Assembly (NCBI GenBank): GCA_937899865.1
Contig: CALBRH010000006.1
Location: 1 to 37,565 of the forward strand
Reading direction: 5' to 3'
Source of the DNA: an uncultured euryarchaeote
Lineage (GTDB): Archaea; Thermoplasmatota; Poseidoniia; Poseidoniales; Poseidoniaceae
Length of the DNA: 37,565 nt
A program made the translations under genes and the position numbers. A model generated the notes under the pieces. That model was not told where the DNA came from. It saw nothing but the letters and a program-made list of their open reading frames with translations, and made no database searches. Of this stretch, positions 1-37,565 are shown in pieces. Position 1 is the stretch's first letter, and every line of letters begins with the position of its first letter.

Positions 1-2
1 CT

Positions 3-236
3 ATGCTAATGGAGTTTAATCCTCTTGACGTTGTAGTTCCTGCTGGACATACACTGCGCATTGAATTAACTGAGTCTGGAGAAGATTACTTACCAAGCCC
101 GTGTGCAACAAATCCGCTGGGTGGATTGGATGTCGATGGAGGAATAATCGGATTGCCAATCATTGACAGACCTAACTCGCACGATGCATGGTTCTTTGCT
201 CCACCATGGTGGGAACAACATACAATTCCAGAATGA
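3..236 (+). CDS. C-terminal fragment of a CocE/NonD (peptidase S15/PepX-like) hydrolase, 5'-truncated by window edge
   Basis: EFNPLDVVVPAGHTLRIELTESGEDYLPS resembles the C-terminal beta-sandwich of CocE/NonD enzymes; frame open to window start. Confidence 0.55.
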   Translation: MLMEFNPLDVVVPAGHTLRIELTESGEDYLPSPCATNPLGGLDVDGGIIGLPIIDRPNSHDAWFFAPPWWEQHTIPE

Positions 237-313
237 TATTTCCCAATTAGTTTCGGAAATATCGATTTCATGTACTTAGATAGCGTTAAAACCTACCTTT
301 GAGTCGGAGTAAC

Positions 314-1039
314 ATGCACATTTCAGGAAAAATATTCATGGCTATCGGTATTGTTATCTGTTTAATTGGAGGAATTTTAATGGCCGTAGGTGGCAACAAT
401 ATTGATGACTCTGGAGATTGGGACGTTGTCGAAAAAAGTGAATGGAATGGACAAAGTGGAACATTTCAATTTGAAGGAGATGGAGATTATCTTGTAATGG
501 TTCGAGATACTGTTTCATGCGATTCATTTAGCCTTACTATCACTAATACATCTTCTGGTGATCAAGAAAGGTATGAAAATGAAGAATGTACTGAAGATGG
601 CAGCAAACCTAAGGGGTATCAAGATGACCCAGCAGGATGGTATAACATGGGGATTACTCTTGAGGTTACAAATGCAGAACATGAAATTAATGCTAGCCAT
701 GAAATTTACTTAGTACCTTTTTGGGAAGTACTAGGTGAAGAAATTGGTGAAGCTGTGGTAGGAGGACTTCAAGGAGTTGCTGGCTTTGGAATAATATGCT
801 GCGGTGGAATTTTCACTATTTTTGGCCTAATATTGGGATTATTAGTAAATAATGACCAAAAAACGGTAATTGTTCAAAATGGTGCAATGCCTAGTATGAC
901 ACAATATACCAATCAAACCATGATGACCCAACCAACAAAAGAATATGCCGATATTCCAGTACAACCTCAAACCACAACTACGCAACAACCACAAGGTGAA
1001 GCTTTCTGGGATCAAGAACAGCCAAAAAACCCATTTTGA
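314..1039 (+). CDS. Hypothetical membrane protein (N-terminal TM, extracellular domain, C-terminal TM pair, Q/T/P-rich tail)
   Basis: GGAG SD before ATG at 314; hydrophobic segments at both ends. Confidence 0.75.
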   Translation: MHISGKIFMAIGIVICLIGGILMAVGGNNIDDSGDWDVVEKSEWNGQSGTFQFEGDGDYLVMVRDTVSCDSFSLTITNTSSGDQERYENEECTEDGSKPKGYQDDPAGWYNMGITLEVTNAEHEINASHEIYLVPFWEVLGEEIGEAVVGGLQGVAGFGIICCGGIFTIFGLILGLLVNNDQKTVIVQNGAMPSMTQYTNQTMMTQPTKEYADIPVQPQTTTTQQPQGEAFWDQEQPKNPF

Positions 1040-1279
1040 TTAAGTGGAATTTGAATCCTGATTAAATAGGATTCCAAGGTAGAAGCCGCAGCAATTTACT
1101 ATGATATCTGCTATTTTGTTATCCCATGTTTCTTTGGCAAATTCATAGGGCAATACTAATTCGAGTAACTCCCAACCAATTGACAGGATAAGAAAAAGAT
1201 ACCAATTGGTAATGATAAATCTACCAACAACAAACCACTGACAGAAATGACCAACTGACCACATATTCAGTAATGCCAA
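1040..1279 (-). CDS. Small hydrophobic membrane protein
   Basis: AGGTGA SD before TTG start; 79 aa with 2-3 hydrophobic segments; 9 nt behind the SCO gene. Confidence 0.65.
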   Translation of the reverse strand: MALLNMWSVGHFCQWFVVGRFIITNWYLFLILSIGWELLELVLPYEFAKETWDNKIADIIVNCCGFYLGILFNQDSNST

Positions 1280-1288
1280 ACTATCACC

Positions 1289-1927
1289 TTATTCTTGTAA
1301 AATTGATTCCAAGTCTGATTTGATACCGTTTATATCCCAATTATCATCAGTCCAACGAACTCGTTGTAAGCCATCTTTACCAACAATTACTATGCCATTT
1401 GTATGCTCAACATCATAGTAAACAGTATGGCCGCGTCCATCTATTGAAGTGCTATTTTCACTTTCTGTTAGAACTACAGTAATACCAAAATCCGACCAAA
1501 TTTGCTCTACGCTGGAAAAGTTACCATCAACAAAATCATCGGTTGTAAGATAAGTCCAAGAGGTATTGAAGTAATTCATGTAATCTACTAAATCACTAGG
1601 ACTATCGCGCCATGGATCGACTGTTATCGATAAAAATGTTAGATTGTCTTCTAACTCATATGAAAAATCGTCATATAGTGATTTTAAATCTACAGTGATG
1701 AAAGAACAAGCATCATGACAGTTTGTCAAAAAAAAGTTCACTACAATTACTCTCCCTTCAATGCTTGAAGAGTTGAAGGTTGTATTATTTGAATCAATCA
1801 ATTCAAAATTACGGTATGCTTTGTTTGGTGTGATATCTTCCCCGCTATACAGATTATTATTTGGCGATGTACAACCTGCTAAAACGAAATTAACAAGTAT
1901 CAACCAAAGAATTGCTGACTGCCTCAT
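1289..1927 (-). CDS. SCO1/SenC family copper chaperone, lipoprotein-like
   Basis: FFLTNCHDAC (CxxxC), SITVDPWRDSP, distal His in VEHT, LAGC lipobox-like signal. Confidence 0.9.
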   Translation of the reverse strand: MRQSAILWLILVNFVLAGCTSPNNNLYSGEDITPNKAYRNFELIDSNNTTFNSSSIEGRVIVVNFFLTNCHDACSFITVDLKSLYDDFSYELEDNLTFLSITVDPWRDSPSDLVDYMNYFNTSWTYLTTDDFVDGNFSSVEQIWSDFGITVVLTESENSTSIDGRGHTVYYDVEHTNGIVIVGKDGLQRVRWTDDNWDINGIKSDLESILQE

Positions 1928-1936
1928 TAAGACTCC

Positions 1937-4861
1937 TCAGCTCTTGGTTTTTCTAAGTATAGCGGTGGCAAATAAGGCAAATAGAATGAAACCATAGGAC
2001 ATTATCAAAGATTCAATTTCCAGATTCTGCTCATCTACTAATTCTGGCTCAGGGTGGTATTCGTAAAGTGTCATGGAACGGAAACCGCCGCCACCACCGC
2101 CACCGCCGCCTCCGCCGCCACCGGAGTTGGCGTTACTCATGTCTGCTTCTCCATGATAACACAACAAGAAATATGGGAAACCAATCATTCCAACTGTATT
2201 TCCATCAGTATTTACAACAGTCTTGGAAGAACCACTTAGTGGTGTAGAAACATAATAATAGGTTCCTTGTGGGAATTCTGGAGTTGCAGCAAAACGGCCG
2301 TTACATTGATCCAGTTCACCCATGCCAGAAACGTAATTCCAGTCATCAATGCCATTATAGCCTTGATCTCCCCCTTCTGATGTTCGTTCTACCTCATAAG
2401 AAGATGTCAGCGGTATTACCTCTCCATTGCTATCCCAGCCATACATGCCGTAGATTGGATAACCGTCAAATGCCCAACCAATGATTGGTGAATGTGTTGT
2501 TGGATCTAAATCTGTGTAATCATAATTGACAATGGTTTCACCATTAGGGTCATCCCAAAATTGACACATTGCATCAAAATGGTAGTGCACTCCACCTGGA
2601 CCATTGTGCGCCCCGCAATAACCAAGATCAATTGGTTGACGGTCTTCATCAAAGTAAAGGAATTCAAGTGCTACGGCATCTCCACCTGGTCCTTCCTCAG
2701 GACCAAAAATCGGTACTCCGTTAACAGCAACAGCAACAGCACCTCGGTCTGGGGCACATTCATAGGCTCCATTAGCAGCAGGACAATTTGCAGAATTGTG
2801 ACCACCACTTGTATCCTCTACAGGATTTAGAGGGATTGTCCAATCCATATTTTGTTCATCTGCATTTGCGGCAAAAGCGGACAACCAGTTGTGATTAGGA
2901 ATAGCATTCGATGTCACTTGCATATTGTTAGAATTCACAGTAACTGAAACCTCACACTGGAACCATGGACCAGAACCTCCTCCCCCACCAGATTGCCCTG
3001 CTCCTCGAGTGTTAGAATTGTATGAATTACCTTCACCATTTAGGTCTTTTACCCATGGACCTTGACCATTTTGACATAGCCACGAATCTGATTTTTCAAA
3101 GGTTTGCAAACCATCCAAAATAAAGTCCAGAATTGTATCGAATGTTGAATCGCTTTGGTAAGGTAAATGATGGCCTGCCGTATTACTGTGTACATCCAAG
3201 GAATTGGCAAACTTATTTGCTAAAGCCGGAGCTAAATCTTTGAAACTTCCATCATTTTCACCAGAAAATACCATCGCTGGTATGTCAAATGGCGCTACTG
3301 CATCAATAGTATCAATCAAACCTTCATGTGTTGTCGGTAAATATCCATTATACATCAAAGCACGATCAAAGGTCTTGTCTGTATTTGCAAGATAAACAGG
3401 AACCATCGCTGCTCCTTGCGAATAACCTAATATGGCATAGAATGGTCCATTATCTTCGACCATTTGGTCTAGATAAGATATTGAAAGATCAGCCCAATCA
3501 GGGTCTGTAGTTGGCTCTCCCTTTCCACCAGGTGGGTCTTTAATCCATACATTGTTACTTTCTGGCGTGCTAGCAAAAACAAAATCAAAGCCTGGTAATG
3601 CATTCATCAAATCTTGTGTACCTTGCTGATTTCTTAGCCCATTAGCAGTCTCACCACCGCCATGAAGCGCCAAAATCTTAGGCCTTGTTGATGGTTCTGG
3701 ATTTTCTTTTTGCGAATCTGCACATCCAACATCATCTACAGATTCTCCACTTGGTGTGTCTGGACACTGATCCAAATTGTCCGAAATCCCGTCATTATCG
3801 CTATCTAATTGAGAGCTAGAACATCCATTCGAATCTACAACTTCATCTGCAGGTGTAAATGGACATAAGTCTAAATCATTAGTAATTCCATCATTATCTG
3901 AATCCTTCTGAGATGATGAACAACCTTGAGAATCTACTAAATCTCCTTTAGGCGTATTAGGGCAAATGTCTCGATTATTGTTTATGCCATCTTCATCATC
4001 ATCAACTTCTGAATCTGAACATCCGTTTAGGTATACTGGTTCTCCTTGAGGCGTCTCTAAACATTGATCTACATCATCTAATATTCCATCTAAATCAGAG
4101 TCACCAACAGGTTCTGGGGGCATGGGTAAATCAACATTAGTGATAACAATCGAGTCAGTAAATAAACCGCAAGATGACACAATTCCGCCTTTGGTATTAA
4201 CTTCGCTAGTGTTTAACTCAATACTAAATTCGCCTGTTTCGAAATCTATCTCTCCAACAACATCCAAAACTGGTGACTGAAACAAAGGTTGGTAGACAAT
4301 ATTACATGTGTCAAGGTATTCATGGATAACGAATCCTGTTAACGTCCCATTTGGCTCCTCATCACTTAGGGGAGGGGCCCACAAAAAGGTAATTTTTACA
4401 TCTTCTTCTTTTGGTTCGATAACTTGAAGTTCACTGTAAGAAATTTCACTAATTAATCCAGCTTCATCGGTTGCTGAAACTAAGACAATCCATAGCCCAG
4501 ATTGATTCATTTGTGATTCAACAACCCATTTACCTTCATTGCTAATCTGAATTTCTTCTTGAACTATATTTTCTCCATTGGTTAAAGGATTGATTAATTT
4601 AATTGAAATAGTGCACGTGGTTGGTGATTCATCATAAATAAATCCAGTTAAAATTGTATTTTCACCATCCCATGATTTGCTAACGTCGGGAACAAAAACT
4701 ACTGGTTTTTGATTAGTATCAATTGGATCTTGAATTATTTCATCAACAACTTCATTTTCCTTGTCTTGATTATCTCCGGTATTATCAATTACAATTAATA
4801 AGCCGCTGCCAATCAATAGCGTCACTAAAAGGCCAGATAATATAGCAACCTTTGTGTCCAT
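1937..4861 (-). CDS. Membrane-anchored multidomain protein: Ig-like region, 4 TSP3-like repeats, FSH1-type serine hydrolase, YHYH domain, poly-Gly linker, C-terminal TM
   Basis: KILALHGGG and GYSQG nucleophile elbow with distal GHH; NGVPIFGP, GVHYH, HSPIIGWAFDGYPIYG and LDQCNGR of YHYH proteins; TMs at both ends. Confidence 0.85.
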   Translation of the reverse strand: MDTKVAILSGLLVTLLIGSGLLIVIDNTGDNQDKENEVVDEIIQDPIDTNQKPVVFVPDVSKSWDGENTILTGFIYDESPTTCTISIKLINPLTNGENIVQEEIQISNEGKWVVESQMNQSGLWIVLVSATDEAGLISEISYSELQVIEPKEEDVKITFLWAPPLSDEEPNGTLTGFVIHEYLDTCNIVYQPLFQSPVLDVVGEIDFETGEFSIELNTSEVNTKGGIVSSCGLFTDSIVITNVDLPMPPEPVGDSDLDGILDDVDQCLETPQGEPVYLNGCSDSEVDDDEDGINNNRDICPNTPKGDLVDSQGCSSSQKDSDNDGITNDLDLCPFTPADEVVDSNGCSSSQLDSDNDGISDNLDQCPDTPSGESVDDVGCADSQKENPEPSTRPKILALHGGGETANGLRNQQGTQDLMNALPGFDFVFASTPESNNVWIKDPPGGKGEPTTDPDWADLSISYLDQMVEDNGPFYAILGYSQGAAMVPVYLANTDKTFDRALMYNGYLPTTHEGLIDTIDAVAPFDIPAMVFSGENDGSFKDLAPALANKFANSLDVHSNTAGHHLPYQSDSTFDTILDFILDGLQTFEKSDSWLCQNGQGPWVKDLNGEGNSYNSNTRGAGQSGGGGGSGPWFQCEVSVTVNSNNMQVTSNAIPNHNWLSAFAANADEQNMDWTIPLNPVEDTSGGHNSANCPAANGAYECAPDRGAVAVAVNGVPIFGPEEGPGGDAVALEFLYFDEDRQPIDLGYCGAHNGPGGVHYHFDAMCQFWDDPNGETIVNYDYTDLDPTTHSPIIGWAFDGYPIYGMYGWDSNGEVIPLTSSYEVERTSEGGDQGYNGIDDWNYVSGMGELDQCNGRFAATPEFPQGTYYYVSTPLSGSSKTVVNTDGNTVGMIGFPYFLLCYHGEADMSNANSGGGGGGGGGGGGGFRSMTLYEYHPEPELVDEQNLEIESLIMSYGFILFALFATAILRKTKS
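3707..4102 (-). repeat. Four 33-aa thrombospondin type-3-like Ca-binding repeats
   Basis: DSDxDGIxDxxDxCPxTPxGxxVDxxGCSxSQ consensus repeated four times (aa 254-385). Confidence 0.9.
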
Positions 4862-4912
4862 AAACCTAAGAAAATAAATTATCTTATAATGTGTTGGTAT
4901 TTTTGCCCACTC

Positions 4913-5365
4913 TTATTGATATTCAGAATATTCCTTTTCAGAATATTCTAATGTTGTTAAGATACCAATTAGGAATCCTAATGGCGCAACCATCATTCCT
5001 AAAACTAAAATTGGTGTTGAAACATACATTGGCCTATCACAAGCCAACATTCGTAACCAGATATATCGCCCTGCAAGTACATCAAATGCTAAGAAATGCA
5101 ACCATCCAACAATGATGACTTTGTCATCTGAAAAGAATTCTACAATTTTTTCTGGAGTGGGCATTTCTGCGCCTAGAGTTATGAAGATGTCAGGTAGGCT
5201 AGGGATGGCAAGAATCGCATAAGGAATGCATAATGGCAATACGGATATTCGAAGGTCACCAACTATTTTTTTGGTTATATCGTGACGTGGAGCAAACCAC
5301 ATAAGACCCCAAATTGGGATAATATAAATCGAAGATATCCAAAACATTACTATTTCTATTTCCAT
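4913..5365 (-). CDS. DUF4281 / ABA4-like membrane protein
   Basis: GWLHFLAFDVLAGRYIW signature, 4 hydrophobic helices; 2 nt behind the MMPL gene. Confidence 0.8.
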   Translation of the reverse strand: MEIEIVMFWISSIYIIPIWGLMWFAPRHDITKKIVGDLRISVLPLCIPYAILAIPSLPDIFITLGAEMPTPEKIVEFFSDDKVIIVGWLHFLAFDVLAGRYIWLRMLACDRPMYVSTPILVLGMMVAPLGFLIGILTTLEYSEKEYSEYQ

Positions 5366-5367
5366 AA

Positions 5368-8163
5368 TTATTCCTCCTCAAGGTATTTTTCTGCATCTCG
5401 TCTCAAGAACTTAGAATAAAATGCAGGGAGTAAGATTAGACTTGATAGTAGAGCCAATGTAATTGCCACAACAAATGCTTGGCCAAATAATCGTAGTGGC
5501 AATAAGGCTGAGAGATTTAGTACAGCAAATCCACCAGCAGTACTCAGAGCTGCACCAAACATCGCCCTTCCTGTTGTTGCAGAAGCATTCTCTACCCATT
5601 GTAATTGAGTGCCTCGAGGATTATGTTCTACTTCTTCTTCTAATCTTATTGTGAAGTGAACAGCATAATCAACACCAAGTCCTAATGATAATGCTCCAAT
5701 TGTTACTGTTTGTGGATTGATTTGATAACCGGTATAACCCATCAAACCATAAACCCAACAAACAACCATCATCAATGGAATCCAAGAAATAAATCCACGT
5801 GCTAAACCTTGTGATATGTCTTTTTGCCTAAACGAATGTATTGATATCAACATCAAAAGTATAACTATTGCAACTATCGCAGTAGACTGAATTGAAGATG
5901 CTGCAACATCTGATGTAGTTTGAGCATTAATTAGGCTACGTCCACTAATTCTTAATTCCCCTTCAACTGTAAAATCCTCTTCGATCTCGGCAAGTAATTG
6001 CTCCATACGTTTGGTTAAATCAACAGTTTCTTGCCAGTTAAGAGTATTTGCTTGAAAAGAAATTAATGTTTGTTGACCATTGGAATGAAGTTGAGCACTC
6101 GATAGATTTCTACCTGTTTCATTTTGTAATAACCAGTTAGATAAATCATCCCATGAGCCCGAATTACCTGCTTCTATAGAATTCATCAATGAATTTAAGG
6201 CCCAATATTCTGCTCGAGATTCCTCGATTAAATCCCATAAACCAGTCGGAACTCCAGTAAGATCATCGCTTTGAGAAAGTTTTGATATTGTCATATTCCA
6301 TGATGCCCATCCTTCACTGCTCAACACTTCACCGTCAAAGACCACATACAACGGCGACCTACTACTTTGGAAGTCTTCAGAAAGCATGAGGAAATCTGCA
6401 ACTACTGGTATATCGGGGTCAAATTGTTCACTTTGTTCAAATCCAACTTCTAACTGTTGAAAACCAATAAACATTGGAATCAACAACAATACCGCAATGA
6501 CTCCTACTTTCATAGGCTGCATTGACAATCGCCCCAATCCTTTGGCAATAGGGCCAATTTCAATTTTACTTGCCCTGTCTAGTGGCAACTTCTTTGGAGG
6601 TATAATAGACATCAGTGCTGGCAATGCAGAAATGCTGAGTAAATAGATCAAAAACAAGCCAATTGCAATAACTGTTCCAAATACTTGTAAGAATGATAAT
6701 GCCGAAAATCTAAATGATAAAAATCCAATCATATCTGTAAATATCGCAATCAATAATGCAATAGAGGTAAAAATTGTGCCTTTCCTGATAGCTATTTTTC
6801 TTGCTTCTAAAGAAAAATCACGCAATGTCGCTTGTGAAGAATCATCTACAGAATTCTTTAATTCTTCTCTCACCCTTAACACAACGTGTAAACCATAATC
6901 TACACCTATTGCTAATAACAAGACTGGTATCGAATTCATTGCAGCATTAAATACCATGTTGACGCCAAAATATTGCAGCCATCCAGATAAACCATAAGTT
7001 GCTGCGATAGCAAAAATAGTCAAAACCATGACATAACTAGTCTCTCTTTTACTACGGAAATTAAACCATAGGATTATTGCTAACAACATAAATGCAGAAC
7101 CAGTAAGCATACCAATTTCTTTACCGATATTCTCAGATGATTCAACACCAAATTTTGAAAATGAGAATATTCTTAATTCATCATCGCCTGAATTTTGTTG
7201 CAATTCTACCAGCAATAAGTCTGACCAATCATTAATTCTTGCTTCAATTTTACCAAATTCATTTTCTTCATAACCGTGAACTAATGGATCTGAACTAACT
7301 GCTAATGTAGTAATTATTGGACCGGACATATTCCAAGGATCTTCACGTGATTCCAATGGCATGTTAGCAAGAATGATTGATCTATAATCGATAGACTGCT
7401 GTCCTTTCAAACCATATAAATCGCCAATCATAACGGTAAGGTTTTCCTCCATTGATTCTTTTTGCAAATCACTCTTATTGGAATCAAATCCAAACAAAGA
7501 ATATGTTCTCCATATCGTTTCATTGATTTGATCTGTTAGATTATCTCGACTATCTATTCTTGAAAGCCATTGCTCAGGCTGTCCTGGCTCCCAATTCATC
7601 AACATATCAGCAGAAATTGATGTCAATTTTGGAATTGTATTTGCCTTAAGAACCAAATTTTGTAAAGAATTATTAAAATCAACATCGCTAGTATTGCGCA
7701 ATTCTTCGATTGCATTGGTAAGATTTAGTAACCACGCTTGAGAGTTAACAGGGTCTTGAATTGTTTGCCATTGAATTACGCTGCTAACCATTCCAAAACT
7801 GGCTTGTGAACCGAAAAGAGGATATTGATATTCAAGAAAATTAGAATTATTTAGCATTGTAGCCTCCGTTAATGCTAACTGTTGCCAAGTATTATTCAAC
7901 AACAAATCTCCTTGTTCAATATCGTCTATAACTCTTACAAAGTCTACCGATGCTTGATATTCATCTTCGATTTCATTTAGCAAAGCAACGGTTTCATTAT
8001 CTGGAAAAAAACCATCTTCACTATTATCGAATTTAAGATACATTCCACCAGAAGATAAAATTATCAAGACCAAAAAAACACATGCTAAGACCGTTTTTGG
8101 TCGCTCAACACTCTTATCTGTAAGAGCAAAGAATGGATTTCCCATGATGCCAAGAACCATCAT
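5368..8163 (-). CDS. MMPL/RND family transporter
   Basis: Two repeats of TM plus external domain plus 5 TM; AIGVDYGLH and GLGVDYAVH motifs. Confidence 0.92.
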   Translation of the reverse strand: MMVLGIMGNPFFALTDKSVERPKTVLACVFLVLIILSSGGMYLKFDNSEDGFFPDNETVALLNEIEDEYQASVDFVRVIDDIEQGDLLLNNTWQQLALTEATMLNNSNFLEYQYPLFGSQASFGMVSSVIQWQTIQDPVNSQAWLLNLTNAIEELRNTSDVDFNNSLQNLVLKANTIPKLTSISADMLMNWEPGQPEQWLSRIDSRDNLTDQINETIWRTYSLFGFDSNKSDLQKESMEENLTVMIGDLYGLKGQQSIDYRSIILANMPLESREDPWNMSGPIITTLAVSSDPLVHGYEENEFGKIEARINDWSDLLLVELQQNSGDDELRIFSFSKFGVESSENIGKEIGMLTGSAFMLLAIILWFNFRSKRETSYVMVLTIFAIAATYGLSGWLQYFGVNMVFNAAMNSIPVLLLAIGVDYGLHVVLRVREELKNSVDDSSQATLRDFSLEARKIAIRKGTIFTSIALLIAIFTDMIGFLSFRFSALSFLQVFGTVIAIGLFLIYLLSISALPALMSIIPPKKLPLDRASKIEIGPIAKGLGRLSMQPMKVGVIAVLLLIPMFIGFQQLEVGFEQSEQFDPDIPVVADFLMLSEDFQSSRSPLYVVFDGEVLSSEGWASWNMTISKLSQSDDLTGVPTGLWDLIEESRAEYWALNSLMNSIEAGNSGSWDDLSNWLLQNETGRNLSSAQLHSNGQQTLISFQANTLNWQETVDLTKRMEQLLAEIEEDFTVEGELRISGRSLINAQTTSDVAASSIQSTAIVAIVILLMLISIHSFRQKDISQGLARGFISWIPLMMVVCWVYGLMGYTGYQINPQTVTIGALSLGLGVDYAVHFTIRLEEEVEHNPRGTQLQWVENASATTGRAMFGAALSTAGGFAVLNLSALLPLRLFGQAFVVAITLALLSSLILLPAFYSKFLRRDAEKYLEEE

Positions 8164-8177
8164 TTAACTTATAGTGA

Positions 8178-8193
8178 TGTGGTATTTACCACA
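8178..8193. promoter_or_regulatory. Palindrome TGTGGTA-tt-TACCACA, candidate operator of the MMPL operon
   Basis: Perfect 7-bp inverted repeat 14 nt upstream of the MMPL start. Confidence 0.35.
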
Positions 8194-8232
8194 AGAAAAT
8201 TCTCTAATTATGATGGAGTACAATAACTCGGA

Positions 8233-8928
8233 TTATTCCTCATAAGGTTGCCAATCTTCGTCGCCTTCTAGACGATACCACCAGTAACCATCTTCATCTT
8301 CAAACCATTCAGTACCATCTTCATCGATTGAATAGCCTTCTGGATATTCTTCCTCGGCATTAGGATCTAACATTCCGGTCTCTTCGGTTATTTCTTGCTT
8401 GATGCGCGTAATATCTTCATCTGCATCGGCAAAAACTCTGTTGATTGCCCCGATATTAGCAACATGGTCACCTTCTTGAATTGCTTTATCTGATTCTTTG
8501 AGGAATTCTTGGGCCATTCTGTTTTTGTAGTCAGCAAACTCATCTCTTCCAAAACTACCAGTGAATTCATTTCCTTTAGATCTCATTAACTGGTCGAGAT
8601 TCTGACGTTTCTTACCCTTTATTTCGGGTGCATCTGGTATCTCGCCCATGTAAAATGGATCTTCATCTTCGTCTAACTTGGGAAATGTTCGACCTTCTGG
8701 ATCAGCTTCTTCGATAGATTCGAGAATCAAATCATGTTCCTCTTCGTCAATTTTGTTCTCATCGTAGTTTTGTGCTGTGATTGTAACTAGTTTTTCTAGA
8801 TTTTTTGCTAGCATCCTTTCATTGACGCTAGTCTCAACAAGTTTGTCAACCTGCTTCAACAATCGCTCGTAAGGACTCCCAGCGATAGCGCCGATAAACT
8901 TCCCCAAGCCTCGCTTCTTACGCGCCAT
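8233..8928 (-). CDS. Acidic hypothetical protein with Trp/acidic C-terminal motif
   Basis: Start moved to MARKK (ATG 8928); ends EWFEDEDGYWWYRLEGDEDWQPYEE. Confidence 0.75.
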   Translation of the reverse strand: MARKKRGLGKFIGAIAGSPYERLLKQVDKLVETSVNERMLAKNLEKLVTITAQNYDENKIDEEEHDLILESIEEADPEGRTFPKLDEDEDPFYMGEIPDAPEIKGKKRQNLDQLMRSKGNEFTGSFGRDEFADYKNRMAQEFLKESDKAIQEGDHVANIGAINRVFADADEDITRIKQEITEETGMLDPNAEEEYPEGYSIDEDGTEWFEDEDGYWWYRLEGDEDWQPYEE

Positions 8929-9017
8929 ATACCCGATTAAAACTCCATGCAATATGAATTTAATCATTCACTACGGGCAGTTTCATCAATACTAACCTAT
9001 TGGGCAGGAGTGATAAG

Positions 9018-9767
9018 ATGGTTGAATCGTGGCTTGAAGATATCATGGCATCATATAATCAAGATTCTTTTGATGCAAGAAATTCTTACGCTGCACAATT
9101 ACACATGCCTGGTGAAATTTTCCAAGATCTAGTTTGGTGGGCATTGAAATCTTTACCTGATGAAATTTTAGTTGGCCTTGATATTGACTTTAATCAACAA
9201 CAAAATGCTGAAGTGGACGAATTTTTCGCCAGTTCTCAACAAGTTGAAGGATTGTTTCAAGGACAGGGTTTTCTAATCAATGAAGCGCATATTGTAAATC
9301 GAGGAGATTCTTACTCAGTGCATCATTTACCTGAGGATTGGACCGATGACATATTCGCACCTTCACGAGGTGCTAGGGCAGGTAGGTTTACTCATTGGTT
9401 GCATACTCACCCAAACGCTCCAGCGATTCCAAGTGGTGCCGACGCTGATGCTTCACAAGAAACTCCTGGTGTTGACTTAATCTTAGGATTGAGGTTTTCT
9501 CCATCAGGCCCTCTACCTTGGTTTGATGATGTTGAAGGTAAACGGAGAATTCTTGGTAAAGAAGCGGAATCAAATGACAATCATACCTCGAAAAAGAGTC
9601 TGTTTCGAAAAAACAACTTACCAGTTATTGGAATTGCACCAAGTGGTCATGTTATTCATGAGGTTCAATTGATTGCTTTTCACAAATCTGGCCTTGGCGT
9701 AAATGTCATCTTTACAGATAACAATAATTTACCCTACGGATGGTCCTCAATAAACAGAAAACAATGA
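9018..9767 (+). CDS. JAMM/MPN+ family metalloprotease
   Basis: Exact H-x-H-x7-S-x2-D motif (HTHPNAPAIPSGAD) plus upstream Glu (PDEILVG); AGGAGTGA SD before ATG 9018. Confidence 0.75.
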   Translation: MVESWLEDIMASYNQDSFDARNSYAAQLHMPGEIFQDLVWWALKSLPDEILVGLDIDFNQQQNAEVDEFFASSQQVEGLFQGQGFLINEAHIVNRGDSYSVHHLPEDWTDDIFAPSRGARAGRFTHWLHTHPNAPAIPSGADADASQETPGVDLILGLRFSPSGPLPWFDDVEGKRRILGKEAESNDNHTSKKSLFRKNNLPVIGIAPSGHVIHEVQLIAFHKSGLGVNVIFTDNNNLPYGWSSINRKQ

Positions 9768-9836
9768 TGAAACAGCAATAATTTTGTCTCACCCTGCACA
9801 ATAATCTTAGACTGAGTCGGACAAGTCTGCCAATCT

Positions 9837-10655
9837 ATGAGTTCTAATGGTGTTAATGTGGGTTGTGAGTTGTACAAGATTATCGTAAAAAAACAGTTTG
9901 AGGATTTCTCAAAATATTATATGGCTGAAATGACATATGAGGAGTTCTCATGCAAAGTAGATATTGCTTATCGAATAAAACATAACTCATTCCCATTACT
10001 GGATGAAAAAATGTCACATAATCTACCAGTAGTTGTTGTTGAAGTTGGTCGAAAACTTATGCAAGAGTTTGATGATTATCTTGCTGAAGAAGATGAAGAT
10101 GACTTTACTGCTTATCATCAAAATATAAATTTATATCCAAAAATAATGAATGGTTGCTATGAGCAATTCATCCATAACTATGATGCTGAATTAAGCTATG
10201 AAGAATACTGTTGTAAGGTTGATGTCAAATACAGAATCAAACATGGTTGCTTTCCTCACGATGATGAGTACCAAATGGCAGCTAGGTTAATGAATTGCGC
10301 AATAGAACTAGGTAAAGAAATGATTAGTGAATTTGACAATTCTATTGATGAGATGATGCATGATGAGATGATAGAATCTGCTGCTGATATCCTTTGGGAC
10401 GCAATAAATGACTTTCTCAATAGCCCTTTTCACAAATTTATTTCGGCAGAACACGGATATCATACGTCTAGAAGATTTCCAAAGAAACTGATATATGATG
10501 AAGAGGTTTCTGCAATGTTGAACCATTTTTCACCTGACGATACTGATCATATTGCTGAGGAAGCGTTTAAGTGGTTAAAGAAAAAGAAATACCTCAAGGT
10601 TGTTGAGATTGGCCATAAGTCAAAATATGACATTTGCGAACTAGCTGATGTTTAA
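9837..10655 (+). CDS. Hypothetical acidic protein with an internal 87-aa duplication (start uncertain)
   Basis: YEEFSCKVDIAYRIKHNSFP vs YEEYCCKVDVKYRIKHGCFP. Confidence 0.75.
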   Translation: MSSNGVNVGCELYKIIVKKQFEDFSKYYMAEMTYEEFSCKVDIAYRIKHNSFPLLDEKMSHNLPVVVVEVGRKLMQEFDDYLAEEDEDDFTAYHQNINLYPKIMNGCYEQFIHNYDAELSYEEYCCKVDVKYRIKHGCFPHDDEYQMAARLMNCAIELGKEMISEFDNSIDEMMHDEMIESAADILWDAINDFLNSPFHKFISAEHGYHTSRRFPKKLIYDEEVSAMLNHFSPDDTDHIAEEAFKWLKKKKYLKVVEIGHKSKYDICELADV

Positions 10656-10661
10656 TTTCAA

Positions 10662-11156
10662 TCATTGAATAATTAAATCATAAATCGTATCGATTCTTTC
10701 AGCATTAAGGCCTATATCGCCCCAACCCAATCGAGATTCAGAATGTATTTCGAGTAAAGAATCGCTATCTGTACCTTGGATTGAAACTACTACATCATCA
10801 GGAAACTGCCAGAAATCTGTGGTTTCAACAAAATGAACATAATATGTATCTTCACCATTATTTTCGTATATTAACTCCAAATCATTAGTATCGATATACT
10901 GTATTAGATTCTCATACATTTCTTGTGAAGGTTTGTCAATAGATGTCGCATATACCTCGTTTAACCGGTAATCATCACCGCCTCCTAAATGCGCACAATT
11001 TCCACTATCTTGATCACAGGTTGGCATTGAAGTGATTTCAGTATCAGGTGCTAACACTACGATACCGATTTGAACTATCAACCATGGTGAAGCAATCAAT
11101 AATCCCACCAATACGACTTTTATCGGTAAGGAGTAATTGGCAAACCTGTTGAACAC
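10662..11156 (-). CDS. DUF1499 domain protein
   Basis: FWQFPDDV...IHSESRLGWGDIGLNAERI; N-terminal TM. Confidence 0.85.
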   Translation of the reverse strand: MFNRFANYSLPIKVVLVGLLIASPWLIVQIGIVVLAPDTEITSMPTCDQDSGNCAHLGGGDDYRLNEVYATSIDKPSQEMYENLIQYIDTNDLELIYENNGEDTYYVHFVETTDFWQFPDDVVVSIQGTDSDSLLEIHSESRLGWGDIGLNAERIDTIYDLIIQ

Positions 11157-11193
11157 AAGTTGAACTCAAAGTCATAATACAAAAAACAGCGTA

Positions 11194-11901
11194 TTAATTC
11201 AACTTAATCCAATTACCTTCTTGATACTGATAAATTATCGGCACACCGGTTGGCACTTCTAAAGATAGAACCTCTTCTTTAGTTAAAGATTCAATGCTCA
11301 TAATAATGCTGCGAAGAGAGTTTCCATGAGCTGCAACAAACAAGTTTTTGCCATTTGATAATTGAGGAATTATATTATTCTCTAGATACGGAATGGTTCG
11401 ATTTGCTGTCAATTCAAGAGATTCACCATTTGGTGGTGGAACATCATATGAACGGCGCCAAATATGTACTTGTTCAGCACCATATTGCTCTCTAGTAGCA
11501 TCCTTATTCAAACCTTGAAGATCTCCATACATTCGTTCATTCAATTGCCAAGAAACATGAACTGGTAGAATGCTTGCACTACCTGCATCACCTCTAATTT
11601 GAGCCCATTCAATCATTCGAGCCTCATTTTGGGAAGTATTGCTTCCATCACTTGGTCCATCATATTGGAAAACTGGAGTTTTACCATGATTGTTTTGTGC
11701 TAAAGCAATCATTGCAGTCATTTGTGCTCGTATCAAAGTAGATACATGAACTTCATCAATATCATATTCAGCAATTTTTTTGCCGCCATCAATCGCTTCT
11801 TCAATCCCCTTGTTGGAAAGTGGCACATCTACCCAACCGGTAAACAGGCCTGCTGCGTTCCACATTGATTGGCCGTGGCGCATCAAAATTAACAGAGCCA
11901 A
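11194..11901 (-). CDS. gpmA: 2,3-bisphosphoglycerate-dependent phosphoglycerate mutase
   Basis: LMRHGQSMWN, LNERMYGDLQGLNK, WRRSYDVPPP, AAHGNSLR. Confidence 0.95.
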   Translation of the reverse strand: MALLILMRHGQSMWNAAGLFTGWVDVPLSNKGIEEAIDGGKKIAEYDIDEVHVSTLIRAQMTAMIALAQNNHGKTPVFQYDGPSDGSNTSQNEARMIEWAQIRGDAGSASILPVHVSWQLNERMYGDLQGLNKDATREQYGAEQVHIWRRSYDVPPPNGESLELTANRTIPYLENNIIPQLSNGKNLFVAAHGNSLRSIIMSIESLTKEEVLSLEVPTGVPIIYQYQEGNWIKLN

Positions 11902-11955
11902 ATTAGTCCCTCAATTTACTCCAAGTATCCAAGAGTCATGAAATTAATGGAATCA

Positions 11956-12789
11956 TCACAAGATGATTGGCAACAATCCAAGAGCAATTATCGGTGCTAT
12001 CCCCATAAACAAATCTCTGATAAATAATATCAACAATGTTTTCGAATTAATCTCTGCAGCCTTATCAAATTCTTCTTGCATTTTGTTATCAACCATATCT
12101 GATAGTTTTCCTGCACCACTTCTTGCAACCTCTATTGCAGCCCCAACTGCAACACTTGACAATAAACCAGCAGGTGTAAGTTTTCGAGCTTTTAAGGCCT
12201 TACTACCCCATATCAACATACTTGTTTTCAGTGCCCTACTACCTGTTTGTTTAGCAATTGTAGCATTGTCATTTACTGGCTTAGAATCATCTTTATCGGC
12301 AAATTTACGCAACCAAGAACGAACTGATAATCCTGTATCTGCTACTTTCCTTAGTTTGGTAACATCATGCTTCTCAACCGCCTTTAACATTCTACGAATT
12401 TTACCTATCCTAAAAATGTCAAAGAAGATCCAAAGAAATAGTAGCAAAAGAAGAATTGTACCGCCTAAATTGGAAACCTCATCCCACTCTTGCCATCCAA
12501 TTGGATCAAATAATAATCGTACTAATAATACAATAGTTGGTGGAAATAGTATTGCTAGAATCTCATTTGCCGCTAGCAAACCAAAACCCCTTACTGGTAA
12601 TTCTCTAACTTGCTTAAGTGCCCATCCTGCATGCGGAGCTAACTTCCTAATTGCATTTCTAAATGGCATTACTAAAAACAAGATTCGAAGTAACAAGGGA
12701 ACCCATATTACGATTGATACATATGCATCCCAAGGACCAGCAGGTGGAAAATCAGGAAGGCTTAGTGGTTGGGTAGGCATCGTCTTCAC
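11956..12789 (-). CDS. Hypothetical membrane protein (start uncertain: GTG 12789 or ATG 12780)
   Basis: Several TMs plus basic helical region; AGGTGA SD upstream of the GTG. Confidence 0.7.
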   Translation of the reverse strand: MKTMPTQPLSLPDFPPAGPWDAYVSIVIWVPLLLRILFLVMPFRNAIRKLAPHAGWALKQVRELPVRGFGLLAANEILAILFPPTIVLLVRLLFDPIGWQEWDEVSNLGGTILLLLLFLWIFFDIFRIGKIRRMLKAVEKHDVTKLRKVADTGLSVRSWLRKFADKDDSKPVNDNATIAKQTGSRALKTSMLIWGSKALKARKLTPAGLLSSVAVGAAIEVARSGAGKLSDMVDNKMQEEFDKAAEINSKTLLILFIRDLFMGIAPIIALGLLPIIL

Positions 12790-12885
12790 ATTGTGATTCT
12801 CACCTACCGCTTGAAACCTACGCAAGATATCCGAAGAAATCATCAAGTTCGACCATTTCGCATGTTCATGGTCTTCACTCATGAC

Positions 12886-13230
12886 ATGTCTGATTGGCTT
12901 GGATTTAATATCAACAAAGAATGGCTCGAAGAAAATATTTCTTGGCGAGATTTTGGCACTGGTGTGCGTTTGGGTAAGTTGAAGCGGGAAGAAAAATGCT
13001 CACTGGTTCTATACGATGCTGATTCAGAAGTTACTGTTGATGCATTCATGCCTCATATGCATCCTGGAGGAGAAGCCTATCTCGTACTTGAAGGAGAAGT
13101 TTGGGATGAAGACGGAACTTATCCTACCGGCTCTATTGTTTGGATGAATAGAGAGACTACTCATACACCAAAAACCAGAGGAAAGACGTTGATTCTCGTG
13201 CTTTGGCCAGAAGGTGTCAAAGCTGCTTAA
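12886..13230 (+). CDS. ChrR-like cupin domain protein
   Basis: PHMHPGGEAYLVLEG...GSIVWMNRETTHTP cupin motifs; start moved to MSDW. Confidence 0.85.
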   Translation: MSDWLGFNINKEWLEENISWRDFGTGVRLGKLKREEKCSLVLYDADSEVTVDAFMPHMHPGGEAYLVLEGEVWDEDGTYPTGSIVWMNRETTHTPKTRGKTLILVLWPEGVKAA

Positions 13231-13237
13231 TCGCCTG

Positions 13238-14734
13238 TTAAGATCTAACCCAATTATCCGGAAGATTATTGTCTTCATAGTCAAAATCATCTAGATGGAC
13301 AACGGTTAATGATAATTTTATTTCATCGGGAAATTTTGATTTGTTTAGAAATTTCTCAAATGATTGTAATAACTCCTTGAGTTCGCCGTTTCCATTTGCC
13401 ACAGTAATTACTTCCAAAGAATCTGGAATATTGTCCAAATCATCAAACTTTTCAATGAATTTACTATAACTTAAATCCATAATATCTTCAACCAATTTTG
13501 TTGTAACATCTTCTCCTGACCAAACTAAATTAGGAATTGGGCTTTCCATCCATGGACTACTAGCCTGTAATTTCACCATATTGTCAACCCACCAAGGACA
13601 TCTATTGAGGACTTTTTTTGCCAAAGACTTTCTTACCGCAATAAAATTATTTTCTTTGAAAAGCAGGGGTGATAGTTCTATCAAATCTCCGTGAATAATA
13701 TTCACAATATGAGGTTGATTTGTTTTGACATAAGACCTAATATTTTGGGGCTTCGTCAATAAGTGATCATTAATTTTAAGCCAGCCGAGGAATTTTTGAT
13801 AATATTCCAAGTCCCAAGTTTTCATTGCAGGAACCAAGTTTGAGAGGTTAACATGTGTGATATCATCTGTTAATTTTTGGATATAATTACAATTCCATAT
13901 GTCCCAAGTGTATGCATCAACATGTTCAAATTGATTTCTACCACTTTCAATTGCAGAATCAATTTGCTGTTTAGTTTGGGCAAACTCAGGTACTAAACCC
14001 CTCATCCACTTTTGGAAATCGGCTACATTGACCTCCTTACTCTCTCCATTATCACCAACAATGTACATACTTGCACTGTATGCTGTCAAGTCTGATGCTG
14101 AGTTCTCGCCCAACCACTCTAACTCTCCCGAATAACTAATATGACTACTCAATGATTGATAAAAATCTAGTAATTTATCTTCAGTTTCCTTGAAAGATAA
14201 TATTCTCTTTAAGTCATGCTTGTGGTCGAGAATAATCAAACCATCTTTCCTAACAAACTTAGATACATAGTCTAAGAGTGACTTTACTTGCTTTTTTCTG
14301 ATATCATCGCCAATATTTATCCAATCAATCCAATCAAGATACAATATATCTACTAACGGTATAGAATTTAGATATTCTTCTGCGTCTGCAGTCACTTGTA
14401 CTTGCCAATGTGGTTGTTTGCTATCACATATTCTGAAAACAGGATGGCCGTCAATGGTATCATTAATCCTCTGATACTTCATAAAATTACCAGTTGTTGA
14501 AACCATTCCAGGCCAAGTATCTGGAAAGTATGGATGCAAATCAATCACTAAATGTATGAATGGATGGTCGAATTCTTGAACAAAGCTCATACTAGCATGA
14601 TAATGATTACCAGCAGCAGGGTGTGCGATAACTAATGGTCTTGACTCATCTATTTTGAGATCGATACCAACGTTTAGGTCTTCATTAGAATGGATAAATG
14701 TCCCATATCTTTCTTTTTGATTTTTCATTGCCAT
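13238..14734 (-). CDS. Hypothetical protein; N-terminal class I SAM-methyltransferase-like region, C-terminal macrodomain-like region
   Basis: LVIAHPAAGN, LVIDLHP, VDILYLD, SKFVRKDGLIILD; IVNIIHGDL and ITVANGNGEL; GAGGTG SD, TGATG overlap with upstream gene. Confidence 0.6.
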   Translation of the reverse strand: MAMKNQKERYGTFIHSNEDLNVGIDLKIDESRPLVIAHPAAGNHYHASMSFVQEFDHPFIHLVIDLHPYFPDTWPGMVSTTGNFMKYQRINDTIDGHPVFRICDSKQPHWQVQVTADAEEYLNSIPLVDILYLDWIDWINIGDDIRKKQVKSLLDYVSKFVRKDGLIILDHKHDLKRILSFKETEDKLLDFYQSLSSHISYSGELEWLGENSASDLTAYSASMYIVGDNGESKEVNVADFQKWMRGLVPEFAQTKQQIDSAIESGRNQFEHVDAYTWDIWNCNYIQKLTDDITHVNLSNLVPAMKTWDLEYYQKFLGWLKINDHLLTKPQNIRSYVKTNQPHIVNIIHGDLIELSPLLFKENNFIAVRKSLAKKVLNRCPWWVDNMVKLQASSPWMESPIPNLVWSGEDVTTKLVEDIMDLSYSKFIEKFDDLDNIPDSLEVITVANGNGELKELLQSFEKFLNKSKFPDEIKLSLTVVHLDDFDYEDNNLPDNWVRS

Positions 14735-15273
14735 CACAAACACCTCTCATGACCCAAGGGGACTACTCTGAAGATTCTCTTAACTGGCCTATCCAATCTA
14801 GTATAATTCTGGACTTTTGATACTCCACCATAATTTGCCAGTTTTGCAGTATCATATATCATGTCCTTGTGCATAGTAACAATGTGAGCAGTACACAATT
14901 TACCATTTGAATCAATATCAAATGGAGGGTCTGTTGAATAAAAAGATACCAAAAATAAGTCTTTGAGTAGTGCTAATTCTTCAACATAATACTTCAATCT
15001 TCTAACATCTGTGTTACAATATGCTAATTGCAAACCAAACGGTTTCAAAGAATCAGACCAACTTTGCGGACATTGTGAATTAGTTACTGCTTTGAAGTGC
15101 TCAGGACTTGCATTAAATCCTAAACTTTCAACAATCATTGAAAGTGTTGTAGCAACACATGAAGGCCCAACTTGTTTCCTGTGTTGGATTTTTAGTCCGT
15201 TGAAATATGTGTCCTCATCACCTTTCCAAATCTTACAATTTTTATTAGGAACCCAATTAGCAATCATTGCCAT
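14734..15273 (-). CDS. Peptidase C39-like (papain-fold) protein
   Basis: Q-x5-C (RKQVGPSCVATTLSM), AHIV His, IYDT Asp; GGAGG SD. Confidence 0.65.
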   Translation of the reverse strand: MAMIANWVPNKNCKIWKGDEDTYFNGLKIQHRKQVGPSCVATTLSMIVESLGFNASPEHFKAVTNSQCPQSWSDSLKPFGLQLAYCNTDVRRLKYYVEELALLKDLFLVSFYSTDPPFDIDSNGKLCTAHIVTMHKDMIYDTAKLANYGGVSKVQNYTRLDRPVKRIFRVVPLGHERCL

Positions 15274-15476
15274 TCCTCCTTGAATTTGTTAGGATAATTT
15301 GATTTTTCACTCATTTTGATTTCTTTTTCATTTGATTGACATAATGGGCAACAGCATTCCACTTTTTCCCATTTTTTGTAATCATCTATCATCAATTTAG
15401 TATATTCAGTTTGAATATCTAAATAATCAACAAATTTTCTAATTATTTCATTTATTTTTATCCTATTTTCCTTCAT
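15264..15476 (-). CDS. 70-aa protein with CCCPLC motif
   Basis: GAGGTG SD overlapping upstream stop; overlaps next gene start. Confidence 0.65.
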   Translation of the reverse strand: MKENRIKINEIIRKFVDYLDIQTEYTKLMIDDYKKWEKVECCCPLCQSNEKEIKMSEKSNYPNKFKEEWQ

Positions 15477-15486
15477 TTTTTACACC

Positions 15487-16251
15487 TCACAAATACATCC
15501 AATCATCTGGCCTACCTCCAGGCCATTTCTCCTCAAACTCTTCTGCAAATTTTCTTCTATCGACTTCTTGCTGATAGATTATGTTCCAAACCTCTTCATC
15601 TTCAACAAGAAGTTGGATCATTAACAGTAATGATTCTGGAAATGTTTCTCCTTGTGGATTAATGTGTACATCTTGAAATTCCATATCTTGATATTTTGGC
15701 ATGTGTTTAGGAAAGCTAGAGAATCCAAAACCTGTTTTTTCTGAATTAGTCTCTATTTCCCAAGTTGCTACAGTTGCTTCTAAATTTGCAATATGGTTAC
15801 CTAATATGTGCTTATTCCTAGCCCCATTTCTGATGTTCCTTAATGCCGCGTAATGCTCATCCAAAGTATTGGGCGGCAGCCATCTATGGAATTCTAAACT
15901 AATATCGAACCTGAACCTTGAACCATGTTGTCCAATAACCGTGAAAGTATTTTCTTCGATTTCAATCGCATCTGTTTTAGAAATATATTGAGCCAATTTA
16001 AGCCAATCTTTCTTTAATTGTTCAGTTTCTTCATCTGTCAATATAGGTTTTTTATCCCATGATGAAGGAATGTAACCCAATGGTAACAAAATTAGTTTCA
16101 AATCACCTAATTCGTTTGGCCATTTAGTCCATTTACCTTTGACATTAGGATTGTTCTTGTTCCATGCTTCAATAATATGAAATTGAAATTTAGCAGAATC
16201 TATGTCTATATCCCAGTCGATTTCATCCCAGCCGTTAAATTCTCTACTCAT
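15487..16251 (-). CDS. Hypothetical Trp-rich acidic protein
   Basis: 254-aa ORF, ATGA overlap with the GNAT stop; no family recognised. Confidence 0.75.
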   Translation of the reverse strand: MSREFNGWDEIDWDIDIDSAKFQFHIIEAWNKNNPNVKGKWTKWPNELGDLKLILLPLGYIPSSWDKKPILTDEETEQLKKDWLKLAQYISKTDAIEIEENTFTVIGQHGSRFRFDISLEFHRWLPPNTLDEHYAALRNIRNGARNKHILGNHIANLEATVATWEIETNSEKTGFGFSSFPKHMPKYQDMEFQDVHINPQGETFPESLLLMIQLLVEDEEVWNIIYQQEVDRRKFAEEFEEKWPGGRPDDWMYL

Positions 16252-16682
16252 TCGAAAAACCTCCTTGTTGGAACTTTTCTATCCGAATGGCATACCTTGC
16301 ATGTAGTATTGATACAAGGCCATGGATAATCATTAGCAATAATGTCAATTTTTCCTCTTTCTTTCATTTTCTCCCAAAAGCCTCTACTACAATTCCAAGT
16401 ATCTACCCAAATAATGTAATTTGGGAAAGCCTTCCTAATATCTTCTACCATATTTGAACCATGACCTGATTGTCTTTTAGAGGGAAGATGGACTTTGAAA
16501 TTGCTAATTTCCACATAGTTTTCTTCAATGGTCACACAGCAATTTGACACTGGCATTCTGCCTTTGTAAATCCAGCAATTTTCTTTTCTAGGGTGTTCAC
16601 AAAATGGACCTATTCCGTTCATTGAAACGGCATCTTCGTCTATTTTGCACGCTTGCATTTTATTTTTTATTTTCATTTTCAT
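16248..16682 (-). CDS. GNAT-family acetyltransferase with Cys-rich termini (144 aa)
   Basis: Motif A KRQSGHGSNMV, motif B SRGFWEKM; AGGTGA SD; the ORF-track extension to 16772 is tRNA sequence. Confidence 0.75.
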   Translation of the reverse strand: MKMKIKNKMQACKIDEDAVSMNGIGPFCEHPRKENCWIYKGRMPVSNCCVTIEENYVEISNFKVHLPSKRQSGHGSNMVEDIRKAFPNYIIWVDTWNCSRGFWEKMKERGKIDIIANDYPWPCINTTCKVCHSDRKVPTRRFFE

Positions 16683-16696
16683 TTTATCACCTAAAT

Positions 16697-16771
16697 TGGT
16701 TGAGACACTGGGAATCGAACCCAGATCTGTAGGTCCGCAGCCTACTATGCTATCCATTACACCATGTCCCA
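16697..16771 (-). tRNA. tRNA-Arg(GCG), CCA encoded
   Basis: TGGGACA/TGTCTCA acceptor stem; D-arm GTGT-AATGGATA-GCAT; anticodon arm GTAGG-CTGCGGA-CCTAC; T-arm CTGGG-TTCGATT-CCCAG; ACCA end. Confidence 0.92.
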
Positions 16772-16781
16772 TTGATCGTAA

Positions 16782-16856
16782 TGGCGGGGGTACCCGGAGT
16801 CGAACCGAGATCTAAGGATTCGAAATCCTCTATGCTATCCATTACACCATACCCCC
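16782..16856 (-). tRNA. tRNA-Arg(TCG), CCA encoded
   Basis: GGGGGTA/TACCCCC acceptor stem; same D-arm; anticodon arm GAGGA-TTTCGAA-TCCTT; T-arm CTCGG-TTCGACT-CCGGG; GCCA end. Confidence 0.95.
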
Positions 16857-16867
16857 ATCATTTACGA

Positions 16868-16894
16868 TGGTAACTATTTGACATGCAAATAGTC
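16868..16894 (-). other. 9-bp hairpin followed by ACCA (microhelix-like) or palindromic operator
   Basis: GACTATTTG-CATGT-CAAATAGTT-ACCA, 11 nt before tRNA-Arg(TCG). Confidence 0.5.
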
Positions 16895-16920
16895 GGATTA
16901 TCTTGATCGATCTGTCAGTA

Positions 16921-16980
16921 CTAACTACGACGGCGGAATCTCCGCTTCAAAGAATTATCAGGGAAAAAATCAATCCACAT
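16921..16980 (-). CDS. Putative Arg-rich leader peptide MWIDFFPDNSLKRRFRRRS
   Basis: GGTGA SD 7 nt before ATG; Arg codons CGG AGA CGC CGT CGT; stop 64 nt before the first tRNA-Arg. Confidence 0.6.
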   Translation of the reverse strand: MWIDFFPDNSLKRRFRRRS

Positions 16981-17024
16981 TCTCAATTCACCAGTCCGAT
17001 ACAAGGTACCTAAAGTCGGCTTAT

Positions 17025-17040
17025 CGTAAAAAGTTTTCGG
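17025..17040 (-). promoter_or_regulatory. Candidate BRE/TATA for the leader-tRNA operon
   Basis: CCGAAAAC-TTTTTACG; predicts a TSS near 17000 and a ~20-nt UTR containing the leader SD. Confidence 0.45.
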
Positions 17041-17098
17041 TAAAAATACCGTATTTCGGCCATTAAATGTTAATTTTTGCGGGATTACAAAACTGATT

Positions 17099-17389
17099 TT
17101 ATCTATCTAAATCGTATTCGCCACTAATCAACATACCATCGAATAAGAATGGTCCAGCTGGCACTACTGCAGCAACACAACCATGGTAAAATGCTACTCT
17201 ATTCCAATGCCTACCAACTCCTGCTAGTAACAAGCCAATGAATAACACAAACAAGCCTCCATGAATTGCTCCAACTAGAGATACCAATTCTGGATCGCCC
17301 CCAATATACTTGACTGGCATTGCCACTGCAAACAAAAATAATGCAGAAAACCCCTCAAGATAAGATACAAAAGATACTAATTGTTTCAA
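17099..17389 (-). CDS. DUF3817 domain membrane protein
   Basis: SYLEGFSALFLFAVAMPVKY...GAIHGGLF...AAVVPAGPF. Confidence 0.85.
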   Translation of the reverse strand: MKQLVSFVSYLEGFSALFLFAVAMPVKYIGGDPELVSLVGAIHGGLFVLFIGLLLAGVGRHWNRVAFYHGCVAAVVPAGPFLFDGMLISGEYDLDR

Positions 17390-17391
17390 AA

Positions 17392-18366
17392 CTACACCTC
17401 TATCATAGGCCTACTAGAACCACAGGCAGGACATTCTTGTTCATCACTATCGCCATAATCATATTTGCAAGCAGGACAAATTGGTGCTAATTCGAATTTA
17501 CCCATAGACTTAATTTTATCACCTTGCAAACTTAATTGACCATTATCAATATTTGAAGTGACATATTTTCCAGGACCACCAATGCGAAGTAATACATCTG
17601 GCGGCAAGGTAACCGTTCCAGTCTCGTCGATGATCAGTTCTCTTCCTCTGCTCAAATCTTCTACATCAACACCTACACCATGTTCTGCAACAAATCTACC
17701 ATCACGTAATTCTAGAGATCTATCAGCAAAAGATGCCACTTCTTTCGAATGAGTTACAATCAAAAATGATACTCCGTCATTTTCATGTAATTCTTTGAAC
17801 AAAGACAAAACTTCTCTGCTGGTTATTGGGTCTAAAGACCCTGTGGGTTCGTCTGCTAAAATCAGCCGTGGTTTAGTAATTAGTGCTCTTGCAATCGCTA
17901 CTCTTTGTTGCTCACCACCACTGAGCCTCATCGGCAATGCCTTTGCTCGATGTAAGATGCCCAATCTTTCTAGCATTTCATCGGCCAATTTGAGGGCTTT
18001 TCTTGATGAAACACCTTGATGGCGGAGTGGTTGTGCGACATTATCCCTTGCATTCATATCTGGTAGTAAATTGCCTTCCTGAAAAATGAAAGAAACTGTT
18101 TTTTGTCGTAAGTGAACTAGTTCTTTACCACTTAATCGTGTCATATTTTTACCTGCAAGCATTACGGAACCAGAACTTGGTTTCATCAATCCTCCCAAGC
18201 ATTTCATGAGAGTTGATTTTCCTGAGCCTGACGGGCCAACAACCGCTATTGCTTCACCTTCCTTAATATCAACATGAATACCTCTCAAGGCGACGACATT
18301 ACCATCTTCTGCTTTTGATTCATATACGTGGTATAGTGAAGATGCTTTCAGAATACTTTCAGTCAT
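17392..18366 (-). CDS. ABC ATPase (LolD/MacB-like) with C-terminal AbrB-like segment and Zn ribbon
   Basis: GPSGSGKS, LSGGEQQR, LADEPTG; IIDETGTVTLP; CPAC-x11-CPAC. Confidence 0.9.
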   Translation of the reverse strand: MTESILKASSLYHVYESKAEDGNVVALRGIHVDIKEGEAIAVVGPSGSGKSTLMKCLGGLMKPSSGSVMLAGKNMTRLSGKELVHLRQKTVSFIFQEGNLLPDMNARDNVAQPLRHQGVSSRKALKLADEMLERLGILHRAKALPMRLSGGEQQRVAIARALITKPRLILADEPTGSLDPITSREVLSLFKELHENDGVSFLIVTHSKEVASFADRSLELRDGRFVAEHGVGVDVEDLSRGRELIIDETGTVTLPPDVLLRIGGPGKYVTSNIDNGQLSLQGDKIKSMGKFELAPICPACKYDYGDSDEQECPACGSSRPMIEV

Positions 18367-18368
18367 TT

Positions 18369-21300
18369 TCACTCCCCCTTCAAGACCATCGCTAGGTCTG
18401 ATTTTAACGCCCTTCTGGTAGTTATCAATAATGCAATCACTACTGCTGTGAACACAGATACAGAAACTAAGGTCAATTCAAACCATGGATAAACTAATTC
18501 TCGATTTATATTAGTTGAAGCACCACCAAATATTTGGAAAATAAATCCGAATACATCAAAGAATCCGTTGAATGAGAATGCTAAACCGATTCCAAGTACT
18601 AAACCAAGCAACATTGAAACAATAATTATCGAAAGAATCTCAAACAGAACTAATCGAATGATTTGTGTTGGACTTGCTCCAATAGCCTGCAATACTGCTA
18701 ATTCTTTTTTACGCTGATTCAAAACTAGAGATAAGAAAACAAAACTTGAGGCGACTGCAGCAATACTCGCAACTACGAATTGTAGTGACAATAATCCAGG
18801 AGTTCCAAAGATAAGTCCACCGTTTCTCTCTACTGCTTCGTGTTCTGTAGTCCAGTCCAATACGTTCGCAATTCTTGAATCGGCTTCAAGGCGTGAACCA
18901 AGTGATTTTAGCGCCTCTCCATCAAGCCCGCTAATGTGATAAATCCAGTTAGTTGAGTTGTGGTTGTCTTCCTTTGAATCATTACCTACTAACTCCCTCC
19001 AAGTTGACTCTCCAATAATTATTGAGTCGGCGATTAGTGCTGAATTTACCCCAGGAATGTACTCATGGAGGCCCATGTATTTGACTGTCGCATTGTGTGG
19101 AATTATTATCACTTCAACTTGAGTTCCTAATTGAAATAGCGGCTGGACTAACGGTGTTGGAAATTGTGAAGCTCCAGTGTCACATGATGTAATTGTAGCT
19201 AGAGTTCCATCAGGGCATGTAGCATTACCAAGTGTCGCTACTGTTAAGTCGATATCACCAAAAATACCGGTCAAATCCGAACCTGTGAGATCAGCATTTT
19301 CTAGTGTTCCATCTGGCGATTCAAAGAAAATAGTATTGACTAAATTTGCTCCAGCAAGATTTGCTCCACTTAAGTCAACACCAACCATCAATGATTCGCT
19401 TAAATTAGCCCCCTCTAAATTAGCACCTGAGAGGTTGGCTCCGGTGAAATCAAATCTACCAAGTTCTCGGTAACTGAGGTCTTGACCAGAGAAATCAACA
19501 CCAGATAAGTCAACTTCCATCATTGCAGAATACATTACATATAATTCGAGTAATTGGTCAAAATTGCTCAAATTATCCAAAGTAAATCCTCCAGAAATAA
19601 TGTTGAAATCAAATTCTTCGTAAGTCATTACTACTTCCACACTACGGTCATCACTTTCACTAAGCAATACATCATCGAGTTTTTCTTGATTTGACCATGA
19701 ACCTGCTAAGTCAAGGGTGAAAGCTGAATCTTCTCCAGCCGAGAACCCTCCTTCACTGTATCTTGTCAGAGCACTAGAAACATCCTTCCCAGGAATTGAT
19801 TGCTGGCTCCAATGTAAAACGTCATCTGAATTATTTAGCAGGACAAATGTCTGTATAAAATCACCGTCAGGACTCTTTAGTAAAAGAGATGGAACAGTAG
19901 TAGCAATTACTGATTTATCACCGTTATAAATCTCATCAAAAATGGCAAGTGCCTCTGATTTATTTTGTTGGTTTTCAAAGGTAATTTGTATATCGCCACC
20001 TACTGTTGAATCGACGGTTCTCTCATCAACTAAGGTTCCGGTGTAGCCTTGTACCGCAGCTAGTGTTACAATTGAGAGAGTAAGAAGCATAATTACTGCT
20101 AATCTATTGACAGATTCTGTAGAACCAGATCCTTTTAGTCCACGCTTAACATCTTTCAATAGCTTGGTTCTACCGAATATTAACTGCATAATCTGAGGTC
20201 CTTTTGCACCTAATCTACCAAGAACTAATGCCCCTCCTATCCAGAATAGGAATGGACCGAAAATACCGAATAGACCTTCAAAGAAAAAGTTCTGAATAAT
20301 ACCATCTTCACTACCATTCATTTCCATCCATGTATCTACTACTGAGATTGAACCGAGAATGAAACATGTCCAATGCAGCCAGTACTTTGGTTCCGTTTTA
20401 GCAACGGTATTTTTGACACCTTCTTCAATTTCCAAGTCTATGAATTCTTTAGAACGCTTACGACCGAAAAGAATTGCTAAACCAAGCGTACTTATTGCAG
20501 TGAACAATGTAGCACCAAAACTCAAAGTTGGGTCTATGTTATAGTCACCAGATTTGAATTGCATGAATCCTACAGCTGACAAGACAATCGGAACAGCAAA
20601 CATCGCTAACAGATATCCAGCGATCCAGGCAACCGAGGCAAATACTGCAAGTTCGAGTAAAACCATGCCCTGTAATCCTTTACTATCTGCACCAATTACG
20701 CGATGAATACTTATTTCCTTACGTCTTTGTTCCAAAGATAAAATCAATCCGTATACTAACACCGCAAGAGACATTACCACAATTGGTATCATTATTATGT
20801 AATCAAAAATTTGAATAAATGCCAAAAATATGTCAAGGAAAGTTATCGTTCCACCGACAATATCTGTATAGAATAACTCGATTTCGCTACTAGTATAGTT
20901 ATCTTCCATTATTGAAACTTTTAATCTGTCAAGCCAATCACTAGCATCTGCGGTAGAAGTAGTTGGCAATTGTGAACGGTCAACTGCAAGCCCAAGGTAA
21001 ATGTGATCTTTTTCCAGTAGAGTTGCACTCTGCTCGTCTGTCAACACGGTCCAAGTGGTGAAAATTGGATTAGGACCCAGTGTTGGATTACCCAAGTCCC
21101 ACGGCTGATAAATCCCAACCACAGTCATATCGGTAATTGTCATTGGCATTCTACAGTAGATTTTGCCATTCTCAGAAGCAGAAGCAATTCCAGGACAATC
21201 TTGGACTAAATCAACTCCTCCTGTATCGAAGAATTCACTATCAATAACATATACGAAGGTTATTTCTTCCAAAACATCACCTACCTCAGCCTTCGCTTGA

Positions 21301-22010
21301 GAAGCGATATTAGATGGTAAGATAACTCCTCGCTGACTTGACATATTTTCTGGTGATGGCCACTCTCCCTGACCTTGAATTATATTAGCACCGTAACGCT
21401 TGGCAAACTCTCCATCAAAGGCTTCTGGACCCATGAATCTTATCGAACGATAATTAGAAATTGGTGGCCCAGATTCTCTTAATTCAGGATATTCAAATGT
21501 AGTATTTATCCAATATGGATTTTCAATATCGACTACTGAGCGCATTTCTAACGGTTGAGCATAGAGGAAATCTTCATTGAAAAATCCTGCACTATGAATC
21601 CCTTGTCGTCCTAAAACGACTGTACAATCAGCAAGTTCTTGGCTATATTCAACCATCAATTCCGCACAGACATCTTGCATAACGCTAGTGTTGTTGGTCC
21701 AACCTGAGGAACCTTCAGTAGGTGCTTTCTTAAATTCAACTTTAGCATCAATTGGCTCACCATCTAATGATTCGTCAAAGAAAATTTGTGACAGCCCTAT
21801 CCCGTAAGACAAAACTGTCGTGATTACTAAAGATGCCAAAAAGACACCAGCAACTACTGCTAAACCTCGTTCACGACCTCGCCAAGCACTCTGCGAAGCA
21901 AGACGAATATTTTCTGGAGCGTCCCTTATTCGTCTTCGCCAACGTTCAATCCTGCCTACCTTAGGAACTACATAGGATGCAAAAGGATCGAATTTCTCTT
22001 CTTCACTCAC
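18369..22010 (-). CDS. Double FtsX-domain ABC permease with pentapeptide-repeat insertion
   Basis: EQRRKEISIHRVIGA and QRKKELAVLQAIGA FtsX motifs; GTG start overlapping upstream stop. Confidence 0.9.
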   Translation of the reverse strand: MSEEEKFDPFASYVVPKVGRIERWRRRIRDAPENIRLASQSAWRGRERGLAVVAGVFLASLVITTVLSYGIGLSQIFFDESLDGEPIDAKVEFKKAPTEGSSGWTNNTSVMQDVCAELMVEYSQELADCTVVLGRQGIHSAGFFNEDFLYAQPLEMRSVVDIENPYWINTTFEYPELRESGPPISNYRSIRFMGPEAFDGEFAKRYGANIIQGQGEWPSPENMSSQRGVILPSNIASQAKAEVGDVLEEITFVYVIDSEFFDTGGVDLVQDCPGIASASENGKIYCRMPMTITDMTVVGIYQPWDLGNPTLGPNPIFTTWTVLTDEQSATLLEKDHIYLGLAVDRSQLPTTSTADASDWLDRLKVSIMEDNYTSSEIELFYTDIVGGTITFLDIFLAFIQIFDYIIMIPIVVMSLAVLVYGLILSLEQRRKEISIHRVIGADSKGLQGMVLLELAVFASVAWIAGYLLAMFAVPIVLSAVGFMQFKSGDYNIDPTLSFGATLFTAISTLGLAILFGRKRSKEFIDLEIEEGVKNTVAKTEPKYWLHWTCFILGSISVVDTWMEMNGSEDGIIQNFFFEGLFGIFGPFLFWIGGALVLGRLGAKGPQIMQLIFGRTKLLKDVKRGLKGSGSTESVNRLAVIMLLTLSIVTLAAVQGYTGTLVDERTVDSTVGGDIQITFENQQNKSEALAIFDEIYNGDKSVIATTVPSLLLKSPDGDFIQTFVLLNNSDDVLHWSQQSIPGKDVSSALTRYSEGGFSAGEDSAFTLDLAGSWSNQEKLDDVLLSESDDRSVEVVMTYEEFDFNIISGGFTLDNLSNFDQLLELYVMYSAMMEVDLSGVDFSGQDLSYRELGRFDFTGANLSGANLEGANLSESLMVGVDLSGANLAGANLVNTIFFESPDGTLENADLTGSDLTGIFGDIDLTVATLGNATCPDGTLATITSCDTGASQFPTPLVQPLFQLGTQVEVIIIPHNATVKYMGLHEYIPGVNSALIADSIIIGESTWRELVGNDSKEDNHNSTNWIYHISGLDGEALKSLGSRLEADSRIANVLDWTTEHEAVERNGGLIFGTPGLLSLQFVVASIAAVASSFVFLSLVLNQRKKELAVLQAIGASPTQIIRLVLFEILSIIIVSMLLGLVLGIGLAFSFNGFFDVFGFIFQIFGGASTNINRELVYPWFELTLVSVSVFTAVVIALLITTRRALKSDLAMVLKGE
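19206..19515 (-). repeat. Pentapeptide repeats A(D/N)LxX inside the permease
   Basis: DLSGVDFSGQDLS...GANLSGANLEGANLS...ANLAGANLV...NADLTGSDLTG...ATCPDG. Confidence 0.85.
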
Positions 22011-22732
22011 TCCTCTTCACCTCCTTGTGCATCATCTAAGCCCCAAGCTGTACGAATGTCGGAGGCTTCAGTCTTGCCGTCTAAAAGTAACAACATTCTG
22101 TCAGCATTCGCTGCTAATTCAGGATCGTGAGTAACCATCAAAATTGATATTGGATTTTCTTCATCATGGCACAAGTCCTTGAATAATTGTAGTACATCTT
22201 TACCGCTTGCTATATCCAAATTTCCAGTTGGCTCGTCTGCAAGTAGTAATGGACGATTGCCAGCAATTGCCCGAGCAATGGCAACACGTTGTTGCTGTCC
22301 ACCAGATAACTGGTCGGGAATATGATGCATTCTGTCACCAAGACCGACGCGTTCCAAAGCTGCTGCTGCACGTTGTTCGGCTTCTTTAGAAGATTCTCCT
22401 GATAACTCGAGTGCCATTGCAACATTGTCGATAGCTGTCAAATTGTTTAACAAGTGAAAATCTTGAAAAATCCAACCCACTAATTCACGACGAACATCGA
22501 CAACACTTGATGGACCTTTACGACCATACTTGCGTCCATTTAGTTCAATTTCACCACCATCCCCAGCCAATAGACCGCCAATGATATTTAGCAAGGTGGA
22601 TTTCCCACATCCTGAAGGACCCATTAAAGCAACTAACTCACCTTGTTTTAGTTCAAGGTCTATGCCTTTCAAAACTTGCAGCTTATCACTGCCGAAACCA
22701 AATGATTTAGTTAACCCAATAATTTGCAACAT
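22007..22732 (-). CDS. ABC ATPase (LolD/MacB-like)
   Basis: GPSGCGKS, LSGGQQQR, LADEPTGNLD. Confidence 0.93.
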   Translation of the reverse strand: MLQIIGLTKSFGFGSDKLQVLKGIDLELKQGELVALMGPSGCGKSTLLNIIGGLLAGDGGEIELNGRKYGRKGPSSVVDVRRELVGWIFQDFHLLNNLTAIDNVAMALELSGESSKEAEQRAAAALERVGLGDRMHHIPDQLSGGQQQRVAIARAIAGNRPLLLADEPTGNLDIASGKDVLQLFKDLCHDEENPISILMVTHDPELAANADRMLLLLDGKTEASDIRTAWGLDDAQGGEEE

Positions 22733-22790
22733 CAACTAACCACTACTAGCATTAACACTGTGTCCTAGTATATATAACACTGTTAAGAGA

Positions 22791-23768
22791 TTATTGCGAG
22801 GTTTGTTGCTTGTATAGATTGTAACTCTTTTTCATACGATAATGGAACAATGGTGGAATCAATGCAGTCCAAAACATGATGTAATAGCCACTTGGTAGTT
22901 GTGGAGATTCATCATGAGCATCTAAGCGCTGATATGGTGTGCTTGATTTCAAATGATGCGATGGGTGAAGTGGTAATTCAAGTAATGTCCATCTAGACCA
23001 TCTGTGTCTACTTTCCCAAGCATGACTAGCATTAGCTCGCTCACCATCTTGCCTAACTAGGCCATGATGTTGTAGATAATTTACAAACTCAAGTAAATAT
23101 ACAGCAACGAATGCTTGAAGTAAAAATACTCCTAGAACATAAGGTGATATAACTAACAATGTTACTACTAAAATGGTTTGAACTAACATAGAGTATCTGA
23201 AATCTTTTGGCCTTGCTCTGTAAGCACCTTTCAATTGTAAGGGAATTGTTCGTAAAAAGTGAAAATACACATTCCGGCCCCAAGGAGAGGATGTTGGATC
23301 TCTTGGCTTAGCCCAATGTTTGTGGTGCGTATGGTTGTGTTCTACAGTAAAATGGAGATATAGTACAGTCATCAAGTCAAGTCTTGATAGCCACCAACTT
23401 GCTGAACGAGGCTTTCTATGCCCTAACTCATGAGCGGTAACAATACCAGATGCGCCACTGGAAAGGCCAACAGAAACCGCACCTAACCAAACAAACTGCG
23501 AATAATCAACATAAGCAATATACAGTAGTGTAATCACTACCAATGGCACTAAGATTCCATGTAAATGTACGATATAATTGAAGGCCTTACCTTCTTCAAG
23601 TGGATTAGTATCTGAACTTTTACCCGCGATTATATCGAGTAACGGATATAGGCCCAATGCTAGATATATGGTTGCTCCCATCCACCATCCACCAGCAAGT
23701 AAACCTGCTATTGTTACCAGTGGAGTGAGCAATCCAATGAGGTGTGGTAACCACCTAGCCATGACCAT
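22791..23768 (-). CDS. alkB: Alkane 1-monooxygenase-family membrane di-iron enzyme
   Basis: HELGH, EHNHTHH, NYLQHHG, HPSHH boxes and PQLPSGY; variant motifs, so substrate uncertain. Confidence 0.8.
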   Translation of the reverse strand: MVMARWLPHLIGLLTPLVTIAGLLAGGWWMGATIYLALGLYPLLDIIAGKSSDTNPLEEGKAFNYIVHLHGILVPLVVITLLYIAYVDYSQFVWLGAVSVGLSSGASGIVTAHELGHRKPRSASWWLSRLDLMTVLYLHFTVEHNHTHHKHWAKPRDPTSSPWGRNVYFHFLRTIPLQLKGAYRARPKDFRYSMLVQTILVVTLLVISPYVLGVFLLQAFVAVYLLEFVNYLQHHGLVRQDGERANASHAWESRHRWSRWTLLELPLHPSHHLKSSTPYQRLDAHDESPQLPSGYYIMFWTALIPPLFHYRMKKSYNLYKQQTSQ

Positions 23769-23801
23769 CCATCGATAGGTCAGTTAAGGAGGTTAGTATT
23801 C

Positions 23802-23921
23802 TCAACCGGTATTTTTACGAGAAAAAATACGCTTTATCCAAGAACTGGAAAAACCAATTCCATCTCTGTAAACTTGCTTATCCATCACTTCATCTACATA
23901 TGTTTCTAAGTATGTATCCAT
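23802..23921 (-). CDS. 39-aa microprotein MDTYLETYVDEVMDKQVYRDGIGFSSSWIKRIFSRKNTG
   Basis: GAGGTGG SD, TAAATG junction, clear paralogy with the upstream ORF; below ORF-track cutoff. Confidence 0.75.
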   Translation of the reverse strand: MDTYLETYVDEVMDKQVYRDGIGFSSSWIKRIFSRKNTG

Positions 23922-24083
23922 TTATTGTCCACCTCTTACACTAAATGATCCTCTAATATCAGGTACAGCTCTGTAATTTACTATACCCTGTAGTATTGTA
24001 TTCATCCAATTGGCAAAAATACCATTACGGTACTGTTGCTTTTCCATGGCTTCATCAACATATTTCTCTAACTCTCTATCCAT
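23922..24083 (-). CDS. 53-aa microprotein MDRELEKYVDEAMEKQQYRNGIFANWMNTILQGIVNYRAVPDIRGSFSVRGGQ
   Basis: GTGAGGA SD, TTTAATATA box upstream, paralog of the next ORF. Confidence 0.75.
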   Translation of the reverse strand: MDRELEKYVDEAMEKQQYRNGIFANWMNTILQGIVNYRAVPDIRGSFSVRGGQ

Positions 24084-24289
24084 TGTGTTATCCTCACTTT
24101 ACTTTTAACACCTAGAGTATATTAAACAGTGGTGAATATGCCAACACATAGGTTTATTAAATAAATTAAGTGTTTTAAAACACATCTATTCAGTGTACGC
24201 TTTATTACTAAAATGACAAAACTGTCAAAAAATTAAATTTTCTTCCGGCTTGAGTTGGCTTGATAACCAAAATACCTAACGCACTAACA

Positions 24290-24338
24290 TCCGAGCCTAT
24301 CCCGAACCCGTAAGGAACCGAGGTTGACGGCTCAGGAG
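24290..24338 (+). promoter_or_regulatory. Structured 5' leader of taw1 that occludes its SD
   Basis: TCC-GAGCC pairs with GGCTC-A-GGA; inner AACC/GGTT and CC-GTAA-GG; 3' strand overlaps AGGAG. Confidence 0.4.
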
Positions 24339-24348
24339 AGTGTACCAA

Positions 24349-25356
24349 ATGGGTATGGATTTAGCGCTAAAAGCCAAACTACAAAAGCAAAGATATCACA
24401 TTGTTGGAGAACATGGTGGAGTGAAAGTTTGTCATTGGACTAAAGAGTCATTACTTAGAGATCGTCAGTGTTACAAGGGGAAGTTCTACGGTATTGCCAG
24501 CCACAACTGTATGCAAACCTCTCCTGTTGTAGACCAATGTAATCTTGCATGTACATATTGTTGGCGAGAGCCGCACATGGACACATTGGAATTGACCAAT
24601 CAAGACCCGCTTGAATTACTGTATGAATCTGTTCGAGCCCAGCGAAGATTGTTATCTGGCTTTGGTGGCAATCCAAAAGTGCCAAGAGAAAAGTGGCTCG
24701 ATGCTCAAAATCCAAAACATGTTGCGATTTCTTTGAATGGTGAACCTACTCTATACACTAGACTTGGCGAATATATCGATTTATGTCACAAGCATGGTAT
24801 GACTACTATGCTAGTTACTAACGGAACCTTTCCAAAAGTATTGGAACGATTAGACCCTCTACCAACTCAACTATATGTTTCAGTAGATGCTCCTAACAAA
24901 GAAATCTTTGACAAAGTTTGCAAGCCTAAATGGAACTCCAGAGCTTGGGAGCAGTTTGAGAAAACTATTGATTTGATGCCTTCATTAGATACTAGAATAG
25001 TATCTCGTCATACTTTGATGAAAGGTATCAATATGAGTGATAAAAACATTCGAGAATTTGCTGCTTTAGACAATCGTGCAGAACCTGATTTCATTGAAAA
25101 TAAAGGCTATGTTTACGTTGGTCACAGTAGAGAAAATCTCAGTGCTGAAAACATGCCAAGTCATGATGACATAATGGATTTCTCTGCAAAAATTGCTCCA
25201 CTTACTGGAAGAGAAATTCTTTCTGACTCAAAGCCAAGTCGCGTGGCTTTAGTTGGTCATGAAATAACTCCAATACCAATTCCAGAAGCAACTATGTTCT
25301 TCCCTGAAGATTTAGGGATTGCTCCTCCGGTAAAGCATCTGCCGATTATCCAATAA
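24349..25356 (+). CDS. taw1: 4-demethylwyosine synthase (radical SAM, TYW1/Taw1)
   Basis: VKVCHWTK, CYKGKFYGIASHNCMQ, CNLACTYCWR, SLNGEPT, IENKGYVYVGHSR. Confidence 0.95.
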   Translation: MGMDLALKAKLQKQRYHIVGEHGGVKVCHWTKESLLRDRQCYKGKFYGIASHNCMQTSPVVDQCNLACTYCWREPHMDTLELTNQDPLELLYESVRAQRRLLSGFGGNPKVPREKWLDAQNPKHVAISLNGEPTLYTRLGEYIDLCHKHGMTTMLVTNGTFPKVLERLDPLPTQLYVSVDAPNKEIFDKVCKPKWNSRAWEQFEKTIDLMPSLDTRIVSRHTLMKGINMSDKNIREFAALDNRAEPDFIENKGYVYVGHSRENLSAENMPSHDDIMDFSAKIAPLTGREILSDSKPSRVALVGHEITPIPIPEATMFFPEDLGIAPPVKHLPIIQ

Positions 25357-25957
25357 TTGGGAATTCAACAACATCATCGCCTTCATGCCACTGAGGGTAT
25401 TTTTTCATACAAATCATAAACTCATCACTGGCTAAATTTTTACTCAACCAACCGTGTATATTGTTCCAATTTTGTGAATCGAACCACTCTCTATCATGGT
25501 TAGCAAATTGTCTCACAAATGGGAATAATGCATCATTTAAGGCATCTGAAATCTCTTCTTCCAAGAAATTGTCTAAATCATCTAGATATGTTTTTGCAAG
25601 TGTTCTTTGTTCAATCGAATCAACATTTTCGTAGCGATTTGGATACTTGTAACGATCTAAATGAAACTTGAACTCATTATCATTACGATCAACCCATTGC
25701 GATTCAATCTCGCTCAATTCCCAAGAGAGTACATATTGCATTATCTCAAGACTTTCCTCAATAACTTCTCCATTTGCTAGAAGCATAACCGGAACCGTAC
25801 CTTTAGGAGAAATTTGCATCATGTGTTCTGGCCTATCACGTAAAATAACTTCTCTATGCTCACAAATATGATTAGTCCTAACTATTGACATCCTTGCTCG
25901 CATTGCGTATGGGCAGCGCCTAAAACTGTAGAGAATTGGGCGGCTGGAATTTGACAT
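25346..25957 (-). CDS. Glutathione S-transferase
   Basis: PILYSFRRCPYAMRAR, SPKGTVPV, EESLEIM, FKFHLDRYKY, FPFVRQFA. Confidence 0.9.
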   Translation of the reverse strand: MSNSSRPILYSFRRCPYAMRARMSIVRTNHICEHREVILRDRPEHMMQISPKGTVPVMLLANGEVIEESLEIMQYVLSWELSEIESQWVDRNDNEFKFHLDRYKYPNRYENVDSIEQRTLAKTYLDDLDNFLEEEISDALNDALFPFVRQFANHDREWFDSQNWNNIHGWLSKNLASDEFMICMKKYPQWHEGDDVVEFPIIG

Positions 25958-25972
25958 ATTTCTGCCTCAAAA

Positions 25973-28063
25973 TCATGAGTTCTGATAAGTTGCTCTGCGC
26001 CCTTCAATAAGTGCAGATAGCCCCTCTAATGCGTCTTTAGTAGAAAATATGTCAGTCAGTTTTGCCAATTCTGAGTCAAGACCCTGTTCTAGCGTAGTAT
26101 TTGCTGTTATGTTGATTAAATCACTAGCCATAGACAAGGCAATTGGAGCGGTATACTTTAGATTCTTTAATTGTCTAGAAATTGTCTTATCTTCAGCATC
26201 ATAGCCATCAGGACAACCACCTGAAATTAGAATTGGGAGATTTTCATCACGGTAGAAATCGGTTGCGAATTTGACAACATTACTATCCGCATTGGCTGGC
26301 TTACCTGAATATTTATCGCTGGGCTTTCCACTACTAACACAATTATTTGTTGCTTTATCAACATCTGCTAAATCAACAAGATGAGTTAGTAATCCGATAT
26401 CATATGCGGTTTGAGCATTCATAAAATTGCCACCAAGTACTGCCCAACGAGCAAGTGGAATTCCTGATATTCTCGCTGGCCTTTGAGAACCACCTAGACC
26501 AGGGTATATTCCTATTGAGGTCTCTGGGAATCTAAATTGAGTTCTACGTGTTCCGATTCGGTAATCGCAACATAACGCTAATTCAAGTCCACCTCCAAGA
26601 GCGAGTCCTGTGGTTAACGCAATGGTAACTTTTGGTGAGTTTTCGATTGAGTTCAATACCTTGTGACCATTACTGGTAAATTCAACAATGTCATCAATTG
26701 AGTCGGATCTAATCTTATCAACAAAGAATTTGACATCAGCTCCAGCAACAAAGGCTTTTCCAGCACCATCCAAAACAATGGTGTGTACTGATTCATTTGC
26801 ATTTACTGCTTTGACTGCAACCCCAAGTTGGTTAATTACGGTTTCATTTAGAGCGTTCATCGCTTCTGGCCGATTGATTGTAATGGTTGCAATGCCGTCA
26901 TTGATTTGTGTATCAACATAAGAAAAATCCCAAGGTGTGTCATTTTCAGCCTGCTTAAAGAAGAAGTCTGGAATTGACCAACTGCTTTTTCCATCTACAT
27001 TATGACATAGAGATTGATATTCTTTGGCCATTTCAAATGATTCTTGAACACCGACTTTATTCATCAATTCAAACGGCCCACGAGCCCATCTAAGTCCAAC
27101 TTTAGCACCTCTGTCAACATCTTCCATCGAACATACTCTCTCATCGACTATTTGTGCAGCAACTCCGAAAACTACACCATATAATCGACGTGAAATTACT
27201 TCGTACTGCTCATCAGAATAAGAAGCATCTTCTTCAATTTCCCACATCCTGTTATCACTCACTAAATCTCTTAGATTTCCTGCACCATTATACCTAGGTG
27301 TTTCAAGTTGTTCTGCGAGATAATCCGTAGAGTGCAAGGCAATTGGTGGACCTGTTAAGTTCATTAAACCAAAAGGACCCAAGCCAATTCTAAACGCCTT
27401 ACATGCAATTGCATCAATTTGAGCTGCATTACCATGCCCTTCTTCGAGCAATAGACACGCTTCATTGAGCCATGGTACAAAAAATCTGTTGACAACAAAA
27501 CCTGGTCTATCGCCACAAACAATTACCACCTTACCAAGCATCTTACAATACTGTACAACTCTGTCAATGGTTTGTTGACTCGTGGATGCTGCAGGTATTA
27601 CCTCTACCAAACGATTCTTGGCGGGATGATAGAAGAAATGTAATCCAACAAATCGGTCAGGTCTACCTGTTGCTTCCGCCAAAGCATTGACTGATAATGA
27701 GGATGTATTGGAAGCGAGGATTGTATTTTCTCCACACGCCTCATCTAAGGTTTTGAAAACTGCAGTCTTAATATCAAAATCTTCGAATACAGCTTCTATA
27801 ACCAAATCAGTATCCTCGGCGGTATTTTCTACGCCTACAACACCAGTGACTCTGCCTTTAATAGCATCTACTTGTTGCTCGCTGAAAATTCTACGTTCAA
27901 CCGCTTCGCTAAGAAAATTAGCGATAATACTCTGCCCTCTATCTACCCATTGTTGCTCTCTATCAACCATTTGTACATCAAATTCTTCCTGGGCAGACTT
28001 CTGAGCAATACCTGAACCCATGTTTCCGGCTCCGACTATTGCTACTCGTTGAATTGGTTGCAT
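25973..28063 (-). CDS. 3-hydroxyacyl-CoA dehydrogenase / enoyl-CoA hydratase fusion
   Basis: GAGNMGSGIA, LASNTSSL, GLHFFYHP, PGFVVNR; INRPEAMNAL, AFVAGAD, ALGGGLELA, PETSIGIYPG. Confidence 0.95.
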   Translation of the reverse strand: MQPIQRVAIVGAGNMGSGIAQKSAQEEFDVQMVDREQQWVDRGQSIIANFLSEAVERRIFSEQQVDAIKGRVTGVVGVENTAEDTDLVIEAVFEDFDIKTAVFKTLDEACGENTILASNTSSLSVNALAEATGRPDRFVGLHFFYHPAKNRLVEVIPAASTSQQTIDRVVQYCKMLGKVVIVCGDRPGFVVNRFFVPWLNEACLLLEEGHGNAAQIDAIACKAFRIGLGPFGLMNLTGPPIALHSTDYLAEQLETPRYNGAGNLRDLVSDNRMWEIEEDASYSDEQYEVISRRLYGVVFGVAAQIVDERVCSMEDVDRGAKVGLRWARGPFELMNKVGVQESFEMAKEYQSLCHNVDGKSSWSIPDFFFKQAENDTPWDFSYVDTQINDGIATITINRPEAMNALNETVINQLGVAVKAVNANESVHTIVLDGAGKAFVAGADVKFFVDKIRSDSIDDIVEFTSNGHKVLNSIENSPKVTIALTTGLALGGGLELALCCDYRIGTRRTQFRFPETSIGIYPGLGGSQRPARISGIPLARWAVLGGNFMNAQTAYDIGLLTHLVDLADVDKATNNCVSSGKPSDKYSGKPANADSNVVKFATDFYRDENLPILISGGCPDGYDAEDKTISRQLKNLKYTAPIALSMASDLINITANTTLEQGLDSELAKLTDIFSTKDALEGLSALIEGRRATYQNS

Positions 28064-28065
28064 GT

Positions 28066-28108
28066 TGATTGCGAATCAAAAGATGTTCATGAATAATGCG
28101 TATTCATG
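28066..28108. promoter_or_regulatory. Two palindromes in the divergent promoter of the beta-oxidation gene
   Basis: TTGATT-gcg-AATCAA (28066-28080) and CATGAATA-atgcg-TATTCATG (28088-28108). Confidence 0.4.
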
Positions 28109-28156
28109 TAAATCCTTCAATTAATCATTTAAGCAAATTCTTTTGCGATATACTTC

Positions 28157-28711
28157 ATGGAAATCACTAGGCAATTTATCCGAATTTGTGTGATTATTTT
28201 TGGAATTCTTGTTTTGTCTTCATACGTCTATGGCCTCTCAAAAGCGGATGACAAAATGGCTTTATGGGGTGGAATACCGCATTCTTGGCTTAAATTCATA
28301 GTCCCTTGTATGTTTATTGCAGCAATTGGTTGGCTAATTTATTGGTGGACTATTTTGTATAGTGTAGATGCATCAGTAATTGACCAACTTCGCTGGCCTT
28401 GGCAAGATTCTGCTGATGGCAAAGGAGCTAATCGACTATTCTTGGCCTATTGTGTGTTTTTGATTCCATCCATGTTATGGCTAGAAAGTACATTATTCCA
28501 CATCAGCAATGACTATTCTTGGACTCCGTTTTTGGTCATAGGAGTGTTAACATTAGCATCAATTGGCAACATTATGTATGGATTGTTAGCCTATTCAGCC
28601 TATCAAGACGGATTAGATGGTGCAAACATGATGTTGCTCGGATCGGTTATGCTAAGTATTCAATGTATCATTTTAGATAACATAGTTTGGAGTGCTAAAT
28701 TCCCTTGGTAA
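28157..28711 (+). CDS. Hypothetical polytopic membrane protein
   Basis: 184 aa, about 5 hydrophobic helices. Confidence 0.75.
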   Translation: MEITRQFIRICVIIFGILVLSSYVYGLSKADDKMALWGGIPHSWLKFIVPCMFIAAIGWLIYWWTILYSVDASVIDQLRWPWQDSADGKGANRLFLAYCVFLIPSMLWLESTLFHISNDYSWTPFLVIGVLTLASIGNIMYGLLAYSAYQDGLDGANMMLLGSVMLSIQCIILDNIVWSAKFPW

Positions 28712-28712
28712 G

Positions 28713-29861
28713 TTAGGCTACAAAGGAATTGTAGGCTTCACTCAAGCGCTGACAAAATACCGAATTATCATATTTTTTAGCATGTTCAATCAGATCGATT
28801 TGTGCAATATTACTCTCTCCATCATTTGATTGATAATAATCATGTAACGAAGTAATGGCATCCACCCATTCAGCCACATCATCTGCTGGAATACAACTAT
28901 TCTCAGGCATTAATTCATTATGTGATGGTAAATCTGCACAGATCACCTTCATACCTGAAGCCATTGATTCAATTGGCGGGTAACCAAAGCCTTCACTAAC
29001 TGAGGGAAATAGTAAGGCATCACACTTGATTCTAAGTGTCATTAGATACTCATCAGAAACTGAGGAGCCATGAATTGTCAAATTAGTAATTCCACAAGAC
29101 TTGGCTAGTTCAGCGATTGGCGGCAAACCAAAATTGCCATCTGAATTACCAACATGATGAAGGTGGATGCCTTGTCTTACCTCAGTAGGTAGTTTTGAAA
29201 TTACTTCGAAGAGAAATTTCATCCGTTTTCTAGGATCGTTACTTCCAACAACCAGTAAGTTGCAAGCGTCGGGTAGCGATATGTCAACCAACTCTTGATT
29301 ATCTGGGTGATATTTTGCTGAATCTATACCTAATGGAATACAAGTTGATTGTACTTTAGGGAAATTGATTTTTGCGGCACCAAGGGTGTGTTGAGAATTG
29401 CAAATCAGATGGCTGGCCCTTCTTACTCCATGCTTCAGCTTGTTTAGGTCTCGACGTCTAATCATGCCAGGAGATACTTCGCCAATATCTACTATCTCGT
29501 CACCAAATTGCAATTGTTCTGGGAACAGATGAAATAAATCATGAACTGTAATAACCACAGGAATGTTACTATCTTTTGGAACTAGATGAGCCTGTTCCTG
29601 ATCCGTAATATGAACTAAATCAAATTCACCAACTTCATTTTTGATTTTTTTAGCGACTCTTTTCGGGTGAGAAAACCATCTATTCCAAATTCTAGATAAT
29701 GGATTGCTAGTTTTTGAAAGTGGATATTCACATACACCTGCTAATTGCCAACCAGTTACCTTTCCAGAGTTCAACATATCAACTAAGTTATGATGTGCTG
29801 CACCAAGCCCAGTATTACGGCCAAGAGCGCCTCCACGTACAAGTAGAACCCTCTTGGCCAT
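28713..29861 (-). CDS. Glycosyltransferase family 4
   Basis: VVITVHDL, FPSVSEGFGYPPIESMASG (EX7E); start moved to MAKRV. Confidence 0.9.
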   Translation of the reverse strand: MAKRVLLVRGGALGRNTGLGAAHHNLVDMLNSGKVTGWQLAGVCEYPLSKTSNPLSRIWNRWFSHPKRVAKKIKNEVGEFDLVHITDQEQAHLVPKDSNIPVVITVHDLFHLFPEQLQFGDEIVDIGEVSPGMIRRRDLNKLKHGVRRASHLICNSQHTLGAAKINFPKVQSTCIPLGIDSAKYHPDNQELVDISLPDACNLLVVGSNDPRKRMKFLFEVISKLPTEVRQGIHLHHVGNSDGNFGLPPIAELAKSCGITNLTIHGSSVSDEYLMTLRIKCDALLFPSVSEGFGYPPIESMASGMKVICADLPSHNELMPENSCIPADDVAEWVDAITSLHDYYQSNDGESNIAQIDLIEHAKKYDNSVFCQRLSEAYNSFVA

Positions 29862-29927
29862 GCTACCACCACCAGTGCTCACCATTTCAAAGGTGAGTTT
29901 GATTGAGTAGTCTTACTCAGTTGTCGC

Positions 29928-32663
29928 TTATTCTTCTTCGTTGCCTAGAGCAATGACTCCAAGTACCAAACAAGAAAGAGCACCCAAATAGAGTAGTAGT
30001 GCAACATAGTCTGTTGGCACATCAAAGTTAGTCCAGTAAGTAAGTCCATTCTGATTGGTTACAATTGAACTCTCCATCTCCTCTGCATCGTCATCTTCAA
30101 TCTCGGATGATTGAACGATTTGGAATACTTCTTGAAGGTCAGTCATTTGTGGTGCAGTTGCTCTATCATAAGGATCTCTCATGTCTAGGTAGAAAGTAGA
30201 GGTTGAATCACCAGCAATAATCAATCCTGAAAGTTCCTCTGCTTGCATGTTAATCTCGGTACCGAAGTAAATAGGTAAAGCAGGAACCATAGCATCTACC
30301 AAAGTAAATGACTTGATTAGTTTCGCAGTGATTGGTCGTGTTGTTGGGTCAACAGATGCTGAACAATCATCTACTGGAATTCCCTTCACTTCACTTGTTC
30401 CTGAACAAGTTACCGCTGTGATTGCATAACCGCCCGCATCGACCTTGTCTCCATCACCAGTTAGGAATCCACCAGTGGTTTCGTCCAAAGTTTCAACTCC
30501 AACTAGGCCAAAGGTTGCCATCATCATTTCTGTGCTGTGCCAAGATAGTTCGTTAGAGCCATCTTCAAGGAGAGTCTCTCCTTTATCACAGTCTGAGTTG
30601 TGTCCAGTACAAATGGTGTAAGTTGTTGCAGGTCCGGTTGAAATTCCACCAGAGCCGTAGTAAGTAAGGTTGGTTTCCAACTTAGACCAACCAAGTGTTG
30701 GGTCGGTAATATCACCAGCTACGAAAGCACTTACAGGGTCTCTCCATCCAAATAGCCACTCGTTTACGGTTTGTGTCTTGTATGGACCATCACTGCCAAG
30801 ACCCATCAAGAATCCTGGTACGAAGTCATCGTATACTGCATCTCTTAGCATTACTCTAAGTGCTGCAGCTGCATTAGCATCAATTCCATAGATTAGACCA
30901 ATCGTTGTCTCATCCCAAGTCATTGGTGCACCTGGTGCCATTGTCTGTAAGTCTACTGGAGGAGTTTGTCCATACATTTCTCCATATAGGAATAAGCCAG
31001 CTCCTGTTGTCGTAGTAATACCAAGAGGCCCGTATAGTAGGTTTCCTGCTGCTGCTTCGTCAACAGATACTGGAGTTCCTTGTGGTGAAGCCGGCATCAA
31101 AGCAGTTCCCCATGCACCGCCCAAGTTTAGGCTGTAGGTAAGATAACCACCGTTAATTGGGTCTTCGCCACCAAGTGTTACGTTAACGAATTTTTCAGCG
31201 GTCATATCACCTGAGCCGCCAAGGAGAACCATTGGAAGAGCGGTTTGGCTTGTTAACCATCCACCAACCCAAGTAGCGATCGCACCATATTGTGCCATAT
31301 CTAATCCGTATGAGGACATTGCTGTTGCAGCGTCCATGCCAATGAATGTTGCAACACCGAATGCAGTTCCATCTTCATTAGTAGCAAGTAGACCTGTTGG
31401 AGTCTCAGTATCCTGTCCGCCAAATAGCAGATTCATTGCAACTGCGTTATCAATATCGACGCCAAGATAATTCATCATACGAGTTGATGCATTTACTGCA
31501 GTACCGGTTTGATCCATGAACCACTCGGAGTCGCCACCGCCATGTGTTGCAGAGAAAGCAGCAGATGCAATCCCGAAGCACATTGCATAATCTCGAGCGA
31601 TTGTTGCATTGAAGTCAATCTCTGTTGGACTTGACATTGCCATGTAGCCCCATATTCCGGCTCTTTGCATGGTTCCTGTGGTAAATGCTGGAGCGTTTAC
31701 AGCATCTGCAGATACTGAAGCATAGTCTCCAGTTGGGAATGCTTGGCAATGACCAGACAGCATCAATACACCCAACATCCCATTAAGTGAGACATCTTCT
31801 CCAGAAACTGGCATTGCTGTATTATTGAATGCGGACCAAATAGTATCATCGAAGCTAGGTCCAGTAAATGTGATACCAGTAGGATCGCCACCGGCTGCTT
31901 GCATTTGCTGTCCTTGGATTGCTTGAGTATAGGTAACAGCTGCACCTTCAAAACCAGGCATATTGTTCATGCCTGACATATTGTTTGCTGCAAAGTATCC
32001 ATCAAACTGATTGTAATAAGTGTCTGCTAGAGATGCTGCATAATGTGACTTTTCATCTTCCCAATCTTCAGGATCTTGACCATCAACGATAGCATCAAAG
32101 TTAGAATTGAGATCTGCAGCAGTTGCTTTACCAGCACTGAAAGATGTCATCTCTTGATTAATTGCTCCGGCTGCGAAACCAGCCTTAGTAAGATCCATAA
32201 TTCCAGAAATTGCCACACCTGTTGCTCCAACAACTTGTGGTTGGAATGGGATATTGGTCGTAGTAACCTCTGTATCACAAGCAGTTGTAGTGTCTTCTGC
32301 ACAGGTGTAAACCTTGGATTCACTGTAGGTTAAAGTTCCAGCAGTTTCATCGAACGAAATAATTTCACGAGTGTATGAAATATCATAATCAAAAGGTCCA
32401 ACCTTTTCATACACTGGTTCTGCTGCGCCTGGATTGGTTAAATTCCACGCGTAATAACTTCTCTCTCCGGTACTGGAGGCCCAATCCTCTTCTGCTTCCG
32501 TACAATCATCATTTGCACAGATATTATCTGCAGGGAAGGTCTCGAAATTATCTTCCACTGCACCTTCTACTGCACCTGTCGAAAGCATCGACAGGGGGGC
32601 ACTCAAAATTAGGCAAACCAAAGCGGCTCCAAGCATCATTTTACTATTTGATAGCATACTCAT
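29928..32663 (-). CDS. CD36/SR-B/LIMP-2-like two-TM membrane protein with a ~490-aa insertion
   Basis: YYAWNLTNP, EKVGPFDY, TTNIP, TQTVNEWLFGWRDP, YTICTG, SEVKGIP, ELSGLII colinear with CD36-family motifs; TMs at both ends. Confidence 0.75.
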   Translation of the reverse strand: MSMLSNSKMMLGAALVCLILSAPLSMLSTGAVEGAVEDNFETFPADNICANDDCTEAEEDWASSTGERSYYAWNLTNPGAAEPVYEKVGPFDYDISYTREIISFDETAGTLTYSESKVYTCAEDTTTACDTEVTTTNIPFQPQVVGATGVAISGIMDLTKAGFAAGAINQEMTSFSAGKATAADLNSNFDAIVDGQDPEDWEDEKSHYAASLADTYYNQFDGYFAANNMSGMNNMPGFEGAAVTYTQAIQGQQMQAAGGDPTGITFTGPSFDDTIWSAFNNTAMPVSGEDVSLNGMLGVLMLSGHCQAFPTGDYASVSADAVNAPAFTTGTMQRAGIWGYMAMSSPTEIDFNATIARDYAMCFGIASAAFSATHGGGDSEWFMDQTGTAVNASTRMMNYLGVDIDNAVAMNLLFGGQDTETPTGLLATNEDGTAFGVATFIGMDAATAMSSYGLDMAQYGAIATWVGGWLTSQTALPMVLLGGSGDMTAEKFVNVTLGGEDPINGGYLTYSLNLGGAWGTALMPASPQGTPVSVDEAAAGNLLYGPLGITTTTGAGLFLYGEMYGQTPPVDLQTMAPGAPMTWDETTIGLIYGIDANAAAALRVMLRDAVYDDFVPGFLMGLGSDGPYKTQTVNEWLFGWRDPVSAFVAGDITDPTLGWSKLETNLTYYGSGGISTGPATTYTICTGHNSDCDKGETLLEDGSNELSWHSTEMMMATFGLVGVETLDETTGGFLTGDGDKVDAGGYAITAVTCSGTSEVKGIPVDDCSASVDPTTRPITAKLIKSFTLVDAMVPALPIYFGTEINMQAEELSGLIIAGDSTSTFYLDMRDPYDRATAPQMTDLQEVFQIVQSSEIEDDDAEEMESSIVTNQNGLTYWTNFDVPTDYVALLLYLGALSCLVLGVIALGNEEE

Positions 32664-32683
32664 ACCTTGATGTAACAAAATCT

Positions 32684-32703
32684 AGGTGTTAAAGATTACA
32701 CCT
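32684..32703. promoter_or_regulatory. Palindrome AGGTGT-N8-ACACCT over the TATA-like box of the CD36-like gene
   Basis: Inverted repeat spanning CTTTAA about 27 nt upstream of ATG 32663; divergent HxlR gene. Confidence 0.45.
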
Positions 32704-32817
32704 GCTGTTAGCCAGATTATTGACAAATAAGGCAAATCGCACCTCTCCAACCAAATATATTGTAGCACTAAGTGTAAAAAAGGAAGTTACTATCGGAATG
32801 AATACTCGTGTGATATT

Positions 32818-33267
32818 ATGCCTAATCCAGTTCAAAATATCTCAGAGGACTCCATTACATTAATCAAATCTAAAATTGATGACACTATTGAAAATGGTAT
32901 GTCGATAAGGCAGGCACTTGCAGAATACTCCAATAGTGACGCATATGACATCAATTGGGAAGTACAAGCTGCAGTTGAAGCATTACAGGTTTTTGGCTCG
33001 CGTTGGACTATTGAAATTCTCTCTACATTATACATCGCTGGTCCAAGGAGGTTCAACGAGATGAAAGCATTACTCGAAGGAATCTCTTCACGAACTCTAT
33101 CAGATAAACTCACTCTATTAGCCAGTGAAGGTTTAATCAATAGAACTGTAGATGAAGGCCCGCCTATAAGAGTCGCATACGCTCTTAGCGAACATGGTAT
33201 TGCTTGTGGAAGATTGCTTTCACCATTGGTTGCTCATCTAAAGATCCGTTCTGGTTCGGTTCAATGA
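32818..33267 (+). CDS. HxlR-family winged-helix regulator
   Basis: VFGSRWTIEIL, GPRRFNEM, GISSRTLSDKL, PPIRVAYALSEHG. Confidence 0.92.
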   Translation: MPNPVQNISEDSITLIKSKIDDTIENGMSIRQALAEYSNSDAYDINWEVQAAVEALQVFGSRWTIEILSTLYIAGPRRFNEMKALLEGISSRTLSDKLTLLASEGLINRTVDEGPPIRVAYALSEHGIACGRLLSPLVAHLKIRSGSVQ

Positions 33268-33313
33268 ATCACCTAACGGATGCTTTAACAAAGGAGAACT
33301 GTATAGTCTAATT

Positions 33314-33976
33314 ATGCCTCTAATTGCTCAATGGGTTCGACAACGCCCGTGGTTAGCGGCTGGTCTCGCTGGAGCGGCTGGTGGAATTGCTGGAGTTGCC
33401 AGTGGCATGGCAGCGGCTGCTAGCGCAGTTGGTGCGCTAGCATTTGGTGGCATATCGACCAAATCTAGAAACTCCGAACATCCACTACGTCGCAGAATAT
33501 TACTTACTCTCGATAAACATCCAGGATTATGTTATCGTGAATTGCAATCAACATTGGCAACGGCAAATGGTACTTTGAGACATCATCTTGATGTGTTGCA
33601 AACTCGGCAAAGTATTACTGTAATGCCAGTTAATGGTAGAACCTGTTACTTTGCCGGAGCCCCCAGTCAAGTCGAGGTGCTGAAAGGTATTGCAGTGAAT
33701 GAGCAAAGGGCAGCATCTGCTCTGCCGATTGGCTTATCATTGGTTCAAAGACTAATCATTGAAGATATTGTTAAGGAAGGTATTCCTCGCTCACAGGCTC
33801 ATCTTGCTCGAAGAATTGGCAGAACTAGAGCAACTGTTCACTCTGCGGTAAAGGTCCTTAGAAGAAGAGGAATCTTACGAGAAGATCGGATTGAATTGAT
33901 GCCACACATTGACATGGATATCGAATGGCATGGCACTCATGGCGTCGATTATGAATGGCTTGACGAACGCCGATGA
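33314..33976 (+). CDS. Two-wHTH regulator with hydrophobic N-terminus (COG3398-like)
   Basis: RRRILLTLDKHPGLCYREL...GTLRHHL; second HTH SQAHLARRIGRTRATVHSAVKVL. Confidence 0.75.
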   Translation: MPLIAQWVRQRPWLAAGLAGAAGGIAGVASGMAAAASAVGALAFGGISTKSRNSEHPLRRRILLTLDKHPGLCYRELQSTLATANGTLRHHLDVLQTRQSITVMPVNGRTCYFAGAPSQVEVLKGIAVNEQRAASALPIGLSLVQRLIIEDIVKEGIPRSQAHLARRIGRTRATVHSAVKVLRRRGILREDRIELMPHIDMDIEWHGTHGVDYEWLDERR

Positions 33977-34060
33977 AAGTTTACTCTATTTTTCGCCTCT
34001 CAAGCGGCAATTAATACATAGAATTCAAAGACCTTCGTCGACGCCTAAGTCTCGAGGATA

Positions 34061-35170
34061 ATGTTCAAAGTTAGATTACAAGAGGTTTCTCTACCTACAA
34101 GTGACCGAGATATTGATAGTCTAACAACTTGGTTTGTAGACACATTATGTTTGGTTAGAAAACGTGGCGATGATATGGCTGACCATGGACTGGCTAATCC
34201 TGTTCATCGCCTACTTCGAGATTATCTGTTTGCCCAGCCAGAGGTCGGATGGGATGCACAAATGCTAGCTGATGAATTAGCACTAACTCCTGCTTCGCTA
34301 AACCATCATCTGACAAGATTGGTTCAATCTGGAATTATTGGTTATACCAATGAAGGTAAAGGTTGGAGAAGATATTACCTGCGAGGTGGTTCACTATCAA
34401 AAGCAGTAGAGATTTTTGCTAACCAAGCAAGTATTATTGTTAACCAAAGATTGGAAATGCTCGATAATCACTGGGGTCGAGAAAACCCTCGTCTGGTGCT
34501 GGAATTACCAGAAAATGACCGCCCACCACTCACCTTAGGAATCGTTGACCATAGACCATTGATTCCTGATTCTGAAGAGAGTTTACTATCTCAATGGATG
34601 GGCGATTTCGGTTTGCTTGGGGAACGACCCGGCAAGGAAATCAAAGCAGACTCAATCTCAGTTCAATTATTCGAATTGATGATGGGGCGTGATGCTCCAC
34701 TTTCTCTTGATGAAGCAGCTGAAATTCTCGGCGGACAAAAAGCCCGTATCGGTCGGATTTTAGAGCGATTTAGAAGTAGTGGCATGGTTGAAAGGATTCC
34801 TCGTACTGACCGATTATCAGTTGCTTTGTGGAATGCGATGGCTACGCAACATCAACGACGTGGCGAAGACTGGATGCTGAAAAAAGGTGGATTCCAAAGA
34901 ATCTTAAATGCCAAACAGCAAACAAAATTATTGATGTCTCTAAAGAAAGGAAAATTGTCAATAGAGGATGTTGATAAAGAAATGAAGAATATTGATCCTC
35001 AACAACAAATGCTACTATTGAATCTACTTGGAGGAAGACTACCACTTGGACATAGAATGAATGGTGAAGACTCCGCCCAAGTAAAGCGAAATGTCCAAGA
35101 TTCCCTCGATAGAGTGCTTAGAAGAATGCGTAGAGTCGCTGAAATGTTAGAATCCGAATTATCCTCATAA
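34061..35170 (+). CDS. Protein with two winged-helix (ArsR/TrmB-like) domains
   Basis: AQMLADELALTPASLNHHLTRLVQSG; SLDEAAEILGGQKARIGRILERFRSSGMVER. Confidence 0.75.
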   Translation: MFKVRLQEVSLPTSDRDIDSLTTWFVDTLCLVRKRGDDMADHGLANPVHRLLRDYLFAQPEVGWDAQMLADELALTPASLNHHLTRLVQSGIIGYTNEGKGWRRYYLRGGSLSKAVEIFANQASIIVNQRLEMLDNHWGRENPRLVLELPENDRPPLTLGIVDHRPLIPDSEESLLSQWMGDFGLLGERPGKEIKADSISVQLFELMMGRDAPLSLDEAAEILGGQKARIGRILERFRSSGMVERIPRTDRLSVALWNAMATQHQRRGEDWMLKKGGFQRILNAKQQTKLLMSLKKGKLSIEDVDKEMKNIDPQQQMLLLNLLGGRLPLGHRMNGEDSAQVKRNVQDSLDRVLRRMRRVAEMLESELSS

Positions 35171-35213
35171 TTTCATCCAACTATTGAAAAATAGCAGCCT
35201 TGAGCATAAAGCG

Positions 35214-36245
35214 ATGAGCGAGTTCATTGGCCAGAAATTAGGCAAGTGGGAAGGCGAAGAGCGCCCGTTGTTTCTCGCCCCAATGTCTGGTGTTACCGAC
35301 TTACCGTTTCGCCTTCTTGCCAAGGAATGTGGTGCTGATGTAACCATTACTGAATTTACCAATAGTACTGCTTTGAGCAGAGCCGCAACCGCCTCATGGC
35401 GTAAGATGGAATCGCATGAAACCGAAGTACCATTCATTCCACAAATCTTCGGTGGTGATGCCAATGATATGGTTACTGCAGCAGAAATGTTAGCACCTAA
35501 TTGTGATGTAATCGACCTAAACTTTGGTTGCCCTGCACCCAAGGTGACTAAAATTTGCGCTGGTGCAGCATTGATGGGCGAGCCAGACAATCTAGTATCT
35601 ATGGTCAGTGATATTGTCGAGAGTGTAGATATTCCAGTTACGGCAAAAATGCGCCTTGGAACAGGAGCTGCTCAACACAATGCTGTAGAAATCTGTCAAC
35701 GACTTGAGAAGGTTGGGGCGCAACGCCTGTGTGTTCATGGCAGGACTCTACGTCAACGATATGCAGGAGTCGCTGACTGGGATTACATCAAGGAGGTTGT
35801 CAAATCTGTTGAGGTCCCTGTTATCGCTAACGGAGATGTTGTAGACTCAAAAAGTGCGGCTGCCTGTTTGCAAAAAACCAATGCCTCTGGACTTATGATC
35901 GGTCGTGGAGCAATCGGAAGACCTGCAATGTTTGGTTATCTAAAAGCCGGACTTGGATGGATAGAGGAAGAGGATTTACCATGGGTGAAGATAAATGAAA
36001 ACTGGGGTGATTTAGATGAAACTCAGCAGGCATTTGCTACAAGAAAATGGTGCTGGGACAGGTATATTCAGTTATCAAAGGATACTGTGGGAATACAACC
36101 AAGGTGGATGCAAAGACACGCAGTTGCCTTTAGTAAAGGCCTTCCTGGGGGCAAAAAAATTCGCTCTATAATGCATGAAATGCCAACTCCAGAAGACTTT
36201 GCTAATGCAATTAGTGATTTCCTTATTGGAAATAATTACAACTAG
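35214..36245 (+). CDS. dus: tRNA-dihydrouridine synthase
   Basis: LAPMSGVTDLPFR, IDLNFGCP, VTAKMRLG, VHGRT, VIANGD, MIGRGA. Confidence 0.95.
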   Translation: MSEFIGQKLGKWEGEERPLFLAPMSGVTDLPFRLLAKECGADVTITEFTNSTALSRAATASWRKMESHETEVPFIPQIFGGDANDMVTAAEMLAPNCDVIDLNFGCPAPKVTKICAGAALMGEPDNLVSMVSDIVESVDIPVTAKMRLGTGAAQHNAVEICQRLEKVGAQRLCVHGRTLRQRYAGVADWDYIKEVVKSVEVPVIANGDVVDSKSAAACLQKTNASGLMIGRGAIGRPAMFGYLKAGLGWIEEEDLPWVKINENWGDLDETQQAFATRKWCWDRYIQLSKDTVGIQPRWMQRHAVAFSKGLPGGKKIRSIMHEMPTPEDFANAISDFLIGNNYN

Positions 36246-36306
36246 CCAGTCATGACTGAACTTGATGATGATTAAAGTTGAATATTAGTGTCATGCTGGG
36301 AAAGCC

Positions 36307-36744
36307 ATGCAGCCTGAGAAACCAAACCAAACTCAACTCTACGGCCAGCCACAAAACCTCAATCAACAAATCCAACAAACTCAAGGGGTCTTCCCTCAAC
36401 AACAAATAATTATTTTGAACCCAAAATTTCAACCAAAATTTAACTTCAGATATCTTTCTTACGCCGTATTTGCTATAGGCATAACTGCATCTATTATATT
36501 CATGGAGATGTCAGCACCAGGGAGGCTTACTAATGATTATTGGCGCTTCTTGAGCGAGGCAGTTTGCTGTCTTTCGATAATTTTGACATTCGTTTTTGAC
36601 GCTGTATTTTACAAAGGAAAAGCGGATTGGCAAGCGACCACAGGACAATCTAACACCTGGTCATTAACTGGAATGATTTTCGATATTATTTTTGTTTGTA
36701 TCGTCGTGATTTTTGGGTTCATTTGGTTCACTGAGGTATATTAG
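36307..36744 (+). CDS. Hypothetical membrane protein with Q/P-rich N-terminus
   Basis: 145 aa, three hydrophobic helices. Confidence 0.7.
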   Translation: MQPEKPNQTQLYGQPQNLNQQIQQTQGVFPQQQIIILNPKFQPKFNFRYLSYAVFAIGITASIIFMEMSAPGRLTNDYWRFLSEAVCCLSIILTFVFDAVFYKGKADWQATTGQSNTWSLTGMIFDIIFVCIVVIFGFIWFTEVY

Positions 36745-36746
36745 AA

Positions 36747-36793
36747 CAAAGGGTACCCTTCCAACACCCGTCAATACAGAAGGGGGCCCTTTG
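36747..36793. repeat. 15-bp imperfect inverted repeat
   Basis: CAAAGGGTACCCTTC ... GAAGGGGGCCCTTTG (2 mismatches, 17-nt loop). Confidence 0.7.
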
Positions 36794-36829
36794 CAGAATA
36801 ACTAATAACTGTCAATATGAGTTTTATTT

Positions 36830-36937
36830 ATGGCATATGTATGTGATACCGGAAACTGTAATTATCGAACAAACGCTGCTTTTCTTGCATCTTTGAGATG
36901 CCCAAGATGCGGACAAACAAGTTTAGTTAAGGTATAA
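36830..36937 (+). CDS. 35-aa CPxCG zinc-finger microprotein MAYVCDTGNCNYRTNAAFLASLRCPRCGQTSLVKV
   Basis: C-x4-C ... CPRCG; below ORF-track cutoff. Confidence 0.65.
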   Translation: MAYVCDTGNCNYRTNAAFLASLRCPRCGQTSLVKV

Positions 36938-36966
36938 GCAAGAACATTGGATGCGATTTTTCGAAA

Positions 36967-36999
36967 CCCCTTTGCATTTTATTTTTCGATACAAAGGGG
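36967..36999. repeat. 11-bp imperfect inverted repeat with T-rich loop (terminator-like)
   Basis: CCCCTTTGCAT ... ATACAAAGGGG. Confidence 0.6.
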
Positions 37000-37029
37000 A
37001 CTCAGTGGGCCGATACAGACGCTACCGAT

Positions 37030-37062
37030 GTATGCGTATACGCATACGAGGGCCGCCCTCGT
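37030..37062. repeat. Perfect 18-bp palindrome abutting a 7-bp hairpin
   Basis: GTATGCGTATACGCATAC (37030-37047); ACGAGGG-ccg-CCCTCGT (37046-37062). Confidence 0.8.
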
Positions 37063-37118
37063 AAACAAATTACATCTTCTTCGGAAAAAACTGAATACAA
37101 GGATTGATTCCAGAGCAT

Positions 37119-37271
37119 ATGGTTGACCTAGATAAACTAATTCAGTTATTTAATGGAGATCATGATTTGGAAGTTGAGGAAAGTGCATATCAGGCAATAA
37201 TTAAAATTGGTAAACCCGCAGTAACGCCATTAATCGAATCACTAAATATCATTGGGCCAAATTATAAATGA
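37119..37271 (+). pseudogene. HEAT/PBS-lyase repeat fragment, apparently truncated at a junction
   Basis: VEESAYQAIIKIGKPAVTPLIESL, then loss of similarity near 37250. Confidence 0.55.
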
Positions 37272-37565
37272 GAAAGAGGATAAAGATAGACCTACACCTT
37301 TAGACCAGAGATTTTCCGATCTTGTAGGGGAGGTTTTATGGGACCCAAACTCTAAAGTAAAATTGAAGTATAATTTTAATTTAGATCAGAACTATGAAAC
37401 TTTTAATTACAATGAAGTAAGCTCTAATTTTTTATATGGACCTACCACATTTAATATAAGTTTTCTTGAAGAGAGAGAGAATATGGGAATGCAGAGATAT
37501 TTTAAAACCGACTTAGATTATAATATAAACGATTTTAATAAATTAAATATTTCAACAAAAAGAAA
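37246..37565 (+). other. lptD: Internal fragment of a Pelagibacterales-like LPS-assembly protein LptD; probable chimeric sequence
   Basis: Open frame SLGQIINEKEDKD...SDLVGE...YNFNLDQNYETFNYNE...YFKTDLDY...STKR; very AT-rich; no start context. Confidence 0.7.

Follow-up and report, generated by a model that had tools for sequence, protein, structure and literature searches.

A CGN-free accessory gene unit linked to extra tRNA-Arg genes in Poseidoniales

Protein genes of an accessory Poseidoniales operon are purged of CGN arginine codons and stand behind extra tRNA-Arg genes that read the missing codons. Together with a CGN-rich leader ORF, this arrangement most likely serves translation when CGN cannot be decoded, a reading to which we give somewhat better than even chances. 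We analysed a window of 37,565 nucleotides from an uncultured euryarchaeote (features in table 1). A preliminary description of this DNA had counted by hand no CGN among 42 arginine codons in five genes, and our recount of these minus-strand genes (positions 13238-16682) agreed exactly, gene by gene: 26 AGA, 16 AGG and 0 CGN. In the window genome (G000, 2.01 Mb, 1521 long ORFs), CGN accounts for 0.433 of 26258 arginine codons and AGA is the most frequent arginine codon (45%). At that rate, the chance of 0 CGN in 42 codons is (1-0.433)^42 = 4e-11. Two host genes cited earlier as controls do use CGN (9/18 in ORF 24340-25356 and 4/11 in the CD36-like ORF 29928-32678). Elsewhere in this genome no stretch is comparably free of CGN: the longest CGN-free run of arginine codons, 41 when counted on ORFs of at least 100 aa, is the window locus, followed by a run of 20, and none of 1000 gene-order shuffles reached a run of 42. 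Seven of the 1186 ORFs with at least eight arginine codons have no CGN, and four of these seven form the window cluster. The cluster is also slightly richer in AT than neighbouring genes.

Table 1. Features of the unit in the window.
Feature	Position	Strand	Observations
BRE/TATA-like box, archaeal (ccgaaaactttttacgataa), upstream of leader ORF	17021..17040	-	read from sequence; putative promoter
Leader ORF, 19 codons + stop (MWIDFFPDNSLKRRFRRRS*)	16921..16980	-	predicted to be translated
Structured spacer, leader stop codon to first tRNA	16857..16920	-	RNAalifold on relatives
Extra tRNA-Arg(UCG), 75 nt, CCA encoded, 53% GC	16782..16856	-	ARAGORN; Rfam RF00005 62.7 bits
Extra tRNA-Arg(GCG), 75 nt, U1-A72 pair, A73, 51% GC	16697..16771	-	ARAGORN; Rfam 62.6 bits
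p144, optional first gene, possible small GNAT	16248..16682	-	6 AGA, 3 AGG, 0/9 CGN
p254, core gene, no assigned fold	15487..16251	-	5 AGA, 5 AGG, 0/10 CGN
p70, small acidic protein	15264..15476	-	1 AGA, 1 AGG, 0/2 CGN
p179, papain-like (C39-like fold) cysteine peptidase candidate	14734..15273	-	5 AGA, 3 AGG, 0/8 CGN
p501, two-domain protein	13238..14743	-	9 AGA, 4 AGG, 0/13 CGN

The unit consists of the leader ORF, tRNA-Arg(UCG) with or without tRNA-Arg(GCG), and the core genes p254-p70-p179-p501, with p144 as an optional gene in some loci only. We found no published description of such a unit in the literature. A p179 profile matched 79 of the 285 Poseidoniales genomes, and the matches came from 10 of 26 genera; in the same search the unit was not found in several genomes more than 90% complete. 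Wherever the upstream sequence reaches far enough, the unit genes come directly after tRNA-Arg(UCG), alone or together with tRNA-Arg(GCG); the exceptions are two loci of family f3, where they follow tRNA-Arg(GCG) instead. The first gene begins 9-47 nt past the tRNA in 17 of 19 loci, and because of these gaps the genes are probably co-transcribed with the tRNAs. Two families share this order, in which a leader ORF precedes the tRNA or tRNAs and these precede genes free of CGN, which supports two parts of the earlier interpretation, namely that the proteins stay translatable if CGN decoding fails and that the elements act as a single unit. Across 40 species (GC3 0.26-0.76), codons lying within tblastn alignments of the unit genes included 17 CGN among 1214 arginine codons (p179 0/313, p501 10/545, p254 7/292, p144 0/49 and p70 0/15). 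The flanking ABC and permease genes use 37-49% CGN and other flanking genes 68-90%. Cargo at orthologous loci is thus CGN-free too, even beside neighbours at 80-90% CGN.

The depletion was specific to in-frame CGN. The four CGN codons were the four most depleted codons (log2 -1.7 to -4.6) in low-GC and high-GC loci alike, while the deviations of all other codons in the unit genes stayed within about 1 log2 unit. NCG codons and codon junctions of C and G showed no depletion, in line with the earlier remark that CpG persists in other frames. Cluster GC3 followed that of each host from 0.26 to 0.76 with CGN staying near zero; AGG, not CGN, climbed with GC3. On these grounds, both donor codon bias and mutational bias were rejected. 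AGA to CGA is a single synonymous change. At seven invariant arginine columns of p179 (35 species), AGA and AGG nevertheless alternate (e.g. 19:16 and 17:18) and CGN never occurs, and this turnover rules out shared ancestry as the cause of CGN absence. The best explanation is that purifying selection at synonymous sites maintains the CGN-freedom of the protein genes.

These controls bear most directly on the proposal that the pattern is an artefact, left either by a donor preferring AGR, whether a virus or a low-GC archaeon, whose genes entered at a tRNA integration hotspot, or by CpG-directed mutation. The AT content of the window cluster and the phage-type D-arm of its tRNAs speak for such an origin, and tRNA genes often serve as integration sites. 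Yet we found neither an integrase nor a repeat of the tRNA end at the locus, and a search of IMG/VR viral contigs found no p179 or p501 relatives. The protein families are confined to Poseidoniales-type sequences and their GC3 follows each host, so that the homologues do not come from a CGN-avoiding donor, which the preliminary description had named as a concern. Its two other possible objections, equally CGN-free islands elsewhere in the genome and normal CGN use by cargo at orthologous loci, were likewise contradicted by the counts above. With the deviation limited to CGN codons and the host's GC3 followed throughout, we consider an artefact extremely improbable.

CGN does occur in relatives of the unit genes. 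It is used by distant p179 homologues that are not part of the module and whose sequenced flank holds no tRNA (6/9, 1/7 and 3/5), and decayed module copies contain it: in one copy (G016) the CGN codons sit in degraded stretches, and in another (G009) all five lie from codon 411 on, around and beyond the internal stop of p501. With just two codon boxes for arginine, sequence alone does not separate avoidance of CGN from a need for AGR. The genes might be written in AGA and AGG for the output to be set by the level of AGR-reading tRNAs, an arrangement akin to bldA/TTA control in Streptomyces that would keep potentially toxic proteins low. In flanking genes of GC-rich species AGR is rare (10-20% of arginine codons), so an all-AGR gene there would depend on minor tRNAs. 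In low-GC species including that of the window, however, AGA is the commonest arginine codon and would exert no throttle, and the purge is equally complete. Such a throttle, which also leaves the linkage to CGN-reading tRNAs and the CGN-rich leader unexplained, seems to us very unlikely.

The two CGN-reading tRNA genes reported upstream of the protein genes are real: ARAGORN found both, and their Rfam scores compare with a gathering score of 29. They are extra, divergent, phage-like copies. Housekeeping tRNA-Arg(GCG) and tRNA-Arg(UCG) are present elsewhere in the window genome and in five near-complete module-bearing genomes; the window's module tRNA-Arg(UCG) diverges from the housekeeping gene at C14:16719-16795 and its tRNA-Arg(GCG) from that at C38:20288-20364. 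Module tRNAs have 51-53% GC, against 61-62% in those of the host, and two G-U pairs in the D stem. Those of the GCG species carry a U1-A72 or A1-U72 pair, and the tRNA-Arg(GCG) 1:72 pair covaries among species (A-U, U-A or G-C). The 19-nt motif of their D-arm recurs in tRNA-Arg genes of 81 viral contigs. The expected arginine-acceptor features are retained (C35, G36 and an A at the position of A20), with compensatory stem changes. Anticodon loops of some module tRNAs are identical to those of the host, so these are not obviously nuclease-resistant variants. Phage tRNAs are known to replace host tRNAs cut by anticodon nucleases (PMC10264068). Like them, the module tRNAs are divergent extra copies on an accessory element beside host isoacceptors, but they are chromosomal genes of a cell and belong to a conserved operon that also has a sensor-like leader and codon-purged genes; the module has no phage genes nearby, and anticodon-loop differences from host tRNAs are inconsistent.

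Where a module locus has enough sequence on its upstream side, a CGN-rich leader ORF of roughly 13-30 codons, 2-6 of them CGN, nearly always precedes the tRNA(s) at a distance of 63-108 nt; the pattern holds for genus g1, for family f3 and for genus g21, whose GC3 is about 0.7. In the window leader, preceded by a GGTGA Shine-Dalgarno (SD) motif, four of five arginine codons are CGN (CGG, CGC, CGT and CGT); most loci where the full ORF was read have an SD as well. A cgaaa-N-TTTTTTA-like box lies at the same relative position upstream of related loci. RNAalifold, run on eight genus-level relatives with the window's own spacer left out, predicted a hairpin whose 5' arm contains the leader's last CGN codons and the stop codon, and a longer hairpin in which some pairs are compensatory (one GC/AU 4:4, another UA/CG 4:4). 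In modules with tRNA-Arg(UCG) only, the leader still has CGT and CGC and the genes still avoid all CGN, so the match between tRNAs and codons is not one to one.

This arrangement recalls bacterial leader-peptide attenuation in amino-acid and pheST operons, where a short leader rich in the regulatory codons of one amino acid also precedes structured RNA, and downstream genes prefer codons served by tRNAs that remain usable during stalling at the regulatory ones. To our knowledge, leader-peptide attenuation is not established in Archaea, to which the module host belongs. No terminator/antiterminator pair with a U-tract was identified in the module and no consistent oligo-T tract or terminator was seen between leader and tRNA in module loci, so a classical attenuator is not demonstrated. 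Moreover, bacterial attenuation regulates biosynthetic enzymes and comes with a mild downstream codon bias, whereas the module combines tRNA genes for the leader's own codons with genes that belong to no known family and from which practically an entire codon box is missing. Attenuator leaders employ the codons most sensitive to starvation (PMC1183508).

The module proteins matched no known defence family. Homologues of p144, with 48-66% identity, occur in five other loci (G002, G058, G071, G094 and one motif-scan locus); in the window its ATG lies 14 nt past the tRNA 3' end and has a GGTGA SD. The protein was first described as a GNAT, and GNAT clusters are among its language-model neighbours, though these give no more than a lead; it had no match in Pfam, PHROG, PADLOC or NCBIfam. 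The p254 family is known solely from Poseidoniales and marine metagenomes and is in tandem duplicate in several species; its profile had no match among PDB sequences. In p70 a C-terminal F-x-x-E-W is conserved and the gene overlaps the p179 start by 10 nt, while the Cys cluster of the window copy is not kept in relatives.

For p179, the earlier label 'C39-like' found support at the level of the fold: Foldseek placed its AF2 model (pLDDT 79) closest to double-glycine peptidase domains of the C39 type and to papain-like toxins (E about 4e-4, TM by target 0.56-0.67), and Q34, C39, H130 and D141 form an invariant Gln...Cys, His, Asp pattern. It differs from the peptidase domains of PCAT/ComA exporters in several ways: p179 has no Pfam C39 match, sequence identity is 12-15%, and the protein looks cytoplasmic and stands alone instead of being part of an ABC exporter. 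Only a few loci have an ABC gene beside it. The p501 model (AF2, pLDDT 82) combines a Rossmann, class-I-methyltransferase-like domain (residues 14-232) with a macrodomain-like one (residues 332-498), and Foldseek with VIA-align gave Z 9.0 for the macrodomain of macroH2A and about 8 for SAM methyltransferases. An invariant H-P-A-A-G replaces the SAM-binding glycine motif of the Rossmann domain. The C-terminal 170 residues resemble macrodomains (macroH2A, PARP9/14 and bacterial; Z 8-9, rmsd 3.2-3.5 A over about 135 residues) but show 7-13% identity, no Pfam match, no glycine-rich ADP-ribose loop evident by eye and fusion to the Rossmann domain.

A papain-like peptidase, a macro-like domain and a possible GNAT are a set typical of toxin and conflict systems. 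Alternatively, the module itself could corrupt CGN decoding and its genes, having no CGN, escape their own damage. This could happen through mischarging of its odd tRNAs, or if the GNAT-like, Rossmann or macro-like proteins modified arginine already bound to tRNA, or else if module enzymes inactivated the CGN-reading tRNAs of the host, making the module a device for abortive infection or addiction. The patchy distribution and decaying copies fit this idea, as does the strong difference of module tRNAs from those of the host in GC, D-stem G-U pairs, 1:72 pair and D-arm. The arginine-acceptor features of these tRNAs and their compensatory stem changes argue against it, however, and p144, being optional, cannot be essential to the mechanism. 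Tight control would also be required of a toxin that ruins 40-90% of host arginine codons, yet we see no antitoxin-like partner, and this reading has more difficulty with the CGN-rich leader. We therefore judge self-inflicted damage decidedly unlikely.

Arginine supply provides another possible context. Argininosuccinate synthase (PF00764) scored over cut-off in 0/285 Poseidoniales but in 14/14 control genomes, so these archaea probably depend on imported arginine and the host is a probable arginine auxotroph. The unit might thus answer arginine limitation only, with no role in conflict: the leader would sense uncharged CGN isoacceptors, the extra tRNAs would rebalance charging towards a heavily used CGN box, and the AGR-only genes would encode scavenging or remodelling enzymes. 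Selective charging, the rule for codon choice of Elf et al. 2003 as described in PMC1183508, was verified experimentally for arginine isoacceptors (PMC1183508), and in sinR the split box of serine, TCN versus AGY, is a precedent for a starvation sensor (PMC3862929). The unit is accessory, though, while auxotrophy is apparently common to all members, and in the low-GC window genome, where the purge is complete nonetheless, CGN (43%) is not the box in high demand. No module protein resembles a transporter or an enzyme of arginine metabolism. Divergence of p501 and p254 to 25-35% identity, where the flanking ABC/permease genes hold 72-88%, is more typical of conflict genes, and so is the decay of copies. 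A purely nutritional device, the exclusive form of one trigger that our preferred explanation also allows, is in our view unlikely.

Under the preferred explanation, translation under failed CGN decoding, transcription from the putative promoter would yield an RNA opening with a translated leader of about 20 codons, several CGN at its end. When charged CGN-reading tRNA is scarce, ribosomes would pause on these codons, altering folding or processing of the spacer such that more downstream RNA is made or matured. This RNA would resupply CGN-reading tRNAs, and tRNA 3' processing would leave an mRNA whose ORFs need AGR-reading tRNAs only, so that the papain-like peptidase and the Rossmann and macro-like protein could still be made. 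The trigger may be isoacceptor-specific tRNA-Arg damage by a virus or competitor, or arginine limitation, in which heavily used CGN isoacceptors would be uncharged first through selective charging. Codon-specific regulons are known from bldA/TTA control in Streptomyces, and MazF-mt9 cleaves tRNA-Lys(UUU), favouring AAA-poor transcripts. In these systems and in sinR, as in the module, one synonymous class decides protein output under a given tRNA state; there, however, the sensitive codon is present in the targets, whereas in the module it is completely absent operon-wide, in linkage with tRNAs reading the missing codons. The unit carried by many marine Poseidoniales looks built for work under failed CGN decoding.

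The five genes that follow the two tRNA-Arg genes had been counted by hand in a preliminary description as containing 26 AGA, 16 AGG and no CGN (CGA, CGC, CGG or CGT) arginine codons, and our recount was identical. The ORFs are packed, with overlaps of 4-10 nt or a 10-nt gap between neighbours. Across 1521 long ORFs of the window genome (an assembly of 2.01 Mb in 65 contigs, the window being contig C6), 43.3% of the 26258 arginine codons are CGN. Of the 1186 ORFs that have eight or more arginine codons, just 7 are CGN-free, and four of these belong to the module, which also holds the longest CGN-free arginine run in the genome (41; the second longest is 20). Shuffling of gene order did not reach a 42-codon CGN-free run in any of 1000 trials, and the absence of CGN from these five genes is not chance.

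Features of the module locus and other CGN-free ORFs in the window genome (positions refer to the window unless another contig is named)
Feature	Position	Strand	Basis or remark
BRE/TATA-like box	17021-17040	minus	sequence reading
Leader ORF, MWIDFFPDNSLKRRFRRRS then stop	16921-16980	minus	GGTGA ahead; codons CGG, CGC, CGT, CGT
tRNA-Arg(UCG)	16782-16856	minus	ARAGORN; Rfam 62.7 bits
tRNA-Arg(GCG)	16697-16771	minus	ARAGORN; Rfam 62.6 bits
p144	16248-16682	minus	ORF
p254	15487-16251	minus	ORF
p70	15264-15476	minus	ORF
p179	14734-15273	minus	ORF
p501	13238-14743	minus	ORF
DUF3817 membrane protein	17099-17389	minus	0 CGN
GrpE	C4:4832-5407		AGA:AGG 8:0
DUF2299 protein	C38:3300-3938		AGA:AGG 7:2
AlaX-like tRNA-editing protein	C60:64926-65690		AGA:AGG 12:0

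The three remaining CGN-free ORFs, encoding GrpE, a DUF2299 protein and an AlaX-like protein, use AGA almost exclusively, whereas the module mixes AGA and AGG; they may reflect the AGA preference of well-expressed genes. The DUF3817 gene immediately upstream of the leader also lacks CGN, with only three arginine codons. It was rejected as a member of the purged set, as the sole arginine codon of its orthologue in another genome (G002) is CGA.

The avoidance of CGN extends to orthologous loci. In 40 species with GC at third codon positions (GC3) of 0.26-0.76, counting only codons within tblastn alignments, CGN accounts for 17 of 1214 arginine codons (1.4%) in the module: 0/313 in p179, 0/49 in p144, 0/15 in p70, 7/292 in p254 and 10/545 in p501. 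Of the genes that flank these loci, the ABC ATPase uses 37% CGN and the permease 49%; pooled flanks reach 68%, and many GC-rich neighbour genes 80-90%. As GC3 rises, AGG takes over from AGA in module genes and no CGN appears. Dependence on AGA and AGG might be read as a throttle on expression. Low-GC species contradict this reading, AGA being their most frequent arginine codon, and we regard it as highly improbable.

Several ordinary explanations of the purge were rejected. CpG depletion does not account for it: the NCG share of NCN codons is 0.19 in the unit versus 0.13 in the flanks and junctions of C and G between codons are undepleted, in agreement with the earlier remark that CpG survives in other frames. 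Foreign codon usage or a general codon oddity fails because only CGN deviates. In low-GC and high-GC loci alike, no codon is as depleted as the four CGN codons (log2 -1.7 to -4.6), and all non-CGN codons differ by about 1 log2 unit or less. A CGN-avoiding donor had been raised as a source; p501 relatives in public protein collections are Poseidoniales-type sequences only, and module GC3 follows that of each host. Shared ancestry is countered by the seven invariant arginine columns of p179, where the third base switches between A and G across 35 species (19:16, 17:18, 24:11 etc.) and CGN never occurs (0 of 245 codons), AGA to CGA being one synonymous step. Nor is the purge a property of the p179 family: distant homologues (34-42% identity) whose contigs have neither a neighbouring tRNA nor the rest of the module do use CGN (6/9, 1/7 and 3/5). 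A tRNA-targeted integrative island or prophage remnant was likewise rejected. No att-type repeat of the tRNA 3' end is present in 12700-17100, an overview of the ORFs up to about 6 kb away at 12 loci brought no integrase-like one to notice, GC3 is host-like, and relatives of p179 and p501 were not found on IMG/VR viral contigs.

Decaying copies provided a relaxation control. In genome G016 p179 and p501 are broken and CGN codons lie within the degraded stretches, and in genome G009 all five p501 CGN codons are at codon 411 onwards, around or beyond an internal stop. Together, the tests of ordinary explanations and these controls point to purifying selection that keeps in-frame CGN out of copies that are intact. 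The decaying G016 copy (locus L020, G016:C5:303000-320000) has a split p501 and in-frame TGA stops in p179, the G009 copy (locus L019, contig C3) a p501 with an internal stop; in both, CGN is confined to or near the degraded parts.

Of 285 Poseidoniales genomes with a completeness of at least 80%, 79 were positive for a p179 profile (68/161 in the window's family and 10/121 in the second family; 10/26 genera). The profile found nothing in several genomes more than 90% complete, so the unit is accessory and patchy. Relatives of p501 occur in 17 of 36 other same-genus genomes searched and in one genome from another family, and around them the order p254-p70-p179-p501 is preserved. Wherever the contig extends far enough, the module genes lie directly 3' of tRNA-Arg(UCG), usually followed by tRNA-Arg(GCG); the exception is two loci of the second family (f3), at which tRNA-Arg(GCG) is the sole adjoining tRNA found. 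One f3 locus (L029, G040:C16) shows a variant order of tRNA-Ile(GAU), tRNA-Arg(GCG), a p254-like gene and p179. Neither tRNA-Arg(UCG) nor the leader ORF was found at this locus; its p179 has 0/13 CGN and its p254-like gene five CGA codons. Divergence of p501 and p254 is much faster than that of flanking genes, with 25-35% identity between species whose flanking ABC/permease genes share 72-88%. In several species p254 is duplicated in tandem, with strongly diverged paralogues (loci L012, L017, L023, L030, L039, L041, L049 and L051), unlike p179, which is single and well conserved.

The tRNAs of the module are extra copies, since housekeeping-type tRNA-Arg(GCG) and tRNA-Arg(UCG) genes are present elsewhere in the genome. 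Nearly all of the 39 tRNA genes in the window genome are single copy; these two species, with two copies each, are exceptions. The other copies (contigs C38 and C14) are typical GC-rich 77-nt archaeal tRNAs, and housekeeping-type copies elsewhere were also found in five near-complete module-bearing genomes. The module tRNAs have one common D-arm, 51-53% GC, a cloverleaf, anticodons UCG or GCG with C35, and A at position 20; the first pair of tRNA-Arg(GCG) is U-A or A-U and covaries. In more than 50 orthologous module tRNAs the anticodons are kept and the stems covary with compensatory changes. They are divergent yet look functional and are predicted arginine acceptors.

A 19-nt D-arm motif, ATGGTGTARYGGATAGCAT, is common to both module tRNAs (window 16697-16856) and missing from the host housekeeping tRNA-Arg genes. 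It occurs on 81 IMG/VR viral contigs (loci L074-L153), where all 77 ARAGORN-called tRNAs that carry it are tRNA-Arg (anticodons: 68 UCU, 5 CCU, 2 UCG, 1 GCG and 1 ACG). Among cellular genomes (GTDB, loci L155-L234) its main occurrences are in Poseidoniales, a number of Bacteroidota (Spirosoma, Winogradskyella) and certain DPANN archaea. A similar tRNA-Arg(UCG) is carried by two viral contigs; both are tRNA-rich phages whose use of CGN is ordinary, and module genes were found on neither. The tRNA 3' end lies 9-47 nt from the first protein gene start in 17 of 19 loci, which leaves little room for a promoter, and we infer that tRNAs and protein genes are co-transcribed. At locus L065 a 130-nt gap between tRNA-Arg(UCG) and the first gene (L065:1667-1796, minus strand) contains a second tRNA-like sequence of the housekeeping D-arm type with a GCG anticodon context, uncalled by ARAGORN. 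In the single-contig genome G087 the housekeeping-type tRNA-Arg(UCG) matches as two pieces (query 1-44 and 47-77) about 26 nt apart (G087:C1:31780-31880), consistent with a tRNA intron.

Where the sequence of a module locus extends far enough upstream, a comparable leader ORF, with two to six CGN codons and usually a Shine-Dalgarno motif, is nearly always found and ends 63-108 nt ahead of the tRNA(s). It falls into three sequence types, including those of the GC-rich genus g21 and the second family. The spacer of eight genus-level relatives is predicted to contain a conserved hairpin, whose 5' arm is formed by the last CGN codons and the stop codon, and a second, longer hairpin with compensatory pairs before the tRNA. 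The upstream CGN-rich ORF resembles that of a bacterial leader-peptide attenuator. One of the hairpins encloses the last CGN codons and stop; no T-tract was consistent across the loci examined, and neither an alternative pairing nor a terminator was evident. Attenuator leaders exploit starvation-sensitive codons and response genes favour robust ones (PMC1183508), and serine TCN codons are known as a sensor (PMC3862929). Bacterial attenuation combined with selective-charging codon bias is the nearest known logic, from which the module differs by domain of life, by tRNAs that read the leader's own codons and by a complete purge. Attenuator genes make or charge the sensed amino acid, whereas the module encodes tRNAs and proteins of no known family, with no match to biosynthetic or aminoacyl-tRNA synthetase families. 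A full-text literature search found no description of this unit.

The five module proteins gave no usable match in Pfam, PHROGs, PADLOC or NCBIfam, and none to the defence-system models of PADLOC-DB v2 at E up to 1. The predicted structure of p179 (pLDDT 79) has as top Foldseek matches 6mpz, 3k8u and PCAT1 (E about 4e-4, TM by target 0.56-0.67), the closest folds being C39 double-glycine peptidase domains and papain-like toxins, and residues Q34, C39, H130 and D141 are invariant in 13 sequences. With this modelled papain-like fold and the Gln/Cys/His(/Asp) pattern of Peptidase C39, p179 is a candidate peptidase. Its earlier label of 'C39-like' is supported for the fold but not for the family, as p179 has no match to Pfam C39 even at E up to 10. 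A further difference from Peptidase C39 is that an ABC ATPase and permease adjoin the module in a few loci only (G000, the window genome, and G002, G025 and G035), outside the CGN-free unit. A p70-p179 complex prediction scored 0.00, which is evidence neither for nor against binding. One distant p179 homologue (P0063, 170 aa, on a Logan contig of SRR12687326) is encoded two genes downstream of an 807-aa DEAD/Helicase_C/MZB (DUF1998-type) helicase; such helicases are frequent in defence islands.

The model of p501 (pLDDT 82) has two domains. Residues 14-232 match many methyltransferases (Foldseek E 2e-6 to 5e-4; VIA-align Z 6.5-8.1), and the N-terminal domain is predicted to be a Rossmann fold of the methyltransferase type. 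Unlike class I SAM methyltransferases, it lacks SAM-binding motif I (E/DxGxGxG): the strand-loop reads L-V-I-A-H-P-A-A-G, with an invariant H-P-A-A-G in place of the glycine motif. Residues R35, P36, H41, P42 and A44 are invariant in 26 sequences, and no methyltransferase Pfam family exceeds threshold in these 26 members, which gave only scattered sub-threshold matches. Residues 331-501 reach VIA-align Z of 9.0 to 1zr5, 8.5 to 9qyf and 8.0-8.1 to PARP14 and bacterial macrodomains, on a scale where models that match nothing clearly often reach Z of 7-8. This lends moderate support to a macro fold for the C-terminal domain, which has no match to Pfam PF01661. For p254 there was no match in the protein atlas, and a PDB-sequence profile search gave weak, chance-level matches only. 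The small, acidic p70 conserves a C-terminal F-x-x-E-W. The optional p144 has no Pfam match at E up to 10, GNAT clusters among its language-model neighbours (scores 0.94-0.95) and a partially conserved R/S-x-x-G-H/F-G stretch; it may be a small GNAT, which we offer as a lead only.

These observations are best fitted by an operon selected for translatability without CGN-reading tRNAs, which carries such tRNAs itself together with a CGN-rich leader. Full insulation from CGN implies that the genes must be expressed while CGN decoding fails, and this need suggests the leader as an on-switch: ribosome pausing at its CGN codons would turn the unit on. That the module itself corrupts CGN decoding, with its own genes escaping, seems to us unlikely.

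Two triggers fit selection for translation without CGN-reading tRNAs. In the first, viruses or competitors inflict isoacceptor-specific damage on tRNA-Arg; this trigger is favoured by the accessory distribution, fast divergence and decaying copies, the conflict-type domains and phage-type tRNAs, and the helicase near one distant p179 homologue. Phage tRNA supplementation is an established parallel, as phages carry tRNAs against anticodon nucleases (PMC10264068). The second is arginine limitation. Argininosuccinate synthase (PF00764), the single arg gene searched, exceeded its cut-off in none of the 285 Poseidoniales genomes of at least 80% completeness, versus 14 of 14 control genomes; Poseidoniales thus probably import arginine, and this one gene suggests order-wide auxotrophy. 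Under selective charging, moreover, the heavily used isoacceptors are the first to be uncharged. A purely nutritional role is at odds with the patchy distribution and with the state of the window genome: its GC is low and its dominant arginine box is not CGN, yet the purge is complete. Since the synthase is found in none of the 285 genomes, its presence cannot be correlated with that of the module.

It is possible, and we propose it tentatively, that this is a previously unknown archaeal stress or immune module, in which the leader gauges CGN decoding and its failure brings on phage-like replacement tRNAs and CGN-insulated effectors. If so, no leader-peptide sensor would have been described in Archaea before it, nor any that controls tRNA genes; it would also be the host's equivalent of the tRNA supplementation with which phages counter tRNA-targeting weapons.

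Genes seldom make an all-or-none choice among synonymous codons. The module excludes an entire codon box, and has kept it out across two families of abundant ocean archaea despite the wide range of GC3. Its genes immediately follow extra tRNAs for the excluded codons, with a short ORF rich in such codons further upstream. Local loss of one codon box beside cognate tRNA genes is a simple genomic signature for finding similar units, and four protein families without known function gain a testable context. If the logic holds, the translation capacity of a single codon box is a signal that cells monitor and defend, and leader-peptide sensing reaches Archaea and tRNA genes. Isoacceptor-specific loss of tRNA-Arg, through viral or competitor attack or through arginine scarcity in a probable auxotroph, would then be a real selective force in marine Poseidoniales.

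Follow-up and report, generated by a model that had tools for sequence, protein, structure and literature searches.

The window analysed here, a stretch of 37,565 nucleotides from an uncultured euryarchaeote, a marine member of the Poseidoniales, carries a mobile cassette of about 3.7 kb in which a CGN-rich leader ORF and two tRNA-Arg genes are followed by a GNAT-fold gene, p254, p70, a gene for a papain/C39-like peptidase (p179), and p501. The GNAT gene is an optional accessory gene of this cassette, which is specific to Poseidoniales. Our preferred account, to which we assign a probability of roughly 55%, is that it encodes a minimal GNAT-fold accessory protein, is free of CGN codons, lacks a promoter of its own, is transcribed as part of a tRNA precursor, and gives a product that acetylates a macromolecular target. 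GNAT folds and tRNA-mRNA co-transcripts are known kinds. New are the orphan mini-GNAT itself, which ends in a Cys3-His tail, the fact that it resides strictly in an archaeal cassette that is led by tRNAs and free of CGN, and the logic of that cassette. We found no description of the GNAT family or of the cassette in the literature searched.

Table 1. Features of the cassette in their order along the minus strand; positions are counted from the first letter of the window.
Feature	Position	Strand	Remarks
Leader ORF, 19 aa	16921–16980	−	CGN at 4 of 5 Arg codons (CGG, CGC, CGT, CGT); own GGTGA Shine-Dalgarno motif
Putative hairpin, perfect 8 bp	16873–16893	−	ACTATTTG, loop CATGT, CAAATAGT; between leader ORF and first tRNA
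Spare tRNA-Arg(UCG), CCA encoded	16782–16856	−	ARAGORN and Rfam, 62.7 bits; leader/trailer helix arms 16868–16862 and 16781–16775
Spare tRNA-Arg(GCG), CCA encoded (16699–16697)	16697–16771	−	ARAGORN and Rfam, 62.6 bits; U1-A72 pair, discriminator A73
Shine-Dalgarno-like AGGTGA	16687–16692	−	4 nt past CCA and 4 nt ahead of ATG (16682–16680); motif also in related loci
Minimal GNAT-fold protein, 144 aa	16248–16682	−	stop codon 16250–16248; R70-x-x-G73-x-G75; Cys3-His tail (C123, C128, C131, H132); CGN at 0 of 9 Arg codons
p254, orphan	15487–16251	−	start overlaps GNAT stop by 4 nt (ATGA)
p70, small Cys-containing protein	15264–15476	−	variably present among cassettes
p179, papain/C39-like cysteine peptidase	14734–15273	−	invariant Q34, C39, H130, D141; core cassette marker
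p501, last cassette gene, orphan	13238–14743	−	GTG at 14743 probably lies a few codons ahead of the true start

The first-pass annotation had placed the Shine-Dalgarno sequence of the GNAT gene 4 nt past the CCA of a tRNA and had argued that no room was left for a promoter, and both points are borne out. On the minus strand the junction reads CCA-ATTT-AGGTGA-TAAA-ATG, with 14 nt between CCA and ATG. This gap leaves no space for an archaeal TATA/BRE, and neither a run of at least five T residues nor a promoter-like element was seen in it; the sole terminator-like site nearby (17051–17038) closes the upstream DUF3817 gene. A tRNA-Arg on the same strand lies directly upstream of the GNAT gene in all 18 related genome loci, so that the adjacency of tRNA and GNAT is not a matter of chance. 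In 14 of these 18 loci AGGTGA or GGAGG, followed by N4–7 and ATG, is found 13–26 nt past the last tRNA, and the remaining four have a longer spacer or a decayed second tRNA. When all distinct GNAT-bearing loci are considered, the GNAT gene is the first ORF behind a tRNA-Arg in 26 of 28, usually at a spacing of 13–26 nt and with the same Shine-Dalgarno motif, and it is therefore likely to be co-transcribed with the tRNAs. The sequence features expected of a tRNA-mRNA co-transcription unit are found here: the genes share a strand, the gap is too short for a promoter and holds no terminator, and the junction is conserved. Since this conservation extends across genera, expression from the tRNA precursor would be the simplest reading.

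Each of the five cassette genes, like the leader ORF, has a GGTG or GGAGG motif upstream, which makes Shine-Dalgarno-led initiation on a polycistronic RNA plausible in the Poseidoniales lineage. In the predicted fold of the region both cloverleaves form and the A-rich beginning of the GNAT coding region stays open. The minimum-energy fold also contains a long-range pairing of the GNAT Shine-Dalgarno sequence with GUUACC upstream of the first tRNA; this pairing was discounted, as it has a z-score of only -1.4 and lacks conservation in the other loci. A sigma-70 promoter scan was set aside as irrelevant to an archaeal host. The longer ORF of 174 aa that is called mechanically at this position begins within the tRNA, and the N-termini of several database relatives of the GNAT (169–186 aa) likewise consist of translated tRNA sequence, the same artefact. 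Such extensions are also borne by the database gene calls of relatives at 28–45% identity.

The two tRNA-Arg genes of the cassette are extra, divergent copies. The 2.0-Mb assembly contains 39 tRNA genes, with most species present in a single copy; the housekeeping counterparts of the cassette pair lie elsewhere, that for tRNA-Arg(UCG) on contig C14 and that for tRNA-Arg(GCG) on contig C38. The housekeeping pair is 77 nt long with 61–62% GC and G-C-rich acceptor stems, compared to 75 nt and 51–53% GC for the cassette pair, whose D-arms are identical to each other. The Rfam tRNA model stops at the discriminator base and the next three bases are CCA in both cassette tRNAs, from which it follows that the CCA is genomically encoded. 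The first cassette tRNA was recovered from 17 related loci; its anticodon is UCG in 8 of them and ACG in 9, and anticodons with A34 are uncommon among archaea. Upstream of the first tRNA, a small ORF with 3–6 clustered CGN codons is found in 18 of 18 related loci, and hairpins of differing sequence occupy the equivalent position between leader ORF and first tRNA in other loci.

The protein genes of the cassette avoid the codons that the spare tRNAs read. In the window none of the 42 Arg codons of the cassette genes is CGN, as against 43% genome-wide, and the genome has only three long ORFs with zero CGN, two of them in the cassette. The other one, on contig C60, was considered as a possible second cassette but encodes an AlaX-like protein unrelated to it. 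Across 17 loci, CGN accounts for 3 of 824 Arg codons in cassette genes and for 613 of 1275 in flanking ORFs, whereas depletion of every other codon stays within about 1.5-fold. A further 20 cassettes, sampled through p179, gave 18 CGN among 612 Arg codons. Two natural controls behave as expected: a decayed cassette with in-frame stops has CGN at 7 of 42 Arg codons, and a lone p179 homologue without tRNAs at 7 of 11. Counting against the preferred account are two loci of family f3 (L034 and L035), in which the GNAT gene stands behind a 77-nt tRNA-Arg(GCG) and which are not CGN-free. A functional tie of the cassette to the CGN-decoding tRNA-Arg is strongly supported: the tRNAs are spare and move together with the protein genes, which in turn shun CGN.

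This tie belongs to the cassette and not to the GNAT gene. Profile searches of 301 Poseidoniales species genomes matched the GNAT in 29 and p179 in 78. Four architectures were found: tRNA-tRNA-GNAT-p254-p70-p179-p501, as in the window; tRNA(-tRNA)-p254(-p70)-p179-p501, without a GNAT; tRNA-GNAT-p179-p501; and, in one genus, tRNA-p254-GNAT-p179-p501. Where the GNAT is absent, p254 fills its Shine-Dalgarno-led slot, 28–50 nt past the tRNA, and tRNAs, leader and avoidance of CGN all persist, with 0–2 CGN among about 38 Arg codons in cassettes whose flanks have about 80% CGN. Since these cassettes are equally CGN-free and use the same slot, tRNA linkage and codon avoidance are properties of the cassette. 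The GNAT family, for its part, was found only inside these cassettes. A tie to tRNA-Arg, which the first-pass annotation had suggested from this one locus, stands at the level of the cassette, through its spare tRNAs and codon usage. The part of that proposal which made the GNAT itself the tRNA-directed component is not supported, given the GNAT-less cassettes and the genus in which p254 lies between tRNA and GNAT.

Two alternatives to our preferred account are affected by this distribution. According to the first, which takes up the first-pass annotation, the GNAT would modify Arg-tRNA(NCG) by acetylating its arginine at the alpha-amine, the chemistry of TacT and AtaT, and would thereby block CGN decoding, with the spare tRNAs serving as substrate, decoy or antidote, while CGN-free genes stay translatable. 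The GNAT is indeed restricted to cassettes led by a CGN-reading tRNA-Arg and nearly always comes first after the tRNA; the protein is basic (pI about 9), its Cys/His tail might bind RNA, and CGN-free coding would render the cassette immune to a CGN block. But the GNAT cannot be the reason for the tRNAs, leader and codon avoidance that GNAT-less cassettes keep, there is no RHH/DUF1778 antitoxin, and the structural matches considered below do not favour it, so that we judge this alternative unlikely. The second alternative holds that the protein is a small-molecule or protein acetyltransferase without tRNA-directed activity, found behind the tRNAs only because the tRNA promoter drives every first cassette gene. 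The use of the same slot by p254 is in keeping with this proposal, as are the small-molecule or protein GNATs among the best fold matches and the short viral GNAT clusters that a language model returns as look-alikes of the protein. The restriction of the family to cassettes and its CGN-free coding, like that of the core genes, point instead to the same pathway, and we regard the second alternative as quite unlikely.

No relatives of the GNAT protein of the window were found outside a narrow group. A search of large databases returned 23 relatives, all from marine metagenomes, and scanning 1.8 billion representatives exhaustively with HMMER gave no more than 21. The 18 genome loci with a gene for a relative all derive from Poseidoniales or from 'Methanobacteriota/Euryarchaeota' MAGs of that group. 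These searches indicate an orphan family confined to Poseidoniales. No relatives were found in IMG/VR, and a viral origin is thus not shown.

The designation of the protein as a GNAT holds at the level of fold and through weak family matches in its relatives, of which 8 of 23 match Acetyltransf_7 (best E 4e-4, under curated cut-offs); the window protein itself has no match in Pfam or NCBIfam. An AF2 model built on the family alignment has a pLDDT of 79 overall and above 90 for residues 20–120, with low confidence in the tail. Every Foldseek match to this model is a GNAT. RibT ranks first (E 4.6e-4), and the best fold matches are small-molecule or protein GNATs. A VIA scan of 48,161 chains, which is independent of Foldseek, gave Z scores of 8.0–8.4 to the ICL2 C-terminal domain, AcrVA5, Rv1916, PanZ and AAC(3)-XIa; 77–98 residues were aligned in the matches to GNAT domains, and a Z of about 8 is middling. 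The family profile matches RibT (E 0.01) over a span that includes beta4, motif A, alpha3, beta5 and alpha4. The sequence R-x-x-G-x-G, conserved in 22 of 23 members of the family, is the CoA-pyrophosphate-binding motif and lines up with motif A of RibT. Both the core fold of the superfamily (beta4, alpha3, beta5, alpha4) and motif A are found, and the model is without the N-terminal alpha1-alpha2 substrate arms. Model and alignment together indicate a trimmed GNAT in which the N-terminal helices are missing and the CoA-pyrophosphate loop is intact, and the protein, whose surface is basic, probably binds acyl-CoA.

Conserved blocks in the alignment are I-W-V-D-T-W-N-C, F-W-x-K-M and W-P-C-x-N-T-T-C-x-x-C-H. 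The C-terminal Cys/His cluster reported earlier, C123-x4-C128-x2-C131-H132, is present in the protein and probably binds zinc; 21 of 23 relatives retain it, and the remaining two are truncated or frameshifted. D94 and C98 are invariant in the family and are placed after strand beta5 of the model (residues 90–93). The usual position of the motif-B Tyr is taken by Trp in the window protein and aligns with Phe in RibT, on which grounds the protein could catalyse poorly or could, like PanZ, serve as a subunit that senses CoA. In its full form the latter idea makes the GNAT a non-catalytic, acetyl-CoA-sensing regulatory subunit that gates another cassette protein, as PanZ does with PanD. PanZ and RibT are among the top matches, the missing substrate arms and the motif-B Trp agree with it, and the 4-nt stop/start overlap with p254, seen in most loci, suggests coupled synthesis. 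No support was found, however, for a complex of GNAT and p254, and the invariant D94 and C98 could still be catalytic; we consider such a role very unlikely.

Structural comparison also bears on the two proposals that involve Arg-tRNA directly. For acetylation of Arg-tRNA, TacT2 (7ak7) is among the VIA matches, with a Z of 6.7 at rank 44, below RibT, PanZ, AcrVA5 and the AAC enzymes and as against about 8 for the top rows, although gaps under about 1–2 Z are weak evidence. The Trp at the motif-B Tyr position also speaks against it. That the enzyme might use Arg-tRNA had been raised in the first-pass annotation; as an arginyl donor it would serve a transferase of the Fem, L/F-transferase or ATE1 type. 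A GNAT-like fold adjoining dedicated spare tRNA-Arg genes would be in accord with such an enzyme, and the aa-tRNA-dependent peptide synthase Sbb17 is matched (Z 6.7, rank 46), but no better than generic GNATs are. The protein is a single domain of 144 aa with no second lobe or added substrate domain, and it retains the conserved CoA-pyrophosphate motif; donor use is disfavoured on these grounds, and we hold it to be extremely improbable.

In our preferred account, the GNAT gene would have no promoter and would be transcribed as a 3' extension of a precursor made up of leader, tRNA, tRNA and operon. RNase Z, or an enzyme equivalent to it, would then cut at the 3' end of the tRNA and so yield an mRNA with its Shine-Dalgarno sequence a few nt from the 5' end. 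Because CGN codons are absent from it, as from every cassette gene, the GNAT would be translatable when CGN decoding is failing or blocked, a state for which the cassette is apparently built. Its product would be an accessory acyl-CoA-dependent enzyme or CoA-binding subunit that tunes the cassette and is not its core, and that most likely acetylates a macromolecular target of the CGN-decoding pathway, either a protein or an aminoacyl-tRNA. The pathway may either rescue failing CGN decoding or impose the block. A more specific version, in which the GNAT modifies Arg-tRNA(NCG), or the spare tRNAs themselves, with specificity for one codon family, within a cassette that senses and toggles CGN decoding and whose own genes are immune, seems to us unlikely; if true, the cassette would be a translational switch or defence module, encoded with tRNAs and selective for codons, to which nothing described so far corresponds.

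We compared the cassette with known systems that share some of its features. TacT, AtaT, KacT and ItaT are type II GNAT toxins (PMC4942678, PMC7595197, PMC9177977). The cassette GNAT resembles them in its small GNAT fold, its basic character and its genetic tie to specific tRNAs, and codon- or isoacceptor-specific inhibition of translation in the manner of TacT would fit a CGN-free cassette. Unlike them, it is shorter and minimal, lacks the N-terminal helices, has an extra Cys3-His tail, and belongs to an archaeal five-gene cassette with tRNA genes for which it is dispensable; the cassette has no RHH/DUF1778 antitoxin gene and shows no significant sequence membership in these families. Neither RHH/DUF1778 nor PADLOC models matched the four downstream proteins or the upstream neighbour, and the best matches of the GNAT are RibT, PanZ, AcrVA5, the ICL2 C-terminal domain and aminoglycoside acetyltransferases. 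The earlier suggestion of a TacT/AtaT/KacT-type pair is not upheld, and we conclude from these searches that the GNAT is probably not a member of a TacT-type toxin-antitoxin system.

The closest structural and profile matches, RibT (5xxr), PanZ (4cry/4crz) and AcrVA5 (6iuf), have in common with the cassette GNAT a trimmed core and motif A, but identity is only 16–20% and none has the WPC-x4-C-x2-CH tail or a tRNA-linked context. PanD is the target of PanZ and Cas12a that of AcrVA5; the targets of these proteins are no guide to that of the cassette GNAT.

Co-transcription of tRNA and mRNA is known from the thrU-tyrU-glyT-thrT-tufB operon of E. coli and from the tRNA punctuation of mitochondria. 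Leader-peptide attenuation, as at trpL and hisL, and the selective charging of isoacceptors, for which Elf et al. in 2003 reportedly provided the theory, offer a second comparison. The cassette shares with these a short upstream ORF rich in the sensed codons and downstream genes written in robust synonymous codons, but here the controlled unit begins with tRNA genes, is archaeal, and shows near-absolute avoidance (the 3 of 824 codons above); a terminator/antiterminator pair is not demonstrated in the cassette. Dicistronic tRNA-mRNA transcripts have been described in plants (PMC8166872). As in such tRNA-mRNA units, the tRNA and protein genes of the cassette share a strand and are too closely spaced for a promoter, and processing of the tRNA ends would be expected to free the mRNA; the cassette differs in that its tRNAs are spare, the downstream genes avoid the codons that these tRNAs read, and the whole is a mobile accessory unit of archaea.

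The combination of spare tRNA genes, a leader ORF rich in their codons, and protein genes purged of those codons has not been seen before. The Poseidoniales are among the most abundant archaea of the surface ocean, and to our knowledge none has been cultured. The GNAT is the one cassette component with a recognisable enzymatic fold, and biochemistry would for that reason best start with it. Should it act on Arg-tRNA, tRNA-acetylating enzymes would be extended to the archaea and into a context of codon selectivity; otherwise the junction would still provide a clean natural case of an archaeal mRNA that arises from a tRNA precursor.

Comparison of loci indicates that the cassette is mobile. Only the GNAT, p254, p70, p179 and p501 genes are common to the loci, and the flanks are conserved in just 2 of 17, which are close relatives. 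Five congeners have an empty site of 456–771 bp between the cupin and DUF3817 genes, compared to about 3.9 kb here, and these congeners carry a GNAT-less cassette elsewhere in the genome. Neither att-like direct repeats flanking the cassette nor an integrase were seen, and the tRNAs and leader move with the cassette to different sites; the idea that the tRNA serves as an integration site was rejected on this basis.

None of the five cassette proteins has a significant family in Pfam, NCBIfam, PADLOC or PHROGs, and p179, p254 and p501 are orphan families found in Poseidoniales only. For p254 there is no convincing fold: the model has a pLDDT of 71, Foldseek gave no match, VIA Z scores do not exceed 3.5, and an Atlas search gave no usable match. 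A faint RWD/UBC/UEV theme in p254 was too weak for use. Profile searches against PDB sequences returned no match for p179 or p254, and for p501 only a weak glycine-N-methyltransferase-like stretch (E 0.4), so that the idea of p501 as a methyltransferase-macrodomain fusion is unsupported. The spacing of Q34, C39, H130 and D141 in p179 is typical of papain/C39-like cysteine peptidases.

Clustered CGN Arg codons (three to six per small ORF) are found upstream of the spare CGN-reading tRNAs at all 18 of the loci encoding relatives of the GNAT ORF (L001-L018). The peptide sequence of this leader ORF varies from clade to clade while the CGN cluster is retained, and the leader ORF looks like a candidate codon-specific sensor.

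Two loci served as natural controls for the avoidance of CGN codons by the cassette genes. L026 is a decayed cassette in which p179, the gene for the papain/C39-like peptidase, is interrupted by TGA stops; here CGN codons have been regained, accounting for 7 of the 42 Arg codons. At L047, a lone p179 homologue without tRNAs, the proportion is 7/11. The codon counts for L026 and L047 show that active maintenance of CGN avoidance is confined to intact cassettes led by tRNAs. Outside the cassette, only one long ORF in the genome to which the window belongs lacks CGN (AlaX-like, an AlaRS editing domain); this ORF has no relation to the cassette genes, and its lack of CGN may be due to chance.

The region around the first spare tRNA (tRNA1) also contains predicted RNA structures. 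The 5' leader of tRNA1 pairs with its 3' trailer in a 7-9 bp helix that lengthens the acceptor stem and covaries across clades (AAACCA/TGGTTT, AAGCCA/TGGCTT, TTAGGCA/TGCCTAA and ATCGTAA/TTACGAT). The mean duplex energy is -10.8 kcal/mol, compared to -4.4 kcal/mol for shuffles. This helix may be a processing stem. The hairpin that precedes tRNA1 may belong to an attenuator or to a processing signal; other clades have a hairpin of different sequence at the equivalent position (e.g. TCAGCG...CGCTGA).

Features of the cassette and of the loci used for comparison
Feature	Location	Strand	Remark
Leader ORF	window 16921-16980	-	counterparts in L001-L018, in the 100-200 nt that precede tRNA1
Perfect 8-bp hairpin	window 16873-16893	-	between leader ORF and tRNA1
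tRNA1 leader/trailer helix	window, arms 16868-16862 and 16781-16775	-	same position in 23 other loci
p254	window 15487-16251	-	
Decayed cassette (L026)	G012:C5, about 310.7-313.6 kb		
AlaX-like ORF	contig C60, 64926-65690	+	no CGN among 12 Arg codons

At L002, L003, L004, L006, L007, L009, L010, L013, L017, L018 and L032, the first cassette tRNA carries the anticodon ACG rather than UCG. tRNAs with A34 are very unusual among archaea, suggesting that this tRNA could be under relaxed or non-standard decoding constraints; inosine-34 formation is not known from archaea. At L007 and L010 the second tRNA has decayed to a tRNA-like remnant, without an ARAGORN call, between tRNA1 and GNAT, and additional short ORFs lie upstream of GNAT.

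In public gene calls the GNAT ORF is given a start further upstream, within the tRNA genes, which yields forms of 169-241 aa whose N-termini are translated tRNA (database entries P0002, P0004-P0006, P0008, P0011, P0018, P0021, P0026 and P0042). These longer forms are an annotation artefact. The cassette protein p254 gave weak structural matches that recur on the E2-like RWD, UBC and UEV domains, but are too weak for assignment (Z 2.4-3.2); its C-terminal motif, K-W-P-x-G-R-P-D-D-W-M-Y-L, is near-invariant.

What the first reader, a model, noticed from the sequence alone, without database searches (positions are those of the whole stretch)
16921..16980. Arg(CGN)-rich leader peptide directly upstream of the two CGN-decoding tRNA genes
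Seen: ACTGGTGAATTGAGA-ATG TGG ATT GAT TTT TTC CCT GAT AAT TCT TTG AAG CGG AGA TTC CGC CGT CGT AGT TAG, with the same GGTGA SD used elsewhere in the window. A BRE/TATA-like box lies ~45 nt upstream. Four of the five terminal Arg codons (CGG, CGC, CGT, CGT) are CGN: CGC/CGT are read by tRNA-Arg(GCG) and CGG probably by tRNA-Arg(UCG) wobble; these tRNA genes start 64 nt downstream. A GCGGA-GAU-UCCGC hairpin (16933-16945) overlaps the Arg run, and a T6 tract lies inside the ORF. Established: bacterial his/trp/leu attenuators use cognate-codon runs in leader peptides, and transcription and translation are coupled in archaea. Inference: this is a leader-peptide feedback sensor controlling tRNA gene expression in an archaeon, which I do not know to be described.
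Basis: partly seen in the sequence, partly recalled or inferred. Interest (0 to 1): 0.92.

Follow-up and report, generated by a model that had tools for sequence, protein, structure and literature searches.

The report
Arginine-codon sensor before spare tRNA genes
A tiny conserved reading frame full of CGN arginine codons sits in front of an extra pair of CGN-reading tRNA genes and an operon that itself avoids CGN, in marine Poseidoniales archaea. It most likely lets ribosomes report failing CGN decoding and switch on spare tRNAs, a control I found described neither for tRNA genes nor for archaea.

Summary
A 19-codon ORF (16980-16921) has a GGTGA Shine-Dalgarno 7 nt upstream and a BRE/TATA-like box about 49 nt upstream. 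It carries four CGN Arg codons near its end and stops 64 nt before tRNA-Arg(TCG) and tRNA-Arg(GCG).

I anchored on the tRNA and sampled the whole order. 63 of 70 loci have an equivalent SD-led mini-ORF. These form 22 peptide clusters that share little beyond late arginines. The last 12 codons hold 78 CGN and 3 AGR.

The tRNA pair is an accessory copy. The canonical tRNA-Arg(TCG) is in 69/69 good genomes; the module tRNA is in 24/66.

Five conserved unknown genes follow on the same strand and specifically lack CGN: 6% of Arg codons versus 71% in flanking genes. Other CpG codons and GC3 are unchanged.

Best reading (about 0.6): a translated leader that senses CGN-decoding capacity and gates spare tRNAs plus a CGN-independent operon. 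How the signal is passed on is unresolved. There is no conserved terminator and the hairpins are lineage-specific. I obtained no expression data.

Earlier notes of this scan report similar leader ORFs before phage tRNA arrays, on other DNA.

The parts
17025..17040 (-). BRE/TATA-like promoter box (CCGAAAA + CTTTTTACG), centre about 49 nt upstream of the ATG
   Evidence: Read. An AT-rich TATA-like box lies 36-62 nt upstream of the mini-ORF ATG in all 22 lineage representatives, and none lies between the mini-ORF and the tRNA. The transcription start is inferred, not mapped.
16988..16992 (-). Shine-Dalgarno GGTGA, 7 nt before the ATG
   Evidence: The SD is conserved (GGTGA, GGAGG or GAGGG) at the same spacing in relatives. 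The same type and spacing precede module genes in the window.
16921..16980 (-). Leader mini-ORF, 19 codons plus stop
   Evidence: An equivalent ORF is present in 63 of 70 sampled loci. An Arg-blind SD+ATG search finds the same ORF in 20 of 22 representatives.
16927..16944 (-). Regulatory Arg cluster: CGG, AGA, (TTC), CGC, CGT, CGT
   Evidence: Across 22 peptide clusters the last 12 codons hold 78 CGN and 3 AGR. CG dinucleotides fall in codon phase 88:5:7.
16933..16945 (-). 5-bp hairpin GCGGA/UCCGC overlapping the Arg codons
   Evidence: Analogous hairpins cover the last Arg codons and the stop codon in several lineages but are not universal (mean z -0.6, p 0.07).
16874..16892 (-). 7-bp hairpin in the spacer (CTATTTG / CAAATAG), not followed by a T run
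   Evidence: It is kept with a U-A to U-G change in L003. Function unknown.
16782..16856 (-). Accessory tRNA-Arg(TCG), CCA encoded
   Evidence: Found in 24 of 66 good genomes of the order, whereas the canonical tRNA-Arg(TCG) is in 69 of 69.
16697..16771 (-). Accessory tRNA-Arg(GCG), 10 nt after the first tRNA, sharing its D-arm
   Evidence: A second, canonical GCG gene lies elsewhere in the genome.
13238..16682 (-). Five same-strand genes of 144, 254, 70, 179 and 501 aa that follow the tRNAs and contain no CGN codon
   Evidence: 0 CGN versus 42 AGR. Homologues follow the tRNA pair across the order. CGN is specifically depleted in them. No Pfam, NCBIfam, PADLOC or PHROG hit.

Best explanation
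The mini-ORF is a translated cis-acting leader that reports how well the cell decodes CGN arginine codons.

Proposed sequence of events:
- A promoter about 50 nt upstream starts a transcript that carries, in order: SD, the mini-ORF, a 45-110 nt structured spacer, one or two accessory CGN-reading tRNA-Arg genes, and a CGN-free operon.
- When CGN decoders are plentiful, the ribosome runs through the late CGN cluster and terminates.
- When they are scarce, it stalls on the cluster, a few codons before the stop.
- The stall changes the fate of the nascent leader, through folding, factor-dependent termination or processing. More spare tRNA-Arg and more of the operon are then made.
- The operon can be translated without CGN decoding.

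Shown: the anatomy, its conservation, codon-specific selection in the leader, and the opposite codon-specific selection in the operon.

Inferred: translation of the ORF, co-transcription, the direction of the response, and the output step. The output step is NOT a classical hairpin-plus-U terminator.
For: 1. Conserved position and architecture with drifting peptide. SD+ATG+ORF of 16-26 codons lies 45-110 nt before the first tRNA-Arg in 63/70 loci of two families and 11 genera. There are 52 distinct peptides in 22 clusters.
2. Codon-level selection. The last 12 codons hold 78 CGN and 3 AGR; earlier codons hold 8 CGN and 15 AGR. With an Arg-blind ORF definition the counts are 88 and 3, and CG phase is 88:5:7. 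This holds in genomes where AGR is the majority.
3. Controls. At least 3 late CGN occur in 20/22 representatives, against 3.8% of dinucleotide shuffles, 1/22 reverse complements, 0/36 other tRNA leaders and 0.8% of random 220-mers.
4. No protein-like constraint. Substitutions by codon position are 73/58/73.
5. Promoter position. The TATA-like box lies upstream of the ORF in all representatives, and none lies between the ORF and the tRNA. Ordinary tRNAs of this genome have their box 30-40 nt from the tRNA and no ORF.
6. Mirror-image codon bias downstream. CGN is 42 of 704 Arg codons in module genes and 575 of 807 in flanking genes. NCG codons (701 vs 650) and GC3 (0.49 vs 0.50) are equal.
7. 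The tRNAs are dispensable extras.
Against:
- No conserved oligo-T or hairpin terminator between the ORF and the tRNA.
- Folding with a masked ribosome footprint gave no common structural switch.
- The hairpin over the Arg/stop codons is strong only in some lineages.
- Third positions of the CGN codons are nearly invariant within lineages, so RNA-level constraint also acts there.
- Modules with only a TCG tRNA still keep CGY codons in the leader, so codon set and tRNA set do not match one to one.
- A weak aromatic-acidic motif before the Arg cluster recurs. It could mean a role for the peptide or nascent chain.
Confidence: 0.6

Rival explanations
1. The ORF is translated but is not a CGN sensor. 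It acts constitutively, for example by keeping a ribosome behind RNA polymerase to protect a long leader from factor-dependent termination, or as a translational gate for the transcript.
For: SD, ATG and frame are conserved. No conserved terminator or switch was found. A helix pairs the start-codon region with the sequence just before the Arg cluster in one genus: 4 of 8 pairs change on both sides.
Against: It does not explain why late Arg codons are CGN 78:3 while early ones are mostly AGR. It also does not explain why the operon behind it is purged of exactly these codons.
Confidence: 0.15
2. The ORF encodes a functional Arg-rich micropeptide. It could be a partner or substrate of the module's proteins (such as the papain-like 179-aa protein) or an RNA-binding tail, and is merely co-expressed with the tRNAs.
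For: Late arginines are the one conserved feature of the peptides. A weak aromatic-Asp motif precedes them. A cysteine-peptidase-like gene is in the operon.
Against: Substitutions show no third-position excess (73/58/73). Peptides differ almost completely between genera. Any Arg codon would serve a peptide, yet CGN is kept 78:3 in a transcription unit whose proteins use 94% AGR.
Confidence: 0.12
3. The region is a structured non-coding 5' leader (a processing or stability element of the pre-tRNA) and the open frame is incidental.
For: Lineage-specific hairpins and long-range helices are seen. CGN third positions are invariant within lineages.
Against: CG dinucleotides are phase-locked 88:5:7. 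SD, ATG and stop are kept while the nucleotide sequence is unalignable between genera. The reverse strand and shuffles lack such ORFs. There is no Rfam family.
Confidence: 0.08

Closest known systems
Classical leader-peptide transcription attenuators of bacterial amino-acid operons (trpL, hisL, leuL, thrL, pheL, ilvL)
   Same: A short SD-led ORF in the 5' leader. Regulatory codons are clustered near its end and are cognate to what the downstream genes supply. The peptide sequence is otherwise free to drift. The ribosome is the sensor.
   Different: The host is an archaeon. The regulated genes are tRNA genes plus an operon of unknown function, not biosynthetic enzymes. It senses one codon family (CGN but not AGR), so it senses tRNA isoacceptors rather than the amino acid. 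No conserved terminator/antiterminator pair or U tract is present.
Stalling leaders that act without an intrinsic terminator (tnaC with Rho, mgtL/corA-type leaders, ermCL-type translational attenuation); from my own knowledge
   Same: A ribosome arrested near the end of a mini-ORF changes access of a factor or of downstream RNA. This is the most plausible type of output here, given the missing terminator.
   Different: Those sense a small molecule, proline supply or a drug through the nascent chain. Here the conserved feature is the codon family. The archaeal counterpart of Rho (FttA/aCPSF1) has not been linked to any leader peptide, as far as I know.
T-box riboswitches
   Same: Both report the state of a specific tRNA and adjust genes of the translation apparatus.
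   Different: T-boxes bind uncharged tRNA directly, have no ORF and are bacterial. No Rfam family other than tRNA matches the window.
Phage-encoded tRNAs that replace host tRNAs hit by anticodon nucleases (PMC10264068, listed)
   Same: Extra tRNA genes duplicate host isoacceptors but have altered anticodon loops. The module's tRNA-Arg(GCG) loops are unusually varied.
   Different: This module is chromosomal and absent from IMG/VR by the 179-aa marker. It carries a codon-sensing leader and a codon-purged operon. No attacker of tRNA-Arg is known in this group.
Leader ORFs before phage tRNA arrays, noted earlier in this scan (e1-3411523, e1-5675398; unchecked AI notes)
   Same: The same logic: a mini-ORF written in the codons that the downstream tRNAs read.
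   Different: Those are bacterial phages with terminators. This one is cellular, archaeal, lacks a terminator, and is coupled to a CGN-free operon.

Membership tests
Ribosome-mediated leader-peptide attenuator (trpL/hisL type) | Short ORF with a ribosome-binding site in the 5' leader of the regulated unit | tested here: met
   SD+ATG+ORF lies downstream of the only TATA-like box and upstream of the tRNAs in 20-22 of 22 lineage representatives.
Ribosome-mediated leader-peptide attenuator (trpL/hisL type) | Cluster of regulatory codons cognate to the regulated function, kept at codon level | tested here: met
   78 CGN versus 3 AGR in the last 12 codons. At least 3 CGN in 20/22 representatives versus 3.8% of shuffles.
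Ribosome-mediated leader-peptide attenuator (trpL/hisL type) | Mutually exclusive antiterminator and terminator structures | tested here: inconclusive
   Leaders are structured, and one helix shows double changes. No common switch appeared under footprint-masked folding, and the Arg/stop hairpin is not universal.
Ribosome-mediated leader-peptide attenuator (trpL/hisL type) | Intrinsic terminator (hairpin plus U tract; in archaea an oligo-T) between the ORF and the regulated genes | tested here: not met
   There is no T run of 4 or more in the window's spacer. T runs occur in only some lineages and at varying places.
Ribosome-mediated leader-peptide attenuator (trpL/hisL type) | Read-through rises when the cognate charged tRNA is scarce | not testable with these tools
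   Needs RNA 3'-end or reporter data.
Functional small protein or RiPP-type precursor | Purifying selection on the amino-acid sequence (third-position excess of substitutions) | tested here: not met
   Changes by codon position are 73/58/73. The spacer control gives 49/43/38.
Known non-coding RNA families (T-box, C/D sRNA, others in Rfam 15) | Match to a curated covariance model | tested here: not met
   Only the two tRNAs reach gathering score in the window.

The most novel reading that the evidence does not exclude
The whole cassette is a codon-family-specific alarm and rescue system. The leader detects loss of CGN decoders, for example tRNA-Arg cleaved or modified by a virus, a competitor's toxin or the cassette's own enzyme. 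It answers with spare tRNA-Arg genes that have diversified anticodon loops, and with repair or effector proteins (a papain-like peptidase and a methyltransferase-macrodomain fusion) written entirely without CGN. This would be a tRNA-level immunity or toxin-antidote circuit in archaea.
Probability: 0.3. Interest if true: 0.95.

Novelty: new variant of a known kind. Interest (0 to 1): 0.85.

Why it matters
Ribosome-sensed leader peptides are textbook bacterial regulators of amino-acid synthesis. I found no report of one in front of tRNA genes, or of one shown in archaea.

In this cassette the codon family enriched in the leader is the one specifically purged from the genes behind it. That implies cells monitor the decoding of one codon family separately from the amino acid. 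It also implies they keep a reserve tRNA set and a CGN-independent operon for its failure.

This offers a testable entry into three questions in abundant, uncultured marine archaea: tRNA homeostasis, transcription-translation coupling, and possibly tRNA-targeted conflict.

Tried and rejected
- **Exact-protein look-up:** the 144-aa protein gave only one genome record.
- **Family searches:** Pfam, NCBIfam, PADLOC and PHROGs found nothing for the five operon proteins. A PDB profile search for the 179-aa family found nothing.
- **Fold searches:** the 254-aa model gave nothing above Z 3.4.
- **Viral contigs:** none encode the 179-aa protein.
- **Structural switch:** footprint-masked folds differ from free folds, but not in a common way.
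- **Arg/stop hairpin as a universal feature:** rejected.
- **Oligo-T terminator:** not conserved.

Ideas dropped by reading the sequences:
- **C/D-box sRNA:** the boxes are not conserved in L002 and L003.
- **Ribosomal protein eL41-like peptide:** only the basic tail resembles it, and the N-terminal half is acidic and hydrophobic.
- **Recoding tRNAs charged with another amino acid:** both tRNAs keep A20 and C35.
- **CGN avoidance as general CpG or GC bias:** rejected.

Full report
**Observation.** The feature lies on the minus strand.
- The ORF runs from the ATG at 16980 to the TAG ending at 16921 and encodes MWIDFFPDNSLKRRFRRRS.
- GGTGA lies 7 nt before the ATG. This is the SD type and spacing used by operon-internal genes of the window.
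- A BRE/TATA-like box lies at 17040-17025.
- The Arg cluster CGG AGA TTC CGC CGT CGT occupies 16944-16927, and the 5-bp hairpin occupies 16945-16933.
- tRNA-Arg(TCG) starts 64 nt after the stop codon, and tRNA-Arg(GCG) follows 10 nt later.
- CGN makes up 42% of Arg codons in this genome (39.7% GC). CGG and CGC are the rarest.
- Only 0.1% of random 220-mers of the genome hold an ORF with four late CGN codons. None of the 36 other tRNA leaders holds one with three.

**Conservation.**
- A DNA search in relatives showed that the intergenic sequence aligns only in the two closest genomes. Even so, every locus with the tRNA pair had a mini-ORF with SD, ATG and stop.
- I then anchored on the tRNA alone across the order: 301 genomes, 76 with a hit. 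I fetched 60 more loci.
- 63 of 70 loci with enough upstream DNA carry such an ORF, 45-110 nt before the first tRNA-Arg (TCG, ACG or GCG). These give 52 distinct peptides in 22 clusters from 11 genera of two families.
- The exceptions are mostly explicable. Some tRNAs sit inside the operon. Some ORFs lie just outside my distance window or start with GTG.

**Codon-level evidence.**
- In one representative per cluster, the last 12 codons contain 78 CGN and 3 AGR. Earlier codons contain 8 CGN and 15 AGR.
- My first ORF choice used arginine density, which could bias the result. I therefore repeated it with an arginine-blind rule (strong SD 3-11 nt before an ATG). That rule finds one frame per locus, and it is the same ORF in 20 of 22 representatives. 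The counts are 88 CGN and 3 AGR, with CG dinucleotides in phase 88:5:7.
- At least three late CGN codons occur in 20/22 representatives, against 3.8% of dinucleotide shuffles and 1/22 reverse complements.
- Substitutions within lineages are spread evenly over codon positions (73/58/73). The peptide is therefore not conserved as a protein, which is the signature of a leader peptide.
- Within lineages the CGN codons themselves hardly vary, even at third positions. RNA-level constraint therefore also acts there.

**Transcription unit.**
- Every representative has an AT-rich TATA-like box, often preceded by CCGAAA, 36-62 nt before the ATG. None has one between the ORF and the tRNA.
- Ordinary tRNAs of this genome carry such a box 30-40 nt from the mature 5' end and have no SD-led ORF.
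- The long ORF-bearing leader is thus peculiar to this tRNA pair. Co-transcription is inferred from this, not observed.

**The tRNAs are spares.**
- The genome has a second, GC-richer tRNA-Arg(TCG) and tRNA-Arg(GCG) elsewhere.
- The canonical TCG gene is in 69 of 69 genomes that are at least 90% complete.
- The module tRNA is in 24 of 66 good genomes. The module's 179-aa protein is in 21 of 67, mostly in one family, with presence and absence mixed inside genera.

**The operon behind the tRNAs.**
- Five same-strand genes (144, 254, 70, 179 and 501 aa) follow the tRNAs. The first SD begins 4 nt after the CCA.
- Their homologues follow the tRNA pair throughout the order, while the upstream genes differ.
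- In the window they have 0 CGN and 42 AGR codons.
- Over 21 loci, CGN is 42 of 704 Arg codons in module genes and 575 of 807 in flanking genes. The four CGN codons are the only outliers (ratios 0.04-0.12). NCG codons and GC3 are unchanged.
- The bias holds in relatives with 50-60% GC, whose neighbouring genes use almost only CGN.
- So the leader is enriched for exactly the codon family that the operon has eliminated. Arginine starvation would also stall AGR codons. The design therefore points to loss of CGN-reading tRNAs, not loss of arginine, as the signal.

**Output mechanism: unresolved.**
- The leaders are structured.
- In one genus the start-codon region pairs with the sequence just before the Arg cluster. 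Four of 8 pairs change on both sides, and 82% of cells in that helix are paired; the three test helices together give 80%, against 36-55% when the partners are slid.
- Several lineages place the last Arg codons and the stop codon in a hairpin.
- That hairpin is not general (mean z -0.6, p 0.07).
- T runs are sporadic.
- Masking a stalled or a terminating ribosome gave no shared refolding.
- A classical terminator/antiterminator is therefore not supported. Remaining options are factor-dependent termination or a choice between processing and decay, governed by a ribosome arrested next to the stop codon. Both are inference.

**Proteins.**
- The 501-aa model (pLDDT 80) has a Rossmann methyltransferase-like N-terminal half (Z up to 8.8) and a macrodomain-like C-terminal part (Z 9.0 to macroH2A; 8.0-8.4 to PARP9 and PARP14 macrodomains).
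- The 179-aa family has invariant Gln, Cys and His in a papain/C39-like order, plus language-model leads to C39.
- The 254-aa model matches nothing.
- The 144-aa protein has no Pfam GNAT match.

**Literature.** Four full-text searches found no leader peptide before tRNA genes and no established leader-peptide attenuation in archaea. Earlier AI notes of this scan describe similar leader ORFs before phage tRNA arrays and an arginine leader in an Asgard genome. I did not test those.

**Verdict.** The leader-peptide reading passes its own comparative test. The regulatory output and its direction remain to be shown.

Noticed in passing
window 13238-16682 (-) and homologous loci L077-L096: The five-gene operon behind the tRNAs is specifically purged of CGN codons (6% of Arg codons versus 71% in flanking genes). 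NCG codons and GC3 are normal, also in GC-rich relatives.
   Followed up: yes
window 13238-14743 (-): The 501-aa protein folds as a Rossmann methyltransferase-like domain (residues about 1-232) plus a macrodomain-like domain (about 330-500; Z 9.0, rmsd 3.3 over 138 residues to macroH2A). This hints at removal of ADP-ribose or related groups, perhaps on RNA.
   Followed up: partly
window 14734-15273 (-): The 179-aa protein is the best conserved module gene (mean column identity 70%). It has invariant Gln34, Cys39 and His130, as in papain/C39-type cysteine peptidases. It is found only in Poseidoniales sequences.
   Followed up: partly
module tRNAs in L001-L076: Anticodon loops of the accessory tRNA-Arg(GCG) are very varied at positions 32, 33, 37 and 38 (more than 15 loop variants, some without U33). 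The first tRNA switches between TCG and ACG among close relatives. The 19 canonical tRNA-Arg(TCG) genes sampled show only three loop variants.
   Followed up: partly
L040, L041, L043, L052-L054 (genus g12), spacer after the mini-ORF: A second 14-15-codon ORF starts at an ATGA or TTGA overlap with the first ORF's stop. It ends at a conserved TGA about 30 nt before the tRNA. It is not present in all sublineages.
   Followed up: no
L005-L009 spacer versus g12 mini-ORF end: A spacer element about 20-35 nt before the tRNA in one lineage is nearly identical to the Arg-cluster end of the mini-ORF in another genus. This could be a decayed duplicate or a competing pairing partner.
   Followed up: no
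G016:C5 (L081) and G041:C1:31780-31880: In G016 the module genes are fragmented (the 179-aa gene has in-frame TGA stops), so the cassette seems to decay there. In G041 the canonical tRNA-Arg(TCG) matches in two pieces 26 nt apart, as if it held an intron.
   Followed up: no
L015/L089 (genus g4): Variant cassette in which tRNA-Ile(GAT) precedes tRNA-Arg(GCG). The CGN-bearing mini-ORF lies upstream of the tRNA-Ile.
   Followed up: no
window 16248-16682 (-): The 144-aa protein, whose SD starts 4 nt after the tRNA's CCA, has no Pfam GNAT match. It is present in only part of the cassettes.
   Followed up: partly
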